A stretch of DNA of 64,000 nucleotides, from assembly GCA_965112735.1 (NCBI GenBank), contig OZ218956.1:1860001-1924000 (forward strand), in the 5' to 3' direction. A program made the position numbers and the translations under genes. Below are positions 1-64,000 of this stretch, one piece after another (the first letter of the stretch is position 1; each line of letters begins with the position of its first letter). The notes beneath the pieces were generated by a model. It was not told the DNA's origin and did not search any database. It worked only from the letters and a program-made list of their open reading frames with translations. The stretch is from Phaeosaccion multiseriatum (taxonomy: Eukaryota; Protista; Ochrophyta, other classes).

Positions 1-871
1 GGGTCCCCGGATACCATGCCTTCTTTAGCTTCTGCCAGCTAGAGACGCACAAGCACTACAGCGGCGTCGTGACCTTTGTTCGAGCGAGAAAGGCGCCCGT
101 AGCTTCATTGGCAAGAGGGGGAACAAGAGGAGGAGGAGGAGGAGGAGGAGGAGGAGGAGGAGGAGGAGGAGGGATAGAACCAGGAGCAGCAGCAGCAGCA
201 GCAGCAGCAGGAGGAGGAGGAGGTGCAATAGCAGAAGCAGCAGCAAGTCCCTCTCGCAGTCGGGTGGTGTGGTCCATATGCCCGCCTGCCCGTGCCGCAG
301 CGACCAGCTTTCTGGACGGAGCCTTCTTTGGGGAAGAGGTGGGTAATAGTATTAGATTGGACATATCCCCTCCTCTCCCCCTCCATCGCTTGCTACTCGC
401 TCTGTGCTTTTGTGTTGCTTCGCCGTCTCCTCTCTGGGGTAGTGTTGTAGAACCCTGTTGGACTGGGGCGTCCCTTTGAGCCGACGTCTCCGCAAGCAAG
501 TGTTGCACTTGTCCGTCACGATGCTCACCCCCCCCCCCCCACCTCTCCCCCCCCCCCCACCACACACACACATCCCACGCGCGTCCTCTCTCCTCCCCCC
601 GTAGGCCCTTCCTGAGCACCTAACTGCGGCGAGGGTTCAAGAGCTAGATAAGGAAGGCAGAATGGTCGCCACAGGTAAGACGCGCGAACAATTGGGCACT
701 GTCGATGCCTCTCCCCACAGTCGGGAAAGGGCGTTGTACATTAGCACCAAGAACGCTCCCTGGGCAGCTGTCTAACGCTCTCTGGGCAGCTGTCTAACGC
801 TCTCTTTAGACTCTCCCTGTTTCCCGCTCTCTCTTTTGTGTCTGTGTGTGCTTTCTCTCTCGCGATCTCTC

Positions 872-902
<31 letters not shown>

Positions 903-1375
903 GACTCCGTCTTTCTCCCCCCCCTCCTCTCTCTGTGCGGCTGTCACCCACCCGCCCGCCCCCCCCCCCCTTGCCATCAACAACTATCATTTGGCTTGAC
1001 CCCTCTGTCCTCCCCCCCCCTTCACTTCAGACCACGGCGACTTTGTCCTCATCAACGTGTACTCTCCGTGCGTGGGATGCGGCGACGAGGAGCGAGAGGA
1101 AGAGAGAGCCGAGTTTAAGCTGGACTTCCAGGTACTTCCCCTGCAGGGGGGTGGGGGGTTCCTTGTAAACAACCGAGACGCCGTTGCTCGTCCAAGGAAG
1201 CTCGGATGGTCAAAGAGTGTGGTACTGCAGAGCTCCTGGACTTGACTTACCCCTCCTCCCCCTCTTGCAGACTCATTCGTTACGTACGGTCCTTCCTTCA
1301 GCCAAAACGCAACCTCCCGCCTCCATCGACACGAATACAAGCACAAACACGAACAAAAACGTCATTCGAGTGACC

Positions 1376-1419
<44 letters not shown>

Positions 1420-3305
1420 ATCACCAACTGCTGTTGCTCCTACCTTGTCCCAGGCCATTCTCGGTGCTCGGATTCGCAACCTCAGACGGAGAGGGCGTCA
1501 AGTGGTGCTGCTTGGGGACCTCAATGCATGCCCAACTGCTCAGGTACGCCCCGTGGATGCGGCCCGGGTAGAGTGGGTGGTTAGAGTGAGTCCCAAACAA
1601 GGATAGGACAGAACACATGAGCCAATGTCATAAGGCTTTCCTTCGTGGAGGTAGGAGTCACCTTCTTCCTCTTCCTCTCCCTCGCCTTCTTTCTCCCCAC
1701 TTGTCTCCTTCCCCTCCTTGTCTCTCTCTGTCGGGCATCTCCCGATCTGCTACGACCCATCCTCTACCTCTACTGCCCTGGACCTGTGCCAGGCGAATAG
1801 AAGGCTGCCAAGCAACACGATTCATGTTACAACCCGAGCCTACATCCCCACCCACACCACTTCTCACCCACCTGATGATGATCTGTGGCCGACCTTTCGC
1901 CCCTCAGGACACTGCCTACCATATCGACGAGAAGAGACTGGCCAAGAGCACTGGGGGCTCTTGGTTGAGGGGCATGCTCGGTATTACAGACTCCGTACTG
2001 CTGGAGCAGCAGCAGCAGCGGGAGCAGCAGCAACATCACCGCAGCAGTCAAAGAGGAGGGGGGGTGCGACTTCGAGGTAGTGACGACCTCGACAACGAGG
2101 AGGAGGAGGAGGAGGATGAGGAAGATGAGGAAGACCATGGTCAAGGAGGAGGAGAAGCAGGAGGGGGTGGGTGTCCGAGTCGAGGAGGAGGAGGAGGAGC
2201 AGGAGGAGGAGGAGGAGCAGGAGGAGGAGGAGCAGGCGGAGACTCTCGCGCATCCACAATGGAACAACGGCATGCAGCGACAGAGGCGAGCAGGGCGGAT
2301 GTCGGAAGTAGGGCAGAACGACCCCTACGGGGCGGGACAGAGGGGGAGAGGGGCGTGAACCGAGCTCCAACCGGCCTGCTCGTGGACTGTTTCCGTCGTT
2401 TGCACCCGAATAGAAGCGACGCGTACACGTGCTGGAACACAAAGACGGGGGCGCGGGACAACAACTACGGTGAGCTGCCGCTTAGGGCATGAGGGGAGGG
2501 GAGTAGAGAGAGGTGTAGTGAGGGAAGTGTCTTTGAGGGGTTTGAAGTGAGCGGGGCCTGGGATGAAGGGGGCATAACGTACGGTATGGGCTTGCTTTGG
2601 GGGGGAGGTAGCCAACCACTTGCTTGGGGAGAGCAGTGTACCATCTCACACTACACGGGTGTATGGATGAGATGCCGGCAAGGCCTTGACTGGTGCCTCC
2701 CCTCAGGTATCTTGCGCCTTCAGTACCCGCCCAAAACGTTTCTCACACACGCGCCCACACCATCCGTAACCTTGTCCTCTTCCCCGTTGCGGTGCCGCCC
2801 CTTCCACCACCCCCAACGTACCACTAGGCTCGCGCATCGACTTTATATTGGTCAGCCCTGAGCTCGTCACCAGCTCTCCTCCCTCCTCTTCTACACTGTC
2901 GCCGCCACTCTCTTCCTGCTCGCCCGCGTGGGTGCTTGAGGCTAGCGACATTTGTCCCACTACCACTGGGTCAGACCACTGCCCAACGTTCGCGGACTTT
3001 CGACCTGTTGCTCGGCCGATAGGAGTGTTGCAGTCCTCATGTCATGGAGCTTCGGCATCAGCGGTCGGAGCACTTGTCGCCGAGGGTGCAGCGGCTGATC
3101 AACACGCCGCGTGTGTTGTGCTTTTGGAAAGGCAACAGGAGCAACAGCAGCAGTTGGTGATGCAGCAGAAGGGGGCTGAGGCCGAGCCGCACCCAAAGGA
3201 GTGCAGCTGCTTCTTCTCCTCGGGGAACCTCAAAATGAGTCGTTTCTTGAAACCGACGGGGACAGATTCGACAACCTGCAGCAGTGTAAGTATTAGTATT
3301 AGTAT

Positions 3306-3346
<41 letters not shown>

Positions 3347-4101
3347 ATGGTAGTAGTAGTAGTGGGTCCGCTGGGTTTGTGTTGTCGGCCGCTGGGATGG
3401 TGGACACCAGTAGCACCAACACCAGCACCACCAGCAGCAGCGGGACCGCAAGGGGCGCAGTGCGGAAGGGTGCGAAGCGGGGCCCTCCGAAGCAGATGCC
3501 CCTGACGGCCTTTGTGAAAGCGAAGCCAAGCAGTACGACGACGAGAGGCCAAAGATCGCTTCAGCAGCAGTTGGTGATACAGCAGCAGCAGGAGCAAGAG
3601 AGGTCACTCAAGAGGGGCCGAGTAGAGAAGGGCAACAGCGGTGGTGGTGAAAAGAGTGTCGCGCCAGTCGATCCACTGCAGCAGGAGGAGAAGGAGCGAA
3701 CGACGAAGAAGGCGTGGGACGCCCTGATGAAGCCCACGCCCCCCCCGAATTGCCAGCACGGTATTCCTACGCAGCAGCAAATAGTGAAAAAATCCGGCCC
3801 CAACGAGGTAAGCGCGGGTGGACGTGCGTGTGCGTGCGTGGTGGCGTAGTGCGGTCGGTGTTCCTCCGCTTTTCCACGTCCGCCCGCTACCTACTTGCTA
3901 ACCCCCACACACTCACCACCCCCATCGCTATCTCAGGGGCGAAGCTTCTACTCGTGTGTCAAGTCCGCTGGGAACTACCCCACCGACCCAGAGGCACGCT
4001 GTGGCTTCTTCGCGTGGAAGACGAGCGGAGTGCACGGCAGGATAGGGGAGCGAGGAGCCAAGGGGCCGACCACGAACGTCACCAAAGGTCGGAAGAGATA
4101 A
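1..4101 (+). CDS. APEX2: AP endonuclease 2 (APE2/Apn2), multi-exon, 5' end outside window
   Basis: Exons ~3-338, 605-674, 1031-1131, 1454-1543, 1908-2469, 2828-3807 and 3937-4101 give the ExoIII-family motifs YSGVVTF, LDKEGR..TDHG.FVLINVYSP, LLGDLN, AYTCWN, GSRIDFIL and GSDHCP. A PIP-box-like QMPLTAFV and a C-terminal zf-GRF (CQHG...KKSGPNEGRSFYSC...CGFFAW) are also present. Confidence 0.93.
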
Positions 4102-4131
4102 GACGAAGAGACGGGAAGGATATATATTGAT

Positions 4132-4252
4132 ACATATATTGACTTAAGAGGAATCACCTTAGAAACTGAAACTGAAAGTGGGTGTGTGGGTGTGTGGGTG
4201 TGTGGGTGTGTGGGTGTGTGGGTGAGACGAGAGTGTCATGGTGAGGAGGAGG
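4132..4252 (+). repeat. Dispersed ~100-120 bp repeat, copy 1
   Basis: ACATATATTGACTTAAGAGGAATCACCT(T/G)AGAAACTGAAACTGAAAGTG, then a GT-rich tract, then GTGAGACGAGAGTGTCA.GGTG.GGAGGAGGG. The first 49 nt match 16122-16170 at 48 positions. Confidence 0.85.
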
Positions 4253-4308
4253 GGGGTCGCGTGCACAATTATATAGGAATCACCTAAGAAACTGAAAGTG
4301 TGAATGTG

Positions 4309-4349
<41 letters not shown>

Positions 4350-4697
4350 CGGGTATCGCTTGTCTCCGGGGCCCTCGAGGGGCCGGTTACTCCCCCTCTA
4401 GGGCGGGGAGGGGGAGTGCAGGACCGGCTCCGCGGTTGAGCCGACCCAGGAAGGCGCGCTCCCGCTCCGAGAGCCACATCTGGTTGCTGCAGCTGACGAG
4501 ACGGCGAAGTCTGGTCAGGACGTGGCCCTTGGTGGTGGAGGAGCCAGTGCGGCCCGTACGTGTCACCACGTGCTCGGCGAATGCGTGAGGTAAACATAAA
4601 ATTGGTTCTCCATTGACTCACAAATGGCAACGCGTGGCTTGTTTTTTGTTTTTTTTCCTTCCCCACAAAGAACAAAACAAAGGCTCCTTAGGACAGT

Positions 4698-5984
4698 ATG
4701 GCTTGCCGAAGGAGTCTTACTGGCTTCCGTGTGCTCTCTCGCGCAGAATGTCGGAGCTTCAGCAGTGGCTTTGGCAGACGTGGTCTTTCAGCCAACAGGA
4801 CGCCAAGACAAAATCTTCCTCTTCCCGCTCCTTTCCTTCGCTATAGTAGTAGTACTAGTTCTAGTAGAAGTAGTAGTAGCAGTAGTAAGGGAAACAGTAG
4901 TGGGGCGAGCAGCGACGCCGGCGGTTCGCTGGAGGAGGAGGAAGGAAATGTGCGTCCTTGTTGGGAGGGGTGGTTCGCTTCTGCTCCCCCTGCTGCTCGG
5001 TGCCTCTGCATTGCAATGCAAGCCTCGCGGTGCCTCTGCATTGCAATGCAAGCCTCGCGAGAAGAAAATCTCGCTCATCTTCAGAGTGGCGACCCCCCAT
5101 CGCATGTCCACCTCTTTCTACATAAGCCCTTGCATGGTTATCATCTCACGCTGAACTCGCCCCCACAGGTCATCTACCAGGGAAATCTCACGCAGCCGCT
5201 CAAGGTTCTGAAACGGTATGTGTATGTTTTCGAAGGCGCAAAGAGGGCGCACAACAACCGTTCTTTTCTCTCTCCTTCCTTATTGTCTCCTTCCCTCCGT
5301 GCCTCTCAGCGTCAGCGTGACCACGTCTGTCGTCTCTTTGGTGGGGATGCCTGCTCTGCTCTTCATGAACAACTCCGTGCCCCTGGCTGGCCAAATCGCA
5401 ATCACGGGAACTGCAATGCTGTCGGCGTTGGGATCAACAGGTCAGGAATTCGTAGAGAAGCACACGAGGCGGAGCTAAAGTCAAAGACAAAACAGAAGGG
5501 GAAATTCAGCGCGCGCACTTTCGCCTCATCACGCGTTGTCGCCGGCCTTCATTGCAGCTGCTGCCCCCTTCTGCTTAACTGCTTCTACAGCCTTTTCTTC
5601 CTTTCCCCTTCCCCCCTCTCTGGCCTTCTGCCCCCCCCCCCCACCCCCCCGGCCTCCTTCCTTCCTTCCTTCCTTCCTTCCTTTCATCCAGCCTTGTTGA
5701 ACTGGTTCTCCAAGCCCTACATTCACAGCATGGTGGAGTTCCCGCTCAAGGAAGGCGCAACCGACCAAGACAGACGCTTCAAAGTGGAGCAGATCGACCT
5801 CTTCTCCCGCTCCAGGTACAGCATCTTTACGCTGGGCCAGGTGGTGCCCAGACCTGACCAACCTCGACCCTTCCTCAGCTTCACGGCGGGCGAGCTCGGG
5901 TACTATATCCAAGGCGATCAACTGGCGGACAAGGAGCTGCTCAGGAAGTTGCTGGGGAGAGAGCTCAAGGAAACAGAGCTTTGA
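4698..5984 (+). CDS. TMEM70: TMEM70-family mitochondrial ATP synthase assembly protein
   Basis: Arg/Ser-rich mitochondrial presequence. Exons encode VIYQGNLTQPLKVLK, two hydrophobic segments (SVTTSVVSLVGMPALLF; QIAITGTAMLSALGST), then LLNWFSKPYIHSM...RPFLSF...LLRKLLG, matching the TMEM70 layout. Confidence 0.8.
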   Translation: MACRRSLTGFRVLSRAECRSFSSGFGRRGLSANRTPRQNLPLPAPFLRYSSSTSSSRSSSSSSKGNSSGASSDAGGSLEEEEGNVRPCWEGWFASAPPAARCLCIAMQASRCLCIAMQASREENLAHLQSGDPPSHVHLFLHKPLHGYHLTLNSPPQVIYQGNLTQPLKVLKRYVYVFEGAKRAHNNRSFLSPSLLSPSLRASQRQRDHVCRLFGGDACSALHEQLRAPGWPNRNHGNCNAVGVGINRSGIRREAHEAELKSKTKQKGKFSARTFASSRVVAGLHCSCCPLLLNCFYSLFFLSPSPLSGLLPPPPTPPASFLPSFLPSFHPALLNWFSKPYIHSMVEFPLKEGATDQDRRFKVEQIDLFSRSRYSIFTLGQVVPRPDQPRPFLSFTAGELGYYIQGDQLADKELLRKLLGRELKETEL

Positions 5985-6562
5985 GGAGGCGTAGTGTGGA
6001 AAAGAAGGACGGGGACAGAGAGCTCGCTCAAGCAAACGGAGCTGCTGTGAGGGAAGGAATACACAGAGGTTATGAAATGTGTCAAGTCTGTTTTCGTGTT
6101 TCTCTCTTGTGGAGAGCGCATGAGACGGACTGAAGCTCCTCCTTCCCTCTCACCGTCCCTATCGACTCTCTGCCTGTCCCTTATATCCTCGAGCCCAGAG
6201 TTCTGCGTGAGTTTCAGTTTCCCAGATTTCCCTCGTGCGGAGGAGGGTACCACGGAAGAGCGAGAGAGAGTGGATCGGGATATGGTTAGTGTCCAATTCA
6301 GCTGACTCTGAAACTGAAAGTGCAGTCTACCGGCCCCCTCCCTTCCCTCCAAGGGAAGAGGATTTGATTGATTGACTTAGTGTACTTTATGTGCTCTTTT
6401 CAGGGCATGAGGCGCTGGCGCCCCGAAGCTGCAGAACCATTTCATATTCGCTTCGCTATCGCTTGCGTTACCTCACCACCTGTACGCGCAGTCCAACATG
6501 GCGAGGATTGACAAAATACTGACTTTCAACAATCCAGTATGGAATAACAAAAAGGGGACCAA

Positions 6563-6650
6563 TCGACCCCTGACGGTTATCGACGCATTCTCGATAGCAT
6601 GCTATCGGCCGCCGGCGATAGCAGATAGCACACCGGATAGAAGATAGCGC
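6563..6650 (+). mobile_element. Degenerate partial copy of the MITE at 58724-59010
   Basis: TCGACCCCTGAC..TATCG..CATTCTCGATAGC..GCTATCGGCC..CCGGCGATAGC.GATAGC is collinear with the left part of the 58.7-kb element. Confidence 0.7.
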
Positions 6651-6974
6651 GTAGGGTAGGGGGATGTATTCATAGGTGACACCGAAAGGGGGGGAGGGGA
6701 CATATATTGACTTAAAGGGGGGGAGGGGTGGAAGAGGGGGAGAAGGGGGTCCGACGACGGTGATCATTGACATAATGGATGGCACCCAATGGGCTCGCCC
6801 TTCAAAATCTCCTCCGACCACCATCACATAGAACTTTTAACTCTCTCCCTCTTGCCTTCGCCCCCCCCCCAATCAACTCCGATCACGGCATACCCTGATC
6901 TTCTCTCTTGAATATGCCTTCCAGAGCAGGGGGTTGATTGGCTTTTGTATCCCACCACAGGCGAAAGTTCCGCC

Positions 6975-9493
6975 ATGAAGCCCATGTTTGTGCTTTCGGT
7001 AATTGGCTTTCTGTGGGTGCTGAGCTGTACGGACGGCTTTCGCACGACCCCAGTGACCTCGCTGCTACTGAGGGTAAGCAGCAGTAGAGGCAGAACAAGC
7101 CGGCGAAGCAGCATCACAAGTCAACCCACAAGCAGAGGCCCTTGGGCATTCCGCCGCAGAGGGGTCGGGCCGGAAGAGGGGCCCTCTCCGCGCCACAACA
7201 GGGCGAGGAACGATGGTGGAGGTGAGGTCCCGCTGGCTCGTTGGTATTTGAGAAATTTCACCCCGCGCTGACAGCAGTACCCGGTTCCGGTCTCATTCCA
7301 ACACCTTTCTCCTTTCAAATTCTTGTGTGACCCTTTGTACATACCCAGGCAAGAGGGCGGCCGGTTTCTTTCCCCGACTGATGGTGTCCAACGCCGCACT
7401 TACTACTGCCGCGGTAGGCTCCCCCCTGGAGAGCAGCAGCAAGGTGCGTGGGCGCGTCCGTCCCCATGATGTCGCTACGACCCCCGCAGTTGGCAGACCC
7501 GATTGGTCCGGGCCTTGGAGGCCGCGACCCGCTGGTGTTCGTCTGACCTCTGGTCGGGCCTATAGTCTACAGAGAGGGGCCATCCCGCCGCTCGCCTGTC
7601 CTTGCGTAAATGCTGCGCTTGGGGCTCACGTTGCGCTTTTGGCAGTCAGCTCATCGCATGGCCACACTCAGTCTCCGCCCTCGAGCTGTCACCCTCCCTC
7701 CTTCTCTCTCTCTCCCTCTCTCCTTCCCTCGCCCCCCCTTCCCATCTTCCCTCTTCTCTCTTCTCCCTCTGGCTCTCCCTTACTCCCACCTCTCTCCCTC
7801 TCTACCCTACCCCACCCTTCCCTCTCTCAACTTTCTGTGGCCCCCCTGTTCTCTGCTGCCCTGTGCAGAAGCGTGGCGTAGACTGGGCTGCCTACGTTGA
7901 GCTCCTCCGCCCCCACAATGTCCCGCCTGCAGTGGGCTTGGTGGCTTTCGGGGCATGGGTAGGTGAGTCTTCCACCTCTCTTGTGCCGTCCAATCCGGCA
8001 GCCGGGGATCCACTTCAGACACTCTCTTCGCACCCGCCTGGCAGCAACAGGACCCCCGCCCCTCCGGAAAAATGATGAGTGTCAATGACTTGGTAACGAA
8101 GCAGTGCCCTTTCCCCCTCCTCCTCCCCCCCCCCTGTGTGGTATCTCAACTCACAACACTCGACCGACAGGCTCTCACGACCGGGCAGCCCTCTTTACAA
8201 CAAGGGTTTTGCTGACTGCCCTGTCTTCCGCGCTGGTGGCAATGGGTAGCTGTATCCTCAACGACTGGTTCGATGTCGAGGTTGATGCAGAGAACAATCT
8301 AGAGAGACCGCTCGTGTCAGGGAGGTGAGGAGGAAGGCGAGGACAAAGGGCGGATTCACGCAGAGGAGGAAGGAAAGCTTGACTCGCCTTGGGGAGGGGG
8401 GGGAGGAGGAGACTAAACCATTGCCGTTGTCATTTGCGCGATGACAAGCTTCACTTCATGGCACAACGACGGATGGCCGGCCTGCCTGCCTGCCTACCTG
8501 CTCTTCCTTTGTTTTGACTGCCTCGACCGCCGCATGACTTCCTCCCCCCTCTTCTCTTGTTCTTCTCCTTCGGGTCAAACCTAACCCCCTACGCCCCCCC
8601 CCCCGCACACACACACTCTCTTCACCCACCTCTCTCCCTCTGTACATTGATAAACATTGATCCCTAAATCAATCAATCGATCAATCAATCATTGCTCCCT
8701 CACACACCACCACAACTCACCCCAACAGAGTCAAGCTGAGAAGTGCTCTCCTCCTGAGCCTCGCCTGTCTCTCCGGAGCCCTTTTAAGTGCGGTGGTGGT
8801 GAGTCCCGTGGTACTGCAGGGAGTCATTGCGGCGTCTGTGCTGCTGGTTTCGCTCTATACTCCGTTCCTCAAGCCGGTTCCTGTGCTGAAGAACCTCGTG
8901 GCTGCCGGTGTGATTGCTTTTGCCATCACGGCGGGAGGACTGGCGGCAGGGGCGACCGTTGGTAGCACCCTGGCTCCTGCGGCAGTCACTTTTTTAGGTG
9001 AGACAAAAGAGGTGGGAGAGAGACAGACAGGGAGAGAGAGAGAGAGAGAGAGAGAGTGGAAGAGAGAGAGAGAGAGAGCAAGGGAACCTCTGCCTTCTAT
9101 TGGAGTAAAGCAGGGAGTGGGAGAGGGGAGACAAACTCAACATGAGGCCCGTAAGATTACGTAATGGTGTCCTGCCTGGACCCCCTCTCCTTTGCGCGCT
9201 TGGGGCTCTGTGACACCCAACACACACAAAACTGCCCAACCCCCCACCCCCACCCCCACCTCCCACCCACCCACCCATCTCACCAATGGCCAATCAGGCA
9301 CGATTCACCGCGAGATATTGATGGACGTGTCAGATGTGGAGGGTGACAGGCAGGCCGGCGTCCGCACCCTCCCCGTGCTGCTGGGCAGGCCTGCGGCGGT
9401 GGTGCTCGCTGTGGGAGCAGTCACCGCGTCGATGGCCATCGCTGCGAGGGACATTACGGCAGGTGAGAGCGGGTGTTCGTGTGCATGTGTGTG

Positions 9494-9538
<45 letters not shown>

Positions 9539-10177
9539 GTGTGCGTGTGTGTTTGTGTGTGCGTGTGTGTGTGTGTGTGCGTGCGTGTTAGCCTACACAC
9601 GCCCTGGTCGGATCGTCTGCGAATGACGTGCGGCGCTCGAGGATTTGTTCTTTTCCTCTCTTTTTGACCTTGTTCGCTTCGGAGGCCCTTTCTTTACTGA
9701 GGCGCTGAGTACGTTCGGCCCCTCGCTTGTCTGGTCTTCTCTCCTTGTCACAGCCGCCCTTGTACCCAAGGCGGTAGGGCACGCCAAACAACTTGCCTGC
9801 CTGGCAGTGGCCGGTACACCGCTTTTCATCAACGCTCTCCGGGTAAGAGAGAAGGGGAGAGGTCGAGAGAGAGAGGGCGAGACACAGAGAGAGGAGAGAA
9901 GCGTGTAGGGTTTTATAGCATGGAGTCATCACCACACCTACGCTGCCCCCTTCCATTCCTGCCTACGTTAAATGACAAGTGACGTATCCCCCCCCAATCT
10001 CCCTCCCCCTCGCACTGTTTCTTCTCTCTATTGTCTCGCTCCTCTGCTCTCGCTCTGCTTACTTAGGTGGCAAAGAATGGCTATCAGAAGAAGGACATCT
10101 CCCGGGCGGTGGATTGGGCCTTTGGGCCCCTCGTGCTTATTCTCGCCTTGCTAGGCATCGTTCGAGGAGGCACCTGA
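6975..10177 (+). CDS. UbiA-superfamily prenyltransferase, DGGGP-synthase-like, probably plastid-targeted (~8 exons)
   Basis: Signal peptide [22 protein letters not shown]. Motifs [47 protein letters not shown] and [22 protein letters not shown]; many TM helices. Confidence 0.85.
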
Positions 10178-10266
10178 CTGCGCTCACTCACACACCCAAA
10201 AGGGCGGGTTTGACGGCATTGTAATGCGGACTGCTGCTCCTCCTCCTACTACTGCTACTACTACTG

Positions 10267-10303
<37 letters not shown>

Positions 10304-11152
10304 ACACACTTTTTCATTCGCGTTTTCCCGGGGAATAGAAATCAGACCAAGCAGCCACCGCTGACTGCTCCGCTTCCGTACGTATGTACGTATGTAAGTA
10401 CGCCTCTCTGCTCGTGCACTTTGTGCTAAGAGACTTACGAAAATTGTAGAGACCGAAGGTGAGGTGCATATATATATAAAAAGAATTGCAGCGAAGTACC
10501 ACCACGACCCCTGTACGTTTCATTTCATCTCTCCTTTGGTGGTGTGGTGCTGGCCCCTTCGCTGCGCCTCTCACTTCTCGCCCTTCTCCTCTTTGCTCTG
10601 CTCCTCTTGCTAGCAATTGCTTACACAGCAAGTGGTGGGAAGAGACGCCAATGTATCCCCGCTCCATTATCCCCCCCCCCCCCCCAAAGCATCGGGCACG
10701 TCTTCTGACCGTGTCTGAGTGTTGCTGTGTCCAGTCTTAAGAAGCTGTCAGCGTACTCAGTACTCTTGACAACCGCGAGAGTAGCGCCGGCCAATGCTCG
10801 AGCGGCTTCTGACGTCGGCGTCACCCCGAGATTGGTTTGATAGAACTAAGTCCAGGACCCCTTTCAGAGGTGGAGACTCCCTTTGATGGGGCTGGGGAGG
10901 TGAGCGTGGGAGGCGCGCCGCACACAGCAGCGACCCATTCCCTCCAGAGGCCAAGGTCTCAGGGATCTGCGTGGGGCGTCTGTTGAGAGCCTCTGCTGAG
11001 AGAGGGAACAAAGCGGTGCACCTTCCGCCGGCAAATCGCTGCCGCCTGCCTACTGGCTTCCCCGCTGGCGGGCCCCGGCTGACCGTCTGCCTGCCTCTGT
11101 GCCACTCAGCTGCGTCTTCCATCTTCTTCGTCGTTCGTTCCTGTTTGCTCCG

Positions 11153-11197
11153 CCACTCAGGGGCCCACTCAGGGGCCCACTCAGGGGCCCACTCAGG
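11153..11197. repeat. 12-bp tandem repeat (CCACTCAGGGGC) x~3.5
   Basis: Read directly; further CCACTCAG words at ~11102 and ~11217. Confidence 0.8.
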
Positions 11198-11230
11198 GGG
11201 GGTGGACACTAAGGTGCCACTCAGGCGCAC

Positions 11231-12304
11231 TCAAAAGAGGGCAGAGGGGCTTCCCCGGCCGCTGCGCACTACCTCCCATACGTAGCCCGTGCTCTTTCCC
11301 CCTGTCTCGGCGTTGGCCCCGCTCGCCTCTCTCAAGAGGCGAAAGTCCCACGGGCCACCGTCGGAAGCCAAGCGCTTATCGGTCGTCACCACCAGAGTCC
11401 CTGAGGAGAGAGAGGCAGGAGGGGGGAGGGAGGAGGTCGGGAGATGCGGGGGGTACGATAGAAAGGAAAAGAAGGATAAATGCGGGAGGTAGGAAGGAGC
11501 CGCCGGCAAGAGCCATATGCGTCGGCTCAAAGCTCTCTGAAGGCGCTACGTGGAAGACAAGATGGACAGGCACATACGCACACACACACCCACACGCACA
11601 CACACACATGCACACACACGCACGCACGCACGCACGCACGCACGCACACACACATACACACGCACCTTCTTTGCACTGAGTGCCCACAGAGTACGACAGC
11701 TCAGAGAGAAGGTCTCCGTAGGCGGGCCAAGCAGTGCTGTAGCAGAAGATTACGTCCGCCTCTCCCAGCAGCTTCCCCGTGGGCAGTGGGCCGTCAGGGG
11801 CAGTGCTGCTGCTGGTACTGCTGCTACTGCTGCTACTGCTCGAGGGCGTGAACGTAGAGTCTAGCGGAAGGTCGTCCGTGTCATTGATGTCACCGAGGAA
11901 GAGCTTGCATGGTGCCATCTCGGCCTGAGGAGGGGGAGGGGAGGCACAAGATAGGCACGTGTATTGATGTGGTTTGGCCTCCAGCCTCAGTGTGATCATG
12001 TGGACACACACATACACTCCTCACCTGGACCATGCGCAGGCCGTCGTTGGATAGCACATGCGCCAGATCCGCCTGTGGGGCTCCTTCCCCTGCCCCACCC
12101 CCCCCTTGCCCCATGCACTTCGACAGCTCCTCCAGCGCATTCCGGCCCATGGCGTAAAGGGAAGGGACAATCTCCACCCCCACGCACTCCTTCCAAGGCC
12201 ATCTGTGAATCAGAGGTGCGCATTAAAGGAGTGGTTCGGAGGGTGGTGAGCTGCCCCGTCGTCACTGGGAGAGAGAGGAAGAGGTCGGGCCTCCTCTCTT
12301 TCTC

Positions 12305-12337
<33 letters not shown>

Positions 12338-13132
12338 TCTTCTTCTTCTTCTTCTTCTTCTTCTCTGCTTCTCTTCTTCTCAAAAGGCAATTGCTAGTAC
12401 TAAGTACAGGAGGGTGAAGTAGAGCAGACAAAGTTACACTAACCTGAGTGCTTGCAGAACGACGAGCCGCCCACAGCCCGACCCCACATCCAGGAAGGTC
12501 AGCCCTCGGGCCGTCTCTTGCAGCTGCTCCGTCGACAGCTCCTCGTCCGCGTCATGGGGAGCAAGAGCGCGACGGCGCTCTGCCCACACTTGCAGACAGA
12601 AGTCCACCAGGTCGGTGTGAAAGGGAAAGGAGAACTCCCCGTAGGTCAAGTGGCCTGCAATGGGGAGGGGGTGGGGGTGGGGGTTCGGTGTTCAAGGGAC
12701 GACGGTGGCGCAGAGGGGGGTGGCAATGGAAGGGGAGAGAAAGGATGAGGGGGAGGAAAGCCACGGAGAGAAGTGTGGGTAGCTCTCACCATTGAGGTTT
12801 CCCACTGAGGATTTCCCTGCCCGCAGGCCCTGAGCCTCTCTGCCGGCATCGTATCTCGAGGAAGACGCAGGGAGCTGCAGCTTCAGACGCCCAGCTGCTG
12901 CTGCTGCTGCTTCCGGTGGTGTATCAGAAAATCTTTCGTTGTCATGTGTTGGGAATAAGGCCGTGAGAATCTCCAGGCCTTGTGTCTCCCCTTCGACACC
13001 TCGCTCGCTACTCCAATTGCGGCTACTGCTCCTGCTCCTGCGCACGTAAAGTGCTGGCTTTACCGTCCACCCTCCTGAAGGCTCAATCCAGGTCTCCACG
13101 AGCAAGAAGAGCAGAAGCAGGGTCGACACCAT
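11231..13132 (-). CDS. DOT1-like SAM-dependent methyltransferase with N-terminal signal peptide (5 exons)
   Basis: Spliced motifs HLTYGEF, FLDVGSGCGRLV, CVGVEIVPSL, ADVIFCYSTAW and GTLVVTTDKRL. N-terminus MVSTLLLLFLLVETWIEPSGG-W. Confidence 0.8.
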
Positions 13133-13530
13133 GGTTCTTTCGCTCGTTTCCCCCCCCCCCCCCCCCACCCCTTTTCCTCGCGCCACATTTTCATTACTTT
13201 TACCCCCCTTCTTCTCCTCTTACTTTTCTTTCCCTCCATCCCCTCGCTCGTCCCTTCTCCGCAAGCCCCGACAAGAGCGACAGATATTCGAGGGGCTGTG
13301 CGCTGTGCAGGGAGGAGATTTCGAAGCTGAATAGCCAGGAGCAATTCAGGTCCTTTTAAACTTGTGCGCTGCCGTGAACGCGAGCAAGCAGCCACAGCCG
13401 GAGGAGCAGCAGCAGCGGAGGGCGCAGCGGTGGTCGCAGCTTTTGCGCGGGGCACCTACCCTTCGGCAGGGCGGTTTGGAGGGGGGAAACACTGCAGAGA
13501 GAGAGGGAGGGAGAAGTCAAGGCAAGGTAA

Positions 13531-14473
13531 ATGTCCTCAGGGCCCAAGACCTGGGGTCTTCAGAAGGCCATCCACACCTCTCTCCCTCGACAGCAAGCGG
13601 CTGACGAGGACGAGGAGTCGTACGTACAGTACGAATACGTTCTGGCCACGGACGGGAATGCAGACCACACCTGCATAGCCGCTGCTCTGAGCAACAACAA
13701 TATCAAGCTCCTGAGCTGCGGTGGGGAGAGTGCGCCGCTGACCTTCAAGGGCAATTTGGTTGGGCACAGAGGGCCCATTGTGGACCTATGCTTCTCCTCC
13801 TCCAACCCGGCCCTGCTCTTCTCCTGCAGCCAGGGTGGGCAAGCGTCGCCGGGCGGAGGCGGTGGGAGCGTGAGATGCTGGGACATCCGCACTGCAGGAG
13901 GAGCAGGAGCAGGAGGAGGAGGGGTTGGAAGCAAGGCTACAGAAGTACGAGGGGGGTCAACAGAGGCGAGTGCGTTGGCCTTTGCGGTGCCTGGAGATGC
14001 AGAGGTTGAAAGTTTGGCGGTGGGCCTGGACGATACCCTTTGCGTCACGGGTGCAGAGGACGGTGGCATCACCTTTTGGGACCTGCGCCGCCCTGGTGTA
14101 CAGGTTGGTGGATACACGGACGTGCATACGGATTCAGTGACACAGTTGCGGTTTCATCCGACTGACAGGACCTTCCTGGCCAGTGCGAGCGAAGATGGGC
14201 TGATGTGTGTCTTCAACACCGGCGTTAGCAGTGAGGAGGTGAGAGGGGGAGAGAGAGAGAGTAGGGAGGGGAAAGAAGACATTTTCTTGTTTCTATGTTC
14301 ACGAGCCGCATCCATCCCTGCTGCCAACTACCACCGGTATCACAGTGTCACCTTCTCTGCCCTATGCACGCATGCGAAGTGCGTACGCTCACTCACTCAC
14401 TCACGCTGCTTGCTGCTGCTGCTGCTGGGGGATTCATGACCATGATGCCGATGATCCCTTCTCAAATGTTTAT

Positions 14474-14527
<54 letters not shown>

Positions 14528-15195
14528 TGCACGTGCTCACGCACACTTGCCTGTCTCCCATCGCCTGCCATCCATGTGCCCACCAGGAGGCCGTGGTGAG
14601 CATCATGAACGCGGAGTGTCCCGTGCGGAAGATGGGCTTCTTCGGGCAGGGCCATCAGGGTGTGTTCTGCCTCACGGGCTCAGAGGGTCTGTCCATCTGG
14701 CACGCCGCCAGCGCGCAGCGGATACGCGACTTTGGCTGTCTCGTGGGCGAGGCGCCGCAGGGGGCAGGGGGAGGAGGAGGAGGAGGAGGAGGAGGAGGAG
14801 GAGGAGGAGGAGGAGGAGGAGGAGGAGGAGGAGGAGGGGGTGCGAAGATCGACTATTTGGTGGACTGCTTCTACTCCGCGGCGACTGACGAGCTGAGGCT
14901 GCTGGCTGGGGACCATGCGGGCCGGGGCGTAGTGTTTGGTGTGACGCCCGACCAACTCAGCCCCCTGGCTATGCTTGACGGAGGGCACACGGAGCAGGTA
15001 CGGAGTCTGCACTGGTTGCCGGCGCCTTCTTCTGCTGCGGCTGCCGCTGCTCCGACGCTCATCACGGGGGGAGAGGACGGCCGAATGTGCCTGTGGTCCC
15101 CGTCAGGAGGGCTCGCATCTTCCTTTGCACCGGTGCAGAGACGACCGCACCAGCAGAAGGGGCACAAGAAGAGCAAAACGCCTTACGCCCGATGA
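13531..15195 (+). CDS. WDR89: WD40-repeat protein, WDR89-like (2 exons)
   Basis: GHRGPIVDLCF, VRCWDIR, ITFWDLR, YTDVHTDSVTQLRFHP..LASASEDGL, IDYLVDC and GGHTEQVRSLHW...LITGGEDGRMCLW. Intron ~14239-14586. Confidence 0.85.
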
Positions 15196-16121
15196 GATGT
15201 GAAGCTCGAGAGAAGAGGGTCCTCATGCTATTTGGGGGCGGTGCTCAGTGTTCCTTTCATTCTGAACGGCATGCCACTCGTGCGCTCCCTGAGCATGGGG
15301 AGGCCCACAGCCCACCTGCTTCTCTTTTCCGCCCCCGCCCCAGCACAAGATTTCCGGGCAGGCCTGCGGCTGCAGGTGCTGCTTCTTTTGGAGTCAGCGG
15401 CGCGGCGCGATGCGAGCAGCAGCGGCAACAAGAGCAGGGGGGGGCTTGCTCCTTCACCACTGGCGGAGGAGCGACTTGGCCGGCGCAGATGCGATGGAAG
15501 GGAGGGAGGAGAGCTCGCTTGTTGCAGGGGCGAGCGTGCGTGCTACTCTGCCCATATTGTCGCACCTGGCCAGCAGCAGAGCAGCAGCAGAGCAGGGCTT
15601 CGCTCTCATGTCAGTGGGGTCAGCACCACGAAGAGACATGCGTACGGCTCCACACCAGGCCGTCCGCGAGAGCTGTAGAGCTCTGCTGCAGTAAGAGCTT
15701 TCTTCGTGTCCCAACGGAGCGGATTAAGTGCTCGTGCTTACTTTTTAGGAGTCCTTGCTTAAAGGAGTGAAGCTCAGACCATGAGGAGCTGGTCATGGCG
15801 TTACGGAGTATCGCCTGGAGGTTTGAGCTGCTGATCAACCCCCAATTGATGTGGGGGCGGTATTTTTGTTACCTACTCTCCGCTTGGCTTGGCCTGGAGG
15901 CTCTGGAGACCGCCGAGGGTGCTCCTGTCGAACCTGAACGTGTCGAAGACTCGATGGCACTAAATGGCCTGTACATCGGACTTGGTCTGTTTCAGACTCA
16001 TCTCCTACTCTACTCCGCCACACATGATCCACACGTCGCGGCAGAACGAAAGGAAAGAGGGAGGGAAAGAATGATTTACGTAGGATTAAAAGAGGAGAAA
16101 GGAAAGAGGAAAGGAGGGAAA

Positions 16122-16220
16122 ACATATATTGACTTAAGAGGAATCACCTGAGAAACTGAAACTGAAAGTGTGTGTGTGGGTGTGTGTGTGAGACGAGAGT
16201 GTCAAGGTGGGGAGGAGGGA
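16122..16220 (+). repeat. Dispersed ~100 bp repeat, copy 2
   Basis: Near-identical to 4132-4252 except for the length of the GT tract. Confidence 0.85.
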
Positions 16221-16338
16221 GAAATTTTAAGCCATCTGTGAAAAGCTTCTGTACCACCAACTTTCCTAGTTCCCCTGCTCCTTTCTCCTTTCTTCCTTGC
16301 TGCCTCGCTGCCGTCTATCTTAAAATGAGTGGGCCGTA

Positions 16339-17983
16339 ATGCGAATTCCCCACTCATTCGGACTACGCATTTGGAATGCTAGCGGCTTTTGTGCACGTAA
16401 GCCTACGTGTGTGCGTTCGCTTTCAACTCGCATCCAGCCGTGGAGTGATCGGGTCAGCGTCAAGGCCTTTTACGTATCTCACGACATTAATTTGAAGACT
16501 GCCGCGCAGGAAGTGTATGGCAAATGCCAGCCAAACTTTCAGCGAGACTGCGTTATCATACGCAACCCCCTGAATGAGACAGTCTCGGCAGCGGATACGG
16601 GAGGCCTTACTGCGGTCCCGGCCTCGGTCCTCAAGCACAATCACGTGGTTCTGTTCAACTACGGGAGCGTGGTTTTCTTTAACTTCTCTGAGAGTGAGCA
16701 GAAGGTTCGTAGCACATGCATGTGCAAATACATAGCCTCGGACAGCTCACGCAACTCCGCCCGCGGACCACGTGTCTTAACTCAACACCACCGCGCCATC
16801 GCAGGACCATTTGAGGCAGCTTCGCAAGCACTTCATCAATGGGGTGTCAGATGACGAGCAGCACTCAGAAGACCACACCCTTGCGATATGCCCGTCTTTA
16901 CCGACGGCGTCCAAGCAGGAGACGTCCGGCATCACGGTGATCCGGGCACTCAACCTCAATGAGCTCATCGTGATTAGCGCGGTCATGGGCCAAACAGTAA
17001 GTAGTAAGAACTCATTACGCGCGGCAACAGCAGCAAGAGCAAGAGCAGGAGCAGTAGCAGTAGCAGTGGCAGTAGCAGTAGCAGCGCTATCCGTGACTTT
17101 CTTAATCACCTCTACCTCTCAATTGACCCTTCCAATGGATGGGTTATGTGTACGTGTGTGCAAGGTCGTATTGGATCACCACGCCGCCGTGGTGGAGGAC
17201 CTCATGGCAAAGTTCACTGAGTTGAACACCTCCGTGGAGAAGACGGGTATGTTCACGATGAACAAGAAGAAGCTCTTTCGCCTCGTGGCCAAGAACAGCT
17301 CTGTCTTTTCCGGCATCATCGTGCGGCTCCGCTTCTTGGACCGCTCGGACACGGTAAGAAGAGGAGGACCAACCTCTTTCATTCCTCCTGGACTGGACGC
17401 CCCTCTTTCCATTGAACTTTTGAACATTCCCTCAAAAATGCTGCCCGCGCCTCCATCTCCTCCTCCTCCTCCTCCTGCTGCTGCTGCTGCTGCTCCCTCC
17501 TCTTCAGGCATGGAAAGACAGCGACTCGTCCATGGTCTGGGACGAGCTCCGAGAAGAGTTTGAGTTGGAGAGCCGCTTCAAGAACCTCGAGTTCAAAGTA
17601 GACTTCATCCAACGGGGGTGCAAGTTTTTCTTGGAAGTCATTCACAACCAGAAAAGGTTCGTGAGGTTTGGAAGTGGCCTCTCCACTTTGCTTCATCCCC
17701 ACCCCCACCCCCACCCCCACCCCCGCACTTCCACCACTCACTCGTCACACCCTTTCCAAATTATCTCCAGACTCAGCGAACCGTCCCTCGAAATGCGCGC
17801 ACCAAAGCTCACACCCCACCCGCCCAACGCCCCTCTCGTCCTCTCCCCTACAGTCACTTGCTGGAACTCACCATCATCGTCCTCATCAGCGCAGAGATTG
17901 TCGTGGGGCTCTGCGATCTGTTTGACTACAAGCCCTTTGCACAAGCAGCAGCCGTAGCCGAGCAGCTGACCAAGGGAGATTGA
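16339..17983 (+). CDS. RMND1/Sif2/DUF155-family protein, probably mitochondrial (5 exons)
   Basis: VVLFNYGSVVFFN, ISAVMGQT/VVLDH, LDRSDT/AW, LREEFELESRFKNLEFKVDFIQ and a C-terminal TM SHLLELTIIVLISAEI; presequence-like N-terminus. Confidence 0.88.
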
Positions 17984-19100
17984 TTGATTGATGGATGGAT
18001 GGTGGTGAAGAAAAGTGCTTGCCTCCCGGCTTGCTCTGCTTTCTGCTTTCTGCTTACATATACTTACATAACTCATTTGACTTTCAAGGATATCCCCCGA
18101 CGAGTCTTAACCCCCCCCCCCTCATCCCCTTCTTCCCCTCCGATGGTGCATGGGTTAGTGGCGCTGCTGCGATAAAGCGACAGAAGGGGAGGGAGAGGCG
18201 GGCCTCTGGGCGAGTCTCTTGGAGGAAGGCACAGAGGGAGGGAAAGGGGGGCTGTGAGGGTACCCCTCACACGCACAGACACTTCAAATTCAAAAGCGCT
18301 TCCTTCAGCTCCATGCATATGCAGGTCGCTGCTCCGCTCCATGCTCCACTGTCCCCGCTACACTACGGTGGTGGGAATAATAAAGGCATCCTTCCGCTCG
18401 TGGCGTGTGTGATGACTGGCGAGTTGCGGTGCTGGGCGGCGGACAAAACTTCTCTCTCTCTGCCAAGCTCACTCCCCTTCAACCTCTCTCTCTTTGTCTC
18501 TCTCTTCATTGGGTCCGTGACCCCCAATAACTCCCAAAGGATGGCCCACACCAAGAAACCAAGGCTATGTCCTCCTCCATGTCCTCCAAGCCGGCGTCCT
18601 CTTTCACTGCTTGACTGACCACCGACTCTTCCGTAACGTCTTCTCTAATCCCCGTCCCGTCTCCCCCAGCTCCTCACCCTCTCGTCCTCACACGCCACGC
18701 CTCGCATGCTCGGTGGCTGCCATCGATCGCTCGCCCTCTCGCCCGCGCTCCCCGTTCTGTGGGGAGATACCGAGGAGCGGATCCACTAAGATTCTTTTGG
18801 GAGGTCGTGGACTGTGCCGTTGATGACAGACACATGTTCTTCAAAGACGTGCGTGTCCACACGGGTTGTCCCACCCACCCACACCTCGCTCAACGCTCTC
18901 GGCAAATCAACTTTGGTTGGCCTGTTGTACTCGTTCAGGAGGATGGATGCCCCCTCCCTCTTCCAAAGGCACATGCCACCCGTAGATACGCAATTCCGCA
19001 CTCCCTCGCACGCCAGCAAGCATCCACTCTTGGGTCTCTCTCTCTCTCTCTCTCTGTTTGCTGTGCTTCACTCTGTGCTTTGCAGTGTGCAATTTGCCCT

Positions 19101-21473
19101 TCATTTGAGGGCAGCAGCAGCAGCAGTGGTGCCCATTCTCCGAGCCGCCGCCCCAGCAGCAGCAAAGCGCAGAGAGTGCGATGCCCAAACCGTCGTGCCC
19201 AGCAGGGCCAAGGCGCCGGCTTGGTGGGCAGCAGCCAGGGGGATGGGTACGTGCATGAGGAGGGTGGAGATACCCAGGCCTACTTGGGCGGTGCTGATAC
19301 CCAACGTGAATCCCAGGGCCCGGCGGCTTGCCAAGGGGAGGGCCGCCCACAGATGCCCCCCTGGTGAGTGTGCGTTATCGCCATCATCGTCATCATCAGC
19401 ATCACCATCATCATCACCACCAGCCGCCAGTTGTGAGTCAGAGGAAGGCAAGGAAAGGAAAAGAATAAGAAGAGCAAACGTTGACAGGAGGGGCAGTGAA
19501 GAGAAGGGGACGGTGGGGTATGGCATGAAAAACCCACGGAGGCATGTGTGTGCTTGGTCCTCCAAGGGTAAGGCCGAGGGCGTGGGCGGCAGTACAGGGA
19601 GCGAAACGGCGGAGGGAGTCGAGTCGGGTCGACGGTTTCATATCTTCTCGTTTGCCGCAACAGCATATGGGCGTTGCTACGAACCTGCGGACTTCGTGGC
19701 GAAGGCGAAGAGAGATAAGATGGAGGCGTAGGTGGAGAGGGCGAGCACTCGATGATCTGCCTGCACCGTGGCGGTGTTCTCGAAGAAGTTACGCCACATG
19801 GGCTGTTGTGCGGTGCATCAGAAGGAGGAGGAAGAGGAGGAGGAGGAGGAGGGGATGAGGGAAGAAAGGGGTAGGTGCGAGGTGGATGAAGCACCTGAGA
19901 GAAGGCCCAAGCCCACGCCCCCCCCTCTCTCCCTTGCTCCTCACCTTCATTTCCAAAATCTCCTCCGGCAGCCAGCGGTCCTCCATCATCTTGGGAAACA
20001 CATTGTATGCACGCCCTGCGTCGTTCCCGGCCACAAACGCACCCGACAGCGCAGTCACAAAGGCCAGCCCAGCCACACCCACCGCCAGAGAGCGGGTCTG
20101 AGTGGCTCTACGCAATAGCAGCTCGGGGTTAATGCTTGCGCTGCTTAGGTCAGGGGGGGGGAGCTTCCCCTTGAGGGCCTCAAGGCCGGTGTGCACGAGG
20201 AGAGAGAAGGTGGTAAAGGCCATACCCAGGTGCGTGGCGAGGCGATAGGGGCTCACGCGGATCTCCTTACGCTGCTCCGGGTCCATCTCCAACCCACTCT
20301 TGACCATCCACCAGCCTTTCGTTTCGTTTGTTGGTTCGTTGGTTTGTTTGTTTGTTTGTTTTTGGGGTTATTATGGGAGGGCGGGGGAGGGGGCGGGGGT
20401 GGGGTGGGGGGGGGAGTGGTGCATATGAGGCAAGGGGCCATAGCAGGAGGAGGAAGGTGCCACGCGAATCAAAATACATGACGGATGGTAACAGTGCCTC
20501 GCAGAAAAACAAAAAAAAGGACTGCGCATCCTCGCTACGCTGCACTACACTACACTACATCACACTACCCCCGCCTCTCTCACCTATCAGCCCTTGTGTG
20601 CCGCCAAGGCCGAGGAGGAGCCACACCTTGCCCTTTATGTGGCTCGGAATCATGCCCCTTAGGGCAAAGTAGGCCAGTGGCAAGCCGTACACGAGGCCCA
20701 AGCCTCGGCCCAGCATGCGGTGGCCATACTCCCACCAGTAGATGGATTGGAACTCTTCCAACGTCATGCTCCTCCGCTGATTCCACTCAGGAAACTGCTT
20801 GTACCGCTCAAACTCGGCCTATAGAAAGACAAGAACAAACAAGAAGTACGCTTGTAAGAACGATTGATTGTAGAAAAGGGGTGGTGGGACGAGGACAGAG
20901 TGCCGAGGGGCCTGTCTGTCCCTCCCTGCCTCCCTCACACCTCCTCCCACTACTCCCCGATGCCTCTAACGTTGGTCCCGACCCTGCAAAACCTTTGCGG
21001 AGCCTCACCTCCCACTCCTCTCGTGTTGTAGGCGGCAACGACCCTTGCAGTTTCCAGTCCGTCATGGCCAAGCCTGACTTGGTCAGCCTCGTCACCCCTC
21101 CCACCGTCACCATCACCCCCACTGCAGCCGCCGTGCCGAACAGCCACGTCGCGACCGGCCGTGAGCCGCCTGAAAAGGGCGCACTGGCGGCGACTGAGTC
21201 AGTCCCCTTCACGCCGCCTGGTGAGCGAGAAAGCCCAGACCGTGCCCCAGATGCCCCAGCCCCCCCCCCAACCTCAGACGCGAAGGGCCTCTGCTGCCTG
21301 CGACTAAGCGCAGTGGACGGTGGCGACACCCGGTAGGCTCGCGAGGTGGTGAGGCGTCGCTTGGCATTTGCTCCTCCTCCTCCTCGAACTGCTGGTGCTT
21401 GTGCAACTCCCGACCATCGATGCCGTAATTGGGCGCAACGCTTGCACTGCTGTGAAAGGACGGACTTTAGCAT
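19101..21473 (-). CDS. COX15: Heme A synthase / cytochrome c oxidase assembly protein COX15 (5 exons)
   Basis: VGGVTRLTKSGLAMTDW, YWWEYGHRMLGR, QGLIGWWMVKSGL, VSPYRLATHL, SGAFVAGNDAG, RNFFEN..TVQADHR and QVGLGISTLL..VP..LAAAHQAGA. Confidence 0.96.
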
Positions 21474-21651
21474 TTTTTTTTTCCCCCCCGGTTCTCCTAT
21501 CTGTGTTTTTTGTTTTTTGGCGCTTCGGAGCCCACGCCTCAGGATTCGCTGACATAACTCTCTCCCTTGGAACGTAAGCAGACCAACCTCTTTCCACCTC
21601 CTCATTATCAGCTCCAGCAGGTTTTGAGCAGGGGGGAGAGAGGCACCACTC

Positions 21652-23526
21652 ATGCGCCTCCTCCTCCTCGTCCTCCTCCTCTTCTGCTTGTGCTTGGTCA
21701 GGACACAATGCCACTCCTCACTCGGGCTATGCATTGACCCTCTTCCTGCATATGGAGGCTCGGCTGCTTTTGCAAGCTGGGAAGATGGACGCTCTGGTCT
21801 TTCGTGGTCATCAGGGGGGGAGACCGAAGAGGGAGACCGCTGTGATGGAGTAAGTAGAGACCGTGAGGATGTGCAGAACAGGGAGGAGGCTGCACTCGGA
21901 CCAAAGGCGGCAAAGATATGTCGGCTTGTCCGAGGGGGGTGCGCGAGAGCGAACGATAGATCAGACGCCCGGGGCGACGGTTCCGATTCTGTGGATGTGG
22001 ACGGGTTTCTTGACCCCGTCATTCATGTAGCAAGGGGGGGCGGGGAAGTGGTGTACCACGAGCAGCCGAGAGGCTGGCCCTGGCGACGGCGGCAACGTGG
22101 GCCTCGGCAGTACCTCCAGGAAAAGAGACAGGAGCAGCTCGAGTGGGAGAAGGAGCACAGTCCCGAGCAGCACCAGGATTATCAGCAGCAGCCGCGGCAG
22201 CATGAGCCGCAGCACAAGTCGCAGCACGCACAGCAGCGGCAACAACAGCAGCACCAGTTGATGGTACAACAGCAGCAGCACCAGCAGGAGGTGGTGGTAG
22301 AGCAGCAGCACGAGCTCCCTGGTAGGTTAGAGAAGTCCACTCGAAGCCTCGGCCTGCTGAGGGCCATCAGGGACATCATCGACTGGCTAACCCATCTGCT
22401 CACACTCGGCAGTGTGCGGCGTGCCCGAGGCCGCAGCGGCACTGGCACCACCAAAGCCAAAAAGAAGAAGGCCGCATCGGAGGTGGAGTCTCAACGCACC
22501 GTGTCCAAGGCGGTACCGTCAAAGTACATGCCCCTCCTCGCGGAACTTCGCCGTCAAGTCGAACCCTTGGAGACTCGAGCAGCGCTGGTGAAGCACGCCC
22601 TCACAGACGTTACACTGGGCCGGTATCTAGAGAATGCGTATTGGGACCCCGCGCCCAAGGGCAAGAAGACTGTGTTAGAGACGATTGAGTACACCATCCG
22701 CTGGAGGGAGACCTTCCGTCCACAGGACTTGACGGCAGCGTACATTAAGCAAATGCCCGACGCTCAGGCCGGAGCGCTCTACGTACATGGCCATGACCTT
22801 TGTCTCCGGCCGGTCGTCTACTTTAGCCCTGGTTTGATCAAGGATTTCGACAGACGCAAGGGGGCGGAGCTGCTCACATACACGCTGGAGAGAGCAACGG
22901 CGAATATGCCGAGTGACTGCGAGGAATATACATTCGTCATCGACTGCCAGGGCTGGGGGCTGCACCACTTCCCTCCCGTCGGTTACATTAGGCACATCTT
23001 CTCCCTCCTCATGGCACACTACCCCATGCGACTCGGTCACGTGGTGCTCATCAATTTTGGTACGACAATGAGTCTTGTGTGGCGCATCGTCAGTCCTCTT
23101 GTAACGGACAGGACCAAAAGGAAGATGAAGTTTGTACCGGTGGGCAGCGAGAAGACTCGGCTTCTTGATTTTATCGCCTCAGAGATGCTGCCGAGGAAGT
23201 TCAGGCGAGAAGAGGACTGCACGGCAGAAAAGGAGGACAGCAGCAGGGGTGGAGCAGCTACTGCAGAGGCGGAAGAGAAGGGCTGGAAGTGGAGAAGGAG
23301 AAAGCTGTCAGGGAAGGTGACGACTCTGGCGTCGTTGGCTGTGCATCGGAGGACCACCTCTGATGACGCCACGTCCTATTCGACAGCGGTGGACTTTGAC
23401 GCAGAGAGGTACTTTAGCGCGGATGTGCACCGCCATTATCATGAGGGGAGGTGGGCGAAGGAGGAGAAGGAGAGCAAGCTTAAGGGGTGGTTCCATCAGA
23501 AGAAGAAGAAGGAGAAAATAGAATGA
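21652..23526 (+). CDS. CRAL-TRIO (Sec14-like) lipid-binding protein with signal peptide, intronless 624 aa
   Basis: LTDVTLGRYL, TIRWRETFRP, LYVHGHDLCLRPVVY, YTLERA, FVIDCQGWG, LMAHYPMRLG, WRIVSPLVTDRTKRKMKF and MLPRKF; hydrophobic N-terminus. Confidence 0.88.
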   Translation: MRLLLLVLLLFCLCLVRTQCHSSLGLCIDPLPAYGGSAAFASWEDGRSGLSWSSGGETEEGDRCDGVSRDREDVQNREEAALGPKAAKICRLVRGGCARANDRSDARGDGSDSVDVDGFLDPVIHVARGGGEVVYHEQPRGWPWRRRQRGPRQYLQEKRQEQLEWEKEHSPEQHQDYQQQPRQHEPQHKSQHAQQRQQQQHQLMVQQQQHQQEVVVEQQHELPGRLEKSTRSLGLLRAIRDIIDWLTHLLTLGSVRRARGRSGTGTTKAKKKKAASEVESQRTVSKAVPSKYMPLLAELRRQVEPLETRAALVKHALTDVTLGRYLENAYWDPAPKGKKTVLETIEYTIRWRETFRPQDLTAAYIKQMPDAQAGALYVHGHDLCLRPVVYFSPGLIKDFDRRKGAELLTYTLERATANMPSDCEEYTFVIDCQGWGLHHFPPVGYIRHIFSLLMAHYPMRLGHVVLINFGTTMSLVWRIVSPLVTDRTKRKMKFVPVGSEKTRLLDFIASEMLPRKFRREEDCTAEKEDSSRGGAATAEAEEKGWKWRRRKLSGKVTTLASLAVHRRTTSDDATSYSTAVDFDAERYFSADVHRHYHEGRWAKEEKESKLKGWFHQKKKKEKIE

Positions 23527-23832
23527 TGGAGGAGGGGAGGAGAGGCGATTCCGCATGTGTGCGCTGGATTGGGTTTACAGCCGCGTTTGGGCGCGGTTGA
23601 TGGCAGAGGTAAACGTACTAGAGATGGATAAGAAGGGGAGCGAGAGAGCGCGGGTCAGAAGTTGAAGTATTTATTAGGAACAACGGGGAGTGGGGAGGAG
23701 GAAGGGAAAAAAAATAGAAAAAAACAGACTGCGTTGGGGTAAAGAAAATTTACAGCTGGCGACGATTGGATGTAGAATACGTGCGGATCTACAACTGTAG
23801 GGAAAGTAAAATGTGAAAGAAGATAGTTGGCG

Positions 23833-24645
23833 ATGTGCGCGGGTCCGAAGAAGAAGGTCGCCGCGCTTCGATTCGGCGTCCACGGCTGGTGCGGCGCTTC
23901 ATCCACGGCTCTGACGTGCGGCGCCCTTGTCGCGCGGCTGGTGGGAACAGAGCTCGCCGACTGGTGGTGGTGGTTATCTCTCTGGGCCGCGGCGACGGCG
24001 GCTCTCACGGCTTGGGCGGGGCTTCCTCTGGTCGGGCAGGCCCCTGTGTGCACCGTAATTGCAAGGAACGTGGTGCCACCTCACCGCGAGGCTTTCCGTC
24101 GGACCGGTGAATCCGTCTTCTACCTGAGCGGGAGGCTCGTTTGGCAACACCTTCGGCCATGGTACGTGCAGCACGCATACTATGCCACTGCTATGACAGA
24201 ATCGGTCATGGTATTCGATGGATGGGTAGATTGGGCGTGGGGCTTTGCGGCACTGCTATTCACAGCGTGGAAATTCATGCCCAGCCCTCAGGGGACGGAG
24301 TGGCGGAACGGCAACACCTACGTCTTCGTGCTACCCATGGCGGGAGGCCTCTTGGTGGACTCCGCCTTTCAGCTGCCCGCCCTCCGGTACTTGTTCCAGC
24401 CGCAGGGTACTTCAGCTCCAGGGGTGGATGGTCCGCTGGGCGATTGGAATGAGCAGGTCGTGGGGGTGACAGATCTGCTATTCGTGCTGCTTTCGGCGTT
24501 ACTGGTGGCATTTGCGTTCACGCTGGCGTTCCGGGGCGTCCTTGACATTCGGCGATGCTACTGGACATCGGCCGCTCTTGTGCACAGCATCTGCGTCCAC
24601 CTCACCTTTAGAGCAATCCGCTTCGTGGCGGCCCGCCTCACGTAG
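23833..24645 (+). CDS. Uncharacterised multi-pass membrane protein, intronless ~270 aa
   Basis: Repeat-free ORF with GC3-rich codons and ~6-7 hydrophobic segments; family not recognised. Confidence 0.7.
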   Translation: MCAGPKKKVAALRFGVHGWCGASSTALTCGALVARLVGTELADWWWWLSLWAAATAALTAWAGLPLVGQAPVCTVIARNVVPPHREAFRRTGESVFYLSGRLVWQHLRPWYVQHAYYATAMTESVMVFDGWVDWAWGFAALLFTAWKFMPSPQGTEWRNGNTYVFVLPMAGGLLVDSAFQLPALRYLFQPQGTSAPGVDGPLGDWNEQVVGVTDLLFVLLSALLVAFAFTLAFRGVLDIRRCYWTSAALVHSICVHLTFRAIRFVAARLT

Positions 24646-25100
24646 GCCTCTGATAGCCTTAGCTTCGCTGCCTTGGTCAGCCTGCTGAGCGAAAGGGCTT
24701 TGCTTTGGGACGGACATTTCAGCCTGCCCGGCAGGTGTTTCGCACTGTCAGAGAGTGCCCTGTGGAATGTCACCAACCCCGTTCGTCAGGCTGCGTGCTC
24801 CCAAGTGTTCTGTACTCTATAGATAGAGGGAGTACAATGCCATTATACATACAGCCCCCCATCCTCCCCTTCTCCGTTCTTGAGGGACCATCGTCCCAAA
24901 AAAATAGAAAGTAGAGGGTGGAGAAATTCTTCGGTCACAATCGGCACCATAACATTAACGTTTAATAAAGTATAGACTGATCTCTGGCTTGAAGGGAGCA
25001 GTCAGTCAGTCTTCAGGCGCGTGTGTTGCACCACGACACGACACACTACATCATATGGACAGCACGGATTAAACATGTAGCAGGGCCTCTCTCGCCCTCC

Positions 25101-25141
<41 letters not shown>

Positions 25142-25144
25142 CGG

Positions 25145-26884
25145 TCACACTGAAACGGTCCTTCCTCCTTGGAACAGCGCCAGACGCCGCTGAAAGTAGA
25201 GGCATACGGGTCGTCGCACAGCCAGGGAGGGCAGACGCGACGCAGGCAGAGGGAAGGCGGGACAGAAAACGCAGCAGAGGCGGAGGGAGAGAGGAGAGAG
25301 AGGAGGCGGAGCAGTAGCAGTCAGACCTTCCGTCGAAGGACACAGGTTGGGGGGGGCAAATAGGCAACGCTTGAAAGTGGGAAGGCGCGGCCAGACTTCG
25401 GGTTGGTCGGTCGGTCTGGCGGATGGAGCTGGGGTGTGTGTGTGTGTGTGTGTGTCTGTGTGTGTGTGTACGTGTGTGTGGGGGGGGTACGGGTCAGGAC
25501 TTGGTACGATAGCAGTACAGTACCTTTATGTCTCTGTAGCGTCTGTACTCGTCCTCAACGCCCACGAGATCTGATTCGGTAGACACCTGTTCGAGCACAA
25601 GCACAAGTCACACACAGGCAGAGGGAGAGCAAAGCACAGCCAAGGGGGGGTGGAGTGCGCCGCCAAATATAGGAAACGTACTTCACAAAGACACGACTGC
25701 ATGGAGAGTTCTGACAACCACCCCCCCCCGCCTCCCCCTTTCACACAGAGGAGGGGACCTTTGACCACACAAGACAAGAAGAGTGTTGGCTCCAATACAC
25801 GCAACTCAAATCAAGCAGCAAACACAAAAGGCAAAATACAACAACAACAACAACAAAACTCAAATCTCTCTCTCGCTCCCCGTTGTTCGCATCCTTCCCC
25901 TCCCTTCCGCCATTCTTTTGCCCCTCCCGCTTCCTGACATACTACTCATCCAAGCCCTGACCGACCTGTCGCCCATTGGTCTGCATGAACTGCTTCTCAT
26001 ACGCCTTGAGGATTGCGTGAAGCCGCCTCTTCTCCTTGGTCAGCCCCTCCACATCCACGTCCAAGGCTCGCCTCTTGCTTACGCTTGGGCCAGGGTAAGG
26101 GCTCTGGGACTTGGCCTTGGCTCCATTGGCAAGAGGGTGGGTAGTGTTGTTTCTGCTGTTCGTGCTGCTGCTCGCACCTGCCCCAGCCTCTGCCCTGTTC
26201 TCTTCATCCGAGAGATTTTCATCCGCCTCCTCTTGCGGTTCGTCCTGCTGTTTCATGCTATCGAGGAGCGTGGTAAGGTCCTTCAACTCCACTTCCGCGC
26301 TGCGAATATCTCGCTTCAACCCTTTCGCCCCCAGAAAGAGAGAGGGAGAGAGAAGAGGGTAGAAAGCGAAGGGAGGAGGGGCGTAAGGTTTACAACAACA
26401 ACCTCAACACCAGTGGGGTATATACCTCAACACCAGTGGGGTATGTACCGGTCTCGAGGAGCGGAGGGAGGAGGGGCGTAAGGTTAGACCACGGATGAGA
26501 ACGCTCTCACTCTGGGTTCCAGTCCGAAACTTCGTTTGGTCTTCCCATATTGAATGCTTGCTCCCTTCCCCCTCATCGGCAGTCTATGGCATTTTGTCCT
26601 CCAATGCCCCAGACTCCAGTCGGATGAGCACCGCGCAGTTTCAAGCTGTGCTGCACACACCACATACACCTCCATCCATATACAGGCGAGGAGAATGCCC
26701 TCGTCTCCCTCCCTCCCTCCTCCCCCCCCCCATGCCGCACCATTATATCGCTCGTACTCCTCCCGCATGGGCTCTTTCTCGGCTTTGGAGGGCGCTCTGC
26801 CGTTCTCCTCAAAGAAGAGCATGTCGAAGTGCTTTAGATTCTCTTTCACCGCACACTTCTCCTCCTGCAACGCCTGGAGAGCCC

Positions 26885-26915
<31 letters not shown>

Positions 26916-28858
26916 GCGAGTGCGACGCAGAATACAAAGCGCATAATAAAATTAATCAATCAATCAATCAATCAATCATTGAGTGAGCGGGGAGAGCAGG
27001 GGAGGTGTTAGGGTTTTAGACATGGCCCCAACAACTTGCAAACAACTCCCTTCCTTCCCTTTGGGCTGCACAACACCACAGCCCATCCCCCTCCCCTCTC
27101 CAGAGCAAAGGAGGGGGGGAGCCCTACGCGCAACCAGGACAGGCACACAAACAGAGAGACAGACAGACAAACAGACAGACAGACAAACAGACAGAGAGAG
27201 AGAGAAGAACAGCGCCCATCCAGTGCCATCCATAGTGTTTCGACTCTTGACTCGATTGACACGGACTTCCCCCCCCCTACTTTCCTCCTTACCTTGAGTT
27301 TCCACGCAATCTCGAGCGCCTGTACTTCATGCACTGCCGCCGACGCCTCAACCTCATCCGACAGCCGCAGCAGAGGGTTTCCACCGTCGACACTCGCCCA
27401 GCGCCGCCCACCCCACCCCTGTTGCTTCCCCAGGCGCAGATCCAGTTCTACTGACTCTGAATCCTCCTCCTTCTCCTCCTCGACTGGGAAACCCTCCTTG
27501 GCCTCGCCTCCTCCCTCGGTCTGTGCGGGAGATGGCCAAGCGCCGTCGGACAAGGGGCTCAAGGGGCTGATGCTGTTGCCTATGACGCCCGGTGCCTGTT
27601 GCTGCTTGCCCCCCGACTTTCCAGCGGTACCAATCGCTGCTGCGGTAGAGCACTCCGAGGAGGGGGGGGGTGAGGAATTCGCGTTGATGTTGGACCACCT
27701 GTATGTGATAGCCATAGCCACGTGTGTCGTCCGTCAGGGAGGAGGAGGGCAAGGAGGAGGAGGAGGAGGAGGAGGAGGAGGAGGAGGAGGACGACGACGA
27801 CAAGGACTCAGCCATGGCACCCTACGTCAGCACGAGCGAGCACTTGAAGGTAACCATCTGCCATCTGCCCACCCCTCATGACTTAGCAAGTATCTGAAGC
27901 GAACCCACCTGCTCTGCTGCACAGGGGTGAGAAAGCCTTGCGGCCCTGACCCCGACCTAGACACCGACTCTGAGGGGGGTGGAGAGAGAAGCAGCGCCCC
28001 AGCAGGACTCAAGCTCGGGCTGCGCAGCTTCTGCAGAGAGGCAGGGCTAGCGTCTGTGGTTGTGCTGTTGCTGCTGCTGCTGCTGTTATTGCTGGTGTTG
28101 CTGCTGGTGCTGCTGGTGCTGCTCCTCCTGCTGCTGTCACTGCTCCTCCTGCGCCTGCCGTACCGGATAGCGTTCCAGCCCCAGCTGCTGATGCTGCTGC
28201 TGAGACTGCTAGTGCCCATAGGACTACTAATGCTGCTGCCCATAGAGCTAGAAGTACAGCTGATGCCCGTCGTATGACTACTGCTGCCGCTGGAGTGGTG
28301 CCGGGCTGTGCGAGGAACACTCGGGTAGGCGAGGCGGGACACACAGCCTCGATACAGCGCCTGCACCCTGCACGCTGCGTCGTGCCGGATAAGCTTCCTC
28401 CACTGCTTGTATTGGCCGTATGTTGACGCCAAGGGAGCTCTCTCACGCCCTGATGAGAGGGGAGGGGGAGGGGGGGAGGGAACCTGAGGTTCGGGTGTTT
28501 GGAATGTTCAGGGGAGAACGACAAGTGGGCCACGCCACCACCACAAAAAACAATCCGTCCCCTCCTTCTCCTGCTCCTCCTCCTCCTCCTCCTGCTGCGG
28601 CTGCTGCTACTTGTCGGGAAAACAGAGGAAGGGGTGCAATGTCTTTGAAGGCATTCATTCATGTGGTGCTTCCACAGACCTACCCTTGGGCAGGTGGCCG
28701 TATCTGCTATTGAAGCTCTCCTCGTAACGTCTGATCTGTGACCGGAGCACTCGCAGGGCCTGTGTGATGGCGCGGCGGTCCCTGGTGTCGGAGATGCTCC
28801 CCTCCATGGCCAGGAAGCTGCAGATGGCACCAGATGGGACAGGAAAGAACAGCACACA

Positions 28859-28899
<41 letters not shown>

Positions 28900-31076
28900 A
28901 AGTACGAGGGTACATAAGGCAAACATGTCATGCGGCGGTAGGCATGGAACGGTTAGGAGCGGTTACGTTCTGAGAGACAAAACACACGCATGCGACACCT
29001 CTCCATCGTGTCAGGACACTTGGGTCCGTTCGTGGTGCGTGCCTCGTGTGCGTGCGTGTTTCGGTTCTTCTCACCTCAGTCCCATCGGTGACGTCACAAA
29101 GTAGTCCACTCTTGCTGCCGCTGCCGCCCCCCCGGGCTCGTCCTCCTCGTCCTCTTCTCTCGGGGGGGCCTTGACCATGTCCACGAGAGCAGAGCGGCGA
29201 CGGCGGAACTCGGGAGGGGTCCGGGACGGGGTGCGGGCAGCAGCAGCAGCAGCAGCAGCAGCAGTGGTAGCAGCAGCACCACCACCACCACCCGCAGCAG
29301 CAGATGGTGATACAGCAGCACCTCTACCTCCATATACTCGCCTTTGAGGTATGTCCAGCGCCTGCACTTGTGCCTTCTCCTCGTTGCCAACCACCTTCGC
29401 AGCGGCAGCACCTCCCCACCCACTACCTCCACCAAAAGCAGCCCTCCACCCCCTCGCTTGTCCGGCGGCGACTATTGGCTCAGGTGTCTTCACTTCTGCT
29501 GCTCTGCCTCCAAAGCCCGTCGTCCCTGCGATCTCCCGCTCCACAACGCTGTCCTCCTCCTCATCGGACGAGTCGCATTCCCCCTCATGGAAGAGCAGAC
29601 TCACACTGCAAATATAAGCAGAAAACATACACACAAACACACAAACACCCGTACACACACACACACAGGAACATATAGAGAGAGCCCTATCATGTTAGGG
29701 GTGTCAAAGGAGGCTGTGGACGTAGCGCACACACACACAACATGGGCATGGTTCCGTGGGCATGACGCTGCAACAGACAGGGGGGGGGGGGGGGGTGGCT
29801 GTGCCCATTTGTCTACCCACCACACACACAACCAACCTCAACCCCCAACTGCGCAGTACAAGCACAGCACAAGCACAGTCGGGTACCTACCTGTCGTTGA
29901 GGAGCCGCTGCAGTATGTTAATGTCCAGCATACCCCCTCGCTGGCGCACGCTCCTCATAATCTTCTCCGAGTGGTCTGCAGCAGCATCGATCTTTCGCCC
30001 TTCTCCTCCCCCCCTATTGCCTCCTCCTTCTCTTCCTCCTCCTCCTCGCCGCCGCCTTCGATGGATCTCGCCTTCCCCTCTTGATGCTCCAATATCGATG
30101 GCACTGACACTCAGTTGCGCCTCTTGTTCGAACACGCCCGGATCATCAATCATTGCTCGCTACGTTCGTTACGTAAGGCCCAGGGCAATAATGGCACAAT
30201 GTGGGGTGCAGCAGCGAGGGGATCGAGGGGGGTTCCTTAAGTCATTAAGTGGGGCGCTCGGCACCGATGAGAACGTAAGGGGACAAGTCGGGAAGCGAAC
30301 AAGTAGCACTCGTCAGCCAGTCAGCCAGTCTGTCAGTCACCACGCACGCACGCACGCACTCACTCACTCACTCACCACCACGGAGCTAATCTTTTTAAGG
30401 TCGAGTGCGTGCCTAACCGACATGTAAGCGGACCCCTCGGGGCGACACACCACAGGGGCGAACACGCCGGCCAAACTATCAGAACTCATGGAGTTCACGG
30501 CGGCCTCCCTGGGATGGCAGTGGATGGGGTGGGGGGGGGGAGCCGGTGGATGTGTTGGGTACGTGGGTGGGTGTCAGGACCGTAGGTGGGGGCGGGAGTG
30601 GTTAGTAAGGTATGGCAGCGGATGTCGAATGTTAGGAACCTTCCATCCATCTCTGTCTCCCCCTTCCCTCTCCCATCTGAATGAGCGGAGCCTCATCACC
30701 CCTCACCCCTACACCCCCTCCTTCCTCACCCCTTACCTCGTGACTTGCTGCAGAAAGTCCATGACGAGCTGGAGCAGGCGTCGCTGATCCTCGTCAAGCC
30801 TCTCCACGAGATCCGCCACCTTCTCTCTCAAGATGGCAGCAGAAGGCTCCGATCGCTGTCCTGCGGGGGGGCTGTTGCCCGATGTATCCATCGACTTTCG
30901 CGGCCTATCGAGAGCATGCACAACAGCACAAGGGCATTTAGGACGGCAGGGGAGGGAAGGAGGGTACGAAGATCCTGACCAAGTCGGACGCACACTTCGT
31001 CCCTACCTTCTCCTCGGCTTGAATCTGTTCTTCTTCCCACTGAGCTCCAATGCTTTGGTATCGTCATCCGCAGAAG

Positions 31077-31110
<34 letters not shown>

Positions 31111-32158
31111 TGTTCCCGCCTCTACCACCGACGAGTACAGCCGGAAAGGCACCAGCGGCTGAGGCAGTCTGTGCAAATGCCACACGACCAGACCTGTGGG
31201 TTACAGCAGCCCACAAAACACCTCACAGGAATTAGTTCAGCCCTGCGGCTTTGTGTTTTGGGAAAGCAGTAGGGCGAGGATGATGCCAAGCAGCTGACAA
31301 AATGCAACTCGCAAGATCCGCACGCACCTGCCAAGACGTGGGGACTCTCCTCTTCTTTGAGCTTGTGCAGCCCTTCCGCGCACGTGCGAGTGTAAAGCGT
31401 CCGGATCTCCGTCAGGCTGGCAGACTGCCCGAACAGCTGTGCTGTGTGCAGACCTGTCACACGGGAAGGGAGAGAGGAAGGGGCGGAGGGGTCGTGGGAA
31501 AAGGAGTGGTGTAGCAGAGGAGTGAAGTGGGGGCGTTGGACTTTGGACAGCAGTGCATGAGAAAGGGAAGAGGAAAGAAAGTGGTGCTGCGCGGAGCCTG
31601 ATTCTTTCACAATTTCTCCCTTGTACACCCTCATCTCTACTCCGTCACTACTTCTTCGGCCGCTGACCTCCACATCGCCACTCTCCTACTTTGACTACCA
31701 CACCTCGCCACTCTCCTACTTTGACTACCACACCTCGCTACTCTCCTACTTTGACTACCACACCTCACCACTCTCCTACTTTGACTACCACACCTCGCCA
31801 CTCTCCTACTTTGACTACCACACCTCGCCACTCTCCTACTTTGACTACCACACCTCGCCACTCTCCTACCCTGACTACCACACCTCGCCACTCTCCTACT
31901 TTGACTACCACACCTCGCCACTCTCCTACTTTGACTACCACACCTCGTCACTCTCCTACTTTGACTACCACACCTCGCCACTCTCTTACTTTGACTAAAC
32001 TACTATCACACCCTTACGACTGCAAATCCGAAAAAGGCAAAATAGGTCAACGGCGGAATTGTGGCGCAAAAGCCTCAGGGAGGGAGCTTACCTCTGCACT
32101 GTAGCTCCTTGAAGGTGGCCTCAAGGAGATCCCAGCTTGAAACTGAATTTCCCTCCAT
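25145..32158 (-). CDS. FAM13-like RhoGAP-domain protein with IQ motif (many exons)
   Basis: N-terminal RhoGAP-like exons ([58 protein letters not shown]). Three FAM13-type repeats ([13 protein letters not shown]; [31 protein letters not shown]; [16 protein letters not shown]...EYRRYRDIK). IQ-like [11 protein letters not shown]. The last exon (25145-25189) is inferred. Confidence 0.78.
31670..31997. repeat. 30-bp minisatellite x~11 in intron 1 of the FAM13-like gene
   Basis: Unit CCACACCTCGCCACTCTCCTACTTTGACTA, head-to-tail, with scattered single substitutions and no spacers. Confidence 0.95.
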
Positions 32159-32828
32159 GGGCGCTCTGCCACTTACTTAAACGCTCGGCCCTCGTCGAAT
32201 TTTGTTTTGTTCCTTCACCGTACGCCAACTTGGAGCACCAACACGCAAAGAACCCCCTCGGGGTTGGATCGTTTCGACATCGCCGCCCTCGATATCCGCC
32301 CTCCCTTTGTCTAAAATTCCCTTCAAAAGAGACCTGGAGAAGCCACGGGAGAGAGAGAGAGGGCTATACTGGTGCTTTGCTACTCGTATCTATCTATCCA
32401 GGGACTTGCCGCTCGATGGGTACCGTGAATACGTGGGGAAAATAGGTCGAAGTGCTCGATGTAAAGGACACTTGAGGACGTCCTCTTGCTGTGGTTCTTA
32501 CTCTTTTAAGTGTGCCCACCTGCACCGCAGGCAGGCAGGCACCCTCGTAGCCCAGTATTTGTACGAGCAGCAAGGAGGAAAGCAGAGGTGTCGATAGGCT
32601 GTGGCAACGGAGGGGGAGTAGGACATACCTGGCGCTTGTAGCAGCAGGAGCAGGGAGTAGGAGCAGCAACATCAGTGGAGGTTAAAAAATCTCTCTCTTG
32701 ACGGCCAAGTGCTGTTTTCATCAGGCTCCTGTTTCATCTGGCTAAACTTGCACCCATCCCAATACCAGCGGAGAGCAAGAAGCCGCAGCGGGAGAGCCAT
32801 AGACTCCTTTAGGGCAGATAGTGGAAGA

Positions 32829-35040
32829 ATGACGGGCTATAACAACAGCAGCAGTAGCAGCATGCACCGTCCGCGCCACGCGGAGCCCGCGGGGCCAGGA
32901 CAGAGGTGGGGAGCCCACGCAGACTGGAGTGGAGGGGACAACACCGGCGCGGAGAGCGGTGGTGGTGGTGGTGGTGGTGGTGGTGGTGGTGGTGGTGGAG
33001 GAGAGGGGCTTGCAGGTATGGGGGCACGAGCACGTTCGCTGCCGGTGATGGAGACCTTCGGTAGTGTGGGAGGACTAGGAGGGGCGATGGGCCCGTCTGT
33101 GGCGGACGTGATGGACCGACGCGACCTTGATGCCAAGCTCAATGGTATGCTGTCCATTGCGCACACCCACTACAGCGAAGGGCGGTACCGGCAAGCGCAG
33201 AGCGTGTGCGAGAGCGTGTATGCCACAGACGCGCAACGGACAGACAATTTGCTCTTGTTGGGGGCGGTGCACTTTCAGCTGCGCAACATCAGCGAGTGCA
33301 TCTTCTACAATCAGCAGGTGCGTGGGTATTGGACTGACAAGGTGGTGGGGGGGGTATTCCAGTCAATCAAGCTCAACCCGTCAGTCAGTGGGTCGGTCTG
33401 TTCGGCAGGGTATCGCTCAGATAGGGGGGGGGGGGGGTTAGGGAAGAGGTCCAGTTTTGCGAGGGAGGGGGGGCATGAAGCAGGAAAGCCGGTGATGCTG
33501 CGGAAGGAGAGTTTCCGCAGCGAAGGAGGCCTCCGCAGTTGGATGGGGAGCACAGCAGGACTAGCGCGCCCTGCTCTTGGACCCCAACCTCTGTCCCGCC
33601 TCACCCCCCCCCCTGTCCGTTCGTCCCTCTTGTGCCCTCCTCCACTCATGGCTCTTCGGATGATCCCTCTCTCTCTCTCTCTCTCTCTCTCTGTGCGTGT
33701 GTGTGTGTGTTTGTGTGTGTATGTGTGTGTGCATTGGTGGATCAGTGCATACGAGTGGACCCCCACTTCGCAGAAGCGTACAGCAATCTAGGCAACGCAC
33801 TGAAGGTCCGTCGGAGGGAGAATACGTCCCTGCGCCTCCTCCTCCTCCTCCTCCTCCTCCGCCCTCTCTCCCTCCCCCTATCCTGCACCTCCTCATCGAA
33901 GCTGTATTATACTCTCCTCTCCTGTATTGGACTGAGTCTGCCGCAATTTCCATATGCTGATTCATAAAAGTGTGCAGTCTATCCGTTCCTATATCCATGT
34001 ATCTATGCATCTATCCATCCATCTATAATCCATCTATCCATCTGTCTATCAATCTGTCTATCAATCTGTCGATCCATCTATTTATCTATCTGTCTATCTA
34101 TCTGTCTATCTATCTATCTATCTATCTATCCATCCATCCGTCTATCTGTCTATCTGTCTTTCTATCTGTCTTTCAATCTGCCTTTCCATGTTGTCCTTAC
34201 CTTATCTGACCTCTGTCTGCGGCGATGATGGCGATGCCTCCTCAGGAGCTCGGTGACCTCAATGGAGCGGTCCAATTCTACCTCAAAGCCATCAAGCTGC
34301 AGCCTCGCTTCAGCGACGCGTACAACAACCTGGCCAGTGCCAACATGCAGCTCGGGCAGACCAAAGAGGCCATCGCTACCTACCAGATGGCGCTGGTGAG
34401 GCAGGGAGGAGAGGGGGAATATACTGACTTACGGGAATCAACCTAAGAATTACGTATTCGTTTGTAAGAGAGTCAGGGAGAAGTAGCTTGTTAGTTATTG
34501 CCTCTTCCCCGGGGGGGGGGGAAGGGGCAAGGGGGAGGAAGAGTGGCCCCGACCCTAACCCTAACCCTGACCGTAAACCCTGACGTGTATCACCAACTGC
34601 TGACCCTGAACCCTGACCCTGACAGGTGCTGAACCCCGCTCTGGTGGACGCGCATAGCAACCTCGGAAACCTCTACAAGGTGCGTGAATGATTGGATGGC
34701 AATGGACAGCGATGGATGGTAATGGATGGCAATGGACAGCGATGGATGGTAATGGATGGCAATGGGGGGTATGGCGCGTGCTCATCTAACACTGTTTCTC
34801 ATGTGTGTATGTGTGTGTGTGAGGTCCATGCCAGCCTCCCTCTTCCTCTTGTTCTTGTGCAACGCTATGTCTCGATCAACAAATCGATCGTCGCCATTGC
34901 TGGATGTCTCCCTCCTCCTCCCTCCCCGCCCTCGAGCCTCCAACCTTAGAAGATAGGACGGTGTCCGTGTGTCATCTCACCCCACCCCCTCTTTGCCAAT
35001 GGTCACACTTGCCTTGCATGTGCCGTTGGTCCGTCTCTCC

Positions 35041-35090
<50 letters not shown>

Positions 35091-36778
35091 GTGTGTGTGT
35101 GTCTATGTGTGCCCATCTCTCTCTCTCTCTCTGTCGCCCCCTGTCTGCCCACCTGCCTACCTTCTATCCCTTAGTCTCAAGGCGCTTTGGAAGATGCCAA
35201 GCGCTGCTACCTCGAATCCATCCGCATCAAACCCGACTTCGCCATCGCGTGGACCAACCTTGCTGGCATCTTTAAGGAAGAAGGCCAGCTCGAAACAGCA
35301 GTGGCGTACTTCCGAGAGGCCATTCGCCTCTCCCCTGCTTTCGCTGACGCCCACAGCAACCTCGGAAACACCCTCAAAGAGCAAGGTCGGATTGAAGAAG
35401 CGATTGAGTGCTATCAGACCGCAATCAAGCTCCGGCCGGACTTTGCCATTGCTTATGGGAATGTGGGGAGCTGTTACTATGAACTGGGGCGCTTGTCAGA
35501 GGCCATCACCACCTTTCGTTACGCCATTCAGCTCGAACCCAACTTCCCCGACGCATACAATAACTTGGGCAACGCGGTGAGGGAGGCCGGGGAACTGGAG
35601 GAGGCCATTAGCTGCTACAGGACCGCTCTTCGGCTGCAGCCCGACCACCCACACGCCTACAACAATCTGGGGAATGCGATGAAGGATAAAGGGTTGGTGA
35701 AGGAGAGCATTCACTGCTACGTAACCGCCATTCGTCTCATGCCCAAGTTCGCGGCGGCGCACAGCAATCTCGGCAGTATACTCAAGGAGCAGGGCAAGAT
35801 TGAGCAAGCGCTAGCTCACTACCATGAGGCCATTCTGGTAGACCCTCTCTTTGCCGACGCGTATAGCAACATGGGCAATGCGTACAAGGACATGGGGAGG
35901 TTGACGGACGCCATCAAGTGTTGTAGCACCGCCATCAAGATCCGTCCGACTTTCGCAGATGCGTACAGCAGCCTCGGGAATGCCTACAAGGACGGGGGGC
36001 AGCTGGAGGACTCCATAGCGTGCTACAGACAGGCTTTGCAGCTCCGGCCGGACTTCCCCGACGCCTTTGCGAATCTCGTTCACAGCCTCATGTCTGTGTG
36101 TGATTGGAGCACGCGGGAGCAAGACTTTGCCAAGCTCTCTGCCATTCTCGAGTGGCAGCTTGGGGGGGGCGTAGCAGGAGCGGCCGTAGCAGGGGGAGGC
36201 GGAGGCGGAGGCGGAGGCGGAGGGGGGGGAGGGGGACGAGGGGGACGAGGAGGGACGGGCGGCGGGCGGAGCCACAGTTCTGTCCTCGGCCCCACAATAG
36301 CAACAGCAGCAGCAGCAGCAGCAGAAGGAGGAGGAGGAGGAGGAGGAGGAGGAGGAGGAGGAGGAGGAGGAGCAGCAGCAGCAGCAGCAGCAGGAGGAGG
36401 AGGAGGAGGGGGGGGGGGGGGGGGGGGAGGGAAGAGTGGCTCATCCCCGGGGAGTGGAGAAAAAAGCATGAGTGTGCGTGCCGGAGGAGCCCTCCCTTCC
36501 GTGCAGCCCTTCCACGCCCTCGTGTATCCCCTCTCCCTCGCAGAGATGCTCGCCATCAGTCGAAGATACGCACAGAGAGCGAAGCGAAATGTCGACCTGC
36601 TCGATATGCCCGCCTTCCACTTCCACCCCAAGCCCAAGGGGAGTCGCATCCGGGTTGGGTATGTGTCGAGCGACTTTGGCAACCATCCCCTCTCCCACCT
36701 CATGCAGAGCGTGTTTGGCTTGCACAATAGGGATGGCTTTGAGGTGACATGCTTTGCGCTCTCGGCCAGCGACCACAG

Positions 36779-36810
<32 letters not shown>

Positions 36811-39800
36811 ATGTGTGTGTGTATATATGTATATGTGTGTGTGTGCGGGTGTGTGGATGTGTGGGTGGATAGAAGGTGTCCTTGAATGGGTGGGTGCCCT
36901 TTCCCTCTCCAGTGTTGTCCTCTGTTCGCACACACTGCTCATACCGTCCCCTCACACAACACCCGCTCGTCGTCACCTCACCTCCCTTCCCAAAGTGTAT
37001 GGCGAGAGAAGATCGAACGTGAGGCGGAGCACTTCAAAGACATTTCTCACATGTCCACCGGTGACGCCGCTCGCTGCATACACGCCGCCGGTATCGACGT
37101 GCTTGTAGATCTCAATGGGTACACGAAGGGTGCCAAGAGTGAGCTCTTTGCACTCAAGCCGGCCCCGCTGCAGGTGGGCGGGGGGGTTTGGGGGGGGCTT
37201 GTAGCTTCCAGGCTTTTGTAGAAAGGCACACTCACCGCACTTACCACTGAGTCTCGTTCGGTCGCGCACTCACACACTCGTTGACTTCCCTCCCTTCCTC
37301 CTTATCCTACCTCTCCCTCCCCCCCTCCCTCCCTCCCTCTCTCCCTCTCTCCCTCCCCACCTCCCCCCCTCCCCCTCCCTCCCTCTCTCTCTCTCCCTCT
37401 GTTCATCCCTGCCTCCCTCCCCCCTCTCAGGTGGCCTACATGGGCTTCTGCGGCACCCTCGGGGCGGACTACATGCAATACCTCATTGCCGACCATCACA
37501 CAATCCCACCCGAGAGCCGTGCCTTCTACTCAGAGAAGCTTCTGTACATGCCGCACACATACTTTGTCAATGATCACCAACAGAGCGCCACGTTTGTGCT
37601 TGATGGGTCACCGTTACCCACTAGAGCTCAATATGGCATACCTCAAGGTGAGAGAGGGGGAGGAGTGAGTGAGTGAGGAGGAGGAGGAGGAGGAGGAGGA
37701 GGAGGAGGAGGAGGAGTGAGTGAGTGAGTAGGAGGAGGAGGAGGAGGAGGAGGAGGAGGAGGAGGACGAGAAGGAGGAGGAGGAGGAGGAGGAGGAGGAG
37801 GAGGAGGAGGAGGAGGAGGTGGAGGTGGAGGAGGGGAGGGGAGGAGAGCGAGGAGAGGGGGGGAGAGGAGAGGGGAATAAAAGGCTCCGGGCTCCGATCA
37901 AGCTCCGAGCTGCTATTTCCTTCCCCCCCCTCTCTTCGCTAAGCGACCACCTTTTCCCCTCTCTCCGCGTCCTTCTGCTGCCTTCTTCTCCATTGCTCTG
38001 GGTAGCCCCCCTCCCCCTCAGTTTTCCCTCCACACTTTCTAACCTGCTTGTGCACCTATCTATCTACCCTTCCTGGTTTGTCTCTTTCCACCCATCCTGC
38101 GCACACGCACACGCACGCACGCACGCATGCACGCACGCACGCACCCACACAAACACACACGCACACACCACACGCACGCACGCACGCACCCACACAAACA
38201 CACGCACGCACACACCCAACCAACGCACACACACACCCCACAGACAAATTCGTATTCTGCAACTTTAACCAAATCTACAAGATCGATCCCTCTATCTTCG
38301 ACGTGTGGATGAGCGTGCTCAAGCGAGTGCCGAATGCGGTGCTGTGGCTGCTGCGCTTCCCACCGGCGGGCGAGGCCAACATTATGGCGGAGGCTCGGAA
38401 GAGGTGAGGGGGGAAGGGAGGGAGGGAGGGAGGGAGGGAGGGAGGGAGGGAGGGTGGGGAGGGGCTATAACCCTTAGCAGAGTCGAGCAAGAGGAACGCG
38501 AACCGAGGCGTCTGCTCTATCTTATGCTTTCCAACCGCTTTCGAAATGCGATTCTCGAAGCACCGATTTCATACCCGCCTCTTCCCCCCCCCCCCCCCCT
38601 CCTCCTCCTCCTCCTCCTCCTCCTCCTCCTCCTCACTGCCATCCCCCCCCCTGCTTGATCCGGACTACCACAGGGGGGTGCGAGGCAATCAGATCATCTT
38701 CACTGACGTAGTGAATAAGGAGGAGCACATCAAGCGCGGCTACCTTGCAGATCTATTCCTGGACACGCCGAGCTGCAACGCACACACCACGGCCTGCGAC
38801 ATTCTGTGGTCGGGCACGCCGCTGCTCACGCTCTCGGGTAAGGAGACGAGAGAGAGAGAGAGAGAGAGAGAAAGGGATGGATGGAGGGAGGGGGGGAGAG
38901 GGAGAGAAGAAAGCGAGCAGAGAGAGAAAGGGATATGGAAAGAGAGAGCTGAGAGAGAGTAGAAAGAGTATTCTCGTCGCAACGGCCTTCGCTCCTCTTG
39001 CCTCTTGCCTGCCCCCCCCCCCCTCCTCCTGTTGAACCCTGTCTGTCTTGTGCTCTTTGCCTTTGCCTCTCTCTCACTCACCTCTGAATCGTGAATCCGT
39101 CCCTCCTCCTACGCTTCCACCTCAGGCAAGAAGATGTCAACCCGCGTGGCTGCTTCGCTCCTCAAAGCGGCAGGGGCGGGGCTGGACGAGCTTATAGTGG
39201 GCTCTCTCGAGGCGTACGAAGAGCTCGCAGTCAGGTGCGTGGCTGCGTGTGTGTGTGCGTGTGTGCGTGTTATCTCAGTACTGCGACAGCGACCCTGACA
39301 CACACACCCACACACCCCACTCCACACTCCCACACCAACCACGGCATGTCGCATACCCACACACACACCACTCCACACTGAACGCAAACACGCACCACCC
39401 CCACGTGCCACCCCATACCCAACCACCACCACCACCATCACCACCACCACCACCATCACCACCACCACCACCACCATCACCACCACCACCACCACCACCA
39501 CCACTATCACCACCACCACCACAACCATCTTTATCACCACCACCACCACCACAACCACCACCACCATCACCACCACCACCACCATCACCACTACCACCAC
39601 CACCATCACCACCACCACCACCACCATCACCACCACCACCACCACCATCACCACCACCACCACCACCACCACCACCACCACCACCACTATCACCACCACC
39701 ACCACAACCATCTTTATCACCACCACCACCACCACAACCACCACCACCACAGATGTGCCACGGACTTCGAGCTTCTGTTCAGCCTCAGACGAAAGCTCGA

Positions 39801-40224
39801 AGACAACCGCACCTCTAGCCCACTCTTCGACACGGCCCGCTGGGTCAGGAATATGGAGGCCGGACTGAGGGCAGCGCACGAGTGGCACCGGAGCGGACAG
39901 CAACCCAAGGATATGGAGGTTTCGGACGGGGGGCCGGGGGGCGGGGGGCGAGGTCGTAGTAGCCTTGTGGGGGGGGTGGGGGTGGCAACGGGGGGAGGCA
40001 GCAAGGGGCGGAGTGTGGGGCAACCTGAGCAGCAGCAAAGGCAGCAGCAGCAGCAGCAGCAGCAGAAGAAGAAGAAGACGCAGCGACAAGAAGGAGAAGC
40101 TCCACAACGGCAGCAGCAGCCGCAGGAGGAGGAGAAGGAGAAAGACATGGCGCTTAGCGGTTGGAGTGACGCAAAGAGAGAGGGCAGCTCCAAGGACCCA
40201 GGAGCAGCAGCAACAGCCGCCGCC

Positions 40225-40256
<32 letters not shown>

Positions 40257-40314
40257 TGGTTCGGAAGAAGCAGTAGCAGCAGCAGCCGCGGCAGGAGAAA
40301 ACGAGCCGCAGTGA
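32829..40314 (+). CDS. OGT: O-GlcNAc transferase (OGT / SECRET AGENT-like, GT41), multi-exon
   Basis: Long TPR array ([17 protein letters not shown]...) followed by [83 protein letters not shown] and PLFDT.RWV.N.E. Confidence 0.96.
34551..34623 (+). repeat. Degenerate telomere-like (CCCTAA/CCCTGA) tract at an OGT intron 3' end
   Basis: ACCCTAACCCTAACCCTGACCGTAAACCCTGAC...ACCCTGAACCCTGACCCTGACAG, ending at the acceptor AG. Confidence 0.7.
39420..39752. repeat. (CAC)n tract with an internal higher-order duplication, last OGT intron
   Basis: ~330 bp of CAC/CAT. The variant block ACTATCACCACCACCACCACAACCATCTTTATCACC occurs twice (~39503 and ~39686). Confidence 0.9.
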
Positions 40315-40458
40315 GCAAGTGCCTTACTGTACACGGCTTTGTTCGGTTTGCCGCAACGGTTGGATATACGGCACCGAGCCCCAGTCGCTTCCATCTGTGA
40401 ATATTCTCAGCTCTTGCCGGGCAGATCCGCCAGACGGCACTGCCCCATCGTCATTATT

Positions 40459-40760
40459 GTGAGGCAGTGAGTCAGTGAGTCAGTGAGGCAGTGAGGCAGT
40501 GAGTCAGTGAGTCAGTGAGTCAGTGAGTCAGTGAGTCAGTGAGTCAGTGAGGCAGTGAGTCAGTGAGTCAGTGAGTCAGTGACGCAGTGACGCAGTGACG
40601 CAGTGTCGCAGTGAGTCAGTGAGTCAGTGCGGCCGTGAGGCAGTGAGGCAGTGAGGCAGTGAGGCAGTGAGGCAGTGAGTCAGTGCGGCCGTGAGGCAGT
40701 GAGGCAGTGAGTCAGTGAGTCAGTGCGGCCGTGAGGCTGGGAGGCAGTGACGCAGTGAGT
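40459..40760. repeat. 8-bp tandem array (CAGTGAGT / CAGTGAGG / CAGTGACG) between convergent genes
   Basis: Roughly 35 units with blocks of variants, read directly. Confidence 0.93.
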
Positions 40761-41146
40761 GAGGCAGGCGAGCGAGGCAGCGAGTGAGTGGGTGAGTACC
40801 TAACTTCCAGTGTCAGGGTGTGCTCCTTTCGGCGAGAGCCGGCCACCACCACCACCACCACCACTACCGCTGCCTGCGGAAAGCTTCGAGTCATTGCCTC
40901 TATGGAAATCATCCGATTCGATTGATTCCTTCAATTATTACGATGGATGTCATTCCTTCAGACGGCGGCTGTCTGCTCTCGGAGCTGGGCCCACCTGAGT
41001 ACACAGATCCCTGACACACTATTTATTCAATTGTTACAAAGTGTATTATAATACAATGGCCGCATCGAGCACAGGACACTCCGTAAGGGTGATGATGTGC
41101 GTATGCGAAGGAGGGGAAGGGAGAGAGGGGGAGAGCGCAGAAAAAA

Positions 41147-41183
<37 letters not shown>

Positions 41184-41246
41184 CAGGAGAGAGAGAGAGG
41201 GAGAGGGAGAGAGAGAGAGAGAGTAGAGAAGAGAGAGAGAGAGAGT

Positions 41247-41290
<44 letters not shown>

Positions 41291-41330
41291 GAGAGAGAGG
41301 TACCCCTCCTCCCACTTCCTTCCCCGCTTT

Positions 41331-43321
41331 CTACTTCCCTGAGGAAGAAGAGATAGCCTTCTTGGCCCACCCCGCCGCCCCCGTCCACACCTCCCAAGCC
41401 GCGCCCTCCATCAGTAACTCCCGAGCAGAGGACTTGGAGCCCTTGAGATGGAGCAGGGGCAGACACACCTCACACACCGCCCAAACGACTCCTACTACGG
41501 TCAGCAACACGGCGGCCATACGACCCCATCGGAACCGTCGGACCGCTCTCCGACCCTTCCCCGATTGCGCGAGAAACCGCTCCAAGTCTTCTCCTCCTCT
41601 TCGGTGGTCGCCACCCCCCGCAACACGTACCCCTTGCCTACGAAGGTGCTCCTTTTGCTGCAGAAACTCAATGTTGCGTTTTATCTTGCTGAGGCTGATG
41701 CTGCTCCCCTCACTGCCTCCTCCTCCTTCTCCTCCTGCTGCTGCTCCTCCCAGCGCGAAGGTGGTGCGGCGGTTCGACGACGACGCGTTGTCGTTGCTAC
41801 TCATGCTACTGCGACCACCACCACCACTGCCCCTGCCGTGACTGTAGCTGCTGCTGCTCGCACCGCCCAGACCTGCAAGCCCAACATTGCTACTGGCGCT
41901 GCTATTTGCACTTACTGTGCCGTGTGCAAGGCCCCCCCCTCGGAGGAGCCCCGTGCTCTGGGAAGAAGGGGTCGTCGCCGCTGCTGGTGCGAGCGTTGGT
42001 GATACAGCAGCGGGAGGGACTGTGCCCTGCTGAGACGCCGCCGCCTGGGGCCGCACAGAGGAGAGGACAGGGCAGGGAGGGACGGACGGGAGGGGGTAGG
42101 AAGCACATGAAGCAGTTGGGGATACAGCAGCAGTGAGTGAGGGAGTGAGTGAGTGAAAGAGCAGTGCGACTCGGGGGGGGGGGAGTTGGGCCCGAGGCAT
42201 CCGCGTAGGACGAAGGTACATAAGCCAAACAGAGCCAATCATAAGGTATATAACATAGCCAATAATACCACGCTCCCCCCCCTGCTTCCCCTCTCACCTC
42301 TAGGCGTAGCCTGTGCTGTTCTCTCGCCTTCTTGATACCATTCACAAATCCATTGCCCCACTTCTTTTTGAGGCGGGCCAGGAACAACGCCAACACACCC
42401 AACGCAAAGTACAAATTGAATTTCCCCCGGTTGTAGAGGTAGAGGGTAAAGCACATGTGGCCCAGCAGACCGGCCAGCACCAGCAACAGGCGCTGCATGG
42501 AGAAGGGGTGGAGGACCCCGCGAAGCTTAATGAGGTCTCTCGAAAACGCGTCGACCTGTTTGTGAGGTGTGTGTTCATGGGTATAGGACGAGCGGTGCGT
42601 GATAAGGAACTTCGAAAGCTCTGTCCTCCTCCTTCAATACATCAGCGGCAAGAAAGGCAGAAAAATGCAGCAAACGCCCGAGTACATTTGTTGCACATGG
42701 CGTCCACAACCCTACCCCACGCTAGACTTCCTCGCTTCCCCCCCTCCTTCCTTCCTCCTTTCTCCTCTCCTTCCTTCCTCCTTTCTCCCCTCATTTCTTC
42801 CTTTCTTCCCTCCTTCCTCCCCCCCTTCCTTCCATCCATCCATCCATCCATCCATCCTTCCTCCTTTCTCCCCTCCTTCCTTCCTTCCTTCCTTCCTTCC
42901 TTCCTTCCTTCCTCCCTTCCCTCCTTCTTTCGTTCATTGTCCGTGCCTTCTCTCTCTCCCTCCCTCCGTCCCTCCTTCCTCCCTTCCTTCCTTCCTCCCT
43001 TCCTTCCCTCTCTCCTTCCTTCCGTCCCTCCTTCCTTCCCTCACCTTGAACTGCAGGAATGGTCCGTGCTTGCCGAAGAGCTTCCTGCCGAGCTCGTTCT
43101 GCACGGTGGAGAACTGCCGCTCGTGCATTAGCTTCTCCTCGATCTCCAGAAGGAACACGTCGTCAGCCTGTGCCAAAGAGCCTCTGGGGATGGCAGTGGA
43201 CGGGGAAGGGGATGGCAGTGGATAGCCATGGAAAGGGAAAAGGGGGGTGAGGGATGACAGATTAGAGAGAGAGAGAGAGTAGAGGGAGATGGAGAAAGAG
43301 AGGGAGAGGGAAAGACATATA

Positions 43322-43359
<38 letters not shown>

Positions 43360-45752
43360 TAGGAAGAGGGAAGAGAGAGAGAGAGGGAGAAAGAACCAGA
43401 GATACTCGCATACCCACAGAGAGCCCGAGAGACCCCCCTCCCTCCCAAAGCCTGGCAAGGCCAGCGCGCAAGCACAAGCACGAGTTCGAACCCGAGCCCG
43501 AGCCGCTTCGTTGCTTGTTGCTATTGTATTGCGGTCTTGGCCTTTCCCACTGCCCCCACCCATGGACTACTGACCACCGAATGTACTGACCACCGACTGA
43601 CGTCAGGTACTGACCTGCGGGCGCCATATCTTTTCTTTCTCTTCCTCTTCTTCTTTACGGTGTTCGTGTCTGGAAAGGTAGCATCGACGTCAAACTCGTC
43701 GTCCTCCTCATCCTCCTCTTCCCCCTCTCCCTCCTCGTCGTAGTCATCGTCCTCGTCTTCCTCGTCCCCGTCCTCCTCGTCCTCGTCGTCGTCGTCGTCC
43801 TCCTCGTCCTCCTCGTCCTCCTCCTCCTCCTCCTCCTCCTCCTTCTCCTCCTCCTCCTCCTCCTCCTCGTCGTCCTCCTCCTCGCCATCCCGCCCTTCGC
43901 CAACACTGGGGCCAGCCCCCCACCCGCCGGGTTTCCCTCCTCCTCTCCCATAAGCTTCCAACCCCTCTCCTTCGCTGCTACTCTGTCCTCCCCTCTCCTG
44001 CTCCTGCTGTTCATGCTGCTGCTGCTGCTGCTGCTCTTGTTTGGAACTGTCCCTCCCAAAGAGATCCGCCCAACCCTCTTGGATGCTGCTTCTGTTGCTT
44101 CTGCCACCGCCGCCGCCGCCCCCGCTCCTACCACTCCCAAAGTGCCAGCTGGTACTGTTGCTGCTGCTGTTACTGCCATTGCTACTGCTGCTGCTGCTGC
44201 TCTTGCTGCTGGTGTTGTTGTTGTCCCCTCCCCCCTTGAGAAGCTTCGCCTTTTCTGCACTGGACAGGACGTGGGTACCGTTATGGGGAGGAGAGGAAGG
44301 CGGAGTCGAGGAGGAGCGTCTGCCACCACCGACCCCAGAAATTGGTGATACAGCAGCAGCAGCAGCAGCAGCCGCAGCAGAAGAAGAAGCGGAGGCCTGG
44401 GCTTTCCTCTTCTCCTCAACAGTACCAACAGCACTGGCTTTGAGTACCTTGGCTGCTGCCATCGTGCGCTCCAAACGCAGTTTCTGATGTGGATGGGTTG
44501 GGATAAAATCGAAGGTGAGGAGGAGGAGGAGGAGGAGGAGGAGGAGGAGGAGGGGGGGGGGGAGTTTGGTTTGAGTTGGGTTTGGGGTTTGAATGGGTGT
44601 GGGGCAGTAGAGGAGGTAGGCAAGGGGGAGTTGAGGGGGGGGTAGTACCTACAGTTACATAGCAGTACCATGTACCCACAGTTACACACCTTGCCCGACT
44701 GATAGTTCCGTATGATGCCCCAGGCCAGCAGCCCATGCAGACAGAGGAAGAGGAGGTGGGGGAAGATGAGCATCACCAGCAGCTGGCACAGCAAAGCAAA
44801 GGACCGACGGGGATGGACCTGGGAGGGGAAGGGAGGGGAAGGGAGGATGGGGCAGGGGAGGGTGGGGTGGGAAGAGAGAGACGAGGAGTAAGGGACGAGG
44901 TATGTTGCCGTCGTCACAAGACGAGTGGGACAAACCAAAGGGGTAAGACGAGTGGGACAAACCAAAGGGTGTGTGTGTGTGCGTGGATAACGCCTGGTGG
45001 GCTTCCGCCTCCTTCTCTCCCTCCATTCCCCTCCCCTTACCCTTCTCTCCCTCCATTCCCCTCCCCTTACCCAGTTGACGTTGTCGTTAACGCCTTTGAA
45101 GATCTCTACAAAGGGCTCAAAGAGTGCCCATAACCGCATCACCTTGTGGCGTGCGTAACGTGTGAGCAGAAGGGTCCATGCAGAAAACATAGAGTTAAGC
45201 AGCAGATGTAGCAGGGGAACAAGTAGTAGGAGCAGCAGCAGCGACAAGAGCAACAGCAACAACAACAGCAACAACAACAACAACAACAACAACAACAACG
45301 ACAGCACCAGCACCAGCACCAGCAACAGCAACAGCAACAGTGTCTCTGTGCCTCTTACCTTGCGATAGAAGCGGTTGGGGCTGAAGCGCTCGTAGAGAGG
45401 GGTGTACGGCTCGCCGGGCCACAGGAAAGACATTGTCTCTTTGACAGGGGAGTGTTGGTACATGAGACGCAAACGGATGCGCCCGTAGTCCCCCTGCCAC
45501 GCACACGCACACACATACGCACATAGACATATAACAACCCACACACATGCACACACGCACGAACACACACATACACGCACGGACATGGAAACGAGTGGAG
45601 TGGAGAGGTGAGAGAAGGTGTATGACAATGCATTGCCATGGCACAGAAGAGGACAGGCGGGGTGGGGGGTGAAGGGTGGGTGGGTTGGGGCAGGAGCAGC
45701 ACCCACAATGAGGCCCAGGCCGCAAAGTGAAGAAAGCAAGCAAGCAAGCGAG

Positions 45753-45787
<35 letters not shown>

Positions 45788-46998
45788 GCAGGCAAGCAAA
45801 GCAGAGCATAGCAAAGCAAAGCAAAGCAAGCTAGAGCAAGCCAGAAAAGCCAGCCAGAGCAAGCAAGCCAAAGCAAGCCAGCAAACAAAGAAAGACACCA
45901 CCCTACCCCATGCCTTTTCCACTCACCGGCTTGAATCCCTTGCACAGGAAGCAGTCCTTGGCCTCAACACCCTGCGGCATATCGGCAAAGGCCTTCTCCC
46001 TCTGTGTCCCGTCGTGCATGTGAATCTTTCGCAACCTCTCCTCCTTGAGCCAGTTGAAGAATCCCCCGATACCCCCCCCCGAACCCCCATGCCTGCTTCC
46101 GCCCCCATCCTGCCATACCTCGTCCTGCGCCCCTGGAAGTGGCTTGGCCCTTCGCTGCCTCCCTTCGCCTTGCGGCCCCATATCTCCCAACGCTGAAGGG
46201 GTCCTGAGCCCCCCCTCTTCCTCTTCCTCCCCCTCATCCCCGTCCTCCTCCTCCTCCTCGTCTCCCACCTCCTCGTTCTTGCCGCTCATTTCTCCAGAGC
46301 TCTGCTCCAACAACACGGCCTTAGCAGCCTGCTCGGCTGTGTGGTGCCGCTGCCCGCTCGCCTCCGCAGCCGCCGCTGCCTTGGCCGCCTTCCGTTCTCT
46401 CTTAGCAGCCTGGGCAGCCCGCACGCGCATCTGCTTCGTCCTGATTCGGTGTGTGTGTGTGGGTGGGGGGGGGGGGAGTGAGAGAAGCGTATGGGGTGTA
46501 TGGGAGGCTACAAGAGAAGTAAAAAACAAACCAGCGCCCCAACCAGCCCCCCAATCACTCCCCCATCTCCCTCCCTCCCTCCCCGCCTCCCCGCCTCCCC
46601 CCCTCCCTCTCTCCCTCCCTCCCTCCCTCCCTCCGACCCCACACCCACGCACGTACGTCAGCGTAGTGTCCCACAGCGGCGAGTCGTCGTCGATCCTTCC
46701 CGGCACAGCCACATGCATCCCTGGCAGATGCGGCAACAAATTATACCACTCGTCCACCAGCCCTCCCGATAGCAGCGCACCCGTCAACGGCACCTCTACA
46801 CACCCCATAAAGTCATCCTCTCCTGCCAGATCCCAGTCAAACACGTCAAGCTGAAGCACTGCCCCTCCCCTCCTCACTGGGAGGTGGAATTCTTCGTCCC
46901 AGGCTGGGCTGAGGCTCTTTTTGACAAATCGCGTGGCCTCTTTGATCGTCATCTTGTCGCTCCATTGGTGATTGTGGCACGAGTATCTGTGGGAGGGC

Positions 46999-47063
<65 letters not shown>

Positions 47064-48126
47064 TGTGTGTGTATGTGTGTGTGTGCGTATTTGCGTGTTT
47101 GTGTTTGGGGGAGGGGAGATGGGAGAGGGGCATCAGTAATCGTGGCTGCGCTACTGCTGCTCTTTCGTGTCCACAACTATACGCTCATACCAAGACATCA
47201 CGCACGGCGCGCCAGGCCATAGACGGCGCCTCCTGCCCTCGTCTCACCCCCACAGCTGAGGCAGGAAACGGCTGACCGAAGGAGCTCCATCCACTGCCAT
47301 CCCTCCGGCAGGCTCCGTCCACTGCCTTCCATGACCACAACCCCGCAGGCCAGTCGTCTGCCCTCGAGCTCTGCCTCTGCCTCTGCCCCGCCGGCTCCGC
47401 GCCGGTCCTCACCTGCCCGTCAGTTTGAGTTTGACGTAAGGGTCACTCTTCCCACTAATGTCACAGGGTTGGAGATCCTGTCCCTGCACAATGTGCACAT
47501 ACAACTCCCCTACACTCATCGCCATCTGTTGGGTCTCAGTCAGCATGGGCTGCATGGCAAAGTAGCTCAGAGGGATGACGCGATAGTCCAGAATGGCCCC
47601 GTGGGCGTGATTGATGTCCGTGCCCTCTCCCCCCGCCTTCGGTCCGCCCTTTGTCCCTCCTCCTCCTCCTCCTCCTCCTCCTCCTGCTGCTGCTGCTGCC
47701 GCCGCCCGCCTTTCTCCCTCTTTTGGGCCAGTGTCCAAAATGTGAGGGGAACAGAAGAAGGGAGAGAGGGAGAGAGAGGGAGAGTGGTGTGTTGGGCGAC
47801 TATGACGGTTCATGTCTCTCTCTCCTGTGCCTCTCTCTCTCTCTCTCCCTTTCCCTTCCTTGTTCGTCAAGTTGAGCTCACGCACCTGTGGGCTTCCGGC
47901 CACGCCGAAACGCATGAGAGAAGGCCTGCCTCATATCCTTGCGGAAGGAGTGGTTAGGTGGCGACAAGGGCCGACTCCGACCAGGGCTCCCAGGAGGGGA
48001 AAGGCTCGAGCGGCTACGCTTGCCAGGGCTGATGCTACGGCGGGAGATGCTGGTGCTGCTGCTGATGCTGCTGGTGTCGGTGCTGTACATCTTGCCCTTG
48101 CGTCGAAAACCCTTGAAGAAAGACAT
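41331..48126 (-). CDS. C2-domain and transmembrane protein (MCTP/PRT_C-like)
   Basis: C2 domain GELYVHIVQGQDLQPCDISGKSDPYVKL...KKSLSPAWDEEF..LQLDVFDWDLAGEDDFMG; then GRIRLRL, NW/VHPRRSFALL with TM helices, an acidic loop and two further hydrophobic segments. Confidence 0.78.
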
Positions 48127-48618
48127 TTTTCTCTTCTTTGTGAGGCGCTGCTGCTGCTACTGCTACCGCTGCTCGTTATCGTTTACCTCTCTGATGTTTT
48201 TGCTGAACAGTGACATTTCCTCCGAACAACGTCCCAGACTTCAAGCGCTTACGCGTTGAGCATCAATCCTCTTCCTCGTCCTGGCGACAGATGAGTCCCC
48301 CTCTTGGCTACAGCGCCTTCACATCTGGTATTAGAGTTGTGAACTGTGAATTGAAGACATTGAAGACATTGAAGAGGGAGGAAAGAAGAAAGAAGAAAGG
48401 GGTCTTTTAATAATCCAACTTATCCTACCAAATCCGGATTTTTTTTTCCTTTTGTTGTTTCTTTTCTCTCCCATAAATCTTACTTAGCACAAGAGGAGGG
48501 AGCCAAATAGCCGAACAAGTGGGATGCTCACAGATCGAGTCGGCTGGTGGGAGAAGAGGGGAAGCGAGTAGAGTCAATCATAAATAAAGGGAGGGGAAAA
48601 GAGAGTATTGACACATAC

Positions 48619-49445
48619 ATGTTGAGGATGGGGATGGGAGGATTGAGACGGCGGCGGCCGCTGGTCCTACTGCTGGTACTTCTCTTGAGTAGTCATAAGG
48701 CCTGTGCCTTCGTTGGGCAGACAACGCCAACAGCAGCAGCAGCGAGGACAAGAAGGCGCGGTAGGGCGCCCCCCCCCCACCCACAATGGCAAAGCAGCAG
48801 CCTTAACCCACGCCCTTCTGCACTGGCCGCCATGTGGGACAACAACTACAAGATCGACCCCAAGTTGCTGCACCTTCACGAGCGTGTCAACAATGGGTCG
48901 TTCGGTACGTACTGTGCTCATGTCAACGTTTTTTTTTTTTTTTTTTTTTTTCATGTATGTATGCCTCCCGTCTCTGCCCGTCCTTCTCTGTCGACAGGGG
49001 TGGTCTTCACCGCTGACTTGGAAGGGGTGGGCCCCGTCATTGCAAAGTCTGCAGATGCCATGCAGGTAGATTGGGCAAGGGGCAGTCACAAAAGTCACGG
49101 GGTTTGTCGTGCGCCCTCTCGCCGACGAGGAGGATGTCATGCCTCCTGCCTGCCTTCCCTCCCCTGTTCGCACCTGGCTGTTGCTACTTGCCTCTTCCCC
49201 CCTCCTTCCCACCCTTTCTTTCGTGTGCTTCCCTCTCCACCCGCTGCCATGCATTGTATCTCTGCTGCCCTTGTTACCTGACCCCACCTCCTGCCTCCTC
49301 CTCTCCTCGTTCTGCTGCTGCCGATGCTGCTGCGGCTTCTCTCTCCTTTGCTCCTTCTGTTTGTCTCTCCGTCACGCCTCTGACTATCCCGCGCCTCAGG
49401 GGGAACTGAATGGAGCTCAGGTGGCTCGAGCACGAGAGTACCTCA

Positions 49446-49517
<72 letters not shown>

Positions 49518-52500
49518 GAGTGTGTGTATGTGCGTGTGTGTGCATGTGTGTATGTGTGTGTGTGTTGTGTGTGTCTGTGTGTCTGCGTGTGTTTGTGTGT
49601 GAATGTGTGTGCGCGCGCGTCCGAGAGAGAGAGAGATAGCGGTGGAGTGCGGCCTGTGGTGAAGGCAAGAGATTAGAGTTTTTTTACGGCTCGCTCTTTT
49701 GTCTCCCTTCTTGCTTGCCCCTGACCATGCCCATATGCCTCCTCCTAAGTGTCTCACCCTCGTCCCCCCCCGGCCCTCCCCTTCAACTCAAGGTGGAGGA
49801 GTTTGTGAATAGCAAGATTTCCGGGCCGGCGCGTCCGTGTACGCCCTTCACGGCCCCCTACCTGGGGAGCGCTGTAGTGGATCGAAATAGGTGGGTGGGT
49901 GGGTACGTGGGTGGGTGGGTGGGTGTGTATATGTGGGCGGATGGGGCGACGGGTGGGTGTGTGGATCGGTTCGTGGAGGTTCGGGGGTCGCCCCTCAGTA
50001 GTCTTACGTGCTTGCGTGCATGTGTGCGTGCGTGCGTTTTTGGCTTGGTAGGAGCTACGACCCAACGCCCTACTTCGTCCCGACATTAACCACCCCCCCG
50101 TCCCCTCCTCACTCCTCCATCCTCTGCCCGCAGATGGCGAGACTAACTAAGCACCCACCTTCCTCACTCATGCCTCACCCTGCCCGCAGATGGTGAGACT
50201 AACTGACCACCAACACCCGCCACCCTTCCTTACTCCTGCCTCCGCTGCCCCCCCCCCTGCTTGCCTGCCTTTCTTAGATGGCTGGTGTGGCGTAAGGTGG
50301 GCAGCGGAGTCACTCTCGAGCAGGCTCTCGAGGATGGAAGCTTGTTCCACAGGCTGATGATTGAGGAGGAGGGCGCGAAGGATGATGATGTTGATGATGT
50401 CGATGCTGATGACGACAGTTATGGCGAGGACGAGGACGTAGAGGAAGTGGACAAAGAGGGTGGAGGGAAGGACAGCAACAATAGCAAGAAGAAGAAGAAG
50501 AAGAAGAAGAAGAAGAAGAAGGCATCACAGTGTCTGGGGCTGGGCCGCTCTAGGGCGGAGGCCCTTCAAACGCTGCTAGCTCAGCTCGCCAAGGCCGTGT
50601 CTGCGGTTCACAGGGAGGGCATCGTACACAGAGACATCAAGCCCGCCAATATACTTCTGGACGAGGAGGTGAGTTTGAGTTTGAGTTCAAGAGGGAGAGG
50701 GGACCTCCCGACGGTCCCGGATTTAGTTTCAGATTCAGTCACAGTTTCAGTTTGAGGTTTGAGGGGTGCTGGACTGTCCTCTGCGTTGTATGTCTGAGAA
50801 GGAATGGACTGGGTGTGTGGGGTGACCAGCTCTGCCTACCGTGTGTGGGGTGACTAGCTCTGCCTACCCTGCCCTCCCCCCCCCCTTTCCCCTCTCACCC
50901 TTCCCCTATACTTCGAAGTAAGTTATTATTACATTTACAACTGTATCCCTCCTTTTCCTTTTCCCTTCCCTTCGCCTGCCCTTCCCTCGCCTCTCATCAG
51001 ACGGGATCGATTCGTCTCATCGACTTTGGCTCTGCCGCTGACCTCAAGGGCGCGAGGAAGACGGGCTTCGACAAGAAAAAGGCGGCCTGCAGCCCCGAGT
51101 ACGCCGCTCCAGAGGAGGTAGGTACGCAGGGCCACAGGCAGTGAGTAGGCACACACACCCTGCCTACATTGTCCCTTCACATCCTCACTCCCGTTAGCCT
51201 CTGACCTTGAAACTGACACAGTCCGCATGTTTCCCTCTCTCACTCTCTGTTCACTCCCCCTCCCTTTCCCTCTCCATCTCCCTCTCCCTCTCCCTCTCCC
51301 CTCCCCCTCCCTCCCCTCCGTCGATCAGTTCCTGGACCTGAGCTACCCTTGGGAGTTTGATGTGTATGGCATGGCAGTGACTTGGTTCCGCTGCGCCATG
51401 CCTTATCTACACGACACGTACGTGCAGCACCGCCCCTCCCAACCTCTCCTCTCCTCTCCGGGCCTCACTTCACCTCACCTCACCTCACCTCACCTCACCT
51501 CACTTGCGTCCCCTCCCCTCCCCTCACCTCACTTCACCTCACTTCACCTCACCTCACCTCACCTCACCTCACCTCACCTCACCTCACCTCACCTCACTTG
51601 CGTCCCCTCCCCTCCCCTCACCTCACCTCACCTCACCTCACCTCTCACCTCACTTGCCTCCCCTCCCCTCCCCTCACCTTTCCTCCCCTCCGCTCACCTC
51701 ACATCACCTCACATCACCTCACCTCACCTCTCATTTCACCTCACCTCACTTGCCTCCCCTCCCCTCCCCTCACCTCCCCTCCCCTCCCCTCACCTCCACT
51801 CCCCTCACCTCACCTCCCCTCACCTCACCTTCCCTCCGCTCACCTCACCTCACCTCTCACCTCACTTGCCTCCCCTCACCTCACCTCACCTCACCTCACC
51901 TCACCTCACCTCACCTCACCTCACCTCACCTCGCTTGCCTCCCCTCCCCTCCCCTCACCTCACCTCACCTCCCCTCACTTCCCCTCCCCTCACCCCCCCT
52001 CACACTCACCTCACTACCTCCCCTCCCCTCCCCTCCCCTCCCCCCTCGACCCCCACTCATGCAGCCAGCAGTGGAGCCGGTTCGTGACGGAACTCAAGTC
52101 AGAGGACTTTGACCTCGACTCGTGGCTGCAGGACAAGCTCCAAGAGACAGCCCTCTCAGACGATCTGGTGGAAGGTACGTAAGAGTTGACGTAAGAGTAA
52201 CATGAGGACGTGACGTAATTTCTCCTCACTGCCTCCACTGCCTTACTGACCTCCTCTCTTGACTAAGTAACTAGCATATATATATAATATATATATAAAA
52301 AAATAACTCACTCACTGTCTATCTACCTAACTATCCAACGCACTATTATATGCAGTGACGTCAAGTCAATTGAGGCTGTCGATAATGGTGATCTGACTTA
52401 ACCACCCACCCAACCCCACCCCTCCCACCCCCACTTCGCCCCACCCCATCCCACCCCATCCTACCCACCGCCCCAATCTGCCATCCACTGCCATCCACTG

Positions 52501-54716
52501 CCATCCACTGCCATCCGCCCCACGCACTGCCCCAATCTGCGGGATATCCACTGCCATCCACAGGCTTGAAATTCTTCAACGCTCAGGGCGGCCGCAGCTG
52601 GCGGCTTGTCAAAGCTATGTTGGAGGCTCGCCCCTCCAAGCGGCTCTCCTTGGACGAGCTTCTCTCGGACCCGTGGCTCCTGAATCGCCAACTACTGCAG
52701 CAGCCGCCCAGCAGCTCTGTCCAGGAGCAGGGGAAGGGTGGGGGGGGGGGCGACGTGCAGGCAGTAGTTGATGCCGTGGAGGACGCTAGCAAGAGCAGCT
52801 ATCGGACGGCAAAGAGCTTCTTCCAGGTAGGGGTGTGCACGTGTGTGAGTATGTGCGCGTTCATGCGTGCGTGTGTGTGTGTATGTGTGTGTGTGTGCAC
52901 GTGGAGTGAGTAGACATGGCGACTGACTCCGTTTGGTCCTCTGTCCTTACGCATGACAAGCCTTCCTTCCATCCCAATCCCCTCCTTCCTTCCCTCCCCC
53001 CTCCCCATCCACGACCATCCCACTGCCCCCCCCCCCCCGGGCCCCTCTAAGACCGTGATGGAGGAGCAAGTAGACGTGTGTTCAGTTGAACAGGTAGACC
53101 TCTCTGTAAGAGTGCTGCTGGAGAAACCGCTGGGGCTGAGCATGCGGGAGGGGGTAGACGGGAAGGGTGTCAGCATCGAGGCTCTTGTGCCGGGTAAGAC
53201 ACAAGAGAGAGAGAGAGAGAGATTGTGTGTGTGAGAGAGAGAGGCGTATGGGCAGAGAGGGAGAGAGAAGAAGCGTGTGTGGGCACAAGAGAAAAAAGGC
53301 GTATGGGCAGGGAGGGAGAGAGCACCGTGTGGGCATATTCTCTACACTTCTCCACCCTCTCTACTCTACTCTACTCTACTCTACCATCCCTACCATGCCC
53401 TCTTGTATCACCAACTGCTGCTGTATCACCAACTGCCGCTGCTCTACCCCTCACAGGTGGCAATGCAGAGATGAGCGGTCTGCTCCAAGTGGACGATTCC
53501 CTCGTGCTCGTGGGGGACTACAATGTCAGGGACTGGTGAGTGCAGGCAAGCAACCAGGGAGGGAGCGGGGGAGGAGGAAGGAAGGAAGGAAGGAAGGAAG
53601 GGGGGAGGGAGGGAGAGAAGAATGAGTCCTCTCCTCCACTTACCTACTCGCCCACCCTCCCTCCCTTCTTCCGAGTGTGTCTGCGTCAGCCAGTTCCATG
53701 AGCCCGCTGTGTCCCTTCCTCTGCCTGTACCTACCTGTGCCCCTGTGCCCCTGGTCCTGCGTCTGCCTCTACCTCTACCACTGCCTCACGCCATGTTCGT
53801 GTTTCTGTCTCTGCCCCTGCCCTGCCCCTGTATCACCAACTGCTGCCCCTGTGGAACGCCTCCTAGGCCCTTCTCGGAGGTCATGTCGTGCCTTCGCGTG
53901 TACAAGGGCGACAAGGTGCCACTTCTCTTCGAGAGGGACGCCTCCAGCGAGGAGAAGCATGTGAGTCGCTCAACCACCCAACTAACAGACTAACCAGGTA
54001 GCTAAGTTAGCTTGGTAACTGGCTTGATCAGCAACTACCTCCGGCTACTTTGTACATCTGTATTGTACTTTGTCCGCCTCAGGAGATGGCAAGCTAAGCT
54101 GCTCTGTCAGCAGTGCGTTTTTCTTTTGTGCCTGCCTTTCCTTTGTGTTATTTTCGTCTGTCCGCCTCCTTCATGGATGTGTGTCGGAGCCTCTGTTGGA
54201 GCGACTGTCTGACTCTCTCTCTCCTCCCTTCCTTCCTTCCTTCCTTCCTTCCTTCCTTCCTTCGTTCCTCTCCTTCCTTCCTTTCTTCCTTCCCTTCCCC
54301 GTCGCCCCTTTGCAGCGGAAGTTTACGGATGAAGTTTCGCCGTCGTTTGGAGCGACGTCGGAGGTAAGAAGTAAGAAGAACGAGGAGGAGGGGGAGCAGT
54401 AGGAAGGGGAGGAGAAAGAGGTGTTGGAGGAGCAGGAGGAAGGGGAAGAGGAGGAGAAGGACGGAGGAGGAGAAGAAGCCGCCTGCCTATCTGTGTCCGG
54501 ACGGGCGGGGGGGTGCTCTACAGAGCAGACAAGGCTCTCTCTCCCCGGGTAGTCGGGGCCGATGCCTCAAAGCAGCAGCAGCTGCACTGTGCGATGACTC
54601 AAGTGAAGGAAAGCTGCGACAGGAGCTTCGCTTTGCTTCGCTTTACTTCGCTTTACTTTCCCTTTCTCTGCGCGACTGGGGACCCCGTCTTGACGCTCTA
54701 CTGTCCTGACACTGCA

Positions 54717-54781
<65 letters not shown>

Positions 54782-57407
54782 CGTCTGTCTGTCTATCTGT
54801 CTGTCCGTCCATCTGTCTGTCCGTCCATCTGTCTGTCCGTCTGTCTGTCCGTCTGTCCGTCTGTCTGTCTGTCATGTTCTTTTCCATATATCTGTCTGTC
54901 TCTGTGTGTCCATCTGTCTGTCTGTCCTGACACTCCGCAGTTTTACGACGCCGGCGCTGCCAGCCTGTTGAACAAGCGAGCGGTGCAAGAGGACACTCAC
55001 GTGCTCTCCTCCTTCGTCGTCACACCCACCGCGGGGGGGGGGGACAAGGGGCTGGCCACCAACCGAGTGTGCCTGGCAGGGGTCTTCGACGGGCACAGGG
55101 GAGAAGGGGTGAGTGAGCGAGATGGATACAGTGGAGGAAGGGCGGGTATGTGTGTGTGTGAGTGAGTGAGTGAGTGAGTGAGTGAGACGGACTCAGGGGA
55201 GGCGGAGTGAGTGAATGAGACAGGGTATAGGAGAGGTGGTGTGAGTGAATGAGACAGGGTATAGGAGAGGTGGTGTGAGTGAATGAGACAGGGTATAGGA
55301 GAGGTGGTGTGAGTGAATGAGACAGGGTATAGGAGAGGTGGTGTGAGTGAATGAGACAGGGTATAGGAGAGGTGGTGTGAGTGAATGAGACAGGGTATAG
55401 GAGAGGTGGTGTGAGTGAATGAGACAGGGTATAGGAGAGGTGGTGTGAGTGAATGAGACAGGGTATAGGGTATAGGAGAGGTGGTGTGAGTGGGTGTCTC
55501 CCCTCCCTCTGTGTATGTGCATCGTTCACTCACTCGCTCACTCACTCACTCACTCACTCACTCACTCACTCACTCACTCATCACTCACTCATTCACTCCC
55601 CCCCTCTCTCACTCCCTCCCTCCCTTTCTCACTCCCTCCTTCACTCCCTCACTCCGCCACTCACGCACACCGCACACGCACACACGCCCCCCACCTTAGG
55701 CCAGCGCCTTCCTCGCTGACCGACTGCCCTCTATGGTGGAGAGGTCTCTTCAGCGCCAGCACCGCTCTGACGCGAGTGACATCTTGCCGCTGGCCTGGAG
55801 CGGGCTTGTGGAGCAGTACCAGGCCCTTCATGGGGAGGTGAGTGGGGAATATAAGTCAATGGGTGGGCGGGGGGTGGGATGGACGTGTGAGTGCGTGGGT
55901 GGAGTGGGGTTGTGCATGGATGGGGTGGGTATGTGGCTGGTGTCTTGTGTCCTGCTTTTTTGTGTATCCGTTCTCCTTAGCACTCGCTCTTTTTGTCTTT
56001 CTGTAACCGCGCCCCCATTTAGGACGGCTCCACCGCATGCGTGGCGCTGCTTGCGGAGGGGCACCTTCACTTCCTCAACTGCGGAGACTCAAGGGCCATC
56101 CTCGTGGGGCAGTAAGTGAAGGGGGGAGGGGGGAGGGAGGAAAGGAGGGGAGGAAGGAAGGAAGGAAGGAAGGAAGGGAGGGAGCGAGGGGGAGATCGAG
56201 TGGCATACCTTGGCTGCAACAAGGGTAGTAAGAAGCTGGGCTCTCAAGCTAAATGCGCAAACTGACTCGTAGCCCCCCCCCTCCCCCTCTCTCTCTCACT
56301 CTCTCTCTCTGCATGGAGCGCAGAGGCCACGAGAGCGACGGCAAAGAGGGCCCAGCTGTGATCCGCAGCACGAAGGACCACTCCTTAGAGGACGGGGAAG
56401 AGGTGGAGCGGATAGAGGCTGCGGGGGGGGAGGTGAGAGGAGCGGACGAAAAGAACAAGAACAAAACAAGAACACAAGAAGATATCCTTCTCTTCTCTTC
56501 ACTTTTCTTCCCTTCCCTTCCCTTCCCTTCCCTTCCCTTCCCTTCCCTTCCCTTCCCTTCCCTTCCCTTCCCCTTCCCTTCCCTTCCCTTTCATTCTCCT
56601 CCCTCTGAATGCTTGCTAAAGGCCCCGTGCGATGGATGATAGCCGTCTTCAGATGAGATCATTCCCCTTCTTGGGCTCTTTCTCTCTCTCATGCTATCTC
56701 TCCCTCCCTTCCTTCCTCCCTCCCTTCCTTCCTCCCTCCCTTCCTCCCCCCCGCCCTCCCTCCCTCCCTCCCTCCCTCCCTCCCGCCCCCCCTCCCTCCC
56801 GCCCTCCCTCCCTCCCTCCCTCCCTCCCTCCCTCCCTCTCTCCTTGTAGGTTCTGTGTGTGATGGGTTTGCCCCGTGTACGTGCCGGAAAGTGGGGACTT
56901 TCTGTGGCAAGGGCGCTTGGCGGGGCGGAGTGGAAGGATGCCGCCATCCTGCCGCTCGCAGACTTCCGTACGTGCCTATGTTTGTGTGTGAGCGTATGTG
57001 TGTGTGCAGGCCTTTGGCATACAGCAGGCCCAAATACTTCGACCACCATCGGTTGGAGAATGACGACCTTCCCTAAATCTGAAAGGGAGCAAAGTATCAC
57101 TCACCCTCCCTCCCTCCCTCCCTCCCTCCCTCTCTCCATCTCTCCCTCCCTCCCTCCCTCCTCCTTTGGCATGTGCATGCTGACTCAGAAACCATCAAGC
57201 TGCAACCGATTCACGAAACCGTTGTGGTGGCCACCGATGGGCTGTGGGGCAGCATGGACAGCGGCAGGGTGGCCCAGCTTGTTTCCGAGCTGCGATTTCA
57301 CCAGGTTGGGAGACTGCCTGACTGCCTGACTGTCTGACTGACTGACTGACTGACGACCTGACTGTCTGACTGTCTGACTGACTGACTGACTGACGGACGA
57401 CCTGACT

Positions 57408-57439
<32 letters not shown>

Positions 57440-58339
57440 GCCTGCCTGCCGGCCTGTCTGCCTGACGCTGCCTGACTGACGTTAGTGAGTAAGTGAGTGC
57501 CTGAGTGCACTGACACTGAAAGTGACAGACACCGGTAATGTGAAACCGGTGCTGCTCCTGCTGCTTCCCGTTACGAGAAGTTTCTTTCCTCTTCGCTCGC
57601 TGCACTGTGCTTACTGACTGAGTATACGCTCGACTCCAATGCTTTCTCTTGGCAATCTCCCGCCCTCCTCTCCTTCTCGCACACATGTATCTGACTGGGG
57701 CTGGCACGTCATGGCAGGGCTTCACGGCGGCGGAGGCGGCTCGAGAGGTGTGCGAAGAGGCACAGAAGCAAGGTGAGGGGGAACAGGTGTATCCAAGGGG
57801 GGGAGGGGGGTGAGGGGTGTGTGTCGCAGACACCAAGAGGCAGAGGGAGAAGGAAGGATGAGTGGAGTCGAGTGGAGTGGGAGGGAGGAGGAGAAGGAAG
57901 TGAGGGAAGAGAAGGAGGAAGAGGAGGAGGAGGAGGAGGAGGAGGAGGAGGAGGAGGAGGAGGAGCAGGAGCAGGAGGAGGAGCAGGAGGAGGAGCAGGA
58001 GGAGGAGGAGGAGGCGGAAGAGGAGGCGGAAGAGGAGGCACAACAGCACAGCCGACCTGACTGGTCTACTTCAGCCCCTAAGCCGGACAGGCCACCCAGC
58101 GGACAAGGGCTCCACCGCCCCTCTACACTGTCACTGACCGGCCAACTACGGTCCGACTGAAGTGGGTGCTTCGCCCTCCCTCCGTCCCCCTTCTCTTTGC
58201 TTTGTACCCGCTCTGCTATGCTCTTCTCTTCTCTTCTCTTTTCTTCTCTGGTCTGTCCTTCTGTCACTACTCAGGGGCCGCGGACAACATCTCGGCAGTC
58301 GTCATTTATCTGGATGAGGGGATGGGGATGGGGCAGTAG
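48619..58339 (+). CDS. Plastid-targeted STN7/Stt7-like Ser/Thr kinase - PDZ - PP2C phosphatase fusion protein (~21 exons)
   Basis: Signal peptide + ACA-FV + basic transit peptide. Kinase: [58 protein letters not shown]: LEKPLGLSM...[14 protein letters not shown]...[10 protein letters not shown]2C: [53 protein letters not shown]. All junctions are GT-AG and phase-compatible. Confidence 0.85.
51462..52045. repeat. (CCTCA/CCTCC)n pentanucleotide tract, intronic
   Basis: ~580 bp; produces the spurious SPHLT ORFs. Confidence 0.93.
55207..55492. repeat. 34-bp minisatellite x~8, intronic
   Basis: Unit GTGAGTGAATGAGACAGGGTATAGGAGAGGTGGT starting at 55207, 55241, 55275 and so on. Confidence 0.95.
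57312..57480. repeat. (CTGA)n/(CTGC)n tetranucleotide tract, intronic
   Basis: Read directly. Confidence 0.9.
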
Positions 58340-58723
58340 TCGGCCCCATGCACGCCTAGCGGTTTTGCTCTAGGCCGCTAGGCCGCTCGGCCTTCGGCCG
58401 ATCTAGGCCTAGGCCGGCGGCCTCCGTCCGCTCTAGACCGCTCACTTTTCAGTCCTAGGCGGCCTATATAACCCGCCTCTAGGCAGCCTCCCAGTGACCG
58501 TGGGCGCGTGCGTGGTGCCGCCCAGCCAGTGGGTAGCAGCACACCTGTAGGTCTGCACTCCTCGTAGGGCCAGCGAGGCGGAATAGACAACACGAACGAA
58601 GTCTACTCCTCACCTCCAATCCCATGCAATGAAACTGACTACTCTTTGCACTCTGGGCACTCCCACCGTCCGCCTAGTTGACTGGCGTCTGCCTTAGGCC
58701 GCGCGGGCCTCCGCCCCGCTTAG

Positions 58724-59010
58724 TCGACCCCTGAAACACTATTCGACCCCTGACACACTATCGCCCACATTCTCGATAGCGCGCTATCGGCCCCCCCGGG
58801 GACCGATAGCGGATAGCGTGCCGGCTGGCGCCGGCCGATAGCGGATAGCGCGCCGGCTGGCGCCGGCGATAGCGGATAGCGTGCCGGCTGCGCCGGCGAT
58901 AGCGGATAGCGGATAGTGTGTCAGGGGTCGAACACTATCGCCCACATTCTCGATAGCGTGCCGGCTGGCGCCAGCCGATAGCGGATAGCGGATAGTGTGT
59001 CAGGGGTCGA
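58724..59010. mobile_element. Non-autonomous TIR element (MITE), two nested copies
   Basis: TIR TCGACCCCTGACACACTATC / GATAGTGTGTCAGGGGTCGA. The outer copy is flanked by GCTTAG (58718-58723, 59011-59016). The inner copy 58743-58931 is flanked by ACACTAT (58736-58742, 58932-58938). Internal GATAGCG/CCGGCTGGCGCCGG repeats. Confidence 0.88.
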
Positions 59011-59610
59011 GCTTAGGTCGTCTAGGAGGCGTCTCAAATGAAGGGTAAGGATATGAACTGAAACTTCGTACTGCCTTGAACACTTTTTTCTTTTTTTCTT
59101 TTTTCTATTTATCTCCCTCTCTCTCTCTCTTGTGTCAAGCACCCCCCTTTTCGTACAAAAAAGAGATGGAAAACGAGACACGACCCTGTCCCAGTCAGGA
59201 CGGCGCGGAGAAAGGATTGGATAGCGTAGAGAAGGCGGGAACGGAGGCAGGGGAAGCGCCATCGGCGACAGTCGCCGACTCCTCACAGGTAAAGCGCGGG
59301 CTTTGCAGCATCGAAAGACAGCGTGCTTGGGAAAATTGAGCACCTCTGGTCCACGATGGTCTGGTCCGGCCCTCTTTCCTTCAGTCCCTGTCGCATACCG
59401 TCCCTGGTAAAGCGCGGGTAAAGCGCGGGTAAAGCGCTCCCTATGATGCAAAGATGATACCAAGCCTCTGGACCCCGCCCCTTTCCCACATGCCCTCCCT
59501 CTCCCTTGCAAAATGACACATTATCTCCTCGCCAGATAAAGACCTCGCCAGAGCACGAGAAGGAATGCGTGGCTGTCGCTGGGGGCGACGTTTCTAGTGT
59601 AGCGGACAAA

Positions 59611-60830
59611 ATGGCAGGGGCGTCTCTTGGGGAAGATTGTCTCTTGAACACAGGTACGTCTCAAGGAGACGCGACGATGCACTCCCTGTGCACCTTCCCT
59701 CTTCCTCCCCCACCTCCCCCCTCTCTCTCCTTCTCGATGTCTTTGTCCCCCCCCTCTCTTTTGCGCGCGCTCTCTCTCTGTGTGTGTGTCTGTGTCTGCG
59801 CGTCTCTCTATCCGTGTCTCTCTATCTCTCTCTGTGTGTCTCTCTCTCGCCTCTCTGCATCTCTCTCCCCCTCCCTACATACATACATCCCCCCTCTTTC
59901 TCTACTTCCCCCCCATCTCTCTCCTCCCTCCTTTCTCCCTATTCAAACGCGAACCACCACCGAGGATCAACACCCACTTCCTTTCCCTGTGTGCCCATCT
60001 CCCTCTCCCTTTCCCCTATCCGTCCCTCCCCCTTTCCCTCTATTTTTCTCCTTTACCTCTACCTCCCCCCTTCCCCCCCCGCCTCACCCTGCCCAGTCCG
60101 CGAGTCAGCGAGGGCAATCATGGAGCAGCAGGAGGTGGTGAGCTTCAGCGAAGAGGCCCTGGTAGCGCATGTGGAGAGTATGAAGGACACGCGTGTCTCC
60201 GACATATACAAGTAAGCCCCAAGCGAGCAAAGTAGTGCAATGGAGGGAAAAACAATTAGATCGTTAAGTAGGGAGTAGGGCCAGAGCTCCCCGTCCATTT
60301 CTGGGCGGGCATTATCGCTGCCCTCCCTCGGGATCCTCCTCATCAATCGACTCTGACTGCTGCTGCGGTAGTCACCAACTGCTGCTGTATCAACAACTGC
60401 TGGTGGTGCTAGTGCTCTCCCCTCCCGTCCCTTTCCGAATGAACGGAATGAAGACTGACTCATGGCTCTCTGATTCATCACTGAATGCAGAAAGTGCACG
60501 CGGCGTGTCAGTTACCCGCTGCAGTTCCGAAACGTCAATGAGGAAATCAACTTCCACTGCGTGCTGGCACTGCTTAGGTCAGGGGCGGCCTTCGAACAGG
60601 AGCTCACGGTAAGGGCGTGCCTTTATTGGCTTCATTTGACTTCATTCGTGCTCTCAATGGGGGGGCTAACTGGGCCTCCAATGCCCCCCATGTCTCCCCC
60701 CCTCTCGATTGCCTCTTCCTTTTGTTTTGTCTTGCCTGCGTGTCTATCCCTCCACACTCTCTCTCTTTCTCCCTTTCTCTTTCTCCCTCTCTCTCTCTCC
60801 CTCTCTCTCTCTTTCTCTCTCCCATCTCTC

Positions 60831-60866
<36 letters not shown>

Positions 60867-63223
60867 ACACTCCTTCTCCCTCTCTCTCTCCCACCTTTCT
60901 GTCTTGTCTGCCTTTGCTTCTGTATTCTTCTCCTACTGATGTGCCATACATGTAACGTCTGCATGTAGGTCGGTGGCCTTGTCTGTGGTACGAGAGCGAG
61001 GGCGTACTCCCCAAGCCCCTCTGACTCCCCCAACCCCTCTAACGCCCTCACCCCCCCTCCCCCCTTCGCCCCTCTTCTCCCTTTGGACGGACGGTTTCAG
61101 AAACTGTCCCGTCAATCTGTGGAGGACTGCCACAAATTCGGCCTCATTGGGCTGCACATCAGCAGGTGCTGTGTGGGTAGGGGGGGGGGATGGCAGCGGA
61201 CGAGAGGGGAGGAGGGAGTGAGAGAGTGAGAGGGTGATACACTGTACTATTATTTTTTGATCGTGTTGCCTGCCCCCCTCCCCTCCTGTCCACTGCCTCG
61301 CACGCCCTTGCTATGTGACCTTCTCGAATCGACTGACGCTGAAAGGTTTTACGGCTCTGCGTAGTGCTCCTTGTCTTGCCTTGTCTTACTCCCTCCGTCT
61401 CTCTCTCCCTCTCTCTCTGTGTGTGTCTGTCTCGCTCTTGTTCTCCTTTTGGTTCCTCCCTCCCTCCCTCCCCCTCTCCCCCTCTCTCTCCCTCCCTCCT
61501 TCCCTCCCCCCACACCCTCTAGTGTTAAGCTGGACGCGGCATTCATGTGTAACATCACAAATGGCGACATCGCCACGAACTTCAACATCCCCACCCATGT
61601 GGACGTGCCGTCGGAGATCCCCGGGGTGCAGATGCAGAAGCCTGGCGACCTGGTGCCGTTTGTGGAGGACATGAAGACCACTCTCCATGTGAGTTTCAAG
61701 TTCGTGAGAATGGGGTCAGGGATTACAGGATCCAGCAGAATTGTAGAGCAAGTTGGCGTCTCTCTCTCGTCTCCCTCCCCCCCCCTGCTGCTTCTGTACC
61801 ACCAACTGCTGCTGTTCTGACACGCTTGACACGCCCCCCCCCCCCCCTCCCAGGCCGCCGGTGCCCGCTTGCAAGAGCTCGGCTGCCCGGATTTTGCCAC
61901 CTTTGTTCGAAGTGTGGGCAACAAGGATGGTGTGGGGGGGTTTGTACGCGCTCTGACCAAGGCCTTTTCGGGCTTCAATGACTGTGCCGCTGTGCCGCTA
62001 CCGAGTGTCTCGCTGCTTGAGCCGCTGCCTCTCATGATGCACAAGAACGCACAGTGCCTCGCTGCTGAGCTCCATCACCGTATGGGGGGGAAGGTGAGAG
62101 AGAGTGTGTGTGTGTGTGCGTGTGTGTGTGTGTGTGTGTGAAGCAGAGGTTTCAGAGGGGATAGGGCAGAGCGTCAGAGAGGGAAGAGGACAGAGGACAG
62201 AAAGTGGAGGACGGAGGACAAAGGTTCGCAGGCAGCTGAGCGAAGCGGAATAGAGCTGATGGGGAGGGAGGGTGAGGTAAAAGTGTGGATAAGCGGCAAA
62301 ATGGCGGAGCATGCAGAGGTATATGGGGGGAGAGGGAGGAAACCACCCCCCTCTCCTGTTTCCGTTCCCAATCTGCCCATCCCGCTCTGATCCGACCACA
62401 TCCACCCACCCACGCACCCTCCTCCTCTTTCTGAAGGTCCCGGAGCTTCTCTTCTCGGATGTGGAGTCCCTAACCCCCTACGCGGACGCTGACGTGGTGT
62501 CCTGCCTCATCAATCTCGACATTCTTGTGCCCAAGGAGGGCCTGTCCAAGCCCGAGGCGTTTCACGCAAGGTAGCTTGCTTACATGCTGGGAGAGGAGAG
62601 GAGAGGGGAGGGGAGGGTGGTGGGTGGGTGGGGAGAGGAGGGGACGGGACGGGACGGGAGGGGAGGGGAGGAGAGTGGAGTGGAGGGGAGGGGAGGGGTG
62701 GAGAGCGGAGGGGAAGGGTGGGGTGAGGGTTGGATGGGATTGTATCGTAAGGGATGGGATGGGATGGCAGTGGGTGGGAGGGGATGGCAGTGGATGGGAG
62801 GGGATGGCAGTGGGTGTGAGGGGATGGCAGTGGATGGGAGGAGATGGCAGAGGATGGGAGGGGATGGCAGTGCATGGGAGGGGATGGCAGTGGATGGGAG
62901 GGGATGGTGGGATAGGAGAGGACTTCCTCTCCCCTAACCTCTGCACTACCTTTGCTCATACGCCTCTGCACTTGCCCTTTCCTGCCCATACACCTCTGCA
63001 TGCCCCCTTAGACACACGGACGTGTTGCGGGCGGTGTCAGCGCAAGTCGTGGACGTGATGGCCGGGCGACTCGGCAGCGGCTTTGTGCCTCTCGACCTCA
63101 GGTGCGGGGGAGAGAAGAACCTGTGTGTGCGTGTGTGTGTGTGAGAGAGAGAGAGTGAGTATGAATTTGTTCTTCGCTTACCTGCCCCCCCCTCCCTTCC
63201 CTCTGTTCTTCGCGCTTGGGTGA

Positions 63224-63254
<31 letters not shown>

Positions 63255-63370
63255 ATCTCTACCCTTTACCCATCCACCGCTACTCTAGCCTGTATCTGGC
63301 TCAGCTCAGCCGTGGCAAGTCCCAAAAAGCCAAGCCTCGCTTTGCCCCTGTTCGCTCCACAATGCTCTGA
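59611..63370 (+). CDS. Queuosine salvage protein (QNG1/DUF2419)-like, divergent (~9 exons)
   Basis: LNTVRESARAI, YPLQFRNVNEEINF..LALL, GLIGLHIS, FNIP...IPGV, AGARLQELG..DFATFV, FVRALTKAFSGFND, HKNAQCLAAEL, FSDVESLTPYAD, VLRA and LDL. These are collinear with DUF2419 motifs (F.D, K.AQ, LT.FAD). Confidence 0.65.
62750..62912. repeat. ~20-bp tandem repeat GGGATGGCAGTGGATGGGAG x~7, intronic
   Basis: Read directly; same core as the dispersed CCACTGCCATCC motif. Confidence 0.9.
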
Positions 63371-63750
63371 GTGTGCCTTCACTGGGCACACGGTAGGAGA
63401 GGGGAGAGAAAACAGAACGACATTCACCACGAGGTTACTGCAGGAGGAGACGGGAAAAGCAGCCGCCGCCGCAGCAGCAGCAGCAGTAGCAGAGGAATGA
63501 GGGGGGGGGGAGAACGATGCGGAGAACGATGACAGGGACCCGCATGAGCCATTTGATGAGGGTTTAACGAAAGAGGTGAAGGGGCGAAGCCCCGTTTGGA
63601 AGTATATGTTTCTCATGAAGGAAAGGGAAGCTGGATGTGGTGATGAAAAGGGAGAGGGCAGCGGCGGAGGAACAGAGAGAGAAACAGGCAGCTGCTGCTG
63701 ATAATTGTGCTGCACTGTTTACAGATGATGGTCGAGGGAGGAAAAGGACG

Positions 63751-63914
63751 ATTTTTTTGACGACGTTGGACGACGTTTGACGACGTTTGACGACGCTTTA
63801 GCCCCCTATTTTAGACGAAATTAAGGCGAATTAAGATAAAAGGGCGTCAAAGGGCGTCAAAGTGCGTCAAATAGTTTAATCGTCAAAAAAAATAAAAAAA
63901 ATGGGGCGTCAAAA
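63751..63914. repeat. AT-rich foldback with inverted arrays of TTTGACG / CGTCAA
   Basis: ATTTTTTTGACGA (63751) ... TCGTCAAAAAAAAT (63880-63893); four T(T/G)GACGACG units on the left and five CGTCAA on the right. Confidence 0.75.
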
Positions 63915-64000
63915 GTGCCACTCAACCGCGCAACGGCGAAGCGGTGGTCGAAAAGTAATTTCAGTTGAGACAATCTTTATACAGTAAGAGGAGGAAGATC

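What the first reader, a model, noticed from the sequence alone, without database searches (positions are those of the whole stretch)
48619..58339. Plastid-targeted single polypeptide fusing an STN7/Stt7-like kinase, a PDZ domain and a PP2C phosphatase
Seen: about 21 exons splice in phase (all GT-AG) from a bipartite presequence ([18 protein letters not shown] plus an Arg-rich transit peptide). They run through a complete kinase (~48860-52680), a PDZ (53052-53960) and a 16-aa linker exon (54316-54363) into a PP2C (54941-58339). The PP2C's first exon starts at an acceptor with no ATG of its own. Kinase catalytic motifs (K, HRD.K..N, DFG, APE) and the PP2C metal-ligand acids (QED, DGH, KDH, TDG, ADN) are retained. 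Known: WLVW, DFG.AADL, F...LK...DL..W and G..W.L...ML are typical of the thylakoid STN7/STN8/Stt7 family. In plants these kinases are opposed by separate PP2Cs (TAP38/PPH1, PBCP). Inference: a self-contained writer-scaffold-eraser switch for plastid phosphorylation in a red-lineage plastid. It is probably soluble, since the STN7 TM helix and Cys pair are absent before the kinase domain. I do not know of a characterised protein with this architecture.
Basis: partly seen in the sequence, partly recalled or inferred. Interest (0 to 1): 0.9.

Follow-up and report, generated by a model that had tools for sequence, protein, structure and literature searches.

The report
Predicted plastid kinase-PDZ-PP2C fusion gene
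One 21-exon gene of an ochrophyte alga very probably encodes a single plastid-directed protein carrying a protein kinase, a PDZ-like module and a PP2C phosphatase, but the join rests on splice-signal statistics only, with no transcript or orthologue, and the kinase cannot be filed as STN7.

Summary
All introns are GT-AG, all junctions are in phase, and the product is 896 aa. Exon-level Pfam hits give Pkinase (exons 5, 6, 9) and PP2C (exons 16, 17, 19) in the right order. The middle segment aligns in register with the PDZ domains of E. coli DegQ and DegS (0 of 300 shuffles reach the score).

The kinase-PDZ to PP2C join is supported only in silico:
- The 48-nt linker exon has real-looking splice sites and codon usage.
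- No credible separate start exists for the PP2C.
- The first in-frame Met of the PP2C part lies after two metal-binding motifs.

No orthologue was reachable, because a spliced protein has no reference in these tools.

The N-terminus is a typical ochrophyte bipartite plastid signal (ACA|F), and there is no other hydrophobic helix.

STN7 membership is not established. The lumenal CxxxxC, the transmembrane helix and the stromal CxxxC of STN7/STT7 are absent, and no phylogeny was possible. Kinase-PP2C single polypeptides are already known in oomycetes. The plastid signal and the PDZ are the new elements.

Verdict: probably real (about 0.7), a new variant of a known kind.

The parts
48619..48904 (+). 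Exon 1 (aa 1-96). Signal peptide aa 1-30 (48619-48708) with predicted cleavage ACA|F; transit-peptide-like stretch aa 31-72; start of the kinase N-lobe (NNGSFG glycine loop).
   Evidence: the only hydrophobic 19-mer with KD above 1.6 is at aa 13-33; aa 31-72 has 6 R/K, 0 D/E and 8 S/T.
48998..49065 (+). Exon 2 (aa 96-118), kinase strands beta2-beta3 with the VIAK lysine.
   Evidence: donor and acceptor scores.
49400..49447 (+). Exon 3 (aa 119-134), kinase N-lobe.
   Evidence: coding score 0.67 bit/codon.
49793..49890 (+). Exon 4 (aa 135-167), kinase alphaC region.
50278..50668 (+). Exon 5 (aa 167-297): WLVW, an acidic/poly-Lys insert including an (AAG)12 run, and the HRDIKPAN catalytic loop.
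   Evidence: Pfam Pkinase 38.1 bits, profile 98-133.
51001..51117 (+). Exon 6 (aa 298-336): DFGSAADL, activation loop, APE.
   Evidence: Pfam Pkinase E 1.5e-4, profile 135-167.
51329..51417 (+). Exon 7 (aa 337-366), kinase subdomain IX. The alternative donor at 51421 paired with the acceptor at 52068 is also in phase.
52065..52174 (+). Exon 8 (aa 366-403), the F..ELK..FDL..W segment.
52564..52826 (+). Exon 9 (aa 403-490): end of the kinase (RLS..ELL.DPWL) and a Gly/Gln-rich linker.
   Evidence: Pfam Pkinase, profile 238-263 of 263.
53052..53193 (+). Exon 10 (aa 491-538), PDZ-like N-terminal half (PLGLS loop, [10 protein letters not shown]).
53457..53535 (+). Exon 11 (aa 538-564), PDZ-like core ([14 protein letters not shown]).
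   Evidence: Aligned to DegQ 388-418 and DegS 275-338.
53867..53960 (+). Exon 12 (aa 564-595), PDZ-like C-terminal part. Donor GTGAGT; if unspliced, a stop follows at 53991-53993.
   Evidence: Donor 7.4 bits, top 2.5% of 441 intronic GT.
54316..54363 (+). Exon 13 (aa 596-611), the 16-aa linker exon, phase 0 to 0, with no in-frame ATG.
   Evidence: Acceptor 5.6 bits (top 0.5%). Donor 11.0 bits (above all 441 decoys). Coding score 0.63 bit/codon (top 2.3% of stop-free intronic windows).
54941..55108 (+). Exon 14 (aa 612-667), PP2C start: motif I (VQED) and motif II (VFDGHRG). No ATG in frame.
   Evidence: Acceptor 5.7 bits, top 0.5%.
55700..55837 (+). Exon 15 (aa 668-713), PP2C.
56023..56111 (+). 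Exon 16 (aa 714-743), PP2C DGSTA...NCGDSR.
   Evidence: Pfam PP2C 25.1 bits (cutoff 20.3), profile 101-127.
56324..56432 (+). Exon 17 (aa 743-779), PP2C KDH...E..RI..AGG.
   Evidence: Pfam PP2C 17.1 bits, profile 134-156.
56850..56967 (+). Exon 18 (aa 780-819), PP2C RV.G.L.V.RA.G.
57189..57304 (+). Exon 19 (aa 819-857), PP2C VATDGLW.
   Evidence: Pfam PP2C 15.7 bits, profile 197-227.
57718..57772 (+). Exon 20 (aa 858-876), PP2C C-terminal helix.
   Evidence: coding score 0.91 bit/codon.
58275..58339 (+). Exon 21 (aa 876-896), PP2C ADNIS motif and the TAG stop at 58337-58339.

Best explanation
What it is. One nuclear gene of an ochrophyte alga (21 exons, 48619-58339, + strand) encodes an 896-aa precursor. 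It starts with an ER signal peptide, predicted to be cleaved at ACA|F, followed by a basic, acid-free transit-like stretch. This is the standard bipartite signal for import across the four membranes of a red-lineage plastid. The mature protein has no membrane helix. It carries, in order, a catalytically complete Ser/Thr kinase whose C-lobe resembles the STN7/STN8 type, a PDZ-like peptide-binding module, a 16-aa linker and a PP2C phosphatase with its metal-ligand motifs intact.

How it most likely works (inferred). It is a soluble stromal module in which the PDZ tethers the protein to the C-terminal tail or an internal peptide of a partner. The kinase and the PP2C then act on the same local substrates, or the PP2C acts in cis on the kinase activation loop ([31 protein letters not shown] contains Thr and Ser). 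Phosphorylation would therefore be self-limiting and set by whatever shifts the balance between the two activities.

Shown here: the gene model, the domain content, the presequence features and the absence of a membrane helix. Inferred: the use of the exon 12-13-14 junctions, the localisation, both catalytic activities and the mechanism.
For: Gene model:
- All junctions are in phase with GT-AG introns, giving one ORF.

Domains:
- Pkinase and PP2C Pfam hits fall on the expected exons, in profile order.
- The PDZ-like segment aligns in register to the DegQ and DegS PDZ domains; 0 of 300 shuffles reach its score.

Join (splice PWMs trained on the other 18 introns):
- Exon 12 donor scores 7.4 bits, top 2.5% of decoys.
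- Exon 13 acceptor scores 5.6 bits, top 0.5%.
- Exon 13 donor scores 11.0 bits, above all 441 decoys.
- Exon 14 acceptor scores 5.7 bits, top 0.5%.
- Exon 13 codon score is 0.63 bit/codon, top 2.3% of stop-free intronic windows.
- Only 1 AG..GT pair of comparable strength occurs in 6,098 nt of the other introns.
- The introns flanking exon 13 (355 and 577 nt) lie inside the gene's range of 93-647 nt.
- Exon 13 has no in-frame ATG.
- No alternative ATG-first exon in 53962-54940 has a donor within the range of the real donors (best 4.7 and 4.2 bits against a minimum of 5.3).
- The first in-frame Met of the PP2C part is aa 679, after motifs I and II.

Targeting:
- The only hydrophobic stretch is aa 13-33.
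- Phe follows the predicted cleavage site.
- aa 31-72 has 6 R/K and 0 D/E.

Precedent and taxon:
- Single-polypeptide kinase-PP2C proteins exist in stramenopiles. Four P. infestans kinases carry a PP2C domain (PMC3019232). Five P. sojae PPMs carry a kinase domain, each with one mRNA by read mapping (PMC10925823).
- The window's OGT gene is closest (76-77% identity) to Tribonema, Chrysoparadoxa and other ochrophytes.
Against: There is no transcript evidence:
- The only runs listed hold 0.86-0.91 of the words of a stretch that is mostly intron, so they are almost certainly DNA.
- No RNA-Seq run was listed.

No orthologue with this architecture was found. However, the searches possible here were exon-sized and nearly blind.

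A phase 0 to phase 0 join has a 1-in-3 chance of being compatible between unrelated genes. A read-through of exon 12 (stop at 53991) or of exon 13 (stop at 54400-54402) would give a plausible kinase-PDZ protein. A 3-codon start exon (ATG ACT CAA|GTGAAG at 54594-54602) could in principle head a separate PP2C mRNA.

The PDZ is not detected by Pfam on single exons.

Localisation and both activities are untested. The PP2C has GG where most PP2Cs have GD in the RA.GD motif, and WG in place of WD after TDG.
Confidence: 0.68

Rival explanations
1. Two neighbouring genes were joined by the model. A plastid-targeted kinase-PDZ gene ends by read-through after exon 12 (stop at 53991) or after exon 13 (stop at 54400). 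A separate, untargeted PP2C gene then starts in 54403-54940.
For: The gap of 980 nt is about the size of intergenic spacers in this dense window; for example, roughly 500-700 nt separate the divergent C2-domain gene from this gene's ATG. Both read-throughs reach a stop within 10-13 codons. A mini first exon, ATG ACT CAA|GTGAAG, is in phase with exon 14. No RNA evidence is available.
Against: This reading requires several coincidences. The exon 12 donor would be a chance site in the top 2.5% of decoys. The exon 13 donor is stronger than all 441 decoy GTs. The exon 14 acceptor is in the top 0.5%. All three are in one phase. The candidate PP2C start exons have donors of 4.2-4.7 bits, below every real donor in the gene, and encode only 2-3 residues. 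The first internal Met (aa 679) would delete metal motifs I and II. Exon 13 has exon-like codon usage and no in-frame ATG.
Confidence: 0.2
2. The gene is a true fusion, but the kinase is not a thylakoid STN7/STN8-type kinase. It is a generic or lineage-specific stromal Ser/Thr kinase, possibly acting on metabolic or gene-expression targets. The protein would then belong with the stramenopile kinase-PP2C fusion proteins that gained a plastid signal and have no link to light-harvesting regulation.
For: The features that define STN7/STT7 (lumenal CxxxxC, membrane helix, stromal CxxxC; PMC11808413) are absent (Cys list). Exon-level PDB and profile searches return only generic kinases. PMC10089185 states that diatoms have no STT7/STN7 homologues. 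First-reader notes list other kinase-PP2C fusions in the same genome (unchecked).
Against: The C-lobe pattern F..ELK..FDL..W ... GG..W.L...ML......RLS....L.DPW and the DFGSAADL motif match what I recall of STN7/STN8 and are not generic kinase features. This is recalled knowledge, not a test. The plastid presequence fits a plastid kinase family.
Confidence: 0.4
3. The presequence directs the protein to the ER or secretory pathway, or to the periplastidial compartment, rather than to the stroma.
For: Only sequence features support targeting, and no predictor (ASAFind or HECTAR) could be run here.
Against: A signal peptide with Phe at +1 of the predicted cleavage site (ACA|F), followed by a hydroxylated, basic, acid-free stretch, is the established signature of stromal import in ochrophytes (established knowledge; features measured).
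Confidence: 0.12

Closest known systems
Oomycete kinase-PP2C single polypeptides: P. infestans ePKs with a PP2C accessory domain, and P. sojae PPMs with an STKc domain
   Same: A stramenopile lineage, with a eukaryotic protein kinase domain and a PP2C/PPM domain in one protein. For P. sojae, read mapping supports a single mRNA per gene (PMC3019232, PMC10925823).
   Different: Those kinases are classed as AGC, CAMK or OTHER and are cytosolic proteins of non-photosynthetic organisms. No plastid presequence and no PDZ between the domains is reported. Homology to the present gene was not tested.
STN7/STT7 and STN8 thylakoid kinases, with their separate PP2C antagonists TAP38/PPH1 and PBCP
   Same: A plastid Ser/Thr kinase opposed by a PP2C-type phosphatase (PMC2811158, listed). 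The kinase C-lobe motifs resemble STN7/STN8 (recalled, not tested).
   Different: Here both activities would sit on one soluble polypeptide with a PDZ. The lumenal CxxxxC, the membrane helix and the stromal CxxxC that couple STN7 to cytochrome b6f and thioredoxin (PMC11808413) are absent.
HtrA/Deg-type PDZ domains (E. coli DegQ, DegS)
   Same: The segment [25 protein letters not shown] aligns with GKGIKIDEVVKGSPAAQAGLQKDD of DegQ PDZ2 and with the DegS PDZ; 0 of 300 shuffles reach the score.
   Different: It is attached to a kinase and a phosphatase rather than a protease. Similarity is weak (9.3 bits), and Pfam did not report it on single exons.
PP2C-SnRK2 and KAPP-receptor kinase pairs in plants
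   Same: A PP2C that holds a kinase in check by dephosphorylating its activation loop. This is a model for how the fused PP2C could act in cis (established knowledge).
   Different: Those are separate proteins in the cytosol or at the plasma membrane. No cis action has been shown here.

Membership tests
Eukaryotic protein kinase (Pfam PF00069) | Match to the Pkinase profile across the domain | tested here: met
   Exon 5 scores 38.1 bits (cutoff 31.7; profile 98-133). Exon 6 covers profile 135-167 and exon 9 covers profile 238-263 of 263. The whole spliced domain could not be submitted.
Eukaryotic protein kinase (Pfam PF00069) | Catalytic residues: VAIK Lys, HRD..K..N, DFG, APE | tested here: met
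   [15 protein letters not shown] and APE are all present in the translation. In the glycine loop NNGSFG, the first Gly is replaced by Asn.
STN7/STT7 state-transition kinases | N-terminal lumenal segment with a conserved CxxxxC pair (PMC11808413) | tested here: not met
   Only Cys29, inside the signal peptide, precedes the kinase domain. Cys positions are 29, 150, 252, 327 and so on.
STN7/STT7 state-transition kinases | A membrane helix between the lumenal segment and the stromal kinase domain | tested here: not met
   No 19-residue window outside aa 12-36 exceeds KD 1.2.
STN7/STT7 state-transition kinases | A stromal CxxxC motif in the kinase N-lobe (PMC11808413) | tested here: not met
   No two Cys are 4 residues apart anywhere in the model.
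STN7/STN8/Stt7/Stl1 kinase clade (broad sense) | Phylogenetic grouping of the kinase domain with STN7/STN8 against other kinases | not testable with these tools
   No STN7-family sequence could be fetched. Exon-sized queries returned only generic kinases, and the spliced protein has no reference.
PP2C/PPM phosphatases (Pfam PF00481) | Match to the PP2C profile | tested here: met
   Exon 16 scores 25.1 bits (cutoff 20.3; profile 101-127). Exon 17 scores 17.1 bits (profile 134-156) and exon 19 scores 15.7 bits (profile 197-227). All are collinear.
PP2C/PPM phosphatases (Pfam PF00481) | Metal-ligand acidic residues in motifs I, II, VIII and XI (..ED, .DGH, .DG.W, .DN) | tested here: met
   VQED, VFDGH, ATDGLW and AADNIS are present in the translation. 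Assigning them as metal ligands rests on established PP2C knowledge.
TAP38/PPH1 or PBCP thylakoid phosphatases | Phylogenetic grouping of the PP2C domain with TAP38 or PBCP | not testable with these tools
PDZ domain | Profile or sequence match to PDZ domains | tested here: inconclusive
   No Pfam hit on single exons. Local phmmer of aa 486-600 gives 9.3 bits to DegQ and 2.9 bits to DegS, inside their PDZ domains; 0 of 300 and 1 of 300 shuffles reach these scores.
Ochrophyte bipartite plastid presequence | A signal peptide followed by an aromatic residue (Phe) at +1 of the cleavage site and a transit-peptide-like region | tested here: met
   n-region RRRR, h-region LVLLLVLLL, c-region HKACA, then F31. 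aa 31-72 has 6 R/K, 0 D/E and 8 S/T. No dedicated predictor was available.
Single-polypeptide kinase-PP2C proteins of stramenopiles | Both domains on one mRNA | tested here: inconclusive
   Splice and coding statistics favour it. No RNA evidence is available.

The most novel reading that the evidence does not exclude
Ochrophyte plastids, which lack the canonical membrane-anchored STN7/STT7 and its separate TAP38/PBCP antagonists, may instead use a soluble one-chain module. An STN-type kinase and its opposing PP2C would be held together with a PDZ that docks on the C-terminal tails of thylakoid or stromal targets. That would be a self-contained, self-resetting phosphorylation switch for photosynthetic acclimation that has not been described.
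Probability: 0.2. Interest if true: 0.8.

Novelty: new variant of a known kind. Interest (0 to 1): 0.55.

Why it matters
How red-lineage plastids regulate thylakoid and stromal proteins by phosphorylation is poorly known. One paper in the library states that diatoms have no STT7/STN7 homologues (PMC10089185). A plastid-directed protein that joins a kinase, a docking module and the opposing phosphatase would give a concrete, knock-out-ready candidate for that regulation. It would also be a natural example of opposing enzymes fused into one signalling unit. If it is only a mis-joined gene pair, the interest drops to two ordinary plastid or cytosolic enzymes.

Tried and rejected
RNA evidence:
- The look-up of sequencing runs on 50200-56200 listed four runs of one study holding 0.86-0.91 of the words, introns included, so they are DNA-like.
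- The exon 9 query restricted to RNA-Seq libraries listed none.
They lie in the intron between exons 8 and 9.

Orthologue searches:
- The search of protein representatives with exon 5 returned only generic or multi-kinase proteins matching the HRD region. BLAST of the whole model against these 150 proteins found nothing outside aa 250-450.
- The search for homologous proteins with the stop-free stretches around exon 14 and exon 5 gave no hits.
- The metagenome scan with exon 9 gave no relatives.
- The ESM Atlas with exons 9 and 5 gave only generic kinase fragments.

Other attempts:
- Exon-level PDB searches (exons 4, 5, 6, 8, 9) returned generic kinases or nothing; a Stt7-type chain never surfaced.
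- Synteny: the window's OGT gene found Tribonema minus and other ochrophytes at no more than 77% identity. The Tribonema OGT locus has unrelated neighbours.
- The 624-aa single-exon ORF at 21652-23523 is not on record.

- whole-protein Pfam;
- structure prediction and fold search;
- a full-length homology search;
- exact-sequence look-up.

Rejected idea: LSK (Phatr3_J50052) of Phaeodactylum as a relative. It is an ABC1-family kinase.

Full report
**1. Observation**

From the raw sequence I rebuilt the gene on the + strand. It has 21 exons:

48619-48904, 48998-49065, 49400-49447, 49793-49890, 50278-50668, 51001-51117, 51329-51417, 52065-52174, 52564-52826, 53052-53193, 53457-53535, 53867-53960, 54316-54363, 54941-55108, 55700-55837, 56023-56111, 56324-56432, 56850-56967, 57189-57304, 57718-57772, 58275-58339.

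Every intron is GT-AG and every junction keeps the frame. The CDS is 2,691 nt, encoding 896 aa, and ends at the TAG at 58337-58339. One ambiguity remains: exon 7 ending at 51417 paired with exon 8 starting at 52065, or 51421 paired with 52069. Both are in phase and differ by one residue.

**2. Domains**

A spliced protein has no reference in these tools, so domains were tested exon by exon.

- **Kinase.** Pfam Pkinase hits exon 5 (38.1 bits, above the gathering score), exon 6 and exon 9, at profile positions 98-133, 135-167 and 238-263.
- **PP2C.** Pfam PP2C hits exon 16 (25.1 bits, above the gathering score; profile 101-127), exon 17 (134-156) and exon 19 (197-227).
- **Catalytic motifs.** The translation carries [15 protein letters not shown] and APE in the kinase. 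In the PP2C it carries VQED, VFDGH, DGSTA, NCGDSR, KDH, ATDGLW and AADNIS. Both enzymes therefore look catalytically competent. The minor departures are NNGSFG in the glycine loop, GG for GD in the RA.GD motif, and WG for WD.
- **PDZ.** Pfam does not see it on single exons. When aa 486-600 of the model were compared locally with E. coli DegQ and DegS (L001), the alignments fell inside DegQ PDZ2 (388-418) and the DegS PDZ (275-338), in the canonical register. None of 300 shuffles reached the DegQ score, and 1 of 300 reached the DegS score. Other 115-aa segments of the model scored about zero against DegQ, though one kinase-region control reached 4.3 bits against DegS, above the PDZ segment's 2.9. 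I call the segment PDZ-like with moderate support.

**3. Targeting and solubility**

The N-terminus has a basic n-region (RRRR), a Leu/Val h-region and the c-region HKACA. The only hydrophobic 19-mer above KD 1.6 is aa 13-33. Residue 31, after the predicted cleavage site, is Phe. aa 31-72 have 6 R/K, no D/E and 8 S/T. By established knowledge this is the bipartite signal for stromal import in ochrophytes.

The window's OGT gene is closest, at 76-77% identity, to Tribonema minus, Chrysoparadoxa and other ochrophytes. That fixes the lineage and shows that no close relative sits in the protein collection. After the signal peptide there is no membrane helix, so the mature protein is predicted to be soluble.

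**4. Is it one gene?**

This is the crux, and I could not obtain transcripts.

- The four listed runs hold about 0.9 of the words of a mostly intronic stretch, so they are DNA-like.
- No RNA-Seq run was listed.
I did not send those letters to any search tool afterwards.

I therefore measured the join in silico, training splice-site weight matrices on the 18 introns that do not touch exon 13.

| Site or measure | Score | Rank among decoys |
|---|---|---|
| Exon 12 donor | 7.4 bits | top 2.5% of 441 intronic GT |
| Exon 13 acceptor | 5.6 bits | top 0.5% of 369 intronic AG |
| Exon 13 donor | 11.0 bits | above all 441 decoys |
| Exon 14 acceptor | 5.7 bits | top 0.5% |
| Exon 13 codon log-odds | 0.63 bit/codon | top 2.3% of stop-free 16-codon intronic windows |

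The codon score comes, where exon 13 ranks among the best exons of the gene.

In 6,098 nt of the other introns only one AG..GT pair of comparable strength exists, whatever its phase. Exon 13 is the only in-frame one in the gap.

Further points against a separate PP2C gene:

- Exon 13 has no in-frame ATG. Its only ATG opens an out-of-frame ORF, so it cannot be a first coding exon and is implausible as a 5'-UTR exon of a PP2C gene.
- Among 26 possible ATG-first exons in 53962-54940, the best donors score 4.7 and 4.2 bits. That is below all real donors in the gene (minimum 5.3), and they encode only 2-3 residues.
- The first in-frame Met of the PP2C part is aa 679, after metal motifs I and II.

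I put the single-gene reading at about 0.7-0.8 and the two-gene reading at about 0.2.

**5. Family placement of the kinase**

I recall the same pattern in STN7/STN8: D.GAAADL, F...LK...YDL..W, GG..W.L...M, R.S....L.HP. That is a lead, not a test.

The features that define how STN7/STT7 works are a lumenal CxxxxC pair, a membrane helix and a stromal CxxxC (PMC11808413). All three are absent here. No STN7-family sequence could be fetched for a tree, because exon-sized queries to the representative library, the word-indexed library, PDB and the Atlas returned only generic kinases or nothing. Membership in the broad STN clade therefore remains open. Membership in the functional STN7/STT7 type is not met.

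**6. Comparison with what is known**

Kinase plus PP2C in one polypeptide is not new for stramenopiles. The P. infestans kinome lists four kinases with a PP2C accessory domain (PMC3019232). P. sojae has five PPMs with a kinase domain, each supported as a single mRNA by read mapping (PMC10925823). First-reader notes list two more kinase-PP2C candidates elsewhere in this genome (unchecked).

What I did not find in the paper library is such a protein with a plastid presequence, a PDZ between the domains, or an STN-like kinase. In plants the thylakoid kinases are opposed by separate PP2Cs such as TAP38 (PMC2811158, listed). One paper states that diatoms lack STT7/STN7 homologues (PMC10089185).

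**7. Mechanism (inferred)**

After import, a soluble stromal protein would use the PDZ to dock on a partner's C-terminal or internal peptide. The kinase and the PP2C would then work on the same local substrates. Alternatively, the PP2C would reset the kinase by dephosphorylating its activation loop, which contains Thr and Ser, much as PP2Cs restrain SnRK2 kinases in trans. None of this has been tested.

**8. Verdict**

- The fusion is probable but unproven.
- The STN7 label is not established.
- The architecture is a new variant of a known kind.
- The decisive experiments are cDNA across 53960-54941 and a full-length search of ochrophyte proteomes and transcriptomes.

Noticed in passing
window 50491-50526: An in-frame (AAG)12 microsatellite encodes a run of 12 lysines. 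It sits inside an acidic/basic low-complexity insert of the kinase, between WLVW and the HRD loop, and its length is likely polymorphic.
   Followed up: no
window 51440-52030, 54716-54880, 55200-55480, 57320-57450: The introns of this gene are packed with microsatellite-like and short tandem repeats: (CACCT)n-like, (GTCT)n, a ~30-nt unit GGTATAGGAGAGGTGGTGTGAGTGAATGAGACA repeated about 9 times, and (CTGA)n. The GC skew is extreme (-0.93 at 51500-51999).
   Followed up: no
window 50105-50200: A local tandem duplication of about 45 nt in intron 4 (ccgcagatggcgagactaac... / ccgcagatggtgagactaac...). Each copy carries an AG followed by ATG and GT, so a 3-nt micro-exon is formally possible. It is not needed for the frame.
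   Followed up: no
window 45903-47915, minus strand: A C2-domain gene is oriented divergently from the kinase gene. Its likely first coding exon (..GELYVHIVQGQDLQPCDISGKSDPYVKLKL..) ends about 700 nt upstream of the kinase ATG, so the two genes may share a bidirectional promoter.
   Followed up: no
window 35187-36872, + strand: A large exon of an O-GlcNAc transferase (SPINDLY/SEC-like) gene. Its best database matches are 76-77% identical: Tribonema minus, Chrysoparadoxa australica, and MMETSP and JGI ochrophytes. This places the genome among ochrophytes with no close sequenced relative in the collection. The Tribonema locus shows no synteny.
   Followed up: partly
window 21652-23526, + strand: A 624-aa ATG-to-stop ORF with a Gln-rich N-terminal half. 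It is possibly a single-exon gene. No identical product is on record.
   Followed up: partly
They lie in the repeat-rich intron between exons 8 and 9.
   Followed up: no
window 54364-54480: Immediately after the exon 13 donor, the intron contains a purine-rich GAG/GAA tract (..GAGGAGGAGGGGGAGCAG..GGAGGAGCAGGAGGAAGGGGAAGAGGAGGAG..) and a second GTAAGA 7 nt downstream of the first. That alternative donor would shift the frame.
   Followed up: partly
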